Shown here piece after piece: positions 1 through 64,000 of a stretch of DNA of 64,000 nucleotides (its first letter is position 1; the number at the start of each line of letters is the position of its first letter). The notes below the pieces were generated by a model. It saw only the letters and a program-made list of their open reading frames with translations. It did no database searches and was not told where the DNA came from. The position numbers were made by a program, and so were the translations under genes. The DNA comes from Sulfurimonas sp. (GTDB lineage Bacteria > Campylobacterota > Campylobacteria > Campylobacterales > Sulfurimonadaceae): positions 133,380-197,379 of the forward strand of contig JBAZIE010000001.1 of the NCBI GenBank assembly GCA_041652055.1, in the 5' to 3' direction.

Positions 1-306
1 CATTTCATAAGCTTCTACCAAAAACCATTGCATTTGTTTGTTATAGTGAAAAAATATATCATCACTTGTTTGTTCAAGTGTTTTTTCGACTCGTAAATCA
101 CTTATTATTTTTTCATGTTGATTCAAAATATCAAAATAAACTGGTCGTTTTGACGAATGAAAATCTATATTTGAATGATTTTTTTTATACTCTTCAATCT
201 CTGATAGATATTTTTCATAACTTTTTTGAACTATATCTGCATAAAAAGCTAGTTCATGGACATTTTGTTCAAACTCTTCAAATATATTTTTAACACAAAT
301 TGGCAT
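1..306 (-). CDS. Hypothetical protein, 5' part only (runs off the window); possibly HEPN-like
   Basis: Not in the ORF track. Manual translation from ATG at 306 gives MPICVKNIFEEFEQNVHELAFYADIVQKSYEKYL...HYNKQMQWFLVEAYEM, open to base 1, with a GAGGGGG RBS upstream. Confidence 0.7.
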   Translation of the reverse strand, partial: MPICVKNIFEEFEQNVHELAFYADIVQKSYEKYLSEIEEYKKNHSNIDFHSSKRPVYFDILNQHEKIISDLRVEKTLEQTSDDIFFHYNKQMQWFLVEAYEM

Positions 307-370
307 GATTATTGCCCCCTCTTTCCCCGTCATCTCTTAATACATTTTAAAGAAGTCATCCCCTCTGTTT

Positions 371-1639
371 TCAATGCAAATGGTAGAGTTTTTTTCGCTC
401 GCTTGAACCCGCTATATTTAACTGTTTTCTGTACTTGGCGATGGTGCGTCTTACCATCTGGACTTTGAATTTGTCTTGAATCATCTCCAAGAGTTTCATG
501 TCGCTTAGCGGTTTTTTCCTATTCTCATTTTTAACAAGGTTTACAACAAACTCTTTTATGGCGGCGTTTGAGACGTCCTCGTCTATGGCGGTGGTAAAAA
601 ACTCTTTCATGGCAAATATGCCTCTGTTGCAGGCTATATACTTGTTTGCAATTGCCCTTGAGATGGTTGAGGGATTATGTCCAAACTCATCTGCCAAAGT
701 CTTTAGAGTAAGCGGCATAATTGCTCCGCCACTAAAGAACTCATACTGATACTCGACTATCATAAGCCCAACTTTGTAAAGTGTCGCTTTTCTCATATCT
801 AGCGCATCTACAAGGCTTTTTGCCTCTTTGATTTTCTGGGAGACGTACTCATGCTCTACGCCGTAGTTTGTGTCGATATTTATTGTCGGATAGTAGGCAT
901 CGTTTAGCTTAACCTCTATTGAGTCGTCATCATTGAAAAATATCATCAAATCGGGAACGACATGCGAAGACTCCTCTTGATATTCAATAGCTGGAGGATT
1001 TTTAAAAGTGCCCAAAACACGCATAACTTCCGCAAAATCGGCTTCATCAGAGTAGTCATGTATATTTTGCAAATCTTCTATCACTTTTATTGCCAGAGGG
1101 TAGGCTTTATCGCTTATATCGGAGCTATCAAGCTGAAACAAAAAAGACTCGGCAAGGTTCTTTGCGGCAATTCCCACAGGCTCTACATGTGCAAAGCGAA
1201 GACGTACCTTTTCAAATTCTGACATGTTAATATTTTCTTTAATGCAAAAAGCTTCGCTATCTCCCTCGTAGTAGCCGTTCTCATCAAGGTTTGCAACAAC
1301 AAAGGAGGCGATTTTTTGCGAGAGCGGAGTGGGAAAAAGCGGAGCGCCTATCTGCTCGTCCAAAACATCAAACAAAGAACGGTAAGCAATAGTCAAAGCC
1401 TCTATCTGCTCGGTTCTTGTGTTGCTAACAGAGTTGCTTGTAATTTTTTTCGGGAGAAACTTCTCAAAGCTCTCCTCAAATCCCGAAGTTACTTCAACAA
1501 CAGGATTTCCCTCAATAAATGGCGACATCGCCTCGCCCAAATCGCTTAGGCTTGAGTGTAAAATTGGCAGCCAATTACGCAGAGTATTTGAAAGTTTATG
1601 CTTATTTTCAACGCTTTGCGTCTGCTTTAATGCTGCCAT
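371..1639 (-). CDS. rpoN: RNA polymerase sigma-54 factor
   Basis: HTH region STISRAIANKY, PLSD and RpoN box RRTIAKYR; follows lptB. Confidence 0.96.
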   Translation of the reverse strand: MAALKQTQSVENKHKLSNTLRNWLPILHSSLSDLGEAMSPFIEGNPVVEVTSGFEESFEKFLPKKITSNSVSNTRTEQIEALTIAYRSLFDVLDEQIGAPLFPTPLSQKIASFVVANLDENGYYEGDSEAFCIKENINMSEFEKVRLRFAHVEPVGIAAKNLAESFLFQLDSSDISDKAYPLAIKVIEDLQNIHDYSDEADFAEVMRVLGTFKNPPAIEYQEESSHVVPDLMIFFNDDDSIEVKLNDAYYPTINIDTNYGVEHEYVSQKIKEAKSLVDALDMRKATLYKVGLMIVEYQYEFFSGGAIMPLTLKTLADEFGHNPSTISRAIANKYIACNRGIFAMKEFFTTAIDEDVSNAAIKEFVVNLVKNENRKKPLSDMKLLEMIQDKFKVQMVRRTIAKYRKQLNIAGSSERKKLYHLH

Positions 1640-1654
1640 AGTAGAATAAGCTTA

Positions 1655-2377
1655 CTAGAGCTTAAACTCCTCGCCGAGGTAGTATTTGCGCACATCTGGG
1701 TTTTGTCCTATCTCTTTGCTTGTTCCGCTTGCCAAAAGCGAGCCTGATTTTATAACGTAAGCTCTATCGCATACATCCAAAGTCTCTCTGACGTTGTGGT
1801 CGGTGATAAGCACGCCGATACCGTAAGAAACAAGCTGTTTTATAACCGTCTGAATATCCATAACCGCTATCGGGTCAACCCCTGCAAACGGCTCATCAAG
1901 AAGCAGAAATTTAGGCTCGTTTACCAAGGCGCGGGCTATCTCAACACGGCGTCTCTCTCCACCGCTCAGACTTACTCCTTTTCTGTAGCGAATCGGCTCG
2001 ATGTTAAACATGTCAAGAAGCTCTAAAATCCTCTTCTCCTGCGCATCTTTATCCTTTATCTTTACCTCTGCGGCAATAAGCAAATTGTCCTCAACGCTCA
2101 AATCTTTAAATATAGACGCCTCCTGCGGAAGATAGCCTATTCCCTTTAAAGCTCTTTGGTGAAGCGGCATGCCTGATAGATTTTCATCATCAAAAAAGAC
2201 CTCTCCGCCGCTTGCTTCAACAAGTCCGCAAATCATATAAAAAGTGGTTGTTTTACCGGCTCCGTTTGGTCCTAAAAGCCCGACAACTTCGCCGCTTCTA
2301 ACCTCAAGACTCATACCCTTTACAATCTCAAGATTTTTTATCTTTTTCTTTAAATCAATTGCTCTTAATACATGCAT
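1655..2377 (-). CDS. lptB: LPS export ABC transporter ATP-binding protein
   Basis: GPNGAGKTT, YLPQEASIF, LSGGERRR, DEPFAGVDP, ITDHNVRETL. Confidence 0.96.
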   Translation of the reverse strand: MHVLRAIDLKKKIKNLEIVKGMSLEVRSGEVVGLLGPNGAGKTTTFYMICGLVEASGGEVFFDDENLSGMPLHQRALKGIGYLPQEASIFKDLSVEDNLLIAAEVKIKDKDAQEKRILELLDMFNIEPIRYRKGVSLSGGERRRVEIARALVNEPKFLLLDEPFAGVDPIAVMDIQTVIKQLVSYGIGVLITDHNVRETLDVCDRAYVIKSGSLLASGTSKEIGQNPDVRKYYLGEEFKL

Positions 2378-2778
2378 ATTTTGTACTCTCTTTTATTGTC
2401 TGAAATTTTTTCTATATCGATTACCATGGTCTTTATCTCTGCCGAAGTTAAAATATTTATCAACTCATCATCCCCCCACTCAACGAAGTGAAGCCCATCT
2501 CTCTCAAGCTCTTCAAGCATTCCAAGCGACATAAAATGCTCCAGTCCCTGATTGTACATGTCGTAGTGAAAAATCTTATCTCCGTAGCAGTGCTGAAGCG
2601 AAAATGTTGGCGAGGTAACTTCATCATGAGTTCCCAAAAACTTTGCCATCTTCTTGACAAATGTCGTCTTTCCTGCCGCCAAATCTCCGCGCAAAACAAC
2701 TACACCGCTTGAAAAATCTTTAGCTATATCTTCAAGCATAGTGTCAAGCTCATCCAAGCCAAGAACATATTTTTTCAT
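2365..2778 (-). CDS. tsaE: tRNA threonylcarbamoyladenosine biosynthesis ATPase
   Basis: GDLAAGKT, VTSPTF, HYDMY, VEW. Confidence 0.93.
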   Translation of the reverse strand: MKKYVLGLDELDTMLEDIAKDFSSGVVVLRGDLAAGKTTFVKKMAKFLGTHDEVTSPTFSLQHCYGDKIFHYDMYNQGLEHFMSLGMLEELERDGLHFVEWGDDELINILTSAEIKTMVIDIEKISDNKREYKICMY

Positions 2779-3761
2779 AATTTATTTGATATTTCAATGA
2801 TTTGTTTTAGCTTTTCTTTGGCTTTTCCCGATTTGATAGCCATCTGTGCCATCTCTAAGCCATCTTGTATATCACGAGCCAAACCATCAACCATCAAAGC
2901 GGATGCCGCGTTTATCATCACAATATCTCTTTGCGCGTCAGTCGATTTGCCATCAAAAATATTATATAATATCTGTGCATTATCTTTTGCATTTCCGCCT
3001 ACGATAGTCTTTAGCGGAACTCTTTTTATGCCGTACTCACGAGGGTCAATTATAAACTCATGAACAGCCCCGTCTTTTAGCTGTGAAGCGTACGTTATAT
3101 CGCTTATGCTTATCTCATCCATTCCCTCAGAAGAACTTACCACAAGCGTTGACGAGGCACCGTTTATGCGAAGCGCCTCTGCAATTTTTGGTACAAATGC
3201 TTTGTTGAAAACTCCAAGTAGCGACTTTTTCGCTCCAGCCGGATTTGTAAGCGGTCCAAGAATGTTAAAAATTGTCTTGTCTGGTATAGTTTTTCTAACA
3301 GGCATAATAAACTTCATAGCAGGGTGATGATTTTGCGCAAACATAAAAGTAAAACCTGACTCTTCTAAAAGTCTAGCGCTATTTTCTATACTCAAATCAA
3401 GTCTAACGCCAAGCTCTTCAAACATATCCGCGCTGCCTGACTTTGAAGTAACGGAGCGGCTTCCGTGTTTTGCCACCATACTCCCGCATGATGCGCACAA
3501 AATCGCCACTGTTGAAGAGATATTGAAACTTCCTATCTTATCTCCGCCAGTGCCGACTATATCAATAACTTTTGCGCGCAAATAGTTTGATATCGGGAGC
3601 AAAATTGCAAAAGAGCGCATAACTTCGGCGGCAGCGGCAATAGTTTGAGTATTCATACTTTCATCAAGCTTTACGCTTAAGAGAAACTCCCTCATCTGCT
3701 CATCGTTCATCTCATGCTTAAAAAGTGAAGTAAATAAGCTCTTTGCCTCTTCATAATTCAT
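2775..3761 (-). CDS. trpD: Anthranilate phosphoribosyltransferase
   Basis: DIVGTGGD, FNISS, KHGSRSVTSKSGSAD, FNILGPLTNP, GMDEIS. Confidence 0.96.
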   Translation of the reverse strand: MNYEEAKSLFTSLFKHEMNDEQMREFLLSVKLDESMNTQTIAAAAEVMRSFAILLPISNYLRAKVIDIVGTGGDKIGSFNISSTVAILCASCGSMVAKHGSRSVTSKSGSADMFEELGVRLDLSIENSARLLEESGFTFMFAQNHHPAMKFIMPVRKTIPDKTIFNILGPLTNPAGAKKSLLGVFNKAFVPKIAEALRINGASSTLVVSSSEGMDEISISDITYASQLKDGAVHEFIIDPREYGIKRVPLKTIVGGNAKDNAQILYNIFDGKSTDAQRDIVMINAASALMVDGLARDIQDGLEMAQMAIKSGKAKEKLKQIIEISNKL

Positions 3762-4006
3762 GAAATCTCCTCGATATACTCATTTTGCAAACTTTTTGGT
3801 GTTGATTTTGCGGTGGGAATTTGAAGCACTTTATACTTTTTTACCGACTCAAGGTAGTTGATTGTAATAACAGTTCCGACTTCGACATTTTTGCTCGCTT
3901 TTGCGACAATGCCGTTTACCAAAACTACGCCGCTCTCTATCATATCCTGCGAAACTGAGCGTCTTTTTGTTATATTTACCGCGTTTAAAAACTTATCTAC
4001 TCTCAT
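3758..4006 (-). CDS. S4 RNA-binding domain protein (YabO/RqcP/Hsp15-like)
   Basis: MRVDKFL...KRRS...V.VNG..AK.S..V..G pattern, 82 aa. Confidence 0.88.
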   Translation of the reverse strand: MRVDKFLNAVNITKRRSVSQDMIESGVVLVNGIVAKASKNVEVGTVITINYLESVKKYKVLQIPTAKSTPKSLQNEYIEEIS

Positions 4007-4073
4007 TAATTAATACTCATAATCTAATATTTTTGTATATTGTAGAGTATTAAAACTGAAAAGAATGTAATAG

Positions 4074-4090
4074 TTGGAACATTTTTTGCA
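4074..4090 (+). promoter_or_regulatory. Putative sigma-54 (-24/-12) promoter
   Basis: TTGGAACATTTTTTGCA: GG at 4076-77 and GC at 4088-89, exact 10-nt spacing; matches the Campylobacterota TTGGAAC-N5-TGC form; 70 bp upstream of the GGDEF/EAL-fliL genes. Confidence 0.65.
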
Positions 4091-4160
4091 TTAAAATGAA
4101 GATTCCTAAAAGAGTTCAACGTATGCTATACTTAAAGCATAAATTTTTTAAGGCATTGCA

Positions 4161-6743
4161 TTGTTTAAATTTCATCTTAATAAAAAAATCTTTTGGTTTA
4201 TTACGCTATTTATCGTTGTTGCAAACTCTTTTTTGACTTTTTATATCTACAACCAGACACAAAAAGCCATTAAAATAAGAGCCTTTGCCAGAGGAGAGTC
4301 ACTTAAAGAGTATTTTCTTGCCATGCGTTATGTTTACCATCAACAATTTTTAAAAAGTGGTTTAGAGCTAGATGAGACAACTGTTGGATTTTTACCTGCG
4401 CACGCATCCACACTTATAAGTGATAGGTTTTCCGAGATTTCAAACGATGGAATAACCATTAGAAATGTTACAGATAAGCCAAGAAATCTTAAAAACGCTG
4501 CAGATAGCTTTGAACTTGAAGCTATACAATATTTTAAGAAAACCAAAAATACTCAAGCGCAAATTAAAAAAATCAAACAAAACTCTCAAGAGATTCTACA
4601 CTACACCGCACCGCTTGTTATAGAGAAGTACTGTATCGCTTGTCATGGAAGCAAAGAGGAGGTTTTTCCTTCTGTTTTAAAGATGTATGACACTGCTTAT
4701 GATTATAAAGTAGGGGATATCCGAGGCGTTACAAGCATTAAAATTCCAATAGATAGCTTAGAGAAAGCAGCTATTAAAAGCTTTTATCAAACTGCGATAT
4801 TTACGTGGAGTATTATTTTGTTACTTCTTGTTGTTATTTATTTTGCTATCAACAAACTCACCAGACAAGAGGTAGAGCAAAAAACACTCCTGCAAGAAGA
4901 GGTAAGAAAAAAAACTGCCGATTTAGAGAAACAAAAAAATGAGCTCCAAATTGCAAACAAAAATCAAAAACATCTTTTTTCTATACTAAGAACCGTTTCG
5001 GATTGCAATCAAATCCTCATTACAGCCAAAAATATCGATGAACTCATAAGTGACACGGCTCTCTCGATGCACTCAAATACGACTTTTGCATGTGTTAAAG
5101 TATTGACGCTTCATGTTGTAAAAGCTTCTATCGGACTTGATGAGGACTTTAGTATTCTACCTTTAGAGATGGATGTTTTTGAAAACAACAAATTTATGCT
5201 GATGAAAATTTCTGATGAAAACTTACCTCTTGAGTGTAAAAGAAGAATGCAAAAATACAAACTAAGCGAAATTTATCTAGTCCCCCTTAAAAAAGATTAT
5301 CATGCAAAAAAGACTCTTGGCGTTATAAGTATCGGCACTATGGAGGAAAAGGGATTAAGTAAAGAAGAACAAGATATGATAAACGAGCTTGCAGGCGATG
5401 TCGGTTTTGCGCTCAACTCTTTTCATCAAAAAGAGGCGATTAATCAATTGTCTTTTTATGACACGCTTACCTATCTGCCGAATCAAAAACTCTTTGAACA
5501 ACACCTCTCTCAAGCTTTAACCCAAAGCAGTAAAAATCTGAAATACGGCGCAATTCTGTTTTTGGATTTTGACAATTTTAAAGATATAAATGACTTAATG
5601 GGTAAGGATACAGGAGATTTTATTTTAAAAGAGAGTGCTCAAAGATTAATCTCCAAAGCCCAAACGACTTCTCTTGCGGCAAGACATAGCGGTGATAAGT
5701 TTTCTATCCTTTTAGAAAACTTATCCCCAAAAGAAGAAGAAGCAGCCGTAATCGCCGAAAACTTTGCAAAAGAGATACAAGAGACATTAAAAGAGGCTTT
5801 TATCATAGAAAAAAAATCTCTTTATCTCACATGCAGCATAGGAATCGTACTCTTTTTAGATCACAAAGTAAATCCGGATAAACTCTCCAATCAAGCCGAA
5901 TACGCCATGAGAAGCGCTAAAAAAGAGGGAAAAAATACGATTCGTTTTTACAATGAGTCTCTGCAGCATACAACCAACTCAAAACTGCAAATGCTTCTTG
6001 AGCTTAAAAAAGCTTTTGTGCAAAAAGAGTTTGTTCTATACTACCAGAAACAATTTGATAAAAATGAAAAGGTTTTGGGCGTTGAAGCTCTCATAAGATG
6101 GGTACATCCGCTAAGAGGAATGATATCTCCCGCAGAGTTTATACCGCTTGCCGAAGAGTATGGAGTCATAAAAGAGATAGGTCGGTTTGTACTTGAGAGT
6201 GCTACGGATCAACTTGTGCTCTGGAGAGATGATGCGATAAAAAAAGAGTGGAGAATCTCCGTAAATGTAAGTCCTATCCAGTTTAAAGAAGAGGGGTTTG
6301 TTGAGGAACTAAAAGCACTTATCGACTCCAAAAATGTTAATCCCCAAAAAATAAGAGTTGAAATTACAGAGGGTGTTTTTATAGAAAATGAAGGGGATAT
6401 TACGCAAAAGATAGAGGCTTTAAAAAGCTTTGGTATCTCTTTATCCATAGATGATTTTGGAACAGGATATTCAAATCTTAAATATCTTAAAAACCTACAA
6501 ATTGATGAACTGAAAATCGACCAATCTTTTGTTTTTGGTCTAAACAATAACAACTCCGAAAAAACAATAGTTAAAACTATTATCCTAATGGGCAAAGAGT
6601 TTAATCTTGAGGTTATTGCCGAGGGCGTTGAGACAAAAGAGCAGTTTGAGCTTTTAAAAGAGCTGGGATGTGACTTTTTTCAAGGCTATCTCTTTGCAAA
6701 ACCTTGTCCCATAGAAGACTTGGAGTCTAATTCATGCAAGTAG
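4161..6743 (+). CDS. Membrane c-di-GMP phosphodiesterase: periplasmic heme-c (DUF3365/Tll0287-like) sensor, GAF-like region, degenerate GGDEF, EAL
   Basis: Two TM helices flank a domain with CIACH and GDIRG; YDTLTYLPN; SGDKF in place of GGDEF; VEALIRW, DDFGTGYS, IAEGVET, QGYLF. Confidence 0.9.
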   Translation: MFKFHLNKKIFWFITLFIVVANSFLTFYIYNQTQKAIKIRAFARGESLKEYFLAMRYVYHQQFLKSGLELDETTVGFLPAHASTLISDRFSEISNDGITIRNVTDKPRNLKNAADSFELEAIQYFKKTKNTQAQIKKIKQNSQEILHYTAPLVIEKYCIACHGSKEEVFPSVLKMYDTAYDYKVGDIRGVTSIKIPIDSLEKAAIKSFYQTAIFTWSIILLLLVVIYFAINKLTRQEVEQKTLLQEEVRKKTADLEKQKNELQIANKNQKHLFSILRTVSDCNQILITAKNIDELISDTALSMHSNTTFACVKVLTLHVVKASIGLDEDFSILPLEMDVFENNKFMLMKISDENLPLECKRRMQKYKLSEIYLVPLKKDYHAKKTLGVISIGTMEEKGLSKEEQDMINELAGDVGFALNSFHQKEAINQLSFYDTLTYLPNQKLFEQHLSQALTQSSKNLKYGAILFLDFDNFKDINDLMGKDTGDFILKESAQRLISKAQTTSLAARHSGDKFSILLENLSPKEEEAAVIAENFAKEIQETLKEAFIIEKKSLYLTCSIGIVLFLDHKVNPDKLSNQAEYAMRSAKKEGKNTIRFYNESLQHTTNSKLQMLLELKKAFVQKEFVLYYQKQFDKNEKVLGVEALIRWVHPLRGMISPAEFIPLAEEYGVIKEIGRFVLESATDQLVLWRDDAIKKEWRISVNVSPIQFKEEGFVEELKALIDSKNVNPQKIRVEITEGVFIENEGDITQKIEALKSFGISLSIDDFGTGYSNLKYLKNLQIDELKIDQSFVFGLNNNNSEKTIVKTIILMGKEFNLEVIAEGVETKEQFELLKELGCDFFQGYLFAKPCPIEDLESNSCK

Positions 6744-7255
6744 ATAAAGAAAAAATAATTAAAGGCGCCATAATAGTTGTACTGTTGCTTATTATTATTT
6801 TACTACTTATTTTAGGAGTTTTAAGCTCTGACTTTACAAAACTAAAAAAATACAATATTGCAAACGACTCCCCAAGAGAATCGGTTTATAACCGCACAAT
6901 ACTCTCAAATCTAAGCAACGGAATGAAGGTCTCCATAAGCAGTGAAAACAGAGCAAATCTAGGTGATTTTGTCTTTAACATCTCGGGAGATAAAAAACTT
7001 ATTGCGAATATCGCTATAAAGTATAAGCCCATAAAAGATGATAGTTCATGGTTTAGCAATCGTGATGAAATTGAACAGGAAATTCTTAAAAAAGGGATTA
7101 TTTTAAGAGATGCAACAATAAACACGATGCTCGGATACTCCACCGCCAGTGCAAACAATGAGAAAATGAGGCAGAAGCTAAAAGAGACCCTAAATAAAAA
7201 TCTCTCTAAGAGTGAGATTGAAGAGGTCTATTTTAATGAGTTTATCATTCAATAA
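6734..7255 (+). CDS. FliL-like flagellar basal body-associated protein
   Basis: N-terminal TM, LGDFVFNI, ILRDATI, C-terminal IEEVYFNEFIIQ typical of FliL. Confidence 0.75.
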   Translation: MQVDKEKIIKGAIIVVLLLIIILLLILGVLSSDFTKLKKYNIANDSPRESVYNRTILSNLSNGMKVSISSENRANLGDFVFNISGDKKLIANIAIKYKPIKDDSSWFSNRDEIEQEILKKGIILRDATINTMLGYSTASANNEKMRQKLKETLNKNLSKSEIEEVYFNEFIIQ

Positions 7256-7270
7256 ACAGACCTCGTTTAA

Positions 7271-8188
7271 TTAAAATTGCGGTTGAAGGAAAGGGATAAC
7301 CTGCTTTTTACGGCTTAAAACGCCATCAAGCCACGCTTGGTTGTTCTGGATTTTAATCTTAAACGCGTTCTCAACCTTGCTCAAATCATCGCTTATAACT
7401 AAAAGTTGAGAGCCCTCTTTCATAATGTCTGTTAAAAGGATGATGATTGTGTGAAGTCCGTCTTCTTGCTTCATTAGCTTCATATCTTCAAAGAGCTCGT
7501 TTATTCTGCTGTTTAAAACCGAGATGTCTACCATCTCAAGCTGACCTATTCCTACCTTTGTTCCGTTCATGTCAAACGCTTTGTAGTCTCTTGTGTTTAG
7601 GTTGCGAGCACTCGCACCCTCAACAGCTGATTTTGCTATAAACATCTCCATACCAAGAGCTTTATAATCTTCAACTCCGCAAATCTCAGCGAGCTCTTTT
7701 ACAGCTTTTGTGTCGATTTTTGTACATGTAGGAGATTTAAAGATTACGGTATCGCTTAAAATCGCGCACATCATCATTCCTGCTATATCTTTTGGAATAT
7801 CAACTTTATGATAGTCGTACATCTCTTTGATTACCGTGTTTGAACAGCCTATCGGGCGTATCCAGCACTCTAAAGGAGTATCGGTCGTAATGTCGCCAAG
7901 CTTATGATGGTCAACAATGCCCAAAATAGTTGCTTCTTTTATATCTTTTGGAGCTTGAGCAAGGTCGGAAAAATCAACCAAATATACATTTTCACCTGCG
8001 TAAGAGGTTTTAAGTTCAGGCAGTGTACCGCCAAACTTCTTTAGTATAAACTCCGTCTCTGGAGAGATATCGCCCTGACGCGTAGCAACGCAATCCTCGC
8101 CGAGCTGATTTTTCAGATATGAAAGAGAAATAGCCCCGACAATAGAGTCGGAGTCTGGATTTGTATGACCAAAAATATATGTTGACAT
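7271..8188 (-). CDS. ppaC: Manganese-dependent inorganic pyrophosphatase (DHH family II)
   Basis: FGHTNPDSDS, VDHH, ILSDT, SRKKQV; start moved to MSTYIFGH at 8188, with AAGG upstream. Confidence 0.95.
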   Translation of the reverse strand: MSTYIFGHTNPDSDSIVGAISLSYLKNQLGEDCVATRQGDISPETEFILKKFGGTLPELKTSYAGENVYLVDFSDLAQAPKDIKEATILGIVDHHKLGDITTDTPLECWIRPIGCSNTVIKEMYDYHKVDIPKDIAGMMMCAILSDTVIFKSPTCTKIDTKAVKELAEICGVEDYKALGMEMFIAKSAVEGASARNLNTRDYKAFDMNGTKVGIGQLEMVDISVLNSRINELFEDMKLMKQEDGLHTIIILLTDIMKEGSQLLVISDDLSKVENAFKIKIQNNQAWLDGVLSRKKQVIPFLQPQF

Positions 8189-8265
8189 GCGAGTAGCCTT
8201 TAAATTTTTCGTAATTATACTTAAAAAGATTAAAACAAATGTTTCAAAAATGATATAATTTTCCA

Positions 8266-9603
8266 ATGAATGAAGAGATAAGCAACGCGCAAAATATATA
8301 TCTGTACCATGGTTTACTAATTTTTGGCGGCCTTTTAATCGTTGCCATACTCATTCACATGCTCTACCATAGACGCTCGCCAAGCGCCATTATCGCTTGG
8401 ATTCTCTCCATTATCCTTATCCCGTATATCTCCGTTCCGCTCTATCTTATAATCGGTCTAAGAAAAAGAAAAAACAGATACAAAAAGAGCTCTCTAAAGC
8501 TTAAGAACCAGCCCAACGACCAAAACAGGTGCTTTGAGATATATACAGACTCAACAAAAGCGTATGAGTCATTTATGGAGTGCATAGAAAAAGCCAAAAG
8601 TTCCATCTACATAAGCACCTATATATTTATGTATGACAAAGTTACAAAAGAGATTATAAAAGCACTGATAAAAAAAGCAAATGAGGGCGTAGAGGTAAAG
8701 ATACTCTTAGACTCTCTTGGCTCTATCATTCTATATCTCTCACAATACAGACTAAGAGGGCTAAAAAAAGCTGGGGTAGAGATAGAGTTTTTCATGCCGA
8801 TATTTCATATGCCATTTAGAAACTACATAAACCTGAGAAATCACAGAAAAATATACATTTTTGACAATGAAAAAGTTATAAGCGGAGGAGCAAACCTCTC
8901 TGATGAGTATTTAGGGCCTGTTTTTAGTAAAAAAAGATGGGAAGATATCATGTTTCTTATCGAGGGCTCATCGGTAGAGCAATATTTTGAGATATTTGCC
9001 TCGGACTGGTTCTACGCTTCAGATGAGAGGTTAGAATTTAACAAAGAAAAAGAAGAGCCTCAGGGCGATATATATCTGCAAGTTGTTCCATCGGGACCGG
9101 ATATGGAGAGGGATGCTCTTTATGAGGCGCTCCTCTTTGCAATATACGGCGCAAAAGAGAAAATTTACATCATTACCCCATACTTCATCCCAAATAACTC
9201 TCTCATTGAAGCGCTTATCATCGCGCACCACAAAGGAGTGGATGTAAGACTTATTACGCCAAAAGAGGCAAACCATACGATAGTAAACCTTGTAAGAAGC
9301 TCATACATGAGAGAGCTTGAAGAGGCAGGAATAAAAATCCATCTCTACAACGGAGCAATGCTTCATGCAAAAGCTATACTTTTTGATGACAAAAGCGTTG
9401 TGCTTGGAAGTGTAAACTTTGACAACAGAAGTCTCTTTTTAAACTACGAAGTGGCCGTATTTGTCAACTCGCTTAGAGTTATAGAGGAGATAGAGATGTG
9501 GGCAGATAGGCTTATAACAAACTCCTCTTTTGGTACAAAAAATGTCTCTGACTTGAAAAGAGTTTTTGAAAACCTTATGCGAATAATGGCGCCGCAGCTT
9601 TAA
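8266..9603 (+). CDS. cls: Cardiolipin synthase (PLD family)
   Basis: Two N-terminal TMs; two HKD motifs, NHRKIYIFD and LHAKAILFD; SGPD; GSVNFDNRS. Confidence 0.9.
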   Translation: MNEEISNAQNIYLYHGLLIFGGLLIVAILIHMLYHRRSPSAIIAWILSIILIPYISVPLYLIIGLRKRKNRYKKSSLKLKNQPNDQNRCFEIYTDSTKAYESFMECIEKAKSSIYISTYIFMYDKVTKEIIKALIKKANEGVEVKILLDSLGSIILYLSQYRLRGLKKAGVEIEFFMPIFHMPFRNYINLRNHRKIYIFDNEKVISGGANLSDEYLGPVFSKKRWEDIMFLIEGSSVEQYFEIFASDWFYASDERLEFNKEKEEPQGDIYLQVVPSGPDMERDALYEALLFAIYGAKEKIYIITPYFIPNNSLIEALIIAHHKGVDVRLITPKEANHTIVNLVRSSYMRELEEAGIKIHLYNGAMLHAKAILFDDKSVVLGSVNFDNRSLFLNYEVAVFVNSLRVIEEIEMWADRLITNSSFGTKNVSDLKRVFENLMRIMAPQL

Positions 9604-9618
9604 TGGCAGAGTTATAAG

Positions 9619-10350
9619 ATGTTCAAACCAAACAGTTTTGTCAAGTCGCTAAAACACCAAGAAACAGAGCTTAGTAGCGAGTTTTGTGTTCTTTGCTGGA
9701 ACGTCGCAAAACTTTCGCTTAAAAGCTCTTACAAAGATTTTGTAAACACTCTTATAAAAAAGTACGATTTGGATATTTTGCTTCTGCAAGAGGTAAAAAA
9801 AAGCATCTCGCATGAGCTTGAACTTCACGACTACTCCTATGTTTTATCGCCAAATATTGAGACAAAAAAGCATATTTTCGGGGTTTTGAGTGCATTTAAA
9901 AGCTCATGCTACAGCGAGCTATCGCTGCTTACAAAAAAACGCGAACTGCGATGTGCCACACACAAAATTTCTCTTATCACACATCATAAAATCTCAGAAG
10001 AAGAGACGCTTCTTATAGTCAATCTGCATGCCATAAACTTTGTGCACAACAGTGATTTTAAAAACGAGCTGAACTATATACACATGAGCATCAAATCACA
10101 CGGCGGAGCTATGATAGTTGCGGGAGACTTCAACACATGGAACCTAAAAAGAGTTCAGTATCTAAACGAGTTCAGCGACGATTTAGGCTTAAAAAAAGTA
10201 GAGTTTGAGAGCGAAAAAGATATAAAGAAGATTTTTTCCAACTCGCTTGATTATATCTTTTACAGAGGTTTGGAACTGACATTTTCAGCCGTCATAGACA
10301 GTAAAAAAATATCAGACCACAACCCGATTATCGCAAAGTTTAAACGCTAA
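9619..10350 (+). CDS. Endonuclease/exonuclease/phosphatase family protein (YafD-like)
   Basis: WNV, LLQE, NLHAINF, AGDFNTW, LDYIFYRG, SDHNP. Confidence 0.9.
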   Translation: MFKPNSFVKSLKHQETELSSEFCVLCWNVAKLSLKSSYKDFVNTLIKKYDLDILLLQEVKKSISHELELHDYSYVLSPNIETKKHIFGVLSAFKSSCYSELSLLTKKRELRCATHKISLITHHKISEEETLLIVNLHAINFVHNSDFKNELNYIHMSIKSHGGAMIVAGDFNTWNLKRVQYLNEFSDDLGLKKVEFESEKDIKKIFSNSLDYIFYRGLELTFSAVIDSKKISDHNPIIAKFKR

Positions 10351-10367
10351 GAAGACCTCTAAAGATT

Positions 10368-10446
10368 AGATTGCCGCGCTTCGCTCACAATGACAAAGTG
10401 GGTTACAATAACTGTCATTGCGAGAAGCGAAGCGACGAAGCAATCT
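10368..10446. repeat. Palindromic intergenic repeat pair (AGATTGC..CAATGAC / GTCATTGC..GCAATCT family)
   Basis: AGATTGCCGCGCTTCGCTCACAATGAC (10368-10394) and inverted GTCATTGCGAGAAGCGAAGCGACGAAGCAATCT (10414-10446), between convergent genes; related copies at 17070 and 28008. Confidence 0.85.
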
Positions 10447-10451
10447 AAACA

Positions 10452-11081
10452 TTAATTAATAAACTCTACAACTTCATCAAAACCCACTCTTAACTGCGAA
10501 GACTGCTCATTTATCCTATATCCGAACGGCAGTACCAAAGAGAGTTGATATTTTTTAGTATCAAGATTTAAAACTCTCTCTACATTCTCTTTCTCAAGCC
10601 CCTCAATTGGGCAGCTGTCGACACCTAGCGTTGCCGCACAAGTCATCATATTTGCCGCAGCAATGTAAGTCTGTCTTGCAGTCCAGCAGAGTATATTTTC
10701 ATCACTATCAAGTGTTTTTTGAAGGTGTTTTGCATACAAATCTATGTAAAAATCAAACTTCTCTTTTGGCATTTCACGGCGCAAAAATCTCTTTGCAGGT
10801 ATGCCTGATTCTACTTTGACACTCTCTATCGCAGCCAAAACAACAACCAGATGAGAGCATGAAGTAATCTGCGGCTGATTCCAGCAAAAAGGTCTGATTT
10901 TAGCCTTTAGCTCCTCATTTGTTATAACCAAAAACTTCCACGGCTCCATCCCAAACGATGAGGGAGATTTTCGCCCTGCTTCGAGTATCTCTCTTATATC
11001 TTTGTCCGATATCTTCTTAGTCTCGTCAAAAAGTTTGCACGCATGCCTAAAATCCATCGCCTCTTTAAATGTTTTACTCAT
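10452..11081 (-). CDS. NAD(P)H nitroreductase family protein
   Basis: FRHACKLFD, SPSSFGMEPWKF, GVDSCPIEG, FGYR. Confidence 0.92.
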   Translation of the reverse strand: MSKTFKEAMDFRHACKLFDETKKISDKDIREILEAGRKSPSSFGMEPWKFLVITNEELKAKIRPFCWNQPQITSCSHLVVVLAAIESVKVESGIPAKRFLRREMPKEKFDFYIDLYAKHLQKTLDSDENILCWTARQTYIAAANMMTCAATLGVDSCPIEGLEKENVERVLNLDTKKYQLSLVLPFGYRINEQSSQLRVGFDEVVEFIN

Positions 11082-11174
11082 AACGTCTCCTCATAGCTTT
11101 GTCTTGAAGTCTCTATTTAAATAAAAGATTATATACTTCCAAAATTAACAGCTACAATCAAAAGAAACAATTTT

Positions 11175-12074
11175 ATGGAAAATTTTGCACTTATTTTTAG
11201 CGCTATTTTTATTGGATATATTTTAAGCAAATCAGACTCTTTTTCAAAAGAAACGCCGCTTATTTTAAATCAATTTATTCTCTATATTTCAGCACCTGCA
11301 CTTATTCTGCTTAAGATTCCACAGCTTAGTTTTTCCACTGAGACGCTCATCCCCGTTTTTATCGCATGGAGTGTTATGAGCATCAGCGCTATAGCTGTTT
11401 TTTACCTCTCAAAACTCTTTTCATTTACAAAAGAGGTAACAGGCTCTTTAATGCTTGTAGCAGTTTTAGGGAATACTTCTTACCTAGGCATTCCCATAAT
11501 AAGTGCCTATTTTGGCGAAGATGCGCTCGGATATGTGGTAATGTATGACCAACTTGGTTCTTTTATAGTGCTCTCAACTTATGGAACTTTTATCTCTGTT
11601 TACTATTCGAGTACAAAAGATGTAGATATACGCGCACTTTTTTTAAAGATACTCTTTTTTCCGCCATTTATAGCCCTTATTATCGCACTTTTTTTTATGG
11701 GAACATCTTTTCATCCCGTTATACAAAGCGTACTTGCCTCGCTCGCTAGCACTATTGTCCCTTTGGCACTTGTAGCTGTGGGACTTCAGCTTCGTTTTAG
11801 GCTTCCAAAAGAGGATTTAAAGCCTTTTGGCATAGCTCTGGTTATAAAACTTATCTTTGCTCCGATAGTTGCAATTGCTATCTGCTACATTTTTTCTTGG
11901 GATAATAAAGCAGCTCAAATCTCTATCATGGAAGCATCAATGGCGCCTATGATAACAGCGGCAGCTGTAGCTTCTATGGCAGGTTTGGCTCCGCGCCTTA
12001 GCTCTGCCATCGTTGGATACGGAATACTCTTATCGTTTTTTACCACATGGGTTGTGTATAATTTTATAATTTAA
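11175..12074 (+). CDS. AEC family transporter
   Basis: About 10 TMs; GNTSYLGIP, PLALVAVG, MEASMAP. Confidence 0.88.
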   Translation: MENFALIFSAIFIGYILSKSDSFSKETPLILNQFILYISAPALILLKIPQLSFSTETLIPVFIAWSVMSISAIAVFYLSKLFSFTKEVTGSLMLVAVLGNTSYLGIPIISAYFGEDALGYVVMYDQLGSFIVLSTYGTFISVYYSSTKDVDIRALFLKILFFPPFIALIIALFFMGTSFHPVIQSVLASLASTIVPLALVAVGLQLRFRLPKEDLKPFGIALVIKLIFAPIVAIAICYIFSWDNKAAQISIMEASMAPMITAAAVASMAGLAPRLSSAIVGYGILLSFFTTWVVYNFII

Positions 12075-12090
12075 GTAAAAAAGAGTTTTT

Positions 12091-12534
12091 ATGCAGTGTT
12101 ATTGTAACAGCAAAAAAGAGTTTAGCGAGTGTTGCGAACCATATCTAAGCGGTGTTTCAAAGCCATCAACGGCATTAGAGCTAATGAGAAGCAGATACAG
12201 CGCGTATGTGCTTGGAGACGGTGCGTACATTATAAAAACAACCGTCAAAGAGAACAGATGCGATGATGATTTGGAGCTTATAGAAGAGTATGCAAAAAGC
12301 GTTACATGGCTTGGTCTTGAAATTCTACATGTAGAAAAAAATATAGTTGAATTCAAAGCTTATTACAAAGATGCAAACGGTCTGAAAGTTCAGCATGAAA
12401 AGAGCAATTTTATCTATGAAGACGGAGTGTGGCTATACAGAGACGGCAAAATGTATAACTCTAAAATAGAGCGCAACGAGCCGTGTCCGTGCGGGAGCGG
12501 TAAAAAGTACAAAAAGTGCTGCGGAGCTTTATAG
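12091..12534 (+). CDS. YchJ family protein with SEC-C motifs
   Basis: [40 protein letters not shown]. Confidence 0.92.
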
Positions 12535-12545
12535 ACTTCGCAATC

Positions 12546-13631
12546 TTAGAGCTTTGCTATATACTCCAACACCTCCGCGGCTCCTCCGCGAAATGCAACC
12601 CTCTCTGAACGCTTTTGTATCTGATAGTCATACATCGGGTCGTAATACTGCACCAGAAGGTACTCAACCCACTCTCTGTAGCCATCAAACGAGCCATCAT
12701 TTTGCTGTTTTTGCAAAGCGGCTTCAAAGATTTTGGTAAGCTCATCGTGTCTCTGATTTCCAAGCCGCCTGATTATGCGAAACATAGCACTCTCAATGCT
12801 TTGGCGCCACGAAGCAAGCGGATTTTCAAAACCTGCACTCTCATAGCTTTTTTGCGCTTCAATGACATACTCGTTTAGCGTTATATCTATCCTCTCTTCT
12901 ATCGGCGTATCAAGAACTACAAGAGGTGCTTCTGACATTATGGATAAAAAACTATCAGGCATAAAAACGCTGCCGACATGCTTTCCCTCATCCTCAAAAA
13001 CAAGATGTTTAAATCCCTCTTGTATCTTTTGAATCAGCTCATACGCCAGATTGTTCTCAAAATCAATCTGCGAAGTCTGCGGCGTAATTCTTTGCCCAAA
13101 CGACGAGCCTCTGTGGTTTGCAAGCCCTTCAAGGTCGATTGCATTTGGCATCTTTTTGAGCTCTATTGTCTTTCCTGAGCCTGTTCGTCCGCCCAAAATT
13201 ATAGGCTTGAAGTGCTGATGAGAAGACTCCAGCTCTCTTAAAAGATAGTTTCTAAACGCTTTATATCCGCCCTTTAAGCGCAATATCTTCCTGCCGCTTT
13301 GGCGTATCCACTCTTGAGATATTCTAGAGCGCTGACCGCCTCTAAAGCAGTAGAGAAGCGCAGACGGATTTGCATCCATAAAATCAAGCCAAGATTGTAC
13401 GCGCTGCTCTTTTATCTCCCCGCTAACTAACCTGTGCCCAAGCTCCACTGCCTTCGTGTTACCCTGATTTTTATAGCAAATTCCTACCTCATGTCTCTCT
13501 TCATCGCTCATTATAGGAAGATTTACGGCATTTAAAAATGCCCCTTTTTTAAACTCGACCGGTGCGCGGACATCTATAAGCGGAGTTTTGTTTAGGACAA
13601 TAGACCTAAAATCATCAAAGAGTTCAGACAC
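12546..13631 (-). CDS. selU: tRNA 2-selenouridine synthase
   Basis: Rhodanese [24 protein letters not shown]; P-loop GRTGSGKT; HRGSSFG; YYDPMY; directly downstream of selD. Confidence 0.95.
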
Positions 13632-14663
13632 TTATAAAACCTCTACCAGATGTTTTTTACGTGCAACCGTCTCGCCGATTGGCTCAAGGTTTAAACCTGC
13701 TGCGCGTGCTGATTCATAAAACTCTTCCAGAGCATCTTTTTTTACAAAGACAAGAAGTCCGCCTGAAGTTTGGGCATCGCAAAGTATCTCTCTTTGTCTA
13801 TCGCTCATCTCTGAAATTTTATGACCGTAGCTCATAAAGTTTTTGCGGGAACCGCCCGGTATACAGCCTAAAGCTCTATATTTTTCAACATTTTTCAAAA
13901 GCGGAACTTTCTCAAACCATACGTTTGCACTTATTTCGCTTGCCTCACACACCTCGCTCAAATGCCCCAAAAGACCAAACCCCGTAATGTCAGTCATAGT
14001 CACCACACTCTTTAGGCTTGCAAAAGCTGCACCCATTTTATTGAGCGTTGTCATGGCTTCTATAGCCACATCGATGTCGCCCTCTTCTATCTTTTTTTGC
14101 TTTTGCGCGGTTGTGAGTATGCCTATGCCGATGGGTTTTGTCAAAAATATAAGACAATCTTCCTGCGCCATAGAGTTTTTCATAAGGTTGCCGTTATCCA
14201 CTATTCCGGTCACTGCAAGCCCGAAAATCGGCTCAGGAGAGTCTATGGAGTGCCCGCCAGCAAGAGGGATTCCCGCATCTTCGCAAGCCGCTCGCCCTCC
14301 GTCAATCACCTGACGGGCAACATCAGCACTTAACTTGTCAATCGGCCATCCAAAGATAGATATTGCCATAAGAGGCTTCCCGCCCATCGCATAAATATCA
14401 CTTAGCGCGTTTGTCGCAGCAATGCGCCCGAAAGTAAAAGGGTCATCCACAATAGGCATAAAAAAGTCTGTCGTTGAGAGAACAGATGTGCCGTTGCTCA
14501 AATCATAAGCCGCCGCATCATCTTTATGCTCGTTTCCTACAAGAAGCTCTGGAAAAAAAGTGCTTGAGATATTAGTTTTTAGTATCTCATCAAGAAGCAT
14601 CGGAGAGATTTTGCATCCGCACCCAGCTCCGTGGCTATATTCGGTAAGTTTTGTTTGTTGCAT
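13632..14663 (-). CDS. selD: Selenophosphate synthetase (Cys form)
   Basis: GAGCGCKI, DDAA, TTDFFMP, NALSDIYAMGG, GGHSID, DAQTSGGLL. Confidence 0.96.
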   Translation of the reverse strand: MQQTKLTEYSHGAGCGCKISPMLLDEILKTNISSTFFPELLVGNEHKDDAAAYDLSNGTSVLSTTDFFMPIVDDPFTFGRIAATNALSDIYAMGGKPLMAISIFGWPIDKLSADVARQVIDGGRAACEDAGIPLAGGHSIDSPEPIFGLAVTGIVDNGNLMKNSMAQEDCLIFLTKPIGIGILTTAQKQKKIEEGDIDVAIEAMTTLNKMGAAFASLKSVVTMTDITGFGLLGHLSEVCEASEISANVWFEKVPLLKNVEKYRALGCIPGGSRKNFMSYGHKISEMSDRQREILCDAQTSGGLLVFVKKDALEEFYESARAAGLNLEPIGETVARKKHLVEVL

Positions 14664-14793
14664 TTTTTCCTGACTATTAAAAAATATTTACTTTGTGCAA
14701 TTTTACTCTACTTTTACACTGTTTTCAATTTTTATTGCACTTCATACCAAAATAACAAAAAATATTTATTGCTGTTTAAGCAATTTTTAATAA

Positions 14794-14802
14794 GGGGGGG
14801 GG
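14794..14802 (+). repeat. Homopolymeric G9 tract in the promoter region
   Basis: taaGGGGGGGGGtaaag in a very AT-rich intergenic region, 70 bp upstream of the first Sel1 gene. Confidence 0.85.
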
Positions 14803-14872
14803 TAAAGTCTTTGTTTCATTTCAAATACTAAGTTGCGATGAATTGATTTTAAAAACAAAAAAGGAAATAAAA

Positions 14873-15394
14873 ATGCAAAAAAATGCAAAAAAAGTTTTTA
14901 TTACAGCTGTATTGGCGGTAGTCTCACTGAGCGGGATGACTTTAGAAGAAGCGAATATAATAGTTGACTCTACAAATGATTTCGCAATTAAACAATTATA
15001 TATTTGTGAGCGGGAAGCATCTTTCATATATAATAATCCAAAAGAGTGTATAAAAGCTGCGCAATTATCCAAAAAAGAAGCCTCTTTTGGTATTAAGACC
15101 TATGGAACATACGAAAAATACGTAGCTGTAATGTATTCTAATGCTGCAATTATTTACAGAAGCAAGAAAGATCATTCTAATGAAAATACAATGAATCAAA
15201 AAGCATTACAATATAATCCGAATCATGATACAGCAAACCTTAACTTAGGCGTGAATTATTACAACGGCGAAGGTGGTAAAGTTAATAAATATAAAGCATA
15301 TGAACATTTTAAAATTGCAGCAAAAGAAGGTAATGTACGGGCTCAAAACAATCTTGATTTTTTATGCAAAGAGAGCCCTTGGGCGTGTAAATAA
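14873..15394 (+). CDS. Secreted TPR/Sel1-repeat protein, paralog 1
   Basis: Signal peptide MQKNAKKVFITAVLAVVSLSG after AAGGA RBS; Sel1 motif NLGVNYYNGEG..KAYEHFKIAAKEGN. Confidence 0.85.
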   Translation: MQKNAKKVFITAVLAVVSLSGMTLEEANIIVDSTNDFAIKQLYICEREASFIYNNPKECIKAAQLSKKEASFGIKTYGTYEKYVAVMYSNAAIIYRSKKDHSNENTMNQKALQYNPNHDTANLNLGVNYYNGEGGKVNKYKAYEHFKIAAKEGNVRAQNNLDFLCKESPWACK

Positions 15395-15412
15395 AAAACA
15401 AGGAGAAAAGAG

Positions 15413-15934
15413 ATGAAAAAGTTAGTAAAAATAATAGTGGTTGCTGTTTTGATGGCAAATTCGGTTTGGGCTGCAACCCTAGAAGAATTTAATGAAGCTA
15501 TTACTTATAGCTACAATCCAATAATGAAACAGGCTCTACTTTGTGAAAGAGAAGCGGGTTATCTTTTCAAAAATCCCATGGAATGCATAAAAGCTGCACA
15601 AATTTCTTTAAAAGAATACAACACATTAGCAGATAAGCCATATGGAAACTTTCAGGAATATACTGCCACGATGTATTCTAACGCTGGTAGTATCTACGAT
15701 GATATTAAAGATTATGACAATGCTATCAAAATGTACAAAAAGGCATTAGAGATTTCACCAAGTAATATTTCTGCAAATATTAATTTTGGTTCATCATATT
15801 ACTTGGGAAAAGGTGTCGACAAAAATCTGATAAAAACTTATGAATATTTTCGAGTAGCTGCAAAACAAGGTGATCAAGATGCCCAAATGAGACTTCTTTA
15901 TTTATGTGAAAAAAATCCTTGGGCATGTAAATAA
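15413..15934 (+). CDS. Secreted TPR/Sel1-repeat protein, paralog 2
   Basis: Signal peptide; TPR YSNAGSIY..AIKMYKKALEISP; Sel1 GSSYYLGKGVDKN..AAKQGD; 173 aa, the same length as paralog 1. Confidence 0.87.
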   Translation: MKKLVKIIVVAVLMANSVWAATLEEFNEAITYSYNPIMKQALLCEREAGYLFKNPMECIKAAQISLKEYNTLADKPYGNFQEYTATMYSNAGSIYDDIKDYDNAIKMYKKALEISPSNISANINFGSSYYLGKGVDKNLIKTYEYFRVAAKQGDQDAQMRLLYLCEKNPWACK

Positions 15935-15953
15935 AGTTTAGCTAATATCTTCC

Positions 15954-15984
15954 TCGTTCCCACTTTTCAAGTGGGAATGCATAC
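15954..15984 (-). repeat. REP-like palindrome (GTAT-footed)
   Basis: Bottom strand GTATGCATTCCCACTTGAAAAGTGGGAACGA; perfect 9-bp stem TTCCCACTT/AAGTGGGAA at 15957-15977. Confidence 0.6.
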
Positions 15985-16020
15985 TAATCTGCATCTCTAA
16001 AATTACAAAAGAGGTTCTAC

Positions 16021-16524
16021 ATGTTAAAAAAATCTGCACTCTTTACTCTCTTGGCTCTCTCGTTAGCGTCAAGCCTTATAGCAGAGAGTTATGTCTATGT
16101 CGGTGCATCAAAAGCAGATATGATGGATGAGCAGTCAATAACCACTTTTAGCATCGGCTACGGTTTTAGCAAAGTCTTTAGCAACTGTGTTATGGCTGGG
16201 TTTAGCACATCGTATCATCAGGGCGATTTTGAAGATAGTAGTGTCTCAGACAGCTCTTGGTTTAACGGTATTGGAGTTGATTTTCACTTAGGTTACAGCC
16301 CGACAAAGCCGCTTGCACTCTACGGCATTGCAGGGTATCAGATGCAAGCCATAAGCTCAAGCACATCGGCAGGCGGTTTTGGTTATGGAGCAGGAGTCTC
16401 TTATAAGTTTTTTGAACATGTAGCACTCGCACTGGAGTACAGAACATACGATATGGAAGTCCCAAATTTAAACTATAAATACGACTATGACACAATGGAT
16501 GCGCTTATCCGTTTTGTGTGGTAG
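16021..16524 (+). CDS. Small outer-membrane beta-barrel protein
   Basis: Signal peptide; alternating beta pattern; GFGYGAGVSYKF; terminal aromatic W. Confidence 0.82.
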   Translation: MLKKSALFTLLALSLASSLIAESYVYVGASKADMMDEQSITTFSIGYGFSKVFSNCVMAGFSTSYHQGDFEDSSVSDSSWFNGIGVDFHLGYSPTKPLALYGIAGYQMQAISSSTSAGGFGYGAGVSYKFFEHVALALEYRTYDMEVPNLNYKYDYDTMDALIRFVW

Positions 16525-16593
16525 GAAAATATAAAATATTAACCATTCATAAAAAGTATGGTAAAATATGGCAAATATCTAAAGGTTTCTGCC

Positions 16594-16809
16594 ATGACTA
16601 AAAAAATAACCATAACACTCGAAGAAAATTTGATAGAAGAACTCTCTATTGTTGCGATGGATAGCGGGAAGAAAAAAGCTCAAATCATCAGAGAGGCACT
16701 GCAGGATTATTTTGATACTCAAGCAGTTACAAAAACGGTTCAAGAGTATAAAATGGGCGGACTTAAAACCATCTCACATCAAGATGTAAGAGCGACTCTT
16801 GGCCTATAA
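16594..16809 (+). CDS. Ribbon-helix-helix (CopG-like) antitoxin
   Basis: MTKKITITLEENLIEEL...KAQIIREALQDY; overlaps the downstream toxin gene. Confidence 0.85.
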   Translation: MTKKITITLEENLIEELSIVAMDSGKKKAQIIREALQDYFDTQAVTKTVQEYKMGGLKTISHQDVRATLGL

Positions 16810-17053
16810 CATCGAGTATGACCAAAAAGCTCTCAAGCAACTCCAAAAGATTGACAAGAGCATAGCTTCAAAAATACTTGATGGCATAGAAGAGTTTGCA
16901 TCTGAGCCTGTTCTTACAAAAATCAAAAAACTAAAAACACCTTTTGATGGAGCGTACAGACTTAGAATCGGAGATTATAGAGTTGTGTTTTATCAAGAGA
17001 ACAACCTTATGCTAATATCTAGAATAGCCCACAGAAAAGAAGTTTATATATAA
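16799..17053 (+). CDS. relE: RelE/ParE family toxin (RelE/StbE type)
   Basis: YNIEYDQKALKQLQKI, YRLRIGDYRVVF, IAHRKEVY; TTG start overlapping the antitoxin. Confidence 0.9.
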   Translation: MAYNIEYDQKALKQLQKIDKSIASKILDGIEEFASEPVLTKIKKLKTPFDGAYRLRIGDYRVVFYQENNLMLISRIAHRKEVYI

Positions 17054-17069
17054 AAAACTTCTAAAAACT

Positions 17070-17233
17070 AGATTGCCACGCTTGTCATTGCGAGGCTTTA
17101 GCCGTGGCAATCTTAATGACAAAGCCACGTTACTGCAAGACTTCAAAGAGCTAGATTGCGGCGCTTCGCTCGCAATGACGGTCATTACAAATTCTTACTT
17201 CTCCTCGTCATTGCGAACGAAGTGAAGCAATCT
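17070..17233. repeat. Cluster of palindromic AGATTGC/GCAATCT repeats
   Basis: Four to five units, including GTCATTGCGAGGCTTTAGCCGTGGCAATCT, AGATTGCGGCGCTTCGCTCGCAATGAC and GTCATTGCGAACGAAGTGAAGCAATCT, between convergent relE and uvrA. Confidence 0.85.
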
Positions 17234-17255
17234 AAAACATAAAAAGTTCTACTCT

Positions 17256-20084
17256 TTACCTATGAAGCGCGAGTTCTTTTGCTAGATACTCGCCAGTATA
17301 ACTGCCTGTTTTCTTGTATTCACTTGCCACTTTTTCAGGGCTTCCCTCAGCGATAATAAGGCCGCCGCCGCTTCCGCCCTCTGGACCCATATCTATAACA
17401 TAGTCTGCATTTTTTATCATGTCTAGATTATGTTCGATGATAAGCACCGAGTTTCCAAGCTCTACAAACTTGTGAAGCACGCCCGTAAGTCTGTCAACAT
17501 CCGCAAAATGAAGCCCTGTTGTCGGCTCATCGAGTATATAGAGCGTTTTGCCCGTATCTTTGCGGCTGAGCTCTTTACTTAGCTTGATTCTTTGCGCCTC
17601 ACCGCCTGAGAGCGTCACTGCATTTTGCCCAAGAGTAATGTAGCCAAGTCCGACATCTACAAGGGTTGAGAGTATCTGATTTATCTTTGGTATCGGTCTG
17701 AAAAACTCATAAGCCTCTTCCACGCTCATATTTAGCACGTCAGATATATTTTTGCCTTTGTAAAAAACTTCCAATGTCTGCTGGTTGTATCTCGTTCCGC
17801 GGCATGTGTCGCACTTGACCATAATGTCTGGCAAAAAGTGCATCTCTATCTTGTTTTCGCCCTCGCCTTGGCACTTTTCACATCTTCCGCCGTTGACGTT
17901 AAAACTAAATCTTGAGCTTGTGTAGCCTCTTATTTGCGACTCTTTTGTCTGTGCAAAGAGATTTCTTATCTCATCCATCACGCCCGTATATGTTGCGGGG
18001 TTTGAGCGCGGTGTGCGTCCGATAGGGCTTTGGTCTAGGTAAATTACCTTATCTACATTCTCAAGCCCGTTTATCTCAACGCCTGCCACTTTGTTTACTT
18101 TTCTGGCATGGTTTAAAAGCTCTCTTGCTGTGGGAAGAAGTGTTTGAAGCATAAGAGAGCTCTTACCGCTTCCGCTAACCCCCGTGATACACACAAAGTT
18201 ATTAAGAGGAATTTTTACACTAAGATTATTGATATTATTTAATTTGACATTTTTTATCTCTATATATTTCTCTTGCGCTCTTCTGTAAAAATACTCTATC
18301 TTCTTTCGTCCGTAAAGATAGTCGGCAGTAAGTGTTTTTGCCTTTTTCAGCTTCTCAAGAGTTCCTGCAAAAACGACCTCCCCGCCGAATTTTCCTGCAC
18401 CCGCTCCAATGTCCACAATAAAATCAGCATTTTCTATCGTCTCTTTGTCATGCTCGACGACTATAACGCTGTTTCCCTTCTCCTGAAGGCTTCTAAGCGT
18501 GCGGATAAGTTTTAGCGTATCTCTCTCGTGAAGTCCGATGCTCGGTTCATCCAAAACATACAAAACACCCGTCAAACCGCTGCCGATTTGTGAAGCGATA
18601 CGAATTCTCTGAGCCTCACCTCCGCTTATGGTTCTTGCGTCACGGCCAAGCGTAATGTAACCAAGCCCTACATCAAACAAAAAGTAAAGTCTCTCTCTTA
18701 TCTCATTTAAAATAGGTGCCGATATCTGCGCACTTTGTGCTTTAAAGTAGCTGAAATTACTTTTATCTTCAAACCACTCATAGCTTTTAGAGATTGGCAT
18801 ATCCAAAATATCTGCAATTCCCTTGCCTCCAACCTTTACCGCGAGAGATTCTCTCTTTAGTCTATGTCCGCCGCAGACACTGCACACCTTTTCGCTCATA
18901 TAGTCTGCAAGCTCTTTCTCATCCTTGAACATGTCATACGCTATCTTGATTATTCCCGGCCAAACTCTCTTTACTTCATGGCTTTTCCAAAGAAAACTAA
19001 CCTCGTCTATGCCTCCGTGTAAAATTGCCTTTTTCTGATAATCCGGCAAATCTGAATACGGTATAGTTGTATCAATCTTGTTTTGCTCGCAAAAGCCCTT
19101 TAAAAACGTAAAATAGTAGCCCTTGTTAAAACCGTAAACTATTTTTACAGCGCCCTTCTCCACAGACAAATCTATATCTATTATCTTATCCTGATCAAGT
19201 GCGTAACGAAGTCCAAGTCCGTCACACTCTCTGCATGCGCCTTTTGGAGAGTTAAAAGAGAAAGAGAGAGGCTCAAGAGGGTCAAAGCTTACCTTACAGT
19301 CAAAGCAGGCATTATGCTCGCTGTAGTGAATGTGAGAGCGCTTCAGTCCCAACTCTTCGTGATTCAAAATATCAATCTCAAGTTCGCCGTAACTCTCTTT
19401 TAGAGCCTTTTCAACGTCAGCCGCGATGCGTTCCTTATTTTGCTCGTTTACTACAACCCTGTCAATTACGACTTTTATGGTGTGTTTTTTAGTCTTGCTA
19501 AGCTCTATCTCTTCATCAAGTCTGACCATCACGCCGTCTATCATGGCACGTACATAACCTTTATGAACTAAAGATTCAAGCACATCGGCATAAGCGCCTT
19601 TTTTCTCGTTTACTATCGGAGCCAAAAGAACAAGCTTTGCACCCTCAGGAAGCTTTGCAACCTCGCCGATTATATCCGAAGCACTCATTTGAGAGATCTC
19701 TTTGCCGCACTTATGGCAATGCTGGACACCGACGCGCGCATAGAGAAGTCTTAGGTAGTCATATATCTCAGTAATTGTTCCGACCGTTGAGCGTGGATTT
19801 TTGGAGGTTGTTTTTTGGTCAATCGCAATTGCTGGAGTAAGTCCCTCTATTTTATCCACGTCAGGCTTGCCGACACGGTCAAGAAACTGCCTTGCATATG
19901 ATGACAATGACTCCATATATCGTCTCTGCCCCTCTGCATAAAGGGTGTCAAACGCCAGTGTCGATTTTCCGCTTCCGCTTAGTCCCGTAAATACTACAAG
20001 CTGATTTTTTGGAATTTCAAGCGATATATTTTTTAAATTATTCTCTCTGGCACCCATTATTTTAATTACATCTCTGTTTTTCAT
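17256..20084 (-). CDS. uvrA: Excinuclease ABC subunit A
   Basis: Two ABC modules (GLSGSGKS, GVSGSGKS, SGGEAQRI), zinc fingers, AEGQRRY. Confidence 0.98.
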   Translation of the reverse strand: MKNRDVIKIMGARENNLKNISLEIPKNQLVVFTGLSGSGKSTLAFDTLYAEGQRRYMESLSSYARQFLDRVGKPDVDKIEGLTPAIAIDQKTTSKNPRSTVGTITEIYDYLRLLYARVGVQHCHKCGKEISQMSASDIIGEVAKLPEGAKLVLLAPIVNEKKGAYADVLESLVHKGYVRAMIDGVMVRLDEEIELSKTKKHTIKVVIDRVVVNEQNKERIAADVEKALKESYGELEIDILNHEELGLKRSHIHYSEHNACFDCKVSFDPLEPLSFSFNSPKGACRECDGLGLRYALDQDKIIDIDLSVEKGAVKIVYGFNKGYYFTFLKGFCEQNKIDTTIPYSDLPDYQKKAILHGGIDEVSFLWKSHEVKRVWPGIIKIAYDMFKDEKELADYMSEKVCSVCGGHRLKRESLAVKVGGKGIADILDMPISKSYEWFEDKSNFSYFKAQSAQISAPILNEIRERLYFLFDVGLGYITLGRDARTISGGEAQRIRIASQIGSGLTGVLYVLDEPSIGLHERDTLKLIRTLRSLQEKGNSVIVVEHDKETIENADFIVDIGAGAGKFGGEVVFAGTLEKLKKAKTLTADYLYGRKKIEYFYRRAQEKYIEIKNVKLNNINNLSVKIPLNNFVCITGVSGSGKSSLMLQTLLPTARELLNHARKVNKVAGVEINGLENVDKVIYLDQSPIGRTPRSNPATYTGVMDEIRNLFAQTKESQIRGYTSSRFSFNVNGGRCEKCQGEGENKIEMHFLPDIMVKCDTCRGTRYNQQTLEVFYKGKNISDVLNMSVEEAYEFFRPIPKINQILSTLVDVGLGYITLGQNAVTLSGGEAQRIKLSKELSRKDTGKTLYILDEPTTGLHFADVDRLTGVLHKFVELGNSVLIIEHNLDMIKNADYVIDMGPEGGSGGGLIIAEGSPEKVASEYKKTGSYTGEYLAKELALHR

Positions 20085-20090
20085 ATTTAA

Positions 20091-20831
20091 CTAATTTCCT
20101 CTAAAAAATATTCTAAATGCAAGATATATAACTATTAAAAGATAAAAACCTACTAATAATTTTTTTTGCACTACTGAATCTACCCTATCTTTAAGGTGTA
20201 TACCTACATAAACACCGACAAGTGACGATAAACCTATAACCGCGCCGCTGTAAAAATCTATCTCTCTGCTTAGCGAGTGGGAGATAAGTCCTGCAACTGA
20301 TGAAAAAACCACAAAAAATAGCCCAGCGGAGATTGCTTTTTTAAGATCTACATGCAAAAATCCGACTAAAATCGGAACAAGGATTATGCTTCCGCCGACT
20401 CCTATAAGCATGCTTAAAGTACCCAAAAACAGACCTATCAAAAAGAGAAAAACTTTGTTTATCTCTTTTTGTGTCGCCTCTACTTTTGTTTTAAAAAAGA
20501 GTCTGCCCAGCGCAAAAACAGCAAAAGCCAAAAATAGAACTTCCAACGCCTTATCATCGATGCTTGAAGCTATAAATCCGCTTAGCATGGCGCCAAAAAA
20601 ACCGCCGATTCCAATGGTTAAAACCATCGGAACATCCAAAGTTTTCTTTTTGTTGTTTAGGTAGCTTCCGTAGATTGAGCTAAAAACCATCTGAACTATC
20701 GAAATACCGATAGCATCTTTTATCGCATGCCCAAGCAACAAAAGCATTGGAACAAGTATAGTTCCGCCTCCAATACCAAAAAAACCGGACAATGTACCAA
20801 CGCCGATACCTAAAAAAATCAACTCAATCAT
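20091..20831 (-). CDS. TauE/SafE sulfite exporter family membrane protein
   Basis: Repeated GFFGIGGG / LIGVGGS..VP motifs; about 8 TMs. Confidence 0.88.
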   Translation of the reverse strand: MIELIFLGIGVGTLSGFFGIGGGTILVPMLLLLGHAIKDAIGISIVQMVFSSIYGSYLNNKKKTLDVPMVLTIGIGGFFGAMLSGFIASSIDDKALEVLFLAFAVFALGRLFFKTKVEATQKEINKVFLFLIGLFLGTLSMLIGVGGSIILVPILVGFLHVDLKKAISAGLFFVVFSSVAGLISHSLSREIDFYSGAVIGLSSLVGVYVGIHLKDRVDSVVQKKLLVGFYLLIVIYLAFRIFFRGN

Positions 20832-20928
20832 TATTAAAAACTTTTTTGCGAATTATAGCATTTTAAAAAAGAGTTTAATTTTACTTTGAGAATCAATAAA
20901 GTATAATCACCTAAATAAGGGTTACAGA

Positions 20929-21351
20929 ATGTTAAACATAATTATTGAAGCTTCGAAAAATTTTTGCATCCATCAAATCAGAGCGCCTCATGAGATAGTC
21001 GATAACTTGACACAAATGAGAACGCTTATTGCTTATATTGACATAGAAACTCTAAATGGCAAAAAACACAGAATCTATATTGGTGCGACGCCTAGTTTTG
21101 CACAGAGAATCTCGACACTCTTACTTGAAGAAGATGAGAGTGACGAGGATACTTTGATAGACATGACTCTTGAGACGACAAATCTCATAGTCGGAAGCGC
21201 TAAAGTGCTGGCTCAAGATGCAAGTGAATATGCATACACTATGTCAACTCCACACTTCGAGAAGATTGACAATTTTGATTTTGCGTATGACCAAGCAAAA
21301 GTTTTAAGAGTTGAAAATGATGAGATGATTATTGCCATCAAGGAACTATAA
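20929..21351 (+). CDS. CheX-like chemotaxis phosphatase family protein
   Basis: D..LETTNLIVGSAK (ExxN motif), STP; upstream of fliN. Confidence 0.7.
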   Translation: MLNIIIEASKNFCIHQIRAPHEIVDNLTQMRTLIAYIDIETLNGKKHRIYIGATPSFAQRISTLLLEEDESDEDTLIDMTLETTNLIVGSAKVLAQDASEYAYTMSTPHFEKIDNFDFAYDQAKVLRVENDEMIIAIKEL

Positions 21352-21690
21352 TTGAAAAAAAACAGACGTAACTACGGGGCTAAAGAGACAACTTTTAACC
21401 CAGAGGAGGAGCTCTCATGGATGGACTACTCCGGTTTGCTGGACATGGAGGTTGAATTTGTTTCCGACCTCGGCGAAACAGAGCTATCAATCGGCGAGAT
21501 ACTCAAACTAACAAAAGGCTCCATTATAGATCTTAAAAAACCTGCAGGCGAGAGTGTTGAGTCTTATGTAAATGGCCGTATTTTAGGCAAAGGCGAGGTT
21601 ATGGTTTATGAAAAAAATCTTGCAATTCGTATAAATGAGATTCTTGACTCTAGTGCAGTTCTATACCACCTCTCCAAAGAGAAACTATGA
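21352..21690 (+). CDS. fliN: Flagellar motor switch protein FliN
   Basis: SpoA domain LG.TELSIGEILKL..GSIIDL..AGE..VNG..GKGEV. Confidence 0.9.
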   Translation: MKKNRRNYGAKETTFNPEEELSWMDYSGLLDMEVEFVSDLGETELSIGEILKLTKGSIIDLKKPAGESVESYVNGRILGKGEVMVYEKNLAIRINEILDSSAVLYHLSKEKL

Positions 21691-22574
21691 TTAAACTACT
21701 ACTTCTATTTACAATTCCATTCTATCTGCATGCTTCAAAAATATTGAGCTACAACATCTATGACAGAACTGACAGAGTAGATGTTATGATTACTTTTGAT
21801 ACCCCGTATGAGGGCGTGATAAAGCAGAGTGTGGGTAGCTCGACAATTACTATAAAACTCCAAGACGCTTTCATTGAGTCCCCTAAAATAAAGCAACTAT
21901 CATCCAAATATATCAGCTCAATCTCTATAACTCCGATGGAAGATTACACGCAGATAATCGCAGAAGTGCCTCCCTTTGTAAACCTACAGGCTTCTAAAAC
22001 CTCTGATGCGTACGGTCTTAGACTAAGATTTACCGCAAATGCCGTCTCAAGCAGTGCAAAAACAGAGTCAAAAGAGCCTTTTGATAACTCGCTGGATGCT
22101 CTTCCAACAAAAAAAAGCGACGATTTATCGCAGAGTTATTATATTGTTTTAACAATACTGATTTTGGGAATCCTAACACTGTTTTATATTAAAAAGAAGA
22201 TTAAAACACCACAAAATAGACAAACTCAGCCGTCCTGGCTTTTTAAAGAGAGTAGTGAGCCTCAAAAAGAGGTTATGCAACAGCAACAACAAAATCTTAA
22301 CAATGTGACCATCAGATTTCAAAAAGCGCTTGATAGCCAAAACAGCGTTGTAATGCTTGATTTCGGTGAACAGAGCTATCTTGTACTTATGGGAAAGAGC
22401 AATATACTGCTTGATAAGTTTGCGGGTGATAAACCTGTTAGTGAAGATGATTTTAACTCGATTTTGCAAAGCAGACACAAAGAACTCGATAGTTTTTTAA
22501 ACAGTGATGGCGACTATAAAGAGTCTCTGCGTGCGTATAAAGAGAAGGCCGCTTCTATCTCTTATGAAGCTTAA
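21687..22574 (+). CDS. FliO-like protein (Campylobacterota type, with periplasmic N-terminal domain)
   Basis: Signal peptide, one TM, then IRFQKALDSQNSVVMLDF..YLVLMG; directly after fliN. Confidence 0.65.
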   Translation: MIKLLLLFTIPFYLHASKILSYNIYDRTDRVDVMITFDTPYEGVIKQSVGSSTITIKLQDAFIESPKIKQLSSKYISSISITPMEDYTQIIAEVPPFVNLQASKTSDAYGLRLRFTANAVSSSAKTESKEPFDNSLDALPTKKSDDLSQSYYIVLTILILGILTLFYIKKKIKTPQNRQTQPSWLFKESSEPQKEVMQQQQQNLNNVTIRFQKALDSQNSVVMLDFGEQSYLVLMGKSNILLDKFAGDKPVSEDDFNSILQSRHKELDSFLNSDGDYKESLRAYKEKAASISYEA

Positions 22575-23713
22575 GCTTCTACCTGAGTAGTAGTTCTCTC
22601 TTCTAGAAGTTTTCTAATCATAACAAGGTTAGATGCATTTAGCTTATACTTCTCATCCATCATTTTACTTATATGATAAACCTCTGTAATGGTTATGCCG
22701 TAAGGGTCTTTTTTCTCTCTGATAATCTTGTTATTATCATCATAAGAGTATAGATATAAAATCTTACGCGTCTGTTGTATATAGTATGTCAGAGTTATCT
22801 CATCAGTGTGTTTTTTCTCTAGTGCAACCATAACACGATGGTCATCTTTGTAGCTCTTGTCTAAACCAAGCTCTTCTCTAACCTCAGACGCATCAATATA
22901 GCCTATATAAAATTTATTATACAAGTCATGATATCTTTGAACTTTCTCGCTCATTAAAAAATTCATATCAATAATGAATTTTTTATGACTTCTTATCGTT
23001 TTTGTAATCCATGAGATGGTGTTGTAGTACCTAAACGGATGGAGTTTTAAAGAGTGTGCCTCTATCATCTTACTAGATTTAATTCTCTTTTTGGGCATAA
23101 GTTTTCTAGCATCCGTATCAACAATATAGTCAAGTACGCCCTTGGCTGAGAACCCCTCTGTAAGCCAAACAGTACAATATGGCGGCAACTGCCTGACACC
23201 GGTTGCGCCTTCGTTTAAAATGATAAGAGCTTTAATCTCATAATTTGGAAAGATTATCTCCAAGAGCGCTTTCTTCTTTCTAAGTCTTTTTCTTAGCTTT
23301 AAAACAGATTTTACTAGCGTCATCTCTACAAAATAGAGCTCTTTGTCTTTTGTAATAAGCATAGCGTCGAATTCGCTTATTTCTCTGCTTTTTGTTCTGT
23401 ATACAATCTGCTGTTTTTCACTTATAGAGAGCGTGTTTGCATGTGATTTTATTTTGTCTTGGTGAAAGCCTTTTAAGACAAATTTTTCAATTTCATCGTT
23501 TTCTACGGCATATATCAAGAGTTTTTCAAAAACATAATTTTCAAAAACTTCGCCCTCAAATGAACGGTATGAACTTAAAAAGTGCTGGTCATCAAAACTT
23601 ACACCTTTTCTAATAAGGGACAATAAATACTTTACATTATAGTCGTAGTGAAGAAGGTTGTCTCCTATGTCGCTCTCGTCTAGTGTCTTTATTGATTTAC
23701 TTATTTTTAACAA
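22571..23713 (-). CDS. Hypothetical protein with a PD-(D/E)XK-like motif pattern
   Basis: GEVFENYV...SEFDAML...LYFVEMT; no TM. Confidence 0.6.
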   Translation of the reverse strand: MLKISKSIKTLDESDIGDNLLHYDYNVKYLLSLIRKGVSFDDQHFLSSYRSFEGEVFENYVFEKLLIYAVENDEIEKFVLKGFHQDKIKSHANTLSISEKQQIVYRTKSREISEFDAMLITKDKELYFVEMTLVKSVLKLRKRLRKKKALLEIIFPNYEIKALIILNEGATGVRQLPPYCTVWLTEGFSAKGVLDYIVDTDARKLMPKKRIKSSKMIEAHSLKLHPFRYYNTISWITKTIRSHKKFIIDMNFLMSEKVQRYHDLYNKFYIGYIDASEVREELGLDKSYKDDHRVMVALEKKHTDEITLTYYIQQTRKILYLYSYDDNNKIIREKKDPYGITITEVYHISKMMDEKYKLNASNLVMIRKLLEERTTTQVEA

Positions 23714-24660
23714 ACTATCTCACTATTACTAAAAAAATTATCTAATGTGGCACGATACTCTTCTGGATCAACTATATGGTTTACACTGTTTCTAAGTGCA
23801 GAAGCTCCATTATATCCCTTAGAATATGTATGTATGTGCTTCCTAAACATAACTACGCCATGAGGACCATAAAATTCCATCATCTTGTCAAAATGTTCTA
23901 AGATTATATCATGCTTAATATTTTTGTCAATATTCTTAGTTCCGGTTTTTAGCTGATGAAAAATCCAAGGAGCACCAACAGCCCCGCGACCTATCATAAC
24001 TCCGTCTGCACCAGTATGTTCTAAAACCCACTTTGCTTTCTCGTAGGAGTCGATATCGCCATTTGCAATTACGGGTATCTTTATTGTCTGTTTTATCTCT
24101 GCAATTGCGTCATAATCGACTGCTGCAGTAAATTTTCCAGCTCTGGTTCTTCCATGAACTGCCAAAAAGTCAGCCCCGCTGTCTTCAACCATTTTTGCTA
24201 TTTCTATATGATTTTTCTTCTCAAAACCGAGTCTTATTTTGACGCTTGTATATTTTTTATTTGAAGTATCTTTTATAGTTCTGATAATATCACCCATTAG
24301 AGGAAGATTTAACAGAAGCGAGCTTCCGCTTCCATGTCCTACAACTTTTGGCACAGGACAGCCGCAGTTAAGGTCTATAACATCTATGCCGCCTTGCTCG
24401 TTTAATATCTCAACAGCGCGTCTTATAACATCAACTTCAGCACCTGCAATCTGAACGGAGTAAGGGTCCTCATTTGGACTTTTTTCTATCATGCTAAAAG
24501 TTTTTGAAGAGCCGTGGACCAATGCATTTGAGCTAAGCATTTCGCTCACCGTCAAATCGGCTCCGAATTTTTTTACTACACTTCTAAAAGGCAAGTCCGT
24601 ATAGCCCGCAAGAGGAGCTAAAACATAAATCGGCTTCTCAAAAGATAGTTTTTCAATCAT
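23707..24660 (-). CDS. dusB: tRNA-dihydrouridine synthase
   Basis: LAPLAGYTD, DLNCGCP, VKIRLG, VHGRT, ANGDI, GVMIGRG. Confidence 0.93.
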   Translation of the reverse strand: MIEKLSFEKPIYVLAPLAGYTDLPFRSVVKKFGADLTVSEMLSSNALVHGSSKTFSMIEKSPNEDPYSVQIAGAEVDVIRRAVEILNEQGGIDVIDLNCGCPVPKVVGHGSGSSLLLNLPLMGDIIRTIKDTSNKKYTSVKIRLGFEKKNHIEIAKMVEDSGADFLAVHGRTRAGKFTAAVDYDAIAEIKQTIKIPVIANGDIDSYEKAKWVLEHTGADGVMIGRGAVGAPWIFHQLKTGTKNIDKNIKHDIILEHFDKMMEFYGPHGVVMFRKHIHTYSKGYNGASALRNSVNHIVDPEEYRATLDNFFSNSEIVC

Positions 24661-24667
24661 TTATAAA

Positions 24668-25690
24668 TTATATAAAAAGATTGATGTCAAAGTGTTTGCC
24701 GCACTCTCTTAATGAACTATACGCTTTAAAATGTGCATATTCACCCGGTTGTGAAATATCTAGTATCTCTTTTGCCGGCGTCAACATCTCTAAATCAAAC
24801 AGAGTAAATAGATATGCTTCCGTTGCAGCATCATCCTCATTGCTCAGTGTCTCAAAAAGCTTAATTCTCTGTTCAGGAAGCATCGATTTTGAGAGTTTTT
24901 TAGATGCCTCAATATAATCCTCAGCAGTTAACTTTAAATCTTTAAAAAGGGAGATTAAAGAGTCGTTAGAGATAACTAATGTTTTGGTGTCGGCATTTAT
25001 TCTTGAGAGTATCACAAAAAGAGACTCTTTTGTAAGAGCATTTTTATATTTTTCGACAGCATTAAGCGGTGCACTCTTTACAAAATCTACATAAACCTCT
25101 TTGCGGAGGCTGATATCAAATTTATTCACTCCGTTTAAAATATCTTCAGCGCTGATGGTGCCTTTTTTATATCTGTTTCTATCATTTTGGATAACATAAG
25201 CGTTTGAGTACGGCAGAGAGTATCTTCTTAGATCAACAACTTCACCTTTTTTAATACTATTTATCGCGTTAAGAACATCATTTATTTTCTTGTTGTCAAC
25301 TTCAAAGTCAAAATTTTCAGGCGGAAAAATTGTTGCATTATCTACAAGATACCCAAGAAGTTTATACTTTTCTGTTTTAAACGAACTAGAGCGGTTCTCT
25401 TTTCCAAGATAAGCGTCAACTATAGACTCAACAATTCTATCATGATCCTTCTCATGTTTACGAAGCTTTAGAGCTCCAATAAATGAGTAAAATGACATAT
25501 GCGCAACACTTGCAATATATAATATGCTCAAAGGTATGATAACCAAAACAGCTATCGGCATTGATGGCAGTGTTAGTCCTAAAAACCCAATGCTTATACT
25601 CTCCTGAGTTACAAAAGAGTAAACATACCAGCCAACTACAACAATTAATATAAATGCCGCTATCGTGTATTTTTTTATGTGCATAATCAC
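24668..25690 (-). CDS. Conserved Campylobacterota membrane protein (2 N-terminal TMs)
   Basis: 340 aa ORF in the dksA-dusB position conserved in this lineage. Confidence 0.75.
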   Translation of the reverse strand: MIMHIKKYTIAAFILIVVVGWYVYSFVTQESISIGFLGLTLPSMPIAVLVIIPLSILYIASVAHMSFYSFIGALKLRKHEKDHDRIVESIVDAYLGKENRSSSFKTEKYKLLGYLVDNATIFPPENFDFEVDNKKINDVLNAINSIKKGEVVDLRRYSLPYSNAYVIQNDRNRYKKGTISAEDILNGVNKFDISLRKEVYVDFVKSAPLNAVEKYKNALTKESLFVILSRINADTKTLVISNDSLISLFKDLKLTAEDYIEASKKLSKSMLPEQRIKLFETLSNEDDAATEAYLFTLFDLEMLTPAKEILDISQPGEYAHFKAYSSLRECGKHFDINLFI

Positions 25691-25694
25691 TTCC

Positions 25695-26045
25695 TTATCT
25701 AGATTTTTCTACTATCTCTCTACAATCAATGCAGTATATCGCATGCGGCTTTACTTTTAATCTTTGAAAACCTATTGGGTCTTCACACATTTCGCATATC
25801 CCATAGTCACCTGTTACTATTTTTCCGAGAGTAACGTTAATCTCTCTTAATTCTTGCTCTTGCTGCTGCACAATAGCACTCTCTACCATTGAGCTGTTAT
25901 CCACAGATGCGTGGTCACCCTCATCGTTTAGCTCCATTGAGCTCAACTGATTTAGCTCTTCGTTTACACCTTTGATATTTTTAATGATTTGTTCTTTTCT
26001 ACTCTCAAGTATCTCTTTAAAGTATTTTAACTCACTCTCTTGCAC
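25695..26045 (-). CDS. dksA: RNA polymerase-binding protein DksA
   Basis: DEGD coiled-coil tip, YGICEMC..I..RL..P....CIDC zinc finger. Confidence 0.92.
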   Translation of the reverse strand: MQESELKYFKEILESRKEQIIKNIKGVNEELNQLSSMELNDEGDHASVDNSSMVESAIVQQQEQELREINVTLGKIVTGDYGICEMCEDPIGFQRLKVKPHAIYCIDCREIVEKSR

Positions 26046-26054
26046 TTACGTTCC

Positions 26055-26516
26055 TTATTTGTGATATGGGTGGTTGCTTAAAATTGAAAAACCTCTGTAA
26101 ATTTGCTCAAGCAATACAGCTTTTGCAATCTTATGACTCATGGTTATATTTCCCAAACTTATAACGGCATCACCTTTTTTTAAAAAGCTATCCTCAAAGC
26201 CGTAAGCTCCGCCTATGAAAAATTTAATCGCAATTTTACCATCTAATAGCTTACTAAATTCATAACTATCTATTATTTTTCCATCAGGATGCAATATAAC
26301 ACTAAAACTCTTAGATATGTATGGTTCTAAAAGTTTTGTATAAGCCTGTTTTGAGGCTTCAGGTGAGATAGTGTGTGCTTTTGTTACATCTTTGTTAAAA
26401 AGTTCTATATCTTCCACTTTTGCAAAGCGAGAAATCATTTTTTGAAGCTCTTTGTAGAGAGGGTCGTATGTGGAGTGCTCTTTCTTGGCAATCGAAACTA
26501 TCTCTATATTCACCAA
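26055..26516 (-). CDS. rlmH: 23S rRNA (pseudouridine1915-N3)-methyltransferase
   Basis: [28 protein letters not shown]. Confidence 0.95.
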
Positions 26517-27073
26517 AGAAGCCCGCTTCCCATCACATGATAAGTAACATGTACAAATGTATCACTCTCTTTTACACCGCCTATTGCGGCAACATGATGT
26601 TTGGAAAAAGATGCAATATCATCTAGTTTTTCGCCGATAACACTCGAGACGTCATTTTTTGTATCTGTATTTCTGTATGCGCCCAAACCGATGTAGTTTA
26701 GATCCATCTCGTTTGCCTGCAAAACTTCTTCTTTGTTATGCGTGGATAAACCTAATATCTTATCTTTATTTATCACTTCTCTGAGAATTTTTGCGGCTTT
26801 AAATATATCTTCATCAATCGCTCTTAAATCGTCTTGCCCTACATGAACGCCATCACAAAACTCTACAAGCTCATAGGCGTCGTTTACTATCAAAAAACCG
26901 TCATATAGCCCTCTGATTTTAATAAGCTGCTGTTTTATAAATGCGACATCCGCATTTTTGTTTCGATACTGAATAATCTCTGCATTTTTTTGTTTTGCGA
27001 TATTGATAAAATCTTCTAGAGAGAGACTTTTTTTATCTAAGAGGTCTTGGTCACAAAGAGCGTAAAGACGCAT
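26510..27073 (-). CDS. thiE: Thiamine phosphate synthase
   Basis: [28 protein letters not shown]. Confidence 0.85.
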
Positions 27074-27918
27074 TACGCAACTTTTAACAGTGTCAGCAGG
27101 TCTGAGAGCGTCTTTTTGAGATCATTTCTATTTACAATCATATCAATAGAACCTTTTTCAAGCAAAAATTCCGCTCTCTGAAAACCATCTGGAAGAGCTG
27201 AACCTATTGTCTGCTCAATAACCCTCTGTCCTGCAAATCCTACAAGAGCACCCGGCTCAGCTATTATTATGTCGCCAAGTGTTGCAAACGATGCGCTTAC
27301 TCCGCCCATGGTTGGATCAGTTAGCACAGAGATATATAAAAGATTGTGTTTCGCCAATCTTGCAAGAGCTGCGGAGGTTTTGCTCATCTGCATCAATGAA
27401 AATGTGCTCTCCTGCATTCTAGCGCCGCCGCTGGCACTTAGTATAATCAACCCTTGTCTTTTCTCTATAGCACGATCAACTGCACGAACTATTTTTTCGC
27501 CCTCTACAGAGCCTAAAGAACCACCCATAAATGCAAAGTCAAATATTACTATCTGAGCGCTTACACCGTTCATTTTACACTCGCCGCTTACCACAGACGA
27601 AGTTTTTCCGGTTTTTGCATATGCTTCTTCTAGTCTCTGTTTATATGATATTTTATCCACAAATTTTAGAGGGTCAACCGGTTTTAAATTGCTGTCATAC
27701 TCCACAAAAGTGCCCTCGTCAGCCAAAAGCTCAATTCTCTCTTTTACGCCTATTCTTATATGAAAACCGCATTTTGGACATACATGTTTTTGGTTTTCAA
27801 CCTCTTTGTAATACATCAAAGATTGGCATGATTTACACTTTACCCAGTGTGCTGGAGCTTCGCTTTTAAGAGGTTCTTTTATATTTTTGTTTCTAGAAAA
27901 AATGCTCAGGAGGTTCAA
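27073..27918 (-). CDS. accD: Acetyl-CoA carboxylase carboxyltransferase beta subunit
   Basis: WVKC..C zinc finger, FMGGSLG, SGGARMQE, PTMGGVSASFA, GFAGQRV. Confidence 0.97.
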   Translation of the reverse strand: MNLLSIFSRNKNIKEPLKSEAPAHWVKCKSCQSLMYYKEVENQKHVCPKCGFHIRIGVKERIELLADEGTFVEYDSNLKPVDPLKFVDKISYKQRLEEAYAKTGKTSSVVSGECKMNGVSAQIVIFDFAFMGGSLGSVEGEKIVRAVDRAIEKRQGLIILSASGGARMQESTFSLMQMSKTSAALARLAKHNLLYISVLTDPTMGGVSASFATLGDIIIAEPGALVGFAGQRVIEQTIGSALPDGFQRAEFLLEKGSIDMIVNRNDLKKTLSDLLTLLKVA

Positions 27919-28007
27919 AAATTATCCTTTTTTATATAATGGCGGAAATTATATCGAATTTATACTTGATTTTTGTCAATTTTAAATATAAGGTACCTTT
28001 AAAAAAT

Positions 28008-28097
28008 AGATTGCCGCGCTTCGTTCGCAATGACAAGAGACCGTCGCAACGACAAAGCCCCAGTCACTGCGAGACTTCAAAGAAGTCGTGGCAGTCT
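28008..28097. repeat. Palindromic intergenic repeat pair (same family as 10368 and 17070)
   Basis: AGATTGCCGCGCTTCGTTCGCAATGAC (28008-28034) and GTCACTGCGAGACTTCAAAGAAGTCGTGGCAGTCT (28063-28097). Confidence 0.85.
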
Positions 28098-28135
28098 AAA
28101 ATTGGATTTTTCTCTATTTGATGACGCGGGATTTT

Positions 28136-29521
28136 CTATTTTAAAAGGGATTTTACTATGCTTCTAGCAGCTTCACGGCCATCAAATGCCGCTGTTACGA
28201 CCAAGTCGGCACCTCTGTAGCAGTCGCCTCCTGCATATATGCCCGAAGTTGTAGTCTCGTGAGTCTCTTCATTGATAATAATTCCGCCCCACTTGTTTGT
28301 CTCAATGCCGTTTTCCGCTAAAAACGACGGAACTTCAGGGTCAAAACCTAGCGACATTATTACAACATCTGCAGTTACTCTTGATTCGGTCCCTTTTACC
28401 TCTTCCATCTTTTGACGTCCGCTCTCATCTTTTGCGCCAAGAGCGGTTTTAACGACTTCAACAGCGATAGCTTCGCCTTTGTCGTTTAAGATAATCTGCT
28501 TTGGAGCGACAAAAAATGTAAAATCAACGCCCTCTTCCATTGCATTTTTATACTCTTTTTGACTTCCAGGCATATTGTGCGCATCACGGCGATAGAGACA
28601 AGTAACGCTTTTAGCACCCTCTCTTTTTGCAGTTCTTAGACAATCCATGGCAGTATCTCCTCCGCCAATTACGACTACATTTTTGTCTTTAAAGTCAAAT
28701 TTTTTATCATAAGAGGTTCTAAAATTCTTTCTCTGTATTGCGGTTAGATAATCCATGGCTTTATAGACGTTTGGCGCCTGCTCTCCGTTAATAGAAGCTT
28801 TTTTTGCCTTTGTAGCGCCCACACCTATGAACATAGCATCATGCTTAGCCGCTATCTCTTCAAAAGTTATATCCTTGCCCACTTCGCAGTTAAGAACAAG
28901 CTCCATACCAGCTTCAACAAGAAACTTTATACGGCGCTCAATAATTTTTTTGTCAAGCTTAAAGTTCGGAATTCCGTAAGTCATAAGCCCGCCTGCTCTA
29001 TCACTTCTCTCATAAACAGTAACTGCTATTCCTGAACGCAAAAGATATGTTGCAGCGGATAACCCTGCCGGACCGCTACCGATGATGGCTACTTTTTTAT
29101 CCGTCGTAATTCCCGGAAAATCAGGCTTATATCCTGCTTTAAATCCCTCTTCTGTAATATATGTCTCTACCGAGCCGATAGTAATAGCCCCATGACCGTC
29201 ATTAAGCGTACAATCGCCTTCACAAAGCCTGTCATGCGGGCAGACTCTGCCCATTACCTCAGGAAAAGGTGATGGCTCATTTGAGAGCTTAAATGCAAAC
29301 TCCAAATCTTTTTCGCTTACTGCTTTTAGCCACTGCGGAACATAGTTGTGAAGTGGGCATTTATTGAGACAAAAAGGGTCTCCGCACTGGATACATCTCT
29401 CGCTCTGAGTTGCAGCTTCGTTCTTGTCAAAAACCTCATAAATCTCACCGAAATCTTTTGTTCTCTCTACGACTAATCTTTTTCTTGCTTCAATTCTGTC
29501 AATTGTTAAATATTCTCTCAT
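28136..29521 (-). CDS. gltD: Glutamate synthase small subunit
   Basis: RCIQCGDPFC..CP, GRVCP..LCE..C, GSGPAGL, GGGDTAMDC, GADLVV. Confidence 0.96.
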   Translation of the reverse strand: MREYLTIDRIEARKRLVVERTKDFGEIYEVFDKNEAATQSERCIQCGDPFCLNKCPLHNYVPQWLKAVSEKDLEFAFKLSNEPSPFPEVMGRVCPHDRLCEGDCTLNDGHGAITIGSVETYITEEGFKAGYKPDFPGITTDKKVAIIGSGPAGLSAATYLLRSGIAVTVYERSDRAGGLMTYGIPNFKLDKKIIERRIKFLVEAGMELVLNCEVGKDITFEEIAAKHDAMFIGVGATKAKKASINGEQAPNVYKAMDYLTAIQRKNFRTSYDKKFDFKDKNVVVIGGGDTAMDCLRTAKREGAKSVTCLYRRDAHNMPGSQKEYKNAMEEGVDFTFFVAPKQIILNDKGEAIAVEVVKTALGAKDESGRQKMEEVKGTESRVTADVVIMSLGFDPEVPSFLAENGIETNKWGGIIINEETHETTTSGIYAGGDCYRGADLVVTAAFDGREAARSIVKSLLK

Positions 29522-29523
29522 GA

Positions 29524-32500
29524 TTAATCTCCAATCTCTAAGTTCATAGGTAATTTTGTTAAATTTTTAGGTTTTACAAGCCAGAAATTTCTAACCTCTA
29601 CCCTGAAGTTATCAAGCAGCGCTTTTGCCTTTTTGCTTCCTGTTTCGACAATATAATCTTTTAGAAGTTTTTTCAGATAGTGTCTAGCCTCATCGCCATC
29701 ATCCGTATCTATGCGAATAGGCTCAACAAGCTCTCTATTTACATTCTCTATGAAAGTATGGTCGGAGTCATACACAAAACTGATTCCTCCCGTCATACCA
29801 GCACCGAAATTGATTCCTGTGCGCCCCAAGATAACAACAACTCCGCCCGTCATGTACTCACAGGCATTATCGCCTGTTCCCTCAACGATTGCAATAGCCC
29901 CTGAGTTACGCACGGCAAATCTCTCGCCAACGCTTCCGGAGATGTAAAGCTTGCCGCCTGTTGCCCCGTAAAGACAAGTATTTCCACCCGCAGCAAACTT
30001 TTCGCCTTCATTTTGAGAAGTAACTATAATTCTACCTCCATGCATACCTTTTCCGATATAGTCGTTTGCCACACCCTCAAGATATATTGAGATGCCCGGC
30101 AACAAAAACGCACCAAGAGCCTGACCTGAAATACCTTTAAGATTTATCTTTATTGTATCAGGACTTAGCCCCTTATCTCCATAATATTCAGCTATCTCGC
30201 CGCTGATCAAAGCTCCAAAACTTCTATTTGTATTAGCTATTTCTCGCTTTATTCGAACATGATTTGCAGGGTTTCTAATTGAACCCATAGCCTCTTTTAA
30301 AACATCTTTCTCAAAAGCGTTATCGTCAAACGGATGATTTGACTTTTGCTGGCATGTATTAACGCCTTTTTCTTGATGAAGAAGTGAGCTAAAGTCAAAT
30401 TTTTGAGCAAATTTGTCATCAACAACTTTAAGCAAGTCGCTTCTTCCTATCATCTCTTCCATTGTTCTAAAGCCAAGCTCTGCCATTATAGATCGAACAT
30501 CCTCCGCTAAAAGAGTAAAATAATTTATCAACTGGTCAACATGACCTTTAAAGAACTCTTGACGAAGTTTTTCATTTTGTGTAGCAATACCGACCGAGCA
30601 TTTATTTACATGGCAGATACGAAGCATTTTACAGCCTACAATCGTTAAAACGCCTGTTCCAAATGCGTAGCTTTCAGCACCCAGAAGTGCAGCTTTTATA
30701 ACGTCAAGTCCAGATTTTAGACCGCCGTCTGCTTGAACTTCTACAAGACCTCTAAGGTTGTTGGCTTTTAGGGCGTTATGCGCTTCACTAAGACCAAGTT
30801 CCCAAGGATTTCCTGCAAACTTAATCGATGTAAGAGGTGCAGCACCCGTTCCGCCGTCGCCACCTGAGATAATAATCTTGTCAGCATACGCTTTTGCAAC
30901 ACCTGCTGCGATTGTTCCGACACCTATGGTTGAAACAAGTTTAACTGCAACTTTTGCTTTTGGATTTACCTGCTTGACATCAAAAATAAGCTGTGCCAAA
31001 TCCTCAATCGAGTAGATGTCATGATGAGGAGGAGGCGAAATAAGCGTTACACCCGGAATTGTGTGGCGAAGCTTGCCGATAAGAGGCGAAACTTTATGCC
31101 CTGGAAGCTGTCCTCCCTCTCCCGGTTTAGCACCCTGAGCGACTTTTATCTGAATCTCTTCGGCACTTCTTAGATATGCCGCAGTTACGCCAAATCTACC
31201 AGACGCAACCTGTTTTATTTTAGAGTTTCTCTCAGTTCCAAAACGTTCACTATCCTCTCCTCCCTCTCCGGAGTTTGATTGCGCGCCGATTCTGTTCATA
31301 GCCATTGCAATGGTCTCATGCGCCTCTGGGCTAATTGAGCCAAGACTCATCGCTGCTGAAGCAAATCTTTTAAATATTGCCTCTTTTGGCTCAACTTCGC
31401 TTATATTGATAGGCTTTTGGTCCGACTTTATCTCAAAGAAATCACGGATAAATTTAAGACCTCTTTTGTTTACCAAATCTCTTAATTTTTCATAATCTTT
31501 TTTGCTTCCGCTCTCTGCCGTTGCATGTATCGCATGGATTACTTCTGGACCAAAATCGTGATGCTCCTGTCCTGTATAAAACTTATAATAGCCGCCTATA
31601 TTTAGAGGGAAAATTCTGTTAAATCCGCTCTCTTCAAATGCCTCTTTATGGTACTTTGTAAGTCTCTCGTCGATATCGTCATAGTTAAGACCGCTAAGCG
31701 CATAGTTTGAAGTGGAGAAACACTCTTTAACCACCTCTTTATTTAGTCCCATAATGTCAAAAAGACCCGCATTTCTATATGATGCAATTGTTGAGATTCC
31801 CATCTTTGACATAATTTTTAGTATTCCGGCATTTAGTGCGCCATGAACCGCTTTTAGGGCAATATTGCAATCAATAGAAGTGCTGTTTGATCTCTTTGTA
31901 TGCGCTATAACTGTCTCTGCTAAAAGTTTTGGATGTATAGCATTTGCACCGTATCCAATTAGTACAGCTGCGCCGTGAGGGTCCATAACCTCTCCCGTAA
32001 CTGCCACCATAGATGCAAGGTGGCGCACTTTTGCCTTTAGAAGCGCCGTGTTTAAACGTCCGATTGCCATAGCCATCGGAATAATTTTATTTTTTTTGCT
32101 AAACTCATAATCATCAAGGATTATAATTCTCGTACCTTCATTTTTAACAGAGCTGATAACATTTTCAACCAAAGCGTCAAGCGAAGCTTTTAAGTTTTTC
32201 TCATACGCCGTAGAGAATGTTTTGTTACGGTAAAAATCCTGGTAACTAGGTGATTTTTTATCCCCAAACGACTTTAAAATAGAGAGCTTCTCGCTTGTAA
32301 TAATCGGAGAGATTGATTTTAGGCGATGCGCGTGGAAAGGAACTTCATCAAGTATGTTGTGAACCTCGCCAAAGCCTGTATTTAAGCTCATAACAACTTT
32401 TTCTCTTATAGGGTCGATTGGAGGGTTTGTAACCTGTGCGAATTTTTGTTTAAAGAAGTCGCTAAAAGCTCTCTGCTTCTGTGAAAATGCCGCAAGAGGC

Positions 32501-33963
32501 GTATCATCACCCATTGACCCGACAGCCTCTTTACCCTCAAGCATCATAGGCTCTATCACCTGCTCTATAACTTCGTGAGTTACGTTAAAGTATCTCTGTC
32601 TTGCAATCAGCTCTTTTTTGTCATACTCCGGAGTTGACATGTACTGATCAACCACGTGCTCTTGCAAGTAGATCATATGCTCGTTTAGCCAATCCATATA
32701 AGGATTTGAGCTCTTTAAATAGTCATTTATTTCGCTGTTTTTAAATATTTTTCCATATTTAAGGTCAAGTCCGAGCATCTCTCCTGACTGCAGGCGACCT
32801 CTCTCTTTTATCTCATCCTCTGCGATATCGATAACACCGTACTCGCTTGCGATTAAGAGGTTGTCATCTTTGGTAATGATATATTTAGAGGGGCGAAGAC
32901 CGTTTCTATCAAGCACACATCCAACATAGCGTCCATCAGTTACCGAAAATGCTGCAGGACCGTCCCACGCTTCAAAAACTGTTGAGTGAAATTCGTAAAA
33001 TGCGCGAAGTTCTGGGTCCATATGCGGAGCATTCTGCCAAGCAGCAGGAATAACTGCGCGAACAGCTTTGAAAAAATCCATACCGTTTACAAGTAAAAAT
33101 TCAAAAAAGTTATCAGCTGATGCGCTGTCTGAAGATCTTGGCTGTAAAATAGGCAATATTCTTTGTATCTCTTCATCAGTAAATACATCACTTTTGATTG
33201 ATTCTGATTTTATCTCTACGTTTAAGCGATTTCCCTCAACTGAGTTAATCTCTCCGTTGTGTGCAACAGCGCGAAACGGCTGAGCCAATTTCCACTCAGG
33301 CAGAGTATTGGTTGAGAATCTTTGGTGAAATAGTGAAAAAGATATCTTGAAACTCTCATCATTAAGGTCTTCATAGAACTCTTTGATATGAGTAGGCATG
33401 ATAAGCCCTTTGTACGAAAGAACTTTAGAGCTCATAGAAGCTATGTAAAAATCTCTGTCATTTACAAGTTTGTGCTCGCTCTCTTTGCGTGACAGGTAGA
33501 GAAGTGCGTCAAATCTGTTTGTTGCCATTATTGAATTAGGAGTTATGAATAGCTGAACTATTTTAGGAAGCGATGCAAGAGCCTGCTCACCGAGAGCGTT
33601 TGTGTTGATTGGAACTTCTCTTTTAAAAACAATCTTTAAATCATTGTTTGCACAAACTTCTTCTACTATAGAGAGATTGTTGATATCTTTTGTAAAGATT
33701 GCTGCAACTGCAAACTGTTTTGGCAATTCAATCCCGTTTTTAGAAGCCTCCTTGCGAAGAAACTCCTCAGGAAGTGAAAGAAGCAGACCGCTTCCATCGC
33801 CTGTTTTGCCATCAGCTGCAACGGCACCCCTATGCATCATTCTCTCTAACGCCGTTATGGCATCGTTTAGAACTTTATGTGATGCTTGGTTTTTTATATT
33901 GGCAACAAGACCAAAACCGCAGTTATCCTTAAACGATCTTAACAAATCGTGATATTCAACCAT
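29524..33963 (-). CDS. gltB: Glutamate synthase large subunit
   Basis: DNCGFG (catalytic Cys), HQRFSTNT, AWDGPA, QGAKPGEGGQLPG, 3Fe-4S cysteines, CEYMTGG; start set at MVEYH after AGGAG. Confidence 0.97.
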   Translation of the reverse strand: MVEYHDLLRSFKDNCGFGLVANIKNQASHKVLNDAITALERMMHRGAVAADGKTGDGSGLLLSLPEEFLRKEASKNGIELPKQFAVAAIFTKDINNLSIVEEVCANNDLKIVFKREVPINTNALGEQALASLPKIVQLFITPNSIMATNRFDALLYLSRKESEHKLVNDRDFYIASMSSKVLSYKGLIMPTHIKEFYEDLNDESFKISFSLFHQRFSTNTLPEWKLAQPFRAVAHNGEINSVEGNRLNVEIKSESIKSDVFTDEEIQRILPILQPRSSDSASADNFFEFLLVNGMDFFKAVRAVIPAAWQNAPHMDPELRAFYEFHSTVFEAWDGPAAFSVTDGRYVGCVLDRNGLRPSKYIITKDDNLLIASEYGVIDIAEDEIKERGRLQSGEMLGLDLKYGKIFKNSEINDYLKSSNPYMDWLNEHMIYLQEHVVDQYMSTPEYDKKELIARQRYFNVTHEVIEQVIEPMMLEGKEAVGSMGDDTPLAAFSQKQRAFSDFFKQKFAQVTNPPIDPIREKVVMSLNTGFGEVHNILDEVPFHAHRLKSISPIITSEKLSILKSFGDKKSPSYQDFYRNKTFSTAYEKNLKASLDALVENVISSVKNEGTRIIILDDYEFSKKNKIIPMAMAIGRLNTALLKAKVRHLASMVAVTGEVMDPHGAAVLIGYGANAIHPKLLAETVIAHTKRSNSTSIDCNIALKAVHGALNAGILKIMSKMGISTIASYRNAGLFDIMGLNKEVVKECFSTSNYALSGLNYDDIDERLTKYHKEAFEESGFNRIFPLNIGGYYKFYTGQEHHDFGPEVIHAIHATAESGSKKDYEKLRDLVNKRGLKFIRDFFEIKSDQKPINISEVEPKEAIFKRFASAAMSLGSISPEAHETIAMAMNRIGAQSNSGEGGEDSERFGTERNSKIKQVASGRFGVTAAYLRSAEEIQIKVAQGAKPGEGGQLPGHKVSPLIGKLRHTIPGVTLISPPPHHDIYSIEDLAQLIFDVKQVNPKAKVAVKLVSTIGVGTIAAGVAKAYADKIIISGGDGGTGAAPLTSIKFAGNPWELGLSEAHNALKANNLRGLVEVQADGGLKSGLDVIKAALLGAESYAFGTGVLTIVGCKMLRICHVNKCSVGIATQNEKLRQEFFKGHVDQLINYFTLLAEDVRSIMAELGFRTMEEMIGRSDLLKVVDDKFAQKFDFSSLLHQEKGVNTCQQKSNHPFDDNAFEKDVLKEAMGSIRNPANHVRIKREIANTNRSFGALISGEIAEYYGDKGLSPDTIKINLKGISGQALGAFLLPGISIYLEGVANDYIGKGMHGGRIIVTSQNEGEKFAAGGNTCLYGATGGKLYISGSVGERFAVRNSGAIAIVEGTGDNACEYMTGGVVVILGRTGINFGAGMTGGISFVYDSDHTFIENVNRELVEPIRIDTDDGDEARHYLKKLLKDYIVETGSKKAKALLDNFRVEVRNFWLVKPKNLTKLPMNLEIGD

Positions 33964-34141
33964 GCTAACTCCTAAAATTTGCAATTTTCTTGTAAATTTA
34001 CTAAAATTTTAATCTCTTTTTAAAGAAACTTAGTCTATTTAGAGATAAGAGTTGCATTATACGATTTAAAGGTTTAAAAAAATATAATATCAGTATAATT
34101 TTTTCATAAAAAATAAAATATGTGTACAAAAGAAGCGGATT

Positions 34142-34762
34142 ATGCAAGGATTTATTCTAAATCTTAACAGAGTTAAAGATGAAGATTTAATAGTCACTAT
34201 ATTATCAAGAGAGAGCTTAGATACTCTTTATAGATTCTATGGCGCAAGGCACGGTGTTATCAACCTTGGCTTTAAAATCGACTACGAAAAAGAGCCCTCC
34301 TCAAAATCAACTATCATAAGATTAAAAGATGTAATCCATATAGGTTATAAATGGATTAACGATTATAAGCTTCTAAGGGTATGGCAGGATTTCAGTGCGC
34401 TTTTTTACAAGCACCTAAAAGATGCCGAAGAGCTTGATGAGTTCTACTTTGAACTGCTTGATAGCGCCTCGCTAAACTGGAACAAACAAAATCCAAAAAG
34501 AGTTGCCATCGAGGCATATATCAAACTTTTGGAGCACGAGGGAAGACTGCACAGCGAGTTTGACTGTTTTTTATGCTCAGAGACAATTATAGAGGATGAA
34601 GTCTCTCTTATTCGCGCATTTTTACCGACTCACAAAGCATGCAGCCACACATTTGGCATAAAAAAAGGCTCCCTTATAGAGCTATATAAAAACAAATCTA
34701 CCCTCTTTTTAAACGACGAAGAGGTAGAGAGGCTTTGGTGCCTTATTTTAGAGGGGTTTTAA
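34142..34762 (+). CDS. recO: Recombination protein RecO (Campylobacterota type)
   Basis: MQGFIL..EDLIV..LYRFYGARH, EGRLH..CFLC..H..C. Confidence 0.85.
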   Translation: MQGFILNLNRVKDEDLIVTILSRESLDTLYRFYGARHGVINLGFKIDYEKEPSSKSTIIRLKDVIHIGYKWINDYKLLRVWQDFSALFYKHLKDAEELDEFYFELLDSASLNWNKQNPKRVAIEAYIKLLEHEGRLHSEFDCFLCSETIIEDEVSLIRAFLPTHKACSHTFGIKKGSLIELYKNKSTLFLNDEEVERLWCLILEGF

Positions 34763-35982
34763 AAGTTCTGCATCTCTAAAACAAAAACATTCAAACCATT
34801 CTCATGACGGTATGAAAATATGAATCCGTGCCTTTGTGCGACTCTCTGCACCAAACTAAGACCCAAGCCGTATCCTGAGTGATTTCTTGAGTTATCCCCT
34901 TTTGTAAAAGCCTCACAGTAATACTCAAGCGGTTTTTCAAGTGGCTCTCCCGTGCTTTTTACAGAAATTTTTCTATCCTCTATGTCCAGATACACGGGTT
35001 TTGTCGTTCCATATTTAAGGGCGTTATCTATCAAATTTTTTAGGGCTATTGAGAGATAGTTTAAATCTCCTTTTATTTCAAAACTTGAGTTTATGGAGAT
35101 GTCCACTAACGATTCATCCTCTATAAAAAGCCTTGAGAGCGCTTCTGCTATAAGCGTCTCTGAGCTAAATGTCTCGATGTTTAGCCTGTTTTGGTTTGAA
35201 TTGAACTTCTCAATATACAAAAGCTCGTTGAGCATCTCATCAATTTGAACGAAGGCTTTGCTGAGTATTTTCTTATATTTACTCTCCTCAATCATCTCAA
35301 GCGCTATTTTTGATTTTGAGATTGGGGTTTTTAGCTCATGTCCTATATCACGAAGAAGTCTCTCTCTTGAGACTATCAAATCCTGAATATTTGATGCCAT
35401 AGAGTTGAATGTTTTTACAACCTCCCCTATCTCATCATTGCTTCTCGCACTCACCCTTAGGTCGTATGCACCCTCTCCAAACTTGCTGATGGCCTTTGAT
35501 ATCTTTTTTATCGGATAAACCATCTTTAAAATCAATAGACACAAAATTATAAGAATTAATATATCAGCCATAATCATATAATCAAGAAACTTTTTCTGCT
35601 CAAAACTCCTGTTTTGTGACTTGTCTATTACCAAAATGTCATCATCTAGATATCTCATATAGAGCAGATATTTATTATCTTCATGCTTTAGGATTTTAAT
35701 CTCTGAGAGGTCAGTATTGTACTCGTAAAGAGTATGCGACGCCCTGAAATAGTGCTCTTTGTCCTCTACTGTTTCAAATTTCAGTTCTTTTATCTTTTTT
35801 TGTAACTCCGAGTAGCTACTGTTTGAGAGGTAGGTAAATAGCTCATCTGAGACATATATATATTTATCTTTTAAGAGCGTCTCGATTGTGTTTTGCATAA
35901 GGTTATTTGCTTTTGATGATACAAATATCATTAAAGTAAAACTTATAAGAAAGAGAGTTATTACCTTGTATATTATTGACAT
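34759..35982 (-). CDS. Sensor histidine kinase (HAMP)
   Basis: Two TMs, HAMP DEIGEV..FNSM, H-box GHELKTP, NLIDNALKY, GYGLGL. Confidence 0.93.
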   Translation of the reverse strand: MSIIYKVITLFLISFTLMIFVSSKANNLMQNTIETLLKDKYIYVSDELFTYLSNSSYSELQKKIKELKFETVEDKEHYFRASHTLYEYNTDLSEIKILKHEDNKYLLYMRYLDDDILVIDKSQNRSFEQKKFLDYMIMADILILIILCLLILKMVYPIKKISKAISKFGEGAYDLRVSARSNDEIGEVVKTFNSMASNIQDLIVSRERLLRDIGHELKTPISKSKIALEMIEESKYKKILSKAFVQIDEMLNELLYIEKFNSNQNRLNIETFSSETLIAEALSRLFIEDESLVDISINSSFEIKGDLNYLSIALKNLIDNALKYGTTKPVYLDIEDRKISVKSTGEPLEKPLEYYCEAFTKGDNSRNHSGYGLGLSLVQRVAQRHGFIFSYRHENGLNVFVLEMQNF

Positions 35983-35985
35983 TAA

Positions 35986-36657
35986 CTATCCTATAAACTT
36001 GTAGCCGATGCCCCAAACGGACTTTATATATTGCGGGTCTTTTGGGTCGTCGCCGATTTTTTGGCGTATGTTGCTTATGTGCATATCTATCGTTCTCTCT
36101 TTTGAGTTGTACTCAATCGTGTTTACGGCGTTTGATATGCTCTCTCGTGATAAAACCTTTCCTCTGTTTTGCAAAAAAAGATTTAAAATGTCATACTCTA
36201 TTTTTGTCAAATCAAGTGTTAAACCCTCTATTTTTATCTCAAGTTTATCTTCGTTTATTTCAAAATCGCCGACTATTTTATTCTTGCTTATTCCTCTTTT
36301 TAGTATTGCGTTTATTCTAAGAACAAGTTCTCTTGGCTCATAAGGTTTTGCCAGATAATCATCCGCACCCAAATCAAACCCCAGTATCTTATCTCCTATC
36401 TCGCTTCTCGCCGAGGAGATGATTATGGGCAGTGAAGATATTTGCCTGATTTTTCTGCAAACATCAAAACCATCCATTTGAGGCAGCATCAAATCAAGAA
36501 CAACAACATCGTACTTCTCTTTGTTTTTTTCAAGATAAGAGAGAGCTTCAAGAGGCTTAGCAAATGCGTCCGCATGCATATCGTAGTTTTTAAGATAGTC
36601 GCAAATAAGTGTTTGCATATCAATGTCATCTTCAATAAGGAGGACATTATGCATCAA
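35986..36657 (-). CDS. OmpR-family response regulator
   Basis: LIEDD, LDLMLP, GADDYLAKP, RTIDMHISNIR, VWGIGYKF. Confidence 0.95.
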   Translation of the reverse strand: MMHNVLLIEDDIDMQTLICDYLKNYDMHADAFAKPLEALSYLEKNKEKYDVVVLDLMLPQMDGFDVCRKIRQISSLPIIISSARSEIGDKILGFDLGADDYLAKPYEPRELVLRINAILKRGISKNKIVGDFEINEDKLEIKIEGLTLDLTKIEYDILNLFLQNRGKVLSRESISNAVNTIEYNSKERTIDMHISNIRQKIGDDPKDPQYIKSVWGIGYKFIG

Positions 36658-37031
36658 TCAACCTTCCAATCATCAAAGTGGTTTATAAATCTCACTCTCT
36701 GCTTTAGATTTAAAACAATGTGTATCTTTATTAAAAGATTTTTTTCAATCTCTCTGGCTCTTAAATCGAGCTTTTGATTTAGCTTCTCAAGCTCATTATA
36801 GTTAAAATCCTCTCTTAAAAATAGATCTTTTCTTCTCTCTTCTATCTCTTTTTTAAAAATCTCAAACTCTTGAAGTTCTGCTCTGAAATCACGCAGTATC
36901 TCTTTAATCTCTATGCTCTGCTCTTTTGAGAGATTTAGATGGGAGAGCTCTTTGTTTATATGTCTGTGTTCATGGTCATCATCGGCAAATATAGCACCAA
37001 AAAAGAGCAGCAGTGCAATTATAATTTTCAT
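36654..37031 (-). CDS. Periplasmic Spy/CpxP-like helical protein
   Basis: Signal peptide, His/Asp-rich DDDHEHRH, two LTxxQ-like motifs (LSKEQ, LNLKQR). Confidence 0.7.
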   Translation of the reverse strand: MKIIIALLLFFGAIFADDDHEHRHINKELSHLNLSKEQSIEIKEILRDFRAELQEFEIFKKEIEERRKDLFLREDFNYNELEKLNQKLDLRAREIEKNLLIKIHIVLNLKQRVRFINHFDDWKVD

Positions 37032-37040
37032 TTTATATTC

Positions 37041-38156
37041 CTATGTCAGCTCAGGTATTTTAATATCTTTATCATTTAACAAACCTTGCTCTATGTTTTT
37101 ATGGCAAGCTTTGCAGTTTGACTTAGCCGCTATTTTTTTGTTTTCAAAAACGCTTTTGTCGATGTTTTTGTGTCTCTTCTCCCAATAAGGAGTTTTAGTT
37201 ATTGCTATCGTATCTCTATTTTTTATGCTTTTTGAAATCTTATATGCTGCCTCTTTTGTTGAACTCTCAGCGCTGTTTTTCATGAGATACTCTTTTATGG
37301 AGTTTTTATCCGCTTCATCAAGCGAAGCGTCATCTCCAAAATGGTCTTGTAAATTATCCATCATCTTCGCCCAAGACTCTCTTGGAAGCAAATACGGCGG
37401 ATAGAGTGTGTGGCATGAGATACACTCTTTCTCAAAAAAAGCATGCTCCACTTTATAGTCAACCTGCTTGTTTGCATCTAATAGTAAAATATTTGATGGG
37501 CTTGCAAAAAGATAGAGCAAGAAAAAAAGTGATGAGCTAATCCAAATAAGACCAAAAAGTTTTTGCAAAATCGTAAGCTTCAAGCCATGTGTATCACTAT
37601 CCGCACTTTTATAGCCGTCTATTATAGAATCTAACGCTCTGCTTTTATGAAAAAATTTATCTATCACAACTCCTGCAATATGGATAAATATAACAAACAT
37701 AAAAGCATTTACAAAAAACTCATGTAAATCCTCAAAAAAATCCATATCCTTAAAGAGCGAGATATTTAAAAACGAGAGTATTCCCATCCCCTCTTGCGTA
37801 CCGTAAACTATAACTCCGCTTACAACTGAGAGAAGTCCAAAAACTATCATGGCAACAACTGCCCAGCTTGAAGCGGGATTGTGCCCGACATACTCTTTTT
37901 TATTGCCAAATATTTTTAAAATGTACTCTACTAAATCTCTTAGATTGAAGTTAAAATCTTCAAACTTTGAGTATTTAACATCCATATAACCCCAGATAAT
38001 CCTATACAAAAACAGCAATCCGACAACATATCCAAGTGCCGCATGATAGCTTAGCAGATTTTCAAAATCAGCTATCAGATATGCCGCCGCAACAGCGCCA
38101 ATAAGAAAAATATGAAAGAGCCTCGTCAAGATGCTCCAGACATATATCTTAGTCAT
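37041..38156 (-). CDS. Cytochrome b fused to a diheme cytochrome c (DHC) domain
   Basis: Cyt b motifs TRLFH, YHAALG, GHNP, LHE, IHIAGV; DHC motifs CISCH, HFGDDA, CKACH. Confidence 0.9.
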   Translation of the reverse strand: MTKIYVWSILTRLFHIFLIGAVAAAYLIADFENLLSYHAALGYVVGLLFLYRIIWGYMDVKYSKFEDFNFNLRDLVEYILKIFGNKKEYVGHNPASSWAVVAMIVFGLLSVVSGVIVYGTQEGMGILSFLNISLFKDMDFFEDLHEFFVNAFMFVIFIHIAGVVIDKFFHKSRALDSIIDGYKSADSDTHGLKLTILQKLFGLIWISSSLFFLLYLFASPSNILLLDANKQVDYKVEHAFFEKECISCHTLYPPYLLPRESWAKMMDNLQDHFGDDASLDEADKNSIKEYLMKNSAESSTKEAAYKISKSIKNRDTIAITKTPYWEKRHKNIDKSVFENKKIAAKSNCKACHKNIEQGLLNDKDIKIPELT

Positions 38157-38670
38157 CTTCCCATTTTCCGTAGTTTGGGATATTTATCTCCCTCTCGCTA
38201 TATGAGCCTTTATCCGCCTTTGTGTGACAAGCCATACAGTTCGAGAGCGATTTAACCTCTTTTTGCTGAATCAATTCACACCCTATTTCTCTATGTTTTT
38301 GAATAAAATAGCGTGTTTTTGTTATGGCAATCGGGGTTTCTGTCATCGCTATACTCTCATCTATTTTTCTACTTTTTTTGTAGTTTGTAGATTTGTCTGC
38401 CGCATTTTTCTGCAGATAGTTTAATATATTTTGCTTATCCGCACCATCAAGAGTGGCGTCGGTTCCAAAATGCTCATCCAGCTCATCCATTACCCTCTCC
38501 CAAGATCTGCTTGGAAGAAGTCCCGCCTGATAAGCGAAGTGGCAGCTTCCACACTCTTTTAGATATAGAGTGTCCGTTACGGGTGCGATACCTTTTAACT
38601 CTTCAAACGATGCACTTTTTGCCATCAAAGCTCCTGCAATCAACATCGATGCGATTACTAATTTTTTCAT
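38149..38670 (-). CDS. Diheme cytochrome c (DHC family)
   Basis: Signal peptide; ECGSCHFAY..LLP.RSW, HFGTDA, NCMACH. Confidence 0.9.
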   Translation of the reverse strand: MKKLVIASMLIAGALMAKSASFEELKGIAPVTDTLYLKECGSCHFAYQAGLLPSRSWERVMDELDEHFGTDATLDGADKQNILNYLQKNAADKSTNYKKSRKIDESIAMTETPIAITKTRYFIQKHREIGCELIQQKEVKSLSNCMACHTKADKGSYSEREINIPNYGKWEDD

Positions 38671-38680
38671 GATAAATCCT

Positions 38681-39100
38681 TTATTTTTTGTTTATGATGT
38701 AAGTAACTACATCACCTTGTTCTTGAGGCGTGCCTTCTCTGTTGTAAGCATCTTGAAAGTTTCGTCTCAACCACTTCTTAACCTCTTTTACGTCACTAAA
38801 TCTCTTAGGATTTACAGATGGAGATAACGGTTCAATGACTTTGTTCGTATTTTCATTAAGACCATTTTTACTCAAATCTTGCGTATGACATGTAACACAA
38901 GATATTTTTTTGCCTTTTTTGCCAACGTGCTGAGTTGTAAATATCTTCTCGCCTCTAGCATAATCAAACTCCTTAAGAGTCGGATTTTGTTTTTTTGCTT
39001 CAGTCAATAAACTGTTCATAAAATCTTTCATCTGAGCATTTAACTCATATGCTTGCATAAATGAAACAACCATCAATAAAGCGACTACTGTTCTGAACAT
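38681..39100 (-). CDS. DUF1924 / SHP-like monoheme cytochrome c
   Basis: Signal peptide; SCVTCH; IEPLSPSVNP.RF; KKWLRRN; upstream of DHC and cyt b. Confidence 0.85.
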   Translation of the reverse strand: MFRTVVALLMVVSFMQAYELNAQMKDFMNSLLTEAKKQNPTLKEFDYARGEKIFTTQHVGKKGKKISCVTCHTQDLSKNGLNENTNKVIEPLSPSVNPKRFSDVKEVKKWLRRNFQDAYNREGTPQEQGDVVTYIINKK

Positions 39101-39171
39101 TTTTAAACTCCTATATTTTTTTAAACATAAGAAGTATGAGGGAAATTTGTCAAAGCATGATTGAATGTTTG

Positions 39172-39196
39172 TTTACAATTTCTTTACAATTGTAAA
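39172..39196. promoter_or_regulatory. Putative OmpR-type tandem operator
   Basis: TTTACAATT direct repeat at 39172 and 39183 (11-bp period); palindrome TTTACAATTGTAAA at 39183-39196; upstream of the SHP operon. Confidence 0.5.
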
Positions 39197-39238
39197 AACA
39201 AGAAATGGAAGATTTGGTTACTGCGGGAAAATTAGCTG

Positions 39239-40966
39239 CTAAAGAGCAGCTTTTACTTTTTGAATATGCTCTAAAAAGAGTTTTTTATCTTTATATCCAG
39301 AGAGGCGGTAGTTTTTGAGCTCTTTTTTGTCGCTATTGTAAAAGACAATGCCGGGAGGTCCAAAAAGAGAGTATTTTTTTAGCATCTCTATATCAAAATC
39401 TGTGTTATCGGTAATATCTACCTTAATTCTCTCAAACTCCCCAACCTCCAAAGCTACATCCGGTTTGCTAAATACATCTGCATCAAGCGATTTGCAGTTG
39501 TCACACCATTTAGCCGTAAAATAGACCATAACGGGCTTAGATGAGTCCAGCACTGCGCTTCGAAGCTCTTTTGCACTTATGGTTTTAAAAGTGACCTCTA
39601 AAGGTAAAATCACAGAGTTTTTTGATGTAAAAGGCGCAAGCGGAGAGGTAACACTTTTTGCACCGCCTATTGCTCCAACTATCAAAACAGCGCCATATAT
39701 GAGAGCTAGAATTGATACCAATTTTTTTAACTGCTGCATGCGGCTTACATATACACTTGTCATGTTTTCAAACGGATTCATAAAAATTGCTATCGCAACA
39801 AGCAAGATTCCCCAAAAAAGCAGTATGGTTTGAGCTTCTAATATGCGAGAGAGTAGCCAGATAGAAAAGGCAATCATCGTAAAACTGAAAAAGAGCTTTA
39901 CATCCTCCATCCACACACCTGGTTTTGGCAGAAATTTACCTGCACCAGCACCAAGAAGAAGAAGCGGCACGCCCATTCCAAGGCTCATAAAAAATAGAGA
40001 AAGACCCCCAATGAGCTCGTTTCCGCTCTGCCCAATATAGATAAGAGCTCCTGCAAGAGGAGGTGCAACGCATGGACCCACTATCAGAGCCGACAAAACA
40101 CCTAAAAGTGTTATGCTATTGTATGATTTGCCACTGCCTGAGGACGCTTTGCGGTTAAGAAAAGATTGAATTTTTGTTGGCATCTCAATTGTAAATGTTC
40201 CAAACATAGCAAGACTAAGTATAAAAAAGATGGAGCTGACACTTACTATAATCCAAGTCTGCTGGAAAAATGCCTGTATATTGCTACCAAGCGATGCCGC
40301 TAAAACACCCGCCATTGCATAGACAACAGACATTGAGACGACATAAGTCAGAGATATCAAAAATCCCTGTTTTGTGTCTACGCGCTCTTTTTTTGAAATT
40401 ATAACCGCAGAGAGTATCGGTATAACGGGAAGCATGCACGGAGTAAATGCAAGAAGCAATCCAAAGCCAAAAAATGTTATAAGAGTAAGAAGCAGGTTGC
40501 TCTCTTCAAGCATACTTACAACCATATCCTGCTCACTCATGATATCTTCTGGCAACTCTTTTTTTTCTACATTTTGTTTTGGAAGTTTAAACTTTTGCTT
40601 GAATGTTTGCGCACCAGAGCATTTATGCTCTTTTGAGCATGCTTCATATTTTAGCTCTATCGAGAACTCTTCATCACTTTTGCCCTCAATAACAGCTTTT
40701 ATATTTACACTGTTTAAAAAGACATCTCGATTTTCAAATTTCACAGAGTCTGGATAAAAGATGCTGCTGATTGCAACATCATTCCCATGAACAACAACAT
40801 CAAGACTCTCTTCTAAAATATAGATGTCATCATCTAGCGACATGTTCAAATCAAAGCTGTTTTGATTTTGCACTATCTTTATTGATGGCAAATCAGTGCT
40901 GCAAAAAGCAATTATGGGTAAAAAAAATGCAGTGATAGCAAAGTTTAAAATATATTTTTTAAAAAT
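39239..40966 (-). CDS. dsbD: Thiol:disulfide interchange protein DsbD
   Basis: Alpha-domain C-x5-C (ACSKEHKC), TM FTPCMLP and GPCVAPP, thioredoxin WCDNC. Frame is open upstream of 40891 to an ATT at 40966 with an AAGGA RBS and a signal peptide; the start codon is inferred. Confidence 0.9.
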   Translation of the reverse strand: MFKKYILNFAITAFFLPIIAFCSTDLPSIKIVQNQNSFDLNMSLDDDIYILEESLDVVVHGNDVAISSIFYPDSVKFENRDVFLNSVNIKAVIEGKSDEEFSIELKYEACSKEHKCSGAQTFKQKFKLPKQNVEKKELPEDIMSEQDMVVSMLEESNLLLTLITFFGFGLLLAFTPCMLPVIPILSAVIISKKERVDTKQGFLISLTYVVSMSVVYAMAGVLAASLGSNIQAFFQQTWIIVSVSSIFFILSLAMFGTFTIEMPTKIQSFLNRKASSGSGKSYNSITLLGVLSALIVGPCVAPPLAGALIYIGQSGNELIGGLSLFFMSLGMGVPLLLLGAGAGKFLPKPGVWMEDVKLFFSFTMIAFSIWLLSRILEAQTILLFWGILLVAIAIFMNPFENMTSVYVSRMQQLKKLVSILALIYGAVLIVGAIGGAKSVTSPLAPFTSKNSVILPLEVTFKTISAKELRSAVLDSSKPVMVYFTAKWCDNCKSLDADVFSKPDVALEVGEFERIKVDITDNTDFDIEMLKKYSLFGPPGIVFYNSDKKELKNYRLSGYKDKKLFLEHIQKVKAAL

Positions 40967-40999
40967 CTGCTATCCTTGTGACGCGTTTTTATGCTTATG

Positions 41000-41578
41000 C
41001 TACTGATGTGCGTTTGCAGTTTTGATAGCTTCTATAACCTTGTTATAATTAGGCTCTTTTGCAATATCTGAAACTATCTCTTGGTAAACTACTCTTCCGT
41101 TTTTTCCAACAACAAAAATCGCTCTGACAAGAAGTCCTGTGAGTTCGCCACTAGTAATCATAACACCATACTTCTCGCCAACTTCTCTGTAAGCAAAATC
41201 AGAAGCGATAGATATATTTTTGATTCCCTGTCCCTTGCAAAAACGGTCATCTGCATAAGGTAAATCCATTGAGACAACTGTCATATCCACGCCGTCAAAC
41301 TGCTTTATCTCATCATCAAATCTTTTTGATTGAGCGGAGCAGATAGGAGTGTCAATTGATGGCACGGTCGCAATAACTTGAACCCTATCAGTTTTTCCGC
41401 CGACTGTTTTTATGGCAAAATCAGGTTCAGTTACTCGTGCAACTGGAGCCTTTGAGCCAACAGAGGGAAAATTACCCTTTACTTTAACTACCTCACCTCC
41501 GTAGTTAACAAAAACATCAGCACCCATACAGAGTGTTGAGAAAAGAACAGAAATAAAAAACATTGAAGTTTTTTTCAT
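41000..41578 (-). CDS. tpx: Thiol peroxidase Tpx with N-terminal signal peptide
   Basis: PSIDTPIC, SMDLPYA..RFC, RAIFVV, EPNY; N-terminus MKKTSMFFISVLFSTLCMG. Confidence 0.88.
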   Translation of the reverse strand: MKKTSMFFISVLFSTLCMGADVFVNYGGEVVKVKGNFPSVGSKAPVARVTEPDFAIKTVGGKTDRVQVIATVPSIDTPICSAQSKRFDDEIKQFDGVDMTVVSMDLPYADDRFCKGQGIKNISIASDFAYREVGEKYGVMITSGELTGLLVRAIFVVGKNGRVVYQEIVSDIAKEPNYNKVIEAIKTANAHQ

Positions 41579-41656
41579 TAGCTAGCGCCCCTTTTTTTTA
41601 AATCTAAGAATTATAGCAAATTATAAACTATATGCAAACTACAATATAATAAAAAA

Positions 41657-42211
41657 TTATGCTTTTTTTGCTACGATAGCCGCCACTTTTACTCTCTCGC
41701 CTCTTAAGTTTGTGTCGACTCTCTCTTCATAATAAATAACGTCAAGCCCTATAAAAGAGTGCAAAAGCTCATTTTTACGCAAAAGATAATCAAGATTTGT
41801 CGTCGGCATTTTAAAGTCTCCATGTGCAACTATAAATGTCTCAAAAATCAAAACTCCACCGCCCTTAAGCGCATCTTTCATCTGTGAAACAAGACGGCGA
41901 TTAAGGTAGTTAACATTTACTATCAAGTCATATTTGTTTGGAGTTAGATTATATTTGTCCAAATCCGTATCTATTTTGTTAATCATGGCGCTCTTTTTTA
42001 CTTTATTAAGCGCATAGTCCGATATATCAACCGCATCGACTGTAAATCCTAAATCTGCCAAATAGTGCGTATTGCGCCCAGTACCGCATGCTACGTCTAT
42101 TGCGTGACCCACCTTTGCGTGTCCTATATACTTCTCTACCAAAGGAGAAACCTCTTGTGGCATTGGATTGTCCAAGTATCTCTCATTCCATCTCTGTTTA
42201 TCTTCTTGCAT
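41657..42211 (-). CDS. Class I SAM-dependent methyltransferase (TehB-like)
   Basis: RWNERY, DVACGTGRN, AVDIS, LKGGGVLIFE, LLRKNEL. Confidence 0.88.
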   Translation of the reverse strand: MQEDKQRWNERYLDNPMPQEVSPLVEKYIGHAKVGHAIDVACGTGRNTHYLADLGFTVDAVDISDYALNKVKKSAMINKIDTDLDKYNLTPNKYDLIVNVNYLNRRLVSQMKDALKGGGVLIFETFIVAHGDFKMPTTNLDYLLRKNELLHSFIGLDVIYYEERVDTNLRGERVKVAAIVAKKA

Positions 42212-42223
42212 CTAAACCCCTTT

Positions 42224-43372
42224 TTAAGATAATCTGTTTCTATAATCTTGATATCCAAACTCTTTTATTACATCGAGAGTTTTATCTTCCCTTAGTATAA
42301 CTAATGATGGTAATTTTATACCGTTGAATGTCGTATTTTTTACAAAAGTGTAGTGAATTTGGTCTTCAAATATAACTTTATCGCCTACTTTTAGAGGCTC
42401 ATCAAAAGAGTAATCACCCATGATGTCACCAGCAAGGCATGTGTTTCCGCCAAATCTATATGTATATTTTTTTTCTCCAGCCTCACCGCTTCCGCGAACC
42501 ATCGCACGATAAGGCATTGCAAGAGTATCAGGCATGTGAGCCTCTGCAGAGGTATCTAAAATAACTATATCCATGCCGTTATGAACGATATCTAGCACGC
42601 TGCTCACTAAAACCCCTGTCTGCCATCCAACCGCCTCTCCAGGCTCTAAATAGACGTCAACACTGTACTTTTCTCTAAAATCTTTAATGATTTTTATTAG
42701 CTTCTCAACGTCGTAGCCTTTTTTTGTTATATGATGTCCGCCGCCAAAATTTATATACTTCATCCCCTTAAAGTATTTTGAGAATTTTGCCTCAAAGGCT
42801 TTCAAAACATCTTCAAGTGCATCAACATCCTGCTCGCAAAGCGCATGAAAATTAAGTCCATCTATATGCTCCAAAACTCTCTCGTCAAAATTTGCCAGTG
42901 TTGTACCAAGACGGCTGTATAGTCCGCATGGGTTATAGATATCTTTTGGCGAAGATGACTGCTCAGGGTTGATTCTTAGCGATAAACTCACGGCAGAATT
43001 TATTTTTTTTACTCTATCGCAATATTTAAAAAGCTGATTTGGCGAGTTAAATACGATATGCTCGGATATACGCGCTATCTCATCTATATCCTCATCTTTA
43101 AACGCAGGAGAGTATGTATGAACCTCAAGATTTTTATCATCCTGCGCAAACTCCTCTCTTGCAAGCAGCGCCTCATGAAGTCCGCTTGAAGTACACCCTT
43201 TTAGGTACTGCTTTACAAGCGGAAACGTGCTCCACATCGCAAAACCTTTTAGTGCCAAAATAACTTTAGCGCCGCTCTCTTTTTGTACACGGTTTAAAAT
43301 TTCAAGATTATTTCTTAAAAGAGACTCATCGCACATGTAGTACGGAGTGCTTAATTTGTCAAAGTTTTTCAT
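42224..43372 (-). CDS. nspC: Carboxynorspermidine/carboxyspermidine decarboxylase
   Basis: LALKGFA, SRLG, FHALCEQ, NFGGGHHIT, LEPGEA, HMPD, CLAGD, TTFNG. Confidence 0.95.
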   Translation of the reverse strand: MKNFDKLSTPYYMCDESLLRNNLEILNRVQKESGAKVILALKGFAMWSTFPLVKQYLKGCTSSGLHEALLAREEFAQDDKNLEVHTYSPAFKDEDIDEIARISEHIVFNSPNQLFKYCDRVKKINSAVSLSLRINPEQSSSPKDIYNPCGLYSRLGTTLANFDERVLEHIDGLNFHALCEQDVDALEDVLKAFEAKFSKYFKGMKYINFGGGHHITKKGYDVEKLIKIIKDFREKYSVDVYLEPGEAVGWQTGVLVSSVLDIVHNGMDIVILDTSAEAHMPDTLAMPYRAMVRGSGEAGEKKYTYRFGGNTCLAGDIMGDYSFDEPLKVGDKVIFEDQIHYTFVKNTTFNGIKLPSLVILREDKTLDVIKEFGYQDYRNRLS

Positions 43373-43393
43373 ATTATATTCACTCTTTTTTTA

Positions 43394-44245
43394 CTATTTT
43401 TTTGTCAATCTGTTTACAACAACTTTACTGTATTGCTCTTTTACTCTCTTGGCGATATGCTCAAAATCATCCGCGTCAAGTCCCATATCTTGCACTATCT
43501 CGCAAGCCTCTTTTATAGAATCTGGAGTTAAGATATATTTTGGATTTATGGCAACCCTAACGGCGTCAAGCGAGTCAATATAGCTCTTTACTTTTGGACT
43601 TGGATTTGTTTCAAAATCAAGACCTTTTAGTATCTCTACATACAACGGCTCAAACTTCCAGTGCTCAAAAAGCAGCGCCGAGAGATAGTACGTAGTAGTT
43701 CCCAGCAAGTTGTGCTCATACTCGATAGGACTTTTTGTATTTCTGTATCCTATGGTAAACTGTTTTGAGTAGTTGCTTTTCATAACTTCATTGGCTAGAA
43801 CAAGCTTTCCCGACTCCATAATAAGAGCAAGAGGCGCCATAAACTGCGCATGTCTGAGGTCAACTCTAGAGTACCACTGCATCATAAGAGAGCTTTGAAG
43901 CTGGCAGACGTCATTAAATCTTTTGTTATCGATACCGTATATCTCGGTATCGGCTCTTAAGCGCTCTCCGATTGCATATTTCAGAACAAGTCCGTAAATC
44001 TCATCCGTTCCAAAAAGAGTAACCGCCTGAGAAATAGAGGCGATTCTCCTTGAAAAGCCATACACCGGGTCGTTTATCATTTTTAAAATATTAGCAGCCA
44101 GAGTAGCATCGTTTTCTATAACCTTTACAAGCCTTATAATATCGATATTTTGGTGACCGCAGCTATATATTTGCTGTATAACAAAAGGTGTATTTGATAG
44201 CGGCGGCAGCGACTCAATTTCAGTTATTATATGCTTAAAGGTCAT
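43394..44245 (-). CDS. HDOD domain protein
   Basis: SLPPL, D.TLAANILK..N.P.YG, ISQAVTLFG, ESGKLV, HWKF. Confidence 0.88.
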   Translation of the reverse strand: MTFKHIITEIESLPPLSNTPFVIQQIYSCGHQNIDIIRLVKVIENDATLAANILKMINDPVYGFSRRIASISQAVTLFGTDEIYGLVLKYAIGERLRADTEIYGIDNKRFNDVCQLQSSLMMQWYSRVDLRHAQFMAPLALIMESGKLVLANEVMKSNYSKQFTIGYRNTKSPIEYEHNLLGTTTYYLSALLFEHWKFEPLYVEILKGLDFETNPSPKVKSYIDSLDAVRVAINPKYILTPDSIKEACEIVQDMGLDADDFEHIAKRVKEQYSKVVVNRLTKK

Positions 44246-44248
44246 ATA

Positions 44249-45433
44249 CTATGCTTCTAGCTCTTTTATCTGCCAAGGAAGACCTTGAGTATTCATCTCT
44301 TCCATAAAAGGATCAGGATTCATCTGTTCCATGTTAAACACGCCAACTCCGCTCCAGATGCCTTTTAACATAAGCTTTGCGCCTATCATTGCAGGAACTC
44401 CAGTTGTGTATGAAACACCTTGAGAGTTTGTTTCGCGGTAGCACTCTTCATGGTCTTTTACCTGATAGATATAGATTTTTCTCTTTTTACCGTCTTTGAT
44501 TCCCTCTGCGACAATACCGATGTTTGTTTTGCCTTTTGTTCGAGGACCCAAAGATGCAGGGTCAGGAAGCAGAGTTTTTAAGAACTCAATCGGAGTTATC
44601 ATCATACCCTTATGCTCAACCGGTTCTATGCCCAGCATGCCGACATTTTGAAGAACTTCCATATGCTTTATGTAGCTCTGTCCGAATGTCATAAAAAATC
44701 TGATTCTCTTCAAGCCTTTAATATGCTTTACAAGCGACTCCATCTCTTCGTGGTAAAGCAGGTAGCTGTCTTTTGGTCCAACCTCTGGGTAATCCCAAAC
44801 CTGCATAATCTCTAACGGCTTCGTCTCAATCCACTTGCCGTTCTCCCAGTATCTGCCGTTTGCGCTAACTTCACGAAGATTTATCTCAGGATTAAAGTTT
44901 GTTGCAAAAGCGTAACCGTGATCACCTGCATTACAGTCCAAAATATCTATGGTGTGAATCTCATCAAAGTAATGTTTTTGAGCATAAGCACAAAATACGT
45001 TCGTTGCCCCTGGGTCAAAACCGCTTCCCAAAAGCCCCATGATGCCGGCTTCTTTAAACTTCGCATCTCTCTCCCACTGAAGTTTATACTCAAACTTCGC
45101 TTCATCTGGGTGTTCATAATTTGCAGTGTCAAGATATGGAGTTTTTGTAGCAATACATGCATCCATAATCGCTAAATCTTGGTATGGCAGAGCCACATTT
45201 ATCACGATACTCGGTTTGCATGAGTTTATCAGTTTTATAACTGCATCCGCAGAGTCTGCATCAACTGTTGCTACTTCTATATCAGCATCTGGAAGTTCTT
45301 CTTTTATATCTTGGCATCTCTTAAGTGTTCTGCTTGCCAGTACAATTTTCCCAAAAACATCCGCATTTTGTACGCACTTATGTACAACTACACGGCTTAC
45401 TCCGCCTGCACCAATAATCAATGTTGTTCTCAA
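44249..45433 (-). CDS. Carboxynorspermidine dehydrogenase (saccharopine dehydrogenase family)
   Basis: IGAGGV, NVALPYQD, DTANYE, GFDPG, ATNFNPEINLRE, SYTTGVPA; near nspC. Confidence 0.93.
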   Translation of the reverse strand: MRTTLIIGAGGVSRVVVHKCVQNADVFGKIVLASRTLKRCQDIKEELPDADIEVATVDADSADAVIKLINSCKPSIVINVALPYQDLAIMDACIATKTPYLDTANYEHPDEAKFEYKLQWERDAKFKEAGIMGLLGSGFDPGATNVFCAYAQKHYFDEIHTIDILDCNAGDHGYAFATNFNPEINLREVSANGRYWENGKWIETKPLEIMQVWDYPEVGPKDSYLLYHEEMESLVKHIKGLKRIRFFMTFGQSYIKHMEVLQNVGMLGIEPVEHKGMMITPIEFLKTLLPDPASLGPRTKGKTNIGIVAEGIKDGKKRKIYIYQVKDHEECYRETNSQGVSYTTGVPAMIGAKLMLKGIWSGVGVFNMEQMNPDPFMEEMNTQGLPWQIKELEA

Positions 45434-45449
45434 ATTTATATCCTTTAAA

Positions 45450-47264
45450 TCAACTTTTTAATTTTATAACTCTGTCTCTAAGCTCATCTGCTCTAATTTC
45501 TTCTGAAATAGGCTCTCCAAAGGTAAGCGTTATCTCCCTCTTTTTTAAAAAACATCTTTTTGCATCGCCTTTGTGCCTTGCAAAAAGGCTTCCAAAAACG
45601 CCCTCTATATGAAACGGCACAATGGCCGCATCGCCTCTATCTATAAACTCATAGCCTCTGTAAAATTTTGCGATGTCAGAATTTCTAGAAATTTCACCCT
45701 CTGGAAATATGGCGACTATTTTACCATCTTTTAATTTCATTGAGGTTTCAAAAAAGGAATCTTTTGAGGCTTTTTTTGATACCGGAATCAACTCAGCCAA
45801 CTTAAAAACTCTGTTTACAAACTTCCAGTTGTATATATCCTTCTCTATCATAAAACTTATCCGCCTCTCAATGGGCAATTGAAGGATAAACCAATCAATC
45901 CAGCTTACATGGTTTCCCATAAGCATTACTGCGCCATTTTGCGGTATATTCTCCAACCCTGTGTAGTTAAATCTGTATCTTATCTTAAATAAAAACTCCA
46001 AAAATGTCCAGCATGTCATTACAAAATATCTTTTAAATAGTATCACGGCAAGACAAACTCCAACAAAACTCATCAGATAAAAAAGGATTTGTGCATCTGC
46101 TCCAAAATATGCGAAGAGTGTTGTCAGCATTAAAAAAGAGAACATAAAAAGCGTTTGAACAAAGTTATTTCCGGCCAAAATAGTTCCTAAATGTACATTT
46201 GGAGAGAGATATTGTATCTTTGCATTTAGCGGTACTATCAACAAACCGGAGAAGAGACCAAAAAACATAAACTCTATTGCCAAAAACAGTATAGAAGTCG
46301 TGGCTGGAATACAAAGCAGAATAACGATGATACAAAAAGCGCTAATAGCAGACAAACCTGTATTTATATAATATTTTGAGAAGTTTGCCGCCATAATTGA
46401 GCCGAGCACTATGCCTAAAACCGCAAGCGCCATAACTCCCTGAACAAGAGATGCACTTGTAATTCCCAGCTCACTCTTTGCATATTCGCCAAAAATAGCC
46501 AGAACCACCTGAGATATTGACCAAAAAAGACTAAGCGCTATTATTGCGTCAAATATCTCTTTTTTTCGCATAATCATAATCATGTTTTTTCTAAGATACG
46601 CACCGCTAAAATATCTCTTAAATCTAAACTTCCGCTCGCTTGCTTCTGTCATCATGTTTGGCAGTTTTGATGCCAAAAAATACTCTATAACCGAACCCAA
46701 AACCAGAAGCCATCCGAGCGGTGCCACAATCTTTAAAATATCCTCTTTGGTGTTAAGGTTATCTCCAAGCAGAGCTTCAAATAGCACCGTGTAAAAAATA
46801 ATCCCTAAAAGTATCGCGGCTGTTGTAGTTGCCTGAACCGCTCCGTTTCCGGCAGTTATAAACTTTATGCCTACAAGTTCTTTTATATATCCGTATTTTG
46901 CAGGTCCATAAATGGCACTTTGAAGTGCGAGCAAAAAAGTCATGGCAAATGCGGCAAAAAACCAGCCTTGATAGTAGAAATATGTAATTATAAGCGTAAT
47001 AGCTACTGCAAGAAGTGACGAGTATTTCATAATAATGTTTTTTGCAAATCTGTCTGCTAAAAAACCCGCAGGAGAGAATGCCAAAATAAATGGCAAAAGT
47101 ATAAGCGCATTTACAACTGCACTAAGTATTATTTGAGTTGTCCCGTCATACACTTTAAAAACAGTGTTTTGTATGATTATCTTATGCCCTAAATCTGTAA
47201 AAGCATTTAAAAAAGCAACAACTAAATAGTTTACAACTCCGACAATAGCAAACATACTCTTCAT
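45450..47264 (-). CDS. MFS (LplT-like) transporter fused to a PlsC acyltransferase domain (Aas-like, no AMP-binding domain)
   Basis: 12-TM MFS with GFLADRF and QSAIYGPAKYG; NHVSWID and IFPEGEIS; ends after the PlsC domain. Confidence 0.88.
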   Translation of the reverse strand: MKSMFAIVGVVNYLVVAFLNAFTDLGHKIIIQNTVFKVYDGTTQIILSAVVNALILLPFILAFSPAGFLADRFAKNIIMKYSSLLAVAITLIITYFYYQGWFFAAFAMTFLLALQSAIYGPAKYGYIKELVGIKFITAGNGAVQATTTAAILLGIIFYTVLFEALLGDNLNTKEDILKIVAPLGWLLVLGSVIEYFLASKLPNMMTEASERKFRFKRYFSGAYLRKNMIMIMRKKEIFDAIIALSLFWSISQVVLAIFGEYAKSELGITSASLVQGVMALAVLGIVLGSIMAANFSKYYINTGLSAISAFCIIVILLCIPATTSILFLAIEFMFFGLFSGLLIVPLNAKIQYLSPNVHLGTILAGNNFVQTLFMFSFLMLTTLFAYFGADAQILFYLMSFVGVCLAVILFKRYFVMTCWTFLEFLFKIRYRFNYTGLENIPQNGAVMLMGNHVSWIDWFILQLPIERRISFMIEKDIYNWKFVNRVFKLAELIPVSKKASKDSFFETSMKLKDGKIVAIFPEGEISRNSDIAKFYRGYEFIDRGDAAIVPFHIEGVFGSLFARHKGDAKRCFLKKREITLTFGEPISEEIRADELRDRVIKLKS

Positions 47265-47269
47265 AACTG

Positions 47270-47989
47270 CTAACCTTGATTATCTACTAAAACGGTGCTC
47301 CAGCCCTCATAATATCCATGCTCTTTTTTAATAAGAGCGTAAAGCTCCTCTACAATTGCCCTGACCTCTTCATTTTTCACATTGTGCTTCTTCACCAAAG
47401 CCACGCCGTGCTCAAACTCTTCGCTGCTGATATCGTCTTTAAATTCAAATCCGCATGACAAAACACTCTGCACAAATCTCTCTTTTTGAGTAGCAGTCTC
47501 AAACGAGACGTAATGCTCAACGTCTCTAGGAGTTTCAAGCACATCGCCCTCTTCTTCTAGCAGAAATATTATCTTGTCACTCTCAATATTGTAAAGCTCC
47601 AGCTCTGTAGGATATATATATTTATGGTAAAAATCCCACTTTGCGTCTTTTACAACGCTGCTCTCATACTTGTAGCCGCTATCACGAAGCATCTTCGTAA
47701 CAATAACTTCGAGATTTTTAGCGCTTCTTGCATAGAAGTAGAACTCATTCCACTCATCTTTGAGTCTTGAGCCGATATATTTCGCAATGTTATCGTATTC
47801 TAATGCAATGATTAGAGACTCTTTTGTTTCTAAAAAGTTTTCAAAGTTCTCGCTCTCTTCATCAAGATTGCCAAACTTTACAAAAACGCTAAAAAGCCAC
47901 GGATAGAGCTCTTTTTCGTCCTCTAAATCAACCTCTGCCTCAATATTTACAACTTCGCCATCTTCAATTCTGCTAAATAATTCTCTCAT
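47270..47989 (-). CDS. DUF695 / RraB-like domain protein
   Basis: EFYFY, D.KWDFY..Y.YP, GD.LETPR.VEH, G.YEGW; acidic. Confidence 0.75.
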   Translation of the reverse strand: MRELFSRIEDGEVVNIEAEVDLEDEKELYPWLFSVFVKFGNLDEESENFENFLETKESLIIALEYDNIAKYIGSRLKDEWNEFYFYARSAKNLEVIVTKMLRDSGYKYESSVVKDAKWDFYHKYIYPTELELYNIESDKIIFLLEEEGDVLETPRDVEHYVSFETATQKERFVQSVLSCGFEFKDDISSEEFEHGVALVKKHNVKNEEVRAIVEELYALIKKEHGYYEGWSTVLVDNQG

Positions 47990-48058
47990 TTTTCACTTCA
48001 TAATATTTTTATTTATTATAACCAACTTCAACCTAAAAAAAAGAGATAAACCATTTCT

Positions 48059-48073
48059 TGATAATAATTATCA
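48059..48073. promoter_or_regulatory. Fur box (perfect 7-1-7)
   Basis: TGATAAT-A-ATTATCA, a perfect inverted repeat about 90 bp upstream of the porin gene. Confidence 0.8.
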
Positions 48074-48124
48074 TTTTAATATTAATTTAAGAAAAATGAA
48101 ACTACAATTCTGCATATTGATAAA

Positions 48125-48140
48125 CGATAATGCTTATCAT
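48125..48140. promoter_or_regulatory. Second Fur-like box
   Basis: CGATAATGCTTATCAT, about 20 bp upstream of the porin start. Confidence 0.65.
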
Positions 48141-48159
48141 ATTCAAATAAAGAAAAAAA

Positions 48160-49395
48160 ATGAAATTTTTCAATAACAAATTAGGTTTTAGCATAGTTGC
48201 TGCAATTATGCTCGCAGGAGGCTTACAAGCGGATACTGCTTCGGATATAGCGGAGCTTAAAAAAGAGATAGCAGAGCTTAAAGAGCAGACCAAAACCTTA
48301 ACGGATGAGACAAGCAACCTTCAGATGGGTTTTGGCTACACAACTGTTGACAACGAAGCTTCTCACAGCGGTCTTGGTGCTGCTGCATCAAAAGTGTACT
48401 ACTCAAAATCACCTTTGAGCATCGGCGGTTACGGTGAGATGTACTACTCACACACAAACAAAGAGAGCGGTTCAAACAGCTCTAAAGTTGATGTATATAG
48501 ATTTGTTCCATACATCGGTTATAAATTTAGTGACAATATTCTTTTAAATGTTGAACTTGAATTTGAACACGGCGGAGTGGCAAATGACGGAGGAGACGCA
48601 GAGGGCGGAGAGGTTATAGTTGAGTTTATATATCTTGACTTTCTTATAAACGAATGGGCGAATATCAGAGTCGGTAACATGTTAATGCCGATGGGGCTTA
48701 TAAATGAAAGACACGAACCGACACTTTTTACGACTGTTCAAAGACCAAACACCGCAAAGCAGATAATTCCGACAACTTGGCATGAGAGCGGCGTAATGGT
48801 TTACGGAGATGTTTTTGAAGGATTGGAGTATAAATTTGCAGGAGTTACCGCACTAAATCCGACAATAGACAGCGATACAAGCTGGCTAAGAAGTGCGCGC
48901 GGCGGCTCATTTACAAACAATGACCCAAAACTCGGTTTTGTTGCAAGGCTAGACTATACGGACATTAACGGTCTTTTGGCAGGTGCTTCGGCTTATATGG
49001 ACTCAAATATAAATATGTTCGATATTCATGCAGATTACAAGATAAAAGGATTTAGAGCGTATGGAACATATGCAGAGGCAAAGCGCTCAGACGCATTTGA
49101 GTTGGCGGGTGCACTCTCTCAGGTAAAAGCAAAAGGCGGCTACTTAAACCTTAGTTATGATCTCTTAACGTTAAGTTCATCAAGCGACAAATTGCCATTG
49201 TTTGTTCAATTTGAGAGCGTCAACAGTGCCGATAAAAAAACAGACGGAAGTTCGCTTGATTCTATCGACACAACGACATTTGGCATAAACTACTTTCCGC
49301 ATGATCAGGTTGTACTAAAAGCCGACTATGCGATGCAGAGCCAAGGTGGAGTTGACTCTGACACATTCAGCCTCTCTATGGGATTTATTTTTTAA
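48160..49395 (+). CDS. Outer-membrane porin with N-terminal coiled coil
   Basis: Signal peptide, DIAELKKEIAELKEQ coil, IGGYGEMYY, ELEFEHGG, alternating beta strands, terminal GFIF. Confidence 0.85.
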   Translation: MKFFNNKLGFSIVAAIMLAGGLQADTASDIAELKKEIAELKEQTKTLTDETSNLQMGFGYTTVDNEASHSGLGAAASKVYYSKSPLSIGGYGEMYYSHTNKESGSNSSKVDVYRFVPYIGYKFSDNILLNVELEFEHGGVANDGGDAEGGEVIVEFIYLDFLINEWANIRVGNMLMPMGLINERHEPTLFTTVQRPNTAKQIIPTTWHESGVMVYGDVFEGLEYKFAGVTALNPTIDSDTSWLRSARGGSFTNNDPKLGFVARLDYTDINGLLAGASAYMDSNINMFDIHADYKIKGFRAYGTYAEAKRSDAFELAGALSQVKAKGGYLNLSYDLLTLSSSSDKLPLFVQFESVNSADKKTDGSSLDSIDTTTFGINYFPHDQVVLKADYAMQSQGGVDSDTFSLSMGFIF

Positions 49396-49406
49396 CTGAT
49401 GTTACG

Positions 49407-49520
49407 CACTGAAACGAACTCGTCCGTTTCAGTGGCAGCTGCTTATGTCCCTACAACCCCCTTAGCATGGAGTATGCCATTGGTTAGCATACCTAAAAGC
49501 TACGAAAAACTTGTTTTTCG
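49407..49520. other. Structured intergenic segment with three hairpins
   Basis: CACTGAAACG/CGTTTCAGTG (49407-49434), GTATGC/GCATAC (49472-49492), CGAAAAAC/GTTTTTCG (49503-49520). Confidence 0.6.
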
Positions 49521-49560
49521 AGAATTTCAAGATGCTTGGCGTTCTTATTGACAAAGTTCA

Positions 49561-49589
49561 TTGACAAAAAAAAATTTATTTTATACAAT
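49561..49589 (+). promoter_or_regulatory. Sigma-70-type promoter
   Basis: TTGACA-17 nt-TACAAT upstream of the FMN-binding gene; an A9 run begins in the -35 box and extends into the spacer. Confidence 0.65.
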
Positions 49590-49616
49590 CTGCAAAACTT
49601 AGGAGCACTTCTTATT

Positions 49617-50144
49617 ATGAAACAACTTTTACTATATCTTCTTATTTTTTTGGCACTTCCCCTGAGCGCCAAAATGCTTATCTCTCCAATTAATGCTATG
49701 AATCAAAGCTATGGAGCAAAGAGCAAAATTAGCGAAGAGAATATTTTATTGACAAATATTCAGGCAAAAAAAATTCAAGAAGAGTCGAATGTAAAACTTG
49801 ATAGTAATATTTTTAAAGTGTTCAAAGCCCAACTGAGCGGCAAAACAGTGGGTTACGGTGTTTTAATCAACAGAAAAATACGCTCAAAAAATGGTGTTGT
49901 TCTCTACTTAATCTCATCAGACTCTGTTTTAAAAAGCATAGAGGTTATAGCTTTTAATGAACCAATGGAGTATGTGCCTTCAAAAAAGTGGATGTCGCAA
50001 TTTGAGAACGTAAACAGCAATACGCCGCTAAATCTCTCTAAAGATATCCCGACCATAACCGGTGCAACGCTGAGTGCTAAAAGTTTTGTCGACGGCTCAA
50101 AAATAGCTTTTGCTCTTTACAATGAAGTTTTAAAAGGCAAATAG
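49617..50144 (+). CDS. Exported FMN-binding (flavinylation target) protein
   Basis: Signal peptide MKQLLLYLLIFLALPLSA; F.EP.EY; W..QF; flavinylation motif TITGATLS. Confidence 0.85.
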   Translation: MKQLLLYLLIFLALPLSAKMLISPINAMNQSYGAKSKISEENILLTNIQAKKIQEESNVKLDSNIFKVFKAQLSGKTVGYGVLINRKIRSKNGVVLYLISSDSVLKSIEVIAFNEPMEYVPSKKWMSQFENVNSNTPLNLSKDIPTITGATLSAKSFVDGSKIAFALYNEVLKGK

Positions 50145-50617
50145 TGAAATTTACCGTCATAAAAAATCTTCAAAAAGACAGCGCTATGAGCCTTATTTTA
50201 AAAGGCTTTCTTTTTTTTATACTCCTCTACATCGTATCAGATATTTTTGTTATGAAAGAGAGTTTCGGAATATCTGCAGAGGCTCTGCACTCAACGCTTT
50301 TTGGGAATGAAGAGGCTTACATAGACCCGATAAACGAAGCATCTTTTTTGGAGTTTTGGCACACGCAGATTTTCTTTATCATGATGATTCTGCTCACACT
50401 CAGCGCAGTTTTTATAAGGGTTGCAAAAAGAAGCAGAAATATCCTTACAAATATTCTTATGATTAGCGCCATAGCGTCACTTGTCTCGCTTCCTTTGGCA
50501 TATTACACCTCAAAATTTTTTATAAATATCTATGTGATAAGCTATTTTCTCTGGCATCTTGTCGCAATTTATATGATTTTCTACTCTTTTTGGAAGCTAA
50601 ATGCAAGAAGCGTATAA
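50144..50617 (+). CDS. 4-TM membrane protein, paralog A
   Basis: GTG start overlaps the upstream stop (TAGTG); FGNEEAYI loop; His in FWHTQ and LWHLV. Confidence 0.8.
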   Translation: MKFTVIKNLQKDSAMSLILKGFLFFILLYIVSDIFVMKESFGISAEALHSTLFGNEEAYIDPINEASFLEFWHTQIFFIMMILLTLSAVFIRVAKRSRNILTNILMISAIASLVSLPLAYYTSKFFINIYVISYFLWHLVAIYMIFYSFWKLNARSV

Positions 50618-51047
50618 ACTCTCCATCCTCTACTATCTAGCTTTTTCGCTGCTTTTGATTGTAAGTGCGATTATGCTCTTTGAGCACAAAATAGGCTTTA
50701 GCTTTAGCAGTGTTTTGGAGTATTACACTGGCAATGAAGAGAAATTTATTCCTGCTCAGAGTGCAGGCGGGATTTTAAAGATAGTATTGCCTCATATTTT
50801 TGTATTTGGGCTTTTTGCGATGGTGCTTTTGCACTTTTTGGTCTTTGCCGATTTGAGATACAAAGAAAACATAACTCTTTTGATTTATGCCGCTTTTGGC
50901 GTCGCACTGCTTGAAATTTTCACGCCGTTTATGATTATCGGCGGATTTGAGTTCTTTGCATACGTAAAACTCTTCTCATTTTTTGCCTTTTTATCTCTAC
51001 TGCTCTATATCTCTTGGCTGCTTTTTCAAAGTATCGCCAAAGAGTAG
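50601..51047 (+). CDS. 4-TM membrane protein, paralog B
   Basis: Overlaps paralog A; TGNEEKFI loop; His in LPHIF and LLHF. Confidence 0.8.
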   Translation: MQEAYKLSILYYLAFSLLLIVSAIMLFEHKIGFSFSSVLEYYTGNEEKFIPAQSAGGILKIVLPHIFVFGLFAMVLLHFLVFADLRYKENITLLIYAAFGVALLEIFTPFMIIGGFEFFAYVKLFSFFAFLSLLLYISWLLFQSIAKE

Positions 51048-51965
51048 ATTTTTTGCATATTTAGTTATATTTTTACTTATAACAATCTCTTCATCACTCT
51101 GCATAATGATATAACCTACTCCAAGAACGTCTAAAAACTCATAAGCAGTCTTTATCGGCATAACACTCGCAGCAGTGGCATAAGCGTCCAAATCGCTGTT
51201 TGAGAGCTCTCCGATAAGCGTAATAGAGATAAAACATGTTTGCGGTTTTTTGGCTTTAGGGTCTATAAGATGGTTGTTCTTGGTTGATAAAACATATCTG
51301 TTGTAGTTTCCGCTTGTTGAGATGCCTAGATCGCTCTTAGTGCTCTCAAACGACAGCATCTTCTCATCTTCTAAAAAAGGATTTTGAATATCTATCTTAC
51401 ATGTAGAGAGGCAGCGTATGTCTCCGCTTAGAGAAATCACCGCCTCTATAGTGTCTTTGCTTCTAAAATACTCAGCCACTTTATCAACTGCAAAACCCTT
51501 TCCCATTCCGCCCAAATCAACCTTTATGCCATCGTCTATAAAAGCCTCTTTTTCATTAAACCGCAAAGCATTGAAAGCGACTTTTGCATCCTGAAGTTCA
51601 AGTGACGTCGGCACTCTCTGGCTCTCTCCAAATCGGTACAAATCTTTTGTTATGGAGCCGACCGTAATGTCAAAATATCCGTCAGTTGCCGCGTAGTACT
51701 TTTTGCATAAACTGAGCGCTTCAAAAAAATAGCCGTCATTTTCTACATGTAGATTTTTATTTAGCAGATATGCACGTGCATTTTTGTTGTATGAGGAGAG
51801 AGACATCTCGATATCTTTCATAATATCAAAGCCGTTATTTACGAGATTTGAGCTCTTTTCATCAACCGAGATAGTTGCAAATGTTGCCATGATTATTTGT
51901 GTGCGAGAGGCAATTTTGGCCTCTAGGAGCCAAAAGATGGATAAAAAGAGAAGCAGGAATTTCAA
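50997..51965 (-). CDS. apbE: FAD:protein FMN transferase
   Basis: Signal peptide; GYFDITVG, DLGGMGKGFAVD, SGDIR, STSGNYNR, HLIDP, DAYATA. Confidence 0.93.
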   Translation of the reverse strand: MKFLLLFLSIFWLLEAKIASRTQIIMATFATISVDEKSSNLVNNGFDIMKDIEMSLSSYNKNARAYLLNKNLHVENDGYFFEALSLCKKYYAATDGYFDITVGSITKDLYRFGESQRVPTSLELQDAKVAFNALRFNEKEAFIDDGIKVDLGGMGKGFAVDKVAEYFRSKDTIEAVISLSGDIRCLSTCKIDIQNPFLEDEKMLSFESTKSDLGISTSGNYNRYVLSTKNNHLIDPKAKKPQTCFISITLIGELSNSDLDAYATAASVMPIKTAYEFLDVLGVGYIIMQSDEEIVISKNITKYAKNLLFGDTLKKQPRDIEQ

Positions 51966-51968
51966 AAT

Positions 51969-52997
51969 TTAGATAGTAATCATTTCGTTGATTTCAAGCC
52001 CGAAACCGCTAAGACCTACAAACTCAGTATGGCTGAGCGAAGAGATAAGGTTCATTTTTGAAACACCGAAAGATTTTAGTATCTGCGCGCCGATTCCAAA
52101 CTCTTTAATCGCCGCATTGTCATTGTGTGTCGGCTTATTTATAAAGATAAGAACACCGCTGTTTTGTTTTAAATACTCTATCGAAGAGACAAGATTGTTA
52201 TACTTTTTTTGGTTTAGCAGAAGTTCGATGTCGGGAATTATATTGTGCACTCTCACATTGGCAACAGAAGTTACTTTATGAAACACAATGGCCGTATGTT
52301 CAATGGCGTCATGATCTCTAAATATATGTTTTTTAACTTTTGTACCAAAAAACTCTATCTCCTCTACTTCTACCTCACTCACCAGCCTCTCGTTTGCAAG
52401 GCGATACTCAACGATATCTGAGATAAATACTGTTTTTAGAGCGTGTTTTTCTCCAAAAATATCCAAGTCGTCACGTCTAGCCATTGTGCCGTCTTCTTTG
52501 ATGATTTCACAGATAACCGATGATTCGCTAAGTCCAGCCAAGCGACACAAATCTACCGAGCCCTCAGTATGTCCGGTTCTAACTAGAGTTCCACCCTCTT
52601 TTGCGATAAGGGGAAATATATGCCCAGGTTTTACAAGCTCGTCTGCATGGCTTATAGGATTTGCCAAAATCTTGATAGTATCATCTCTCTCGCCTGCCGA
52701 GATACCCGTAAGTGCATTTTTTGCATCAACCGAGACAGTAAATGCCGTCTCATACGAAGATGTATTTGAGCTTACCATTGGATTTAGCTCTAGTCTTGTT
52801 GCGATATTTCTGCTGATTGCAACACAGATAAGACCTCTTGCGTGAGTAGCCATAAAGTTGACATGTGCAGGAGTTGAAAAAGCAGCGGCATAAACCAAAT
52901 CGCCCTCATTTTCTCTATCCTCGTCATCAATCATGATGACCATGCGCCCTCTTTTAATCTCCTCAATAGCTTCTAATACTCTTTGTGTAGGTGTCAT
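51969..52997 (-). CDS. ribB: DHBP synthase with a degenerate GTP cyclohydrolase II domain (RibBX)
   Basis: DDEDRENEGD, GLICV, FTVSVDA, PGHIFPL, RTGHTE; the C-terminal domain lacks the Zn-binding cysteines. Confidence 0.92.
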   Translation of the reverse strand: MTPTQRVLEAIEEIKRGRMVIMIDDEDRENEGDLVYAAAFSTPAHVNFMATHARGLICVAISRNIATRLELNPMVSSNTSSYETAFTVSVDAKNALTGISAGERDDTIKILANPISHADELVKPGHIFPLIAKEGGTLVRTGHTEGSVDLCRLAGLSESSVICEIIKEDGTMARRDDLDIFGEKHALKTVFISDIVEYRLANERLVSEVEVEEIEFFGTKVKKHIFRDHDAIEHTAIVFHKVTSVANVRVHNIIPDIELLLNQKKYNNLVSSIEYLKQNSGVLIFINKPTHNDNAAIKEFGIGAQILKSFGVSKMNLISSLSHTEFVGLSGFGLEINEMITI

Positions 52998-53086
52998 ATA
53001 TACTCTTTATTTTGATTGCTCGAATTATATATAAATGTTGATTAATTTTAGTTCAAACCGCTTTTTGCGATTTGATGTTAACTTCC

Positions 53087-53115
53087 TTGACAAAGTCAGC
53101 TTATTTGCCTATAAT
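53087..53115 (+). promoter_or_regulatory. Consensus sigma-70 promoter of the tRNA cluster
   Basis: TTGACA-17 nt-TATAAT. Confidence 0.85.
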
Positions 53116-53153
53116 TCCACTCCAATAACCAAGCTAGCCTTGTTTGTAAGTAA

Positions 53154-53230
<77 letters not shown>

Positions 53231-53250
53231 ATTCTTTCACTTTTCATTGT

Positions 53251-53325
53251 TGGGGTATAGCCAAGCGGTAAGGCAACTGGTTTTGGTCCAGTCATTCAGG
53301 GGTTCGAATCCCTTTACCCCATCCA
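53251..53325 (+). tRNA. tRNA-Gln (TTG)
   Basis: TGGGGTATAGCCAAGCGGTAAGGC..., anticodon arm ACTGG-TTTTGGT-CCAGT, GTTCGAATC, CCA. Confidence 0.96.
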
Positions 53326-53429
53326 CTTTCAATAATCTCATTATTGATTTTTGTTTAATCGAGGCAAAATTGAGCGAAGCATACTGTAGTATGTGAGTGA
53401 AATTTTAACGAAGAGTAAACTAAAAAGAC

Positions 53430-53506
<77 letters not shown>

Positions 53507-53687
53507 AAAACCTTATAAACACGGGCTTTCTAGCCTCTTTCAAATTTTTTTTCAAAAATGCTTTCCCAACCTATTTCTAGCCATAGTTATAATTTCGTCC
53601 ATTCAACAACCAAACTAAAAAGCGACTAATTCAGGAAAGGTTTATAAAAGAGTCTGTATTATAAAAAAATTATATGAGGTGGTGCTA

Positions 53688-54107
53688 ATGCAACTTACAA
53701 AACAAATCCTAAAACTTTCACTTGCAGTCCCTTTTGTGCTTTTATTAAACGGATGCTTTGACGAAACAGTAAAGTGCTCTGATGAAATGGTAAAAGAGAC
53801 TATCAAAGAAATATATACTGAACAGATACAAAGTGGTGCCAGCAATCCACTATTAGCGGCAATGTCAGCAAACTTTCCAAATCTAATATCCATAGAGTCT
53901 ATTCGTCCCATCTCTTACAACAAAGAAGTAAAAATGCGTGAATGTAAAGCGGTTATGCATTTTGAAAATGAGACAACGGCGGATTTAAGCTACACTATTC
54001 AAACAAATGAAGATAATGGTGACGACTACTATATTGAACTTGATAAAGCTTTTTTAGAGAGCCTTATTATGTCCAGCATGATGAGTGGGCTTGGCTCTAA
54101 CAAATAG
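53688..54107 (+). CDS. Hypothetical lipoprotein
   Basis: Lipobox LLNGC; GAGGT RBS; two further cysteines (KCS, REC). Confidence 0.78.
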   Translation: MQLTKQILKLSLAVPFVLLLNGCFDETVKCSDEMVKETIKEIYTEQIQSGASNPLLAAMSANFPNLISIESIRPISYNKEVKMRECKAVMHFENETTADLSYTIQTNEDNGDDYYIELDKAFLESLIMSSMMSGLGSNK

Positions 54108-54109
54108 AG

Positions 54110-54971
54110 CTAAGCTTACTTTCTTAACGATAAACTCTCTTTAAGATATCCATTTAACTGGTATCGCATCGCCGTTGAATAGATATCACCCTATATTTTT
54201 TATCTCTTTTTTTAACTTAATGGTGAGCTTCGGCGGATTTTCATTGCCAACAAGCGGTTCGATTGTTGAAAGAGATTCTATTGGAAGCGGTAGAGTGTTT
54301 AGTTTTACTAAAAAACCATCCATATCCCCAAAAGATTCCGACATTGCAAAACATGGTAGCGTTTTAGTATCGCTATATCCATCTATTGCGCCTGATGTCT
54401 GCGTAACGCCTCATAGCCTAAGCTTTGTATAAACTCTGTAGTCTCAGCGCTATACTCTCCAAACGGATAAGAGAAGAGTTTTGGGTTTTGGTTTGTTTTG
54501 GCTCCAAGCTCATCTTGAAGTCTCTTTTGGGCAATCTCTATCTCGCGCCCTATCCTGTTCTGCTATGCTTTTTTATCCTCGTCATCTCTTGAAACAAGAT
54601 AGTCGTGGCTTATTGAATGGTTTGTAAAAACCGTGAAAAGAAGGTTGAGTTTTTTAAGCCTTGAAAATGCCTCCGTATATATGCTTTTATAAGCAGCATC
54701 AACGGTAAGTGCGACTGTCTTTTGAGGTATTATTTTTTTCTCCAAAATATATCTTATAATCTAAGAAAGAGGTCAGACCTGATAGCTGTTTTGTGAGAGA
54801 TACTCAAGATGCTCCTCAAACTGCTCTAGTCTGATATTTATAAGAGGGATATTTAGTTTCGCCAAAACGGTGATACATAAAGACTACTGCACTCTAGCTC
54901 TCTTGGCTCTTTGCAAACAAAACGCTTTCAAAGAGCAACGAAAATAAAAAAACCAATAATACTTTTTTCAT
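54110..54971 (-). pseudogene. Polysaccharide deacetylase (NodB/CE4) pseudogene
   Basis: Manual reading: signal peptide, TAG, VFMYHRFG, frameshift, QV*PLS*, TVALTVDAAY, NHSISH, stop, FSYPFGEY. The 3' boundary is approximate. Confidence 0.85.
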
Positions 54972-55003
54972 ATCTTATATCTTATATCCCGCCTTTTCTT
55001 TTA

Positions 55004-56340
55004 CTATAACAAAATTATTGTTGCCAATCCTAAAAAACTAAAAAAGCCCACCATGTCCGTAACGGTTGTCAAAAGTACGGAAGAACCTACTGCAGGGTCG
55101 ATATCTGCTTTTTGCAAAACCAGCGGTATAACTGAACCAAAAAAACCTGCCGAGATAAGGTTTATAACCATTGAAGCGGCAATAACAACTCCAAGCATGG
55201 GAATAGAAAACCAAAACCACGCTATCAGCCCCATAACTACGGCAAATATCATACCGTTCATAAGCGAGAGGTAAACCTCTTTTTTTATAGTCCTTTTTGC
55301 ATCTTTCGTGCTGATTTCGCCAAGAGCCATCTGTCTTACCGTAACCGTCAGCGTTTGCGTTCCGGCATTTCCACCCATTGAAGCGACTATTGGCATAAGA
55401 ATAGCAAGTGCTACGAGTGATTGAAGTGTAGCATCAAAAAGCCCTATAACGGCAGAAGCGGCAATCGCCGTAAAGAGATTTATGCCAAGCCAAAATGCAC
55501 GGTGCTTTCCTATATGAAAAAGGCTCTCCTCTTGCTCCGCTTCATCATTAACGCCGGCAAGATTGTAGAGCTGCCCTGTTGCACGCTCTTCTATAATATC
55601 GTAGATATCATCAGAGGTGATACGCCCAAGAAGTTTGCCGCTAACATCTACAACAGGAATAACGCCCATATCATAATTTGACGCTACCTCTACGACATCA
55701 TGAATATCATCCAGCGCATGAACTGAGACCGTGTTACGCCCTCTTCCACAAGTTTGCTGTAGTTTACGTTTGGACCGAGCAAAATCAAATCTTCAAGCGG
55801 AATTGAGCCCAAAAAGTCATTTTCTCTTGTAATAACATAAACTTGATAGACACTGTCTAGCTCTTTTTGCGCTTTGAGACGTTTTAATCTATGAATAGAC
55901 TCTCCGACCTGCTCATCTATAAAAGCTGAGAAAAGCTCGGTCTGCATGTATGCACCCGCCTCATCCTCCTCATACGAGATAAGAGCTTCGAGGTTTCGCC
56001 TGTCTTCGTGCGGTAAACTCTGAAGAACCTCCTCTGCAACGTCCTCATCTACATCTTCAATATTTCGGATAAGTTCTGCGGCATCGTCGGTGTCAAGAGT
56101 GTTTGTCAGTCCTGCAAGCTCATCCGCACTAAAGTGCTCGACTATCTCCTCATGACAATGGCGCGGAAGCTCAATCATTACCTGCGCTTGAAGCTCTTGC
56201 GGGATTTTTGAGAGCTCCTCTAGGTAAATTTTCTCATCATACTCGCGCAGATCAAGCAGAAGCTCTGCAATGTCGTAAGGGTGCGAATTTGCATCAATTT
56301 CACGGAGTTGTTGGATTAGCTCTTGCGGTGATAGTTTCAC
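55004..56340 (-). pseudogene. mgtE: Magnesium transporter MgtE, split by a 1-nt frameshift near 55739-55741
   Basis: N-domain/CBS ORF 55690-56340 (HPYDIA, DDAA, AGAYM) plus TM ORF 55004-55669 (GRITSDD, ASMGGNAG, DPAVGSS, TVTD). Adding one base restores EEGRNTVSVHALDDIHDV. Confidence 0.85.
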
Positions 56341-56795
56341 ATTAACTCCTCTCTTTTATTTTTTATATCCATCTGCATAAGATATGCATCACATCCGTCA
56401 CCGTAAAACTCTTTTATGGTTTTTTTTGTCTTAAATCCGCTTTTTTTATAGAGCGATATCGCTTTCTCATTATCTATACGGACTTCAAGTAAAATACTTT
56501 TAAAACCCAGTGTCGCCAACTCTTTAAAAACAGATTCTAAAAGTTTGTTGGCAATCTTTTTGCCTCTGTGCGTTTTATCCACTCCTATTGAGTAGAGCTT
56601 TGCATCTCTTCGTTTGACAAGAACCAGCACATAACCTGCAACACCTCCATCAATCTCAAAGAGATATAACATGTTGTTTTTTACATGGTATCTCAAAGAG
56701 CCGTAGGAGAGCGGAAAATTCTCTTTTGAAAATAGCTTCTTCTCCAGCTCATAGAGCTTTTTCGCATCACTCCCCAAAGCTCTGCGGATTGTCAT
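56337..56795 (-). CDS. GNAT N-acetyltransferase (RimI-like)
   Basis: LYSIGV...RGKKIA, LEVR.DN..AISLYKK.GF, FYGDG.DA. Confidence 0.88.
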   Translation of the reverse strand: MTIRRALGSDAKKLYELEKKLFSKENFPLSYGSLRYHVKNNMLYLFEIDGGVAGYVLVLVKRRDAKLYSIGVDKTHRGKKIANKLLESVFKELATLGFKSILLEVRIDNEKAISLYKKSGFKTKKTIKEFYGDGCDAYLMQMDIKNKREELM

Positions 56796-57772
56796 TTTTG
56801 ATAAATTGTATACTTTGGAACAAGTTTAAACGGACGATAAGACATTTTAACCTTACGAAGGTTTTCAAATCCCATATCATCGCCGACATTTATATACTCT
56901 ACTCCGTAGTGTTCTTTAAGCATTTTTGAAAACTCTCTAAATATAAACTGCGCACATCCAAGAACTTCAAAATCAGTTTTTTCTATAATGACGGTAGCAG
57001 TGTCTTGACTTATTCTCTCGCCAACCGTAAAGCCTTTTAACTCGCCGTTAATGTAGATAACGAGCCCTATGAGAGAAAGCTCATCATAGTGTTTAAACAT
57101 CTGTTTTATAGCATGTCTTTCTTGATGAATGCCTTCCAAAAAGACTTCCGCTTCTTCTTTAGGCATATATTTAACTCTATCAGAGACCCATTTATCAAAA
57201 AGGTGCATAATCCCCTCTTTGTGTTTTACGCTATCCAATTGCTCGATAACATAGTCAGGATAAGACTTCATAAACTTGTTTATCTCTGTTCGTTTTGTGT
57301 GATAGCTGTTTCCGCGAAGCTCGATAAGGGCATTTATTTCATAAACATAATCGACAAGCTTCTTCTCTACAAGATAGTTCTCAAGCATCTGAAACATGCT
57401 CTCAGCCTCATCGGCAGACTGTACAAAATCCTCAATCATTGCAGCTTGAACATAGTCAATACGGGAGTAGTACGGAGAAGAGTTGTTGGCATTCATAACT
57501 TCGAAGCATTTTATCATCGCATCTGTGGCATTTTTTTTCTTTCCCAAAGGTGGCAGAAGCATAGTTAGTTCCCCGCCTGTCATGATAAACAGACAAAAAC
57601 ACTTATTTATAATAGCATAAAATCCGCTACTGTTTGCAAGCCAGATATAATTTGCGGCAAATGTATAATCGCTCAAATCCACATCGAGTTTTGAGAGATA
57701 TTTTTCCATAATAGGTTTTGTAGTAATCGTAAAGCGTTTTAATTTCTGTTTATTAACTGTTAGGCTGCCCAT
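56792..57772 (-). CDS. DUF2156 protein (soluble tandem-GNAT fold related to the MprF C-terminal domain)
   Basis: SDYTFA..YIW, DYVY...LIELRG, KR.EINKF, FTVGE, IEK, IN.GDDMG.E.LRKVKMSYRP. Confidence 0.85.
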   Translation of the reverse strand: MGSLTVNKQKLKRFTITTKPIMEKYLSKLDVDLSDYTFAANYIWLANSSGFYAIINKCFCLFIMTGGELTMLLPPLGKKKNATDAMIKCFEVMNANNSSPYYSRIDYVQAAMIEDFVQSADEAESMFQMLENYLVEKKLVDYVYEINALIELRGNSYHTKRTEINKFMKSYPDYVIEQLDSVKHKEGIMHLFDKWVSDRVKYMPKEEAEVFLEGIHQERHAIKQMFKHYDELSLIGLVIYINGELKGFTVGERISQDTATVIIEKTDFEVLGCAQFIFREFSKMLKEHYGVEYINVGDDMGFENLRKVKMSYRPFKLVPKYTIYQK

Positions 57773-58149
57773 TTAAATCCTTTTTAGTAGTAAATATTAG
57801 CGAAATAATACATCTTTTTTTTGCATTTGCAGTAGTGATTTTTCACTCTTTTAACAAGCTTATATTATAGTAATTTTTTTCTTATTTATATTTAATGTTT
57901 TTTCACCAAGTTATATAAAAAGATGTAGATAAAACAGTAGAATTTTTGGATGTAGATATGGTGTTGACATATAAATTTTAAAAATATATAGTGTACTTTA
58001 TTTTGCATATTTGACAACTACCAAATAGATGTTTGATATGGGTGATGCAAATCAAATCCCAAAAAGTCTGTAAAAAGGCTAAAAGTCACTCTTTATCTAA
58101 ACTCTACTTTTGTGGTAAAATTGACATAAACCTAAGTCATGGAGCCGTT

Positions 58150-59421
58150 GTGCAAAAAGATAAAAGAACTCTCTACTCATGGGCGCTTTATGACTGGGCA
58201 AATTCTGCATATGCGACTACGGTGATGGCGGGATTTTTTCCAATATTTTTCAAGTCCTATTACAGTGCAGACGTTGAAGCAACACTAAGCACGGCGTATC
58301 TTGGTTTTGCAAACTCAATTTCTAGTTTTATCGTAGTTCTTATCGCTCCTCTTCTTGGCGCAATGGCAGATAGCGGCTCGCTTAAAAAGAGGTTTCTTTT
58401 TCTCTTTGCCTATCTTGGTATTTTGATGAGTGCGGCATTAGCTCTTGTTTCTCAAGGTGAGTGGCAGCTGGCGGCGTTTATATATATCCTTGGAAATATC
58501 GGCTTTATGGGTGCCGATGTATTTTACGACGCTCTGTTGCCCTCGATATCTGATAGAAAAAATGTAGATTATGTCTCAGGGCTTGGTTTTGCGCTTGGGT
58601 ATCTCGGCGGCGGAATACTCTTTGCGCTTAATGTTGCAATGGTGCAAAACTTCTCACTTTTAGGGCTGGAAAATGAAGCAGAGGCAATCAAAGTCTCATT
58701 TATATTTGTGGCTCTCTGGTGGGCGCTCTTTTCGCTTCCGCTGTTTCTCTTTGTTGAGGAGAAAAAAGGGGAGTCAAAAAGTGCTCTTGCCCTCATAAAA
58801 GATGGCTTTATCAGGCTAAAAAATACCTTTGGAAAGATAAGAGAGATTAAAGGAATTTTTCTGTTTTTACTGGCTTACTGGCTCTACATCGACGGCGTTG
58901 ATACGATTATTCGCATGGCGGTTGATTACGGCATGGCAATTGGATTTGACTCTAAAAACCTGATTTTTGCCCTTTTAATCGTTCAGTTTGTTGGTTTTCC
59001 TGCAACCATACTTTTTGCAAAAATCGCCCAGCTTTGGGATACGAAAAAGGCTATATTTTTGGCAATCGGCATCTATCTCTTTATAACGCTTTGGGCTACG
59101 ATGATGCAAGAGGTGTATGAGTTTTATATACTTGCCGTTATGATTGCGCTTGTTCAAGGCGGTATTCAGGCGCTTAGCCGCTCGTACTACTCAAAGATGA
59201 TTCCAAAAGAGCACGCTGGGGAATTTTTCGGTTTTTACAACTTTTTGGGCAAATTTGCGGCTATATTAGGACCGCTCTTAGTGGCTCTTGTTGCGCTTTT
59301 TACGCAAAGCTCACGCGCCTCCATCGGCTCTGTTGCCATATTGTTTATACTCGGCGCAATTTTGCTATATTTTGTGGATGAGAAGAAGACTGCTGATGAA
59401 GCAAAAAATGCACTAAAGTGA
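58150..59421 (+). CDS. MFS transporter (UMF1/ATG22-like)
   Basis: WALYDWANSAY, PLLGAMAD, FYDALL, GYLGG, QALSRS, GKFAAILGP; GTG start after GGAG. Confidence 0.88.
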   Translation: MQKDKRTLYSWALYDWANSAYATTVMAGFFPIFFKSYYSADVEATLSTAYLGFANSISSFIVVLIAPLLGAMADSGSLKKRFLFLFAYLGILMSAALALVSQGEWQLAAFIYILGNIGFMGADVFYDALLPSISDRKNVDYVSGLGFALGYLGGGILFALNVAMVQNFSLLGLENEAEAIKVSFIFVALWWALFSLPLFLFVEEKKGESKSALALIKDGFIRLKNTFGKIREIKGIFLFLLAYWLYIDGVDTIIRMAVDYGMAIGFDSKNLIFALLIVQFVGFPATILFAKIAQLWDTKKAIFLAIGIYLFITLWATMMQEVYEFYILAVMIALVQGGIQALSRSYYSKMIPKEHAGEFFGFYNFLGKFAAILGPLLVALVALFTQSSRASIGSVAILFILGAILLYFVDEKKTADEAKNALK

Positions 59422-60654
59422 AATAGGATTTCTCTTTAACTCGCTCTCAATCGCGTCTCTTGTAATTTTAGCGAGTTCTGTACTATCAAAACCATCCGCA
59501 AATATTGGCTTTAGAAAAGTAACTCTTATTTTTTTTGGTCTTGGAACTATTTTGCCGGTCTGCAATGCCTCGTAACTGCCATCAATAACAACGGGGAGAA
59601 TGGGGATATTGAAAGTCTTGGAGAGCATCGCAAAAAACGGTCTGAACTCCAGAAGTTTTCTGTCCCTTGTTCTTGCACCCTCTGGAAAAATAACAAGGTT
59701 ATTTCCCTCTCTTAGCGGCAGCGCGCAATACTGCATGGTATGTTTCAAATCCACATTTGCGTCGATGAGTATCGTCTGTCCATGTTTTGAAATCGGCTCC
59801 AAAAGCGTTGTGCCAAAAACCTGTTTATATGCCAAAAAGAAGCTCTTTTTTAAAACTTTATAGGGCAGTATCGACTCTATCAAAAAGCCGTCAAGCATAC
59901 TTTGATGCGAGGGCGCGATTATGCATGGATACGAAGGAATATTCTCTACTCCAACTACTTCAAGGCGGAAATAGAGCTTAAAAAGCGGAAAAAGAACGGT
60001 TTTATAGGCAAACATTATGATTGGTGAATAGACCAGCTTTTCATCTATTTTCTCATCCAATATCTTCTCCCAATCTGGCTTTACAAAATCTACATGTAGA
60101 GAATTTTCTAAAATGTACATGTAGAGTGATTTGACGTTCATTAGCCCTGAAAACAGGGTTTCATCTATTTTTATTCCAAAGCTCTGCTCCATAAAAACAA
60201 AAAGCTCTACATAGTTTAGAGAATCGAGCCCAAGGTCAAGCTCTAGGTGTGAAGATGGCATGATTTTATTTTTTGTTATAGTCGAGAGATAGCTCTTTAA
60301 AGTTGTGTAAATCTCATCTTTTGGCTCATCTTCATCGCTAATTTCAGGCACATTTTTAGAATTTACAAGCTCATTTATTGCAGCAAAATCAACCTCACCC
60401 AATTCAGTTTTTGGAAGCGGCGCCCTTAAAATCTTGTACCCTTTTATCTTTTTTGCCTCATCTGCTTCCATGTTGTAAAGCTCAATAGCGTACCATCGCA
60501 GCTCCTCTTGGATGTTGATGATTTTTGCTTTTTTTAGAGCCTCAAAATCGGGATAAATTAAAGCATATGGATAATGGTTATGCTCTATAATCGCAATATC
60601 TTTTATATAGCGTGTAAACGATAAAACTCTATTTTTTATTTTTTCTAAATCCAT
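59413..60654 (-). CDS. Fusion of an acyl-CoA synthetase C-terminal remnant, an acyl carrier domain and a PlsC acyltransferase
   Basis: ALIYPD and LPKT.LG (AMP-binding C-terminus), LELDLGLDSL (phosphopantetheine site), SHQSMLD, FPEGART. Confidence 0.82.
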   Translation of the reverse strand: MDLEKIKNRVLSFTRYIKDIAIIEHNHYPYALIYPDFEALKKAKIINIQEELRWYAIELYNMEADEAKKIKGYKILRAPLPKTELGEVDFAAINELVNSKNVPEISDEDEPKDEIYTTLKSYLSTITKNKIMPSSHLELDLGLDSLNYVELFVFMEQSFGIKIDETLFSGLMNVKSLYMYILENSLHVDFVKPDWEKILDEKIDEKLVYSPIIMFAYKTVLFPLFKLYFRLEVVGVENIPSYPCIIAPSHQSMLDGFLIESILPYKVLKKSFFLAYKQVFGTTLLEPISKHGQTILIDANVDLKHTMQYCALPLREGNNLVIFPEGARTRDRKLLEFRPFFAMLSKTFNIPILPVVIDGSYEALQTGKIVPRPKKIRVTFLKPIFADGFDSTELAKITRDAIESELKRNPISL

Positions 60655-60766
60655 TTTACAGATACGCTCCAATATTAGCCCAATAATACCTAAGAGATAA
60701 ATAGATTGTCAAGCCTAGATTAAGAGCCAAGAGGCTAAAATACGAGAAAAATCACGAAGGATATAT

Positions 60767-61318
60767 TTGCTAAATCTTCCTAATGCCTTAGCATCAATTC
60801 GAATAATTTTAGCTCCGCTGATGTTTTGGATTATCTTAAATCCTGACTATTTTACAGACAACGGCTATCACATAAGCTGGAACTACTACACGGCCTCGCT
60901 TCTCTTTGTTTTGGCAAGCGTGACCGACTTTTTTGACGGCTACATCGCAAGAGAGTGGAATCAGATGACAATGCTTGGCGCAATCATCGACCCGCTTGCA
61001 GACAAGATGCTTATAATCGCTGCATTTTTGGGGCTTATGATGATTGGCGAAGCAAGTGCGTGGGCTATATATATCATCATTATCCGCGAGCTCTTTATCA
61101 CAGGAATCCGTACCGTTGCACTGAGTGAGGGGCTTGATATCAAGGCTTCATGGGCAGGCAAAGTAAAGACGGTTGTTCAGATGATTGCCATAGGCTTTTT
61201 GCTTATGCACTGGCCGCTTGGCACTGAGCTTTTATGGCTTGCGGTCGCGCTAACACTCTACTCAGGTTTTGAGTATCTCTGGGGATTTAGAGCAGCACTT
61301 TTAAAAGGTAAAAATTAA
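60767..61318 (+). CDS. pgsA: CDP-diacylglycerol--glycerol-3-phosphate 3-phosphatidyltransferase
   Basis: NLPNAL, TDFFDGYIAR, G..IDPLADK, RELFITGIR, GKVKT. Confidence 0.95.
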   Translation: MLNLPNALASIRIILAPLMFWIILNPDYFTDNGYHISWNYYTASLLFVLASVTDFFDGYIAREWNQMTMLGAIIDPLADKMLIIAAFLGLMMIGEASAWAIYIIIIRELFITGIRTVALSEGLDIKASWAGKVKTVVQMIAIGFLLMHWPLGTELLWLAVALTLYSGFEYLWGFRAALLKGKN

Positions 61319-62367
61319 TGAGTTTTTTAGTATCACTGATTGTTATATCGGCACTTATATTTTTTCACGAGCTTGGACACTACTTTGCGGCACGTGCCAT
61401 GGGCGTATATGTAGAAGTTTTCAGCATAGGTTTTGGACGAAAAGTAGCCTCTTTTAAGAGATGGGGAACCGAGTGGAAATTGGCAATTATCCCTCTTGGC
61501 GGATATGTAAAGATGAAGGGTCAAGATGACTCTGATCCTACAAAAAAGAGCTACAGCGATAGCTACAATGTAAAAACACCTTTGCAAAAGATTTTTATCC
61601 TCCTTGCGGGACCATTAGCAAACTTTGTTTTGGCGTTTGTTCTCTACTTTGTCATAGCTCTTGGCGGACCAAATATTCTCTCACCGGTAATAGGAAGCGT
61701 TGTTAAAGACTCTCCGGCGTTTGTTGCAGGACTGGAAGCAAATGACACTATCCGCTCAATTAACGGCAGCCCTATTACTACTTGGAACGAAATGGCAGAG
61801 GTTATTGAAACGTCTGAGGGCTCGCTAAATATTGAAGTTGAGAGAGCAGGATATATACACTTTATAACCGTAACGCCAAAATTTGCCCAAAGCATAAATA
61901 TGTTTAACGAGCAGATAGAGAGAAAAATAATCGGGATAGGAAGTGCGGGAGTTTCACACAAACTTGATTTAAGCGTCGGCGAAACTCTCTCATATGCAAC
62001 CGAGCAGACTGTTTTTGCCTCAACTCTGATATTTACGGGACTTAAAAAACTCATAGTGGGAGAAGTTCCAGCAAATGAACTCGGCGGAATAATCTCCATA
62101 GTAAAACTTACATCGGATGCGACAGATGCCGGCTGGATGAGCGTTTTGTTTTTTGCGGCACTCATCTCTGTCAACCTCGGTGTTTTAAACCTTCTCCCTA
62201 TCCCTGCACTTGATGGTGGACACATAATGTTTAACCTCTATGAGCTGATATTTAGAAGAGAAGTAAACGAAGAGATTATGGTAAAATTGACCATTGCAGG
62301 CTGGGTGATACTCTTTTCGCTGATGGGGCTTGGACTTTATAACGATATTAACAGACTTGTGGGGTAG
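61318..62367 (+). CDS. rseP: RIP metalloprotease RseP
   Basis: HELGH, PLGGYVKM, AGPLAN, PDZ domain, NLLPIPALDGG. Confidence 0.95.
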   Translation: MSFLVSLIVISALIFFHELGHYFAARAMGVYVEVFSIGFGRKVASFKRWGTEWKLAIIPLGGYVKMKGQDDSDPTKKSYSDSYNVKTPLQKIFILLAGPLANFVLAFVLYFVIALGGPNILSPVIGSVVKDSPAFVAGLEANDTIRSINGSPITTWNEMAEVIETSEGSLNIEVERAGYIHFITVTPKFAQSINMFNEQIERKIIGIGSAGVSHKLDLSVGETLSYATEQTVFASTLIFTGLKKLIVGEVPANELGGIISIVKLTSDATDAGWMSVLFFAALISVNLGVLNLLPIPALDGGHIMFNLYELIFRREVNEEIMVKLTIAGWVILFSLMGLGLYNDINRLVG

Positions 62368-62370
62368 AGA

Positions 62371-63057
62371 ATGAAAACAAAAATGAATGATGAAGAGTAC
62401 AAAATCTATATTGACAACATAATAAGAAGAGTCGAGTTTGCAAGAGTAAGATTTGATGAAAAACATATAGTTAAAATCGTAGCAATAAGCAAATACTCAA
62501 CCGCAGATGAGATAGCTAAACTCTACCGCATAGGACAACGTGCTTTTGGCGAAAACAAGGTTCAGGACTTACGCGCAAAAAGCAGCGAGCTTGAAGATTT
62601 GCCGCTTGAGTGGCACTTTGTGGGGAACCTGCAAAAAAACAAGATAAACAACCTGCTAGATATAAACCCCGCTCTCTTTCATGCGCTGGATTCGCTAGAA
62701 CTTGCACATGAGCTGCAAAAAAAGTTAGAAGCAAGATATATGACACTTGATGCCCTGCTTCAGATAAACTCTGCAAAAGAGGAGTCCAAACACGGTGTAA
62801 TGCCTGAAGATGCAGTTGCAATTTACAACCAGATAAAAAAAGAGTGTCCGAATATCCATCTAAGAGGCGTTATGAGCATTGGCGCACATACCGAAGATAA
62901 AGCGGTAATAAAAAAGAGTTTTGAGACAACCTATAGCATCTATAAGCAGTTAGATGGTGCGACAATCTGTTCTATGGGAATGAGCGGGGATTTTGATCTG
63001 GCTATCGAGTGCGGGTCAAATATGGTAAGGCTTGGCTCTCTTATGTTTAATAAGTAA
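62371..63057 (+). CDS. yggS: PLP homeostasis protein (YggS family)
   Basis: VAISK, FGENKVQ, WHFVGNLQKNK, SMGMSGDF, MVRLGS. Confidence 0.94.
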   Translation: MKTKMNDEEYKIYIDNIIRRVEFARVRFDEKHIVKIVAISKYSTADEIAKLYRIGQRAFGENKVQDLRAKSSELEDLPLEWHFVGNLQKNKINNLLDINPALFHALDSLELAHELQKKLEARYMTLDALLQINSAKEESKHGVMPEDAVAIYNQIKKECPNIHLRGVMSIGAHTEDKAVIKKSFETTYSIYKQLDGATICSMGMSGDFDLAIECGSNMVRLGSLMFNK

Positions 63058-63080
63058 CCCTCCTTTTTAAAGGAGAGTTA
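63055..63080. terminator. Hairpin between convergent yggS and carbonic anhydrase genes
   Basis: TAACCCTCCTTT-TT-AAAGGAGAGTTA imperfect inverted repeat. Confidence 0.55.
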
Positions 63081-63086
63081 TCGCTT

Positions 63087-63845
63087 CTACTCCATTACTT
63101 TTCTAGCATTTATAGGCTGAATCGGTCTGTTGTTTTCATGGTGAAATATATCTAAAAACTCTTTTGTCTGCTCTTTAGAGATAGTTGAGTAGTTTTTAAG
63201 AACAAGCCATCTAACGCCTTCGCTACACGGCGGAGTTGTAAGAGAACCGTTAAATCTGTAGTAATCTTTATCTTTTGGCAAAAGCGCATTTACTTCTGCT
63301 GCAGGAATACTCAAAGCCTCTTTTTCTCCCGCTTTTTTAGGCATTTTAGCCCATACTTTTGCTAAAAACTCATTTTTTGCGCCATCTTCAAACATTAGTC
63401 CGATAACTGCCAATGAGCCGTCTTTTGCAGCGTGAACAAAGTGTCCTTCAAGTGGGAACTCTTTACCGTCAATCTGATTTTCGCTTGGCGTGTGGAAGTG
63501 AAGCTGAACTAGAGGAAATTTAATCCCATCAACCGTAATTGTGCTTCCCTCGTCAAAATTTACCTGAATCGTATGGCCATTGTTTATAACAGAAGATATG
63601 CCCGTATTGTAATCAAAAGCAATCTTTTCCATCTCCTCCACGTCAACCGTCACATTTGAAGTGATGTTGATAGGAGACTGGCTTTTTCCGCTTTTACACA
63701 AACTGTAATCAGCCGACAAATCACCCCAATTTGCAGGCCCCTCATGTCCCGTATAACCCCAGTGAGTTTTACCCCCTGCACCTAAAAGAGCCGTACTTAA
63801 TAGCGCTACTACCACACTGCTTGTTAAAATTCTGCCTAATCTCAT
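63087..63845 (-). CDS. cah: Periplasmic alpha-carbonic anhydrase
   Basis: Signal peptide; HWGY, QSPINI, NNGHT, QLHFHTPSE, EGHFVH, GSLTTPPCSEGV. Confidence 0.95.
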   Translation of the reverse strand: MRLGRILTSSVVVALLSTALLGAGGKTHWGYTGHEGPANWGDLSADYSLCKSGKSQSPINITSNVTVDVEEMEKIAFDYNTGISSVINNGHTIQVNFDEGSTITVDGIKFPLVQLHFHTPSENQIDGKEFPLEGHFVHAAKDGSLAVIGLMFEDGAKNEFLAKVWAKMPKKAGEKEALSIPAAEVNALLPKDKDYYRFNGSLTTPPCSEGVRWLVLKNYSTISKEQTKEFLDIFHHENNRPIQPINARKVME

Positions 63846-64000
63846 TTGCAAACCTTTATAAGAAATTTTTATCTGACAATCGTATCACATAAAATTAAAT
63901 TTAAACAAATTACTTATTATTATTATTTATGTTTATCTTATGTGCTACCTGTAGTTACACAAATAAATAATAAAAATTTGACTAAAATATCGCATGAAAA

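Follow-up and report, generated by a model that had tools for sequence, protein, structure and literature searches.

The genes for a porin, an FMN-binding protein and a pair of paralogous membrane proteins, with a convergent apbE beside them, form a conserved module in a Sulfurimonas sp. genome that we favour, with modest confidence, as a Fur-repressed envelope redox system, its likely task being the assimilatory reduction of Fe(III) in the periplasm. The window, the whole stretch of DNA analysed, comprises 64 kb of this 2.3-Mb, 89% complete genome. Behind two Fur-type boxes, the plus strand carries in order the porin gene (48160–49395, ATG at 48160), FMNb (the 175-amino-acid FMN-binding protein; 49617–50144, with an AGGAG ribosome-binding site), MemA (50144–50617, GTG start) and MemB (50601–51047). 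These converge with a minus-strand operon in which ribBX (ribBA-type; 51969–52997) and apbE (50997–51965) are separated by 3 bp. Overlaps are 1 nt between the FMNb stop and the MemA start, 17 nt between MemA and MemB, and 51 nt between the 3′ ends of MemB and apbE. Gene calls and family matches agree with the initial annotation, which had described a porin, an FMN_bind protein, a coupled pair of four-transmembrane (4-TM) proteins and the closely spaced ribBX–apbE, and they confirm its observation that the locus has no Rnf, Nqr or Nos subunit and no TonB receptor. Nor does the locus encode an electron donor.

Conservation of the module

Porin, FMNb, MemA and MemB occur with a nearby ApbE in 17/17 loci from four Campylobacterales families, at 25–70% identity, and most members of a further set of 80 species genomes also have the core module. 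Where these offered enough flanking sequence, FMNb was followed by MemA in 67/68 cases and by MemB in 68/68, with a convergent ApbE in 59/68, and distant metagenomic contigs show the same gene order. The initial annotation had expected co-occurrence of these genes across taxa, and they do form a conserved module across loci. Within the genus the module is patchy (7 of 13 genomes), and among the 301 genomes searched neither ApbE nor MemA was found in f2 (0/90) or f3 (0/124), the phylum's two largest families. Our literature search found no published description of the module or of Aq_1264, the family of its membrane proteins, in keeping with the initial view of the system as undescribed.

A candidate ApbE substrate and its transferase

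FMNb has a signal-peptide-like N terminus and the motif TITGATLS. The single sequence scores 18.8 bits against FMN_bind, under the cut-off of 22; the FMNb profile matches the solved RnfG chains 9eri_G (E = 5e-10) and 7zc6_G, and all 16 FMNb orthologues match PF04205, with an invariant G-A-T motif that includes the invariant residues G149 and T151. The apbE product, an FAD:protein FMN transferase (PF02424, E = 7.8e-48) with a signal-peptide-like N terminus, is encoded once in the genome, at this locus, and FMNb is the genome's sole FMN_bind-like ORF; a search of the 89% complete genome gave no match to the NqrB/RnfD family or to DUF2271. In a sample of the phylum, 19 of 24 ApbE-bearing genomes have the module adjoining ApbE. 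The exported protein with an [S/T]GA[S/T] motif that was noticed initially is thus the one recognisable genomic target of ApbE. FMNb is the predicted ApbE substrate, carrying FMN on Thr151 of T-G-A-T151, and we infer its flavinylation from sequence.

The product of ribBX matches DHBP synthase (E = 4.4e-79) and ends in a degenerate GTP-cyclohydrolase II domain; a separate full RibA is encoded on contig C23. No other DHBP synthase is encoded in the genome, which makes ribBX a housekeeping gene. The earlier proposal that RibBX supplies cofactor locally is not upheld: gene order is its only basis, no Fur box of its own precedes the gene, and the adjacency of ribBX and apbE is confined to the genus Sulfurimonas.

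Fur-type operators

Box 1 (48059–48073; TGATAATAATTATCA, a perfect 7-1-7 palindrome) and box 2 (48125–48139; CGATAATGCTTATCA, 12/14), to neither of which a strand is assigned, lie approximately 100 and 35 nt 5′ of the porin start. They are the only matches in the 64-kb window with at most two mismatches to a Fur-type box, and the perfect 7-1-7 box has only two copies in the whole genome. The best-matching boxes elsewhere in the genome precede feoB–ferritin and another transporter operon, with no others comparable. An equivalent of box 1 lies at about −100 in 17/17 orthologous loci and a second box at about −35 in nearly all, against a background of 0.07–0.41 such matches per kb; a box of at least 12/14 is present in 48/49 further loci. 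The operator fits the Fur consensus rather than that of PerR, and distant versions of the module adjoin fur (L030), feoAB (L033) or a FeoB-associated gene. The two boxes reported initially are therefore both present, phylogenetically conserved and of the type that also marks feoB, suggesting that the module is under Fur control.

A TTGACA-17-TACAAT element (49561–49589, plus strand; 11/12 consensus match) sits in the 221-nt gap between porin and FMNb, which is much shorter in many orthologous loci. Such elements are not above the shuffled count in this region. It is a possible internal promoter, from which the downstream genes of this strain might be transcribed independently of Fur.

A paralogous membrane pair

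MemA and MemB belong to the uncharacterised Pfam family PF27139 (Aq_1264_TM). Both are 4-TM proteins and paralogues (BLASTP E = 4e-4; hhalign, 99.7%), MemA being N-in/C-in with an acidic periplasmic GNEE loop; the conserved periplasmic loop is strongly acidic (mean of 5.0 D+E). Natural MemA–MemB fusions occur, and the overlap of the FMNb stop and MemA start recurs across loci, the two genes being translationally coupled almost everywhere. Only three histidines are universal across the pair: MemA H73 (70/70 clusters), and MemB H65 and H78 (22/22), which lie 13 residues apart on TM2, a spacing typical of di-haem membrane cytochromes when found on one helix. The positive-inside rule places MemA H73 and MemB H65 near the periplasmic face. 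MemA H138 is kept in 70% of clusters and missing in 30%, and we estimate that it lies mid-membrane, at a different depth from MemB H78. With only three universal histidines, the pattern falls short of establishing a classic four-His di-haem site. A conserved Lys, in addition to the His residues, also lies within the helices.

Complex prediction for the pair gave an ipSAE of 0.51 (best of three controls, 0.00), which is weak support: among 80 solved complexes 58 attain that mark, as do 2 of 110 mismatched pairs, and values of 0.60 or less among those reaching it come from just 7 of the 80 solved complexes and from both mismatches. The runs share at least 87% of contacts, with partner pLDDT of at least 83. 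A model of the fused form (pLDDT 77) consists of two generic four-helix bundles with few polar intramembrane residues and has no fold match in the PDB at E < 1e-3; haem A synthase and cytochrome b headed the PDB matches, far too weakly to be taken as fold relatives. The pair has no Pfam match to PepSY, MsrQ or DUF4405. The initial annotation allowed for assignment of the pair to an already described system, and it fits none of the transmembrane classes of flavinylated systems (PMC8238504, PMC11334425). MemAB would pass electrons to FMNb, probably through haem b, a step to which no fold match lends support.

The porin and alternative functions

The porin has a signal peptide, an N-terminal coiled coil (approximately residues 26–55) and a 16-strand barrel of the OprP/OprO/OmpU type. 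Its AF2 model (pLDDT 73) shows 16 strands with in-folded loops; Foldseek relates it to OmpU (E = 1e-14) and to OprP/OprO (TMq 0.60), Porin_O_P is matched by 8 of 15 orthologues, and its language-model neighbours are Porin_O_P clusters. As the most constant partner of FMNb, encoded directly upstream, and with an unusual periplasmic coiled coil, it could suggest a porin–cytochrome-like conduit in which FMNb sits inside the outer-membrane barrel and delivers electrons to the cell surface. We regard this as highly improbable, as the modelled barrel, of the OmpU/OprP/OmpF class, would be too narrow for a 17-kDa protein, and some distant versions of the module (such as L033) have no porin adjoining FMNb. 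Known porin–cytochrome conduits use barrels of about 26 strands. The model thus makes the porin an ordinary diffusion pore rather than an electron conduit, and the label ‘trans-envelope’ in the initial annotation is not retained.

The membrane pair might instead be a transporter, moving Fe(II) or another metal inward along a His/carboxylate path or exporting FAD into the periplasm for ApbE, with FMNb drawing electrons from another source; we consider this combination unlikely. It would accommodate the acidic loop, the intramembrane His and Lys and the missing structural match to membrane cytochromes; having only three universal histidines is as consistent with a metal relay as with haem binding, and the module itself could be an iron importer, since some versions have none beside them. 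However, it leaves FMNb without a module-encoded electron source, despite the near-universal coupling to MemA, and a second ferrous permease seems unneeded, since other versions adjoin feoAB and this genome has a Fur-boxed feoB. The modelled halves are also simple bundles poor in polar residues, and the MemB His pair has the di-haem ligand spacing. A redox module could also serve a non-assimilatory task, either peroxide defence under iron scarcity, with electrons passing to periplasmic cytochromes or peroxidases, or the dissimilatory reduction of Fe or Mn oxides outside the cell by way of flavin shuttles; jointly, we rate these as quite unlikely. Two unrelated lineages (L031 and L099) have genes for CCP_MauG di-haem peroxidases within the module or next to it, which could indicate that its chemistry involves peroxide and not iron; several Sulfurimonas genomes carry an inserted 5-haem cytochrome, and a PccH-like cytochrome adjoins the fused MemA–MemB version. 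The module also occurs in the manganese-oxide reducers Candidatus Sulfurimonas marisnigri and Candidatus Sulfurimonas baltica, and ribBX neighbours apbE in this genus. Yet these cytochrome additions are lineage-specific, with none in the window's own locus; the Fur-type operator shared with feoB and the fur, feoAB and FeoB-associated neighbours indicate iron supply, and a patchy distribution within a genus is frequent for accessory uptake systems.

Relation to known systems

The closest known systems are the PepSY-like/FoxB, MsrQ-like, DUF4405 and FezC systems of flavinylation-linked transmembrane electron transfer, which are implicated in iron reduction (Meheust et al. 2021, PMC8238504; Huang et al. 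2024, PMC11334425). For flavinylated systems that include membrane cytochromes, a role in assimilatory iron reduction has been proposed (PMC8238504, PMC11334425). The module resembles them in encoding a dedicated ApbE together with its extracytosolic substrate and a small His-bearing membrane protein, in its iron links (Fur, iron transporters) and in a proposed electron path that starts at a membrane cytochrome and reaches Fe(III) by way of covalent flavin. In contrast, the membrane part here is a 4-TM Aq_1264_TM heterodimer or fusion with no fold match, its His pattern is split over paralogues (one on MemA, two spaced by 13 on MemB), and a dedicated OprP-like porin, undescribed there (‘porin’ occurs 0 times in PMC8238504), heads the operon. 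FMNb resembles RnfG and NqrC in its FMN_bind fold, in its predicted flavinylation Thr, which aligns with theirs in [S/T]GA[S/T], and in presumed ApbE dependence; unlike them, it is free-standing, exported and paired with Aq_1264_TM proteins, in a genome where no RnfD/NqrB-type subunit was detected.

In SdhC/SdhD-type haem-b anchors, two small paralogous membrane proteins ligate a shared haem. MemAB would be alike in being a small paralogous helical pair in which each member supplies one His for a putative haem at the interface, close to one face of the membrane, with a presumed connection to the quinone pool. The two are unrelated in sequence and show no detectable similarity of fold, and the partner of MemAB, whose haem is putative, is a periplasmic flavoprotein rather than a cytoplasmic dehydrogenase.

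P19–FTR1 and FeoAB-linked uptake (PMC8238504; PMC6041382) are likewise iron-repressed envelope systems of the same phylum in which flavins are implicated in supplying Fe(II) to ferrous importers, and ribBA is iron-regulated in H. pylori (PMC8238504; PMC6041382); the window's locus has neither P19 nor FTR1. In Helicobacter pylori and Campylobacter jejuni, ferric reduction is linked to riboflavin (PMC8238504; PMC6041382), a phenotype that the module cannot explain if these genera belong to f2 and f3, in whose searched genomes neither ApbE nor MemA was found.

Proposed role in iron acquisition

When iron is scarce, Fur would leave both operators and porin–FMNb–memA–memB would be transcribed. The OprP-like porin would let in either a soluble flavin shuttle or a small Fe(III) chelate that is probably anionic, while ApbE, from the convergent operon, would attach FMN covalently to Thr151 of FMNb. 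MemA and MemB may form a heterodimer in the inner membrane, with MemA H73 and MemB H65 at equal depth near the periplasmic face and MemB H78 (and MemA H138 in most members) deeper, a placement in which these histidines would probably coordinate one or two b-type haems between the subunits. Through the haems, the FMNb flavin would receive electrons drawn from the quinol pool or a cytoplasmic donor, a periplasmic redox role with which the c-type cytochromes added in some lineages are compatible. The flavin would in turn reduce Fe(III), the presumed substrate, and FeoB would take up the resulting Fe(II).

Organization of the locus

The features that the initial annotation had described at this locus, namely two Fur-type boxes, a porin gene, FMNb (an exported RnfG-like FMN_bind protein), the membrane-protein pair MemA and MemB, and a convergent ribBX-apbE pair, were all found in place in this 89%-complete Sulfurimonas assembly. 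The porin gene starts with ATG behind the two boxes and encodes a 411-aa exported protein. It is followed by the genes for FMNb (49617–50144; 175 aa, exported, with the motif TITGATLS), MemA (50144–50617; a membrane protein of 157 aa), whose GTG start has one base in common with the FMNb stop, and MemB (50601–51047; a membrane protein of 148 aa), whose gene overlaps memA by 17 nt. Convergent to these four genes are apbE (50997–51965) and, 3 bp from it, ribBX (51969–52997).

The convergent genes memB and apbE share 51 nt at their 3′ ends (50997–51047), and overlaps of 32–118 nt recur in distant loci (L013, L031, L033 and L117); a conserved overlap of this kind could lead to antisense interference, or could couple apbE to the putatively Fur-controlled operon. 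Directly after the porin stop lies an 8-bp inverted repeat without a T-run, CTGAAACG...CGTTTCAG (49409–49432), with a promoter-like TTGACA-17-TACAAT downstream of it (49561–49589), and together the two elements could fix the ratio of porin to downstream product. Divergently upstream of the porin (45450–47989) are a DUF695/RraB-domain gene and a gene for a 604-aa membrane acyltransferase-like protein, an arrangement shared by several genomes of Sulfurimonas and relatives (L014, L055, L099 and L102).

Conservation of the module in Campylobacterales and beyond

MemA occurs in 20 of the 301 genomes of our phylum sample, spread over four families of one order; the two largest families of the sample yielded no instance of the module (0/90 and 0/124). 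One of the 20 MemA matches (G121, E = 4.5e-4, interrupted by five stops) is spurious or a relic. In all 17 orthologous loci extracted from Campylobacterales genomes, the porin–FMNb–MemA–MemB set is accompanied by ApbE, with the MemB paralogue undetected by the query used in three loci and one contig ending before the porin. ApbE is usually convergent and is divergent, upstream of the porin, in one Sulfuricurvum-type arrangement. A second set of 80 species-level genomes comprised Sulfurimonas, Sulfuricurvum, Hydrogenimonas, an Arcobacter metagenome-assembled genome (MAG) and other Campylobacterales; where its contigs gave sufficient room, 67 of 68 loci had MemA, all 68 had MemB and 59 had a convergent ApbE. 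Seven apparent porin or ApbE exceptions, five of them drawn from the 13 of 63 loci that lacked a porin by a gap criterion, were re-inspected, and the porin is present in all, either directly next to FMNb or with an inserted gene in between. The co-occurrence that the initial annotation had named as a check of its reading extends over the 17 loci, most of the 80 genomes and also distant metagenomic contigs, which keep the order FMNb, Aq_1264_TM (the Pfam family, PF27139, of MemA and MemB; here as one gene, two genes or a fusion) and convergent ApbE, often with a homologous coiled-coil porin upstream.

ApbE itself is present in only 24 of the 301 phylum genomes. Of these, 19 carry the module and have their only ApbE next to it; among the Campylobacterota genomes searched, the module is the main ApbE context (19/24 of those bearing ApbE).

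Several loci contain additional redox or sensory genes. A 367-aa cytochrome c with five CxxCH motifs is inserted between memB and apbE in four Sulfurimonas loci (L014:5443–6546, L015:7923–9023, L028:2434–3537 and L029:7925–9028); the window genome has a 53%-identical five-CxxCH copy away from the module (C4:22364–23473). Genes for CCP_MauG di-haem peroxidases occur in two unrelated lineages, inserted in L099 (4814–5941) and adjacent in L031 (3948–5141). In one Sulfurimonas, a Tll0287-PAS-GGDEF sensor gene lies between the porin and FMNb (L055:4188–5870).

Fur-type operators and a probable link to iron

Using the 7-1-7 consensus TGATAATNATTATCA, we found a perfect palindrome, TGATAATAATTATCA, at 48059–48073, about 100 nt before the porin ATG, and 66 bp from it a 12/14 copy at 48125–48139, about 35 nt before the ATG. 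These are the only matches with at most two mismatches in the 64-kb window. The same two-box arrangement, at about −100 and −35, is found in 17 of 17 loci from four families, against a background of 0.07–0.41 matches per kb for comparable boxes. In a larger set, at least one box of 12/14 or better is present in 48 of 49 loci and at least two boxes in 38. We take the motif, by comparison with the Bacillus consensus sequences, to be the Fur 7-1-7 consensus and not a PerR or Zur variant. With this consensus present and kept in orthologous promoters, the module operator fits a putative Fur regulon.

The whole 2.3-Mb window genome has two perfect boxes and three at 13/14. Two of the 13/14 boxes lie ahead of feoB, which has a ferritin-like gene behind it. 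The other perfect box (G000:C4:49032, locus L034) stands before an operon that combines an outer-membrane channel of the Phenol_MetA_deg type with an NMT1-like binding protein and the permease and ATPase of an ABC transporter, and that is a second candidate for an iron-regulated uptake system. Elsewhere, distant versions of the module adjoin fur (L030), divergent feoAB (L033) or an FeoB-associated gene. The feoB region of the window genome appears as near-collinear copies on two contigs (G000:C2:123664–131664 and G000:C24:10038–18038), each with an OprD-like porin, Fur box, feoB, ferritin-like gene and response regulator; these may reflect strain heterogeneity or MAG contamination (3.9% reported), or a real duplication.

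FMNb is a predicted ApbE substrate

As a single sequence, FMNb scores 18.8 bits, below the Pfam FMN_bind cut-off of 22; the same model (PF04205) is matched by all 16 FMNb orthologues, with a best E of 1.3e-7. The family profile matches the solved RnfG chain 9eri_G (E = 5e-10), and TITGATLS aligns with ITGSTITS of RnfG, with the flavinylated threonine in register. G149 and T151 of FMNb are invariant across 16 sequences of 27–67% identity. By eye, the N termini of both FMNb (MKQLLLYLLIFLALPLSA-K) and ApbE (MKFLLLFLSIFWLLEA-K) read as signal peptides. Given its domain, motif, exported location and cognate ApbE, FMNb is predicted to be an ApbE-flavinylated FMN_bind protein.

The window genome contains one ApbE and one FMN_bind-like open reading frame (ORF), both at the module locus, and has no match to DUF2271. 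Rnf and Nqr complexes require a membrane subunit of the RnfD/NqrB type (PF03116), whereas this domain has no match at the locus or elsewhere in the 89%-complete genome. Because ApbE and the FMN_bind ORF are each single, neither NqrB/RnfD nor DUF2271 is matched, and ApbE is paired with the module across the phylum, we consider ApbE and FMNb to be dedicated to each other.

The membrane pair MemA and MemB

The two proteins are paralogues of each other (hhalign, 99.7%). Precomputed Pfam tables assign the window's own protein, along with each of the 120 relatives listed, to PF27139 (Aq_1264_TM), and the Atlas clusters closest to MemB are 90–100% PF27139. Hmmscan against a Pfam-A library without the PF27139 model gave no match at E ≤ 0.1 for either protein, and by sequence neither is a member of PF03929/PF16357, PF01794 or DUF4405 at this threshold. 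When 1.84 billion representatives were searched exhaustively with HMMER, only 85 clusters matched at E ≤ 0.001. In the literature searched, which leaves most subscription journals outside its scope, we found no paper on the Aq_1264_TM family.

Charge counts give a topology of four helices, N-in/C-in, with a long acidic periplasmic loop that bears the invariant glycine of a ‘GNEE’ motif. Three histidines are universal: MemA H73 (70 of 70 clusters) and MemB H65 and H78 (22 of 22), the latter two lying 13 residues apart in helix 2; MemA H138 is found in 49 of 70 clusters. In the paralogue alignment, MemA H73 and MemB H65 are two positions apart, and some single-gene relatives carry both of these near-periplasmic histidines in an HxH...H pattern. 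The heterodimer looks as if the ligand set of an ancestral homodimer had been split between two chains. Single-gene relatives (P0187, P0189, P0192, P0195, P0202 and L116:1360–1866) combine HxH and the distal histidine in a single chain; each is encoded behind an FMNb-like gene, and no second paralogue accompanies it. These are probably homodimeric, ancestral-type versions.

Natural fusions of the two proteins exist, in the order MemA then MemB. Complex prediction for MemA–MemB gave an ipSAE of 0.51, against 0.00 for the best of three controls, with at least 87% of contacts shared between runs and a partner pLDDT of at least 83. This is weak support: in a benchmark, 58 of 80 solved complexes and 2 of 110 mismatched pairs attained this mark, and those that did so with a score of 0.60 or under were only 7 of the 80 solved complexes and both mismatches. 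Together, the natural fusions and this prediction suggest that MemA and MemB work together. A model of a fused member forms two four-helix bundles (pLDDT 77), for which Foldseek returned no known structure at E < 1e-3 and VIA-align only generic four-helix bundles; this lack of a specific match is no evidence of a new fold. Searches of PDB sequences with the MemA and MemB profiles gave only chance-level rows.

The porin resembles ordinary trimeric porins

Our AlphaFold model of the porin (AF2, 15-sequence alignment; pLDDT 73) has 16 strands preceded by an N-terminal coiled coil. Foldseek matched it to OmpU (E = 1e-14), OprP (2o4v; E = 1e-12) and OprO (4rjw), the last two with the top query TM-score, 0.60. 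Porin_O_P (PF07396) is matched by 8 of the 15 porin orthologues, with a best E of 4.8e-7, and not by the window porin itself; the porin profile finds OprP among PDB sequences weakly (E = 0.038), and the language-model neighbours of the porin are Porin_O_P clusters. Since the 16-strand model, the matches to trimeric porins and the Porin_O_P orthologues and language-model neighbours agree, we read the protein, at the level of this model, as a diffusion pore, possibly anion-selective.

RibBX is a housekeeping-type enzyme

ribBX is the sole DHBP synthase gene of the window genome. Its DHBP synthase domain is full length (E = 4.4e-79), its GTP-cyclohydrolase II domain is matched only in pieces (E = 2e-15), and its best NCBIfam match is the 339-aa ‘bifunctional’ type PRK09314; a separate full RibA is encoded on contig C23. 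There is no Fur box before ribBX, and its adjacency to apbE is confined to the genus (5/17 and 35/68 loci). Riboswitch-coupled local flavin supply was considered and dropped: an Rfam scan detected no FMN riboswitch upstream of ribBX, its sole matches being three tRNA genes and an sRNA row below threshold. The tRNA genes, on the + strand at 53154–53503, lie in a 680-bp ORF-free stretch, and the first and third are near-identical. The proposal that RibBX supplies cofactor locally to the module did not hold up; with a single housekeeping-type copy, no riboswitch or Fur box and genus-only adjacency, such supply is at most a genus-level convenience.

Proposed mechanism and alternatives

The best-supported reading of the module is a Fur-repressed periplasmic reductase. 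The porin would let substrate in, ApbE would flavinylate FMNb, and MemAB would deliver electrons to the FMNb flavin, which would then reduce Fe(III), the product being taken up by FeoB. A spacing of 13 residues between histidines is typical of di-haem helices. We infer the electron step from MemAB to FMNb from this spacing in MemB, from the near-universal translational coupling of FMNb and MemA, from invariant histidines that lie equally deep, close to the periplasmic face, and from the parallel with the cytochromes of PepSY-like, MsrQ-like and DUF4405 type that are found with flavinylated proteins (PMC8238504; PMC11334425). Of the four conserved intramembrane histidines that a two-haem site of this kind would call for, three are invariant here, and MemA H138, the fourth, occurs in 49 of 70 clusters; one quinol-fed interfacial haem near the periplasm would fit as well as two.

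Alternatively, MemAB could be a metal or flavin transporter and not an electron carrier. Another reading, in which the module serves peroxide or cytochrome-linked redox chemistry, draws on its neighbours in some lineages: the CCP_MauG gene inserted in L099 and adjacent in L031, the five-haem cytochrome inserted in four Sulfurimonas loci, and PccH beside the fused MemA–MemB form. The term trans-envelope in the initial annotation suggests an electron conduit, but the porin fold speaks against a true trans-outer-membrane conduit: conduits of the MtrAB and Pcc porin–cytochrome type are large barrels of about 20–26 strands that sheathe a periplasmic redox protein, whereas our 16-strand model resembles ordinary trimeric porins.

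Relation to known flavinylation systems

In its mode of working, the proposed module would be analogous to the iron-reductase systems associated with flavinylation that Meheust et al. and Huang et al. described. It differs from them in its dedicated porin and in its membrane pair, which by sequence belongs to none of their membrane classes. We found no publication describing the module in the literature searched, most subscription journals being outside its scope, and Sulfurimonas is not mentioned in the PMC8238504 supplements examined. Helicobacter and Campylobacter are documented to reduce ferric iron in a riboflavin-linked manner (PMC6041382).

We tentatively propose, as a possibility that falls a little short of probable, that Aq_1264_TM is a further, unrecognised class of flavinylation-linked transmembrane electron carriers. 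Its members would bind haem b at a subunit interface as homodimers (HxH...H type), heterodimers (as at the window locus) or fusions; connected to a covalent flavoprotein of the RnfG-like kind and to a dedicated OprP-like porin under Fur control, they would form a self-contained ferric-reductase module across many bacterial phyla. Extracytosolic ApbE is present in about half of bacteria, and a 2021 survey assigned no membrane partner in 2,595 of the 6,230 genomes that were without a characterised system (PMC8238504). The module supplies a candidate membrane partner family for such ApbE systems, Aq_1264_TM, and its conserved operators tie this family to iron control. It could also explain how sulfur-oxidising Sulfurimonas and Sulfuricurvum acquire iron at redox interfaces without siderophore receptors.
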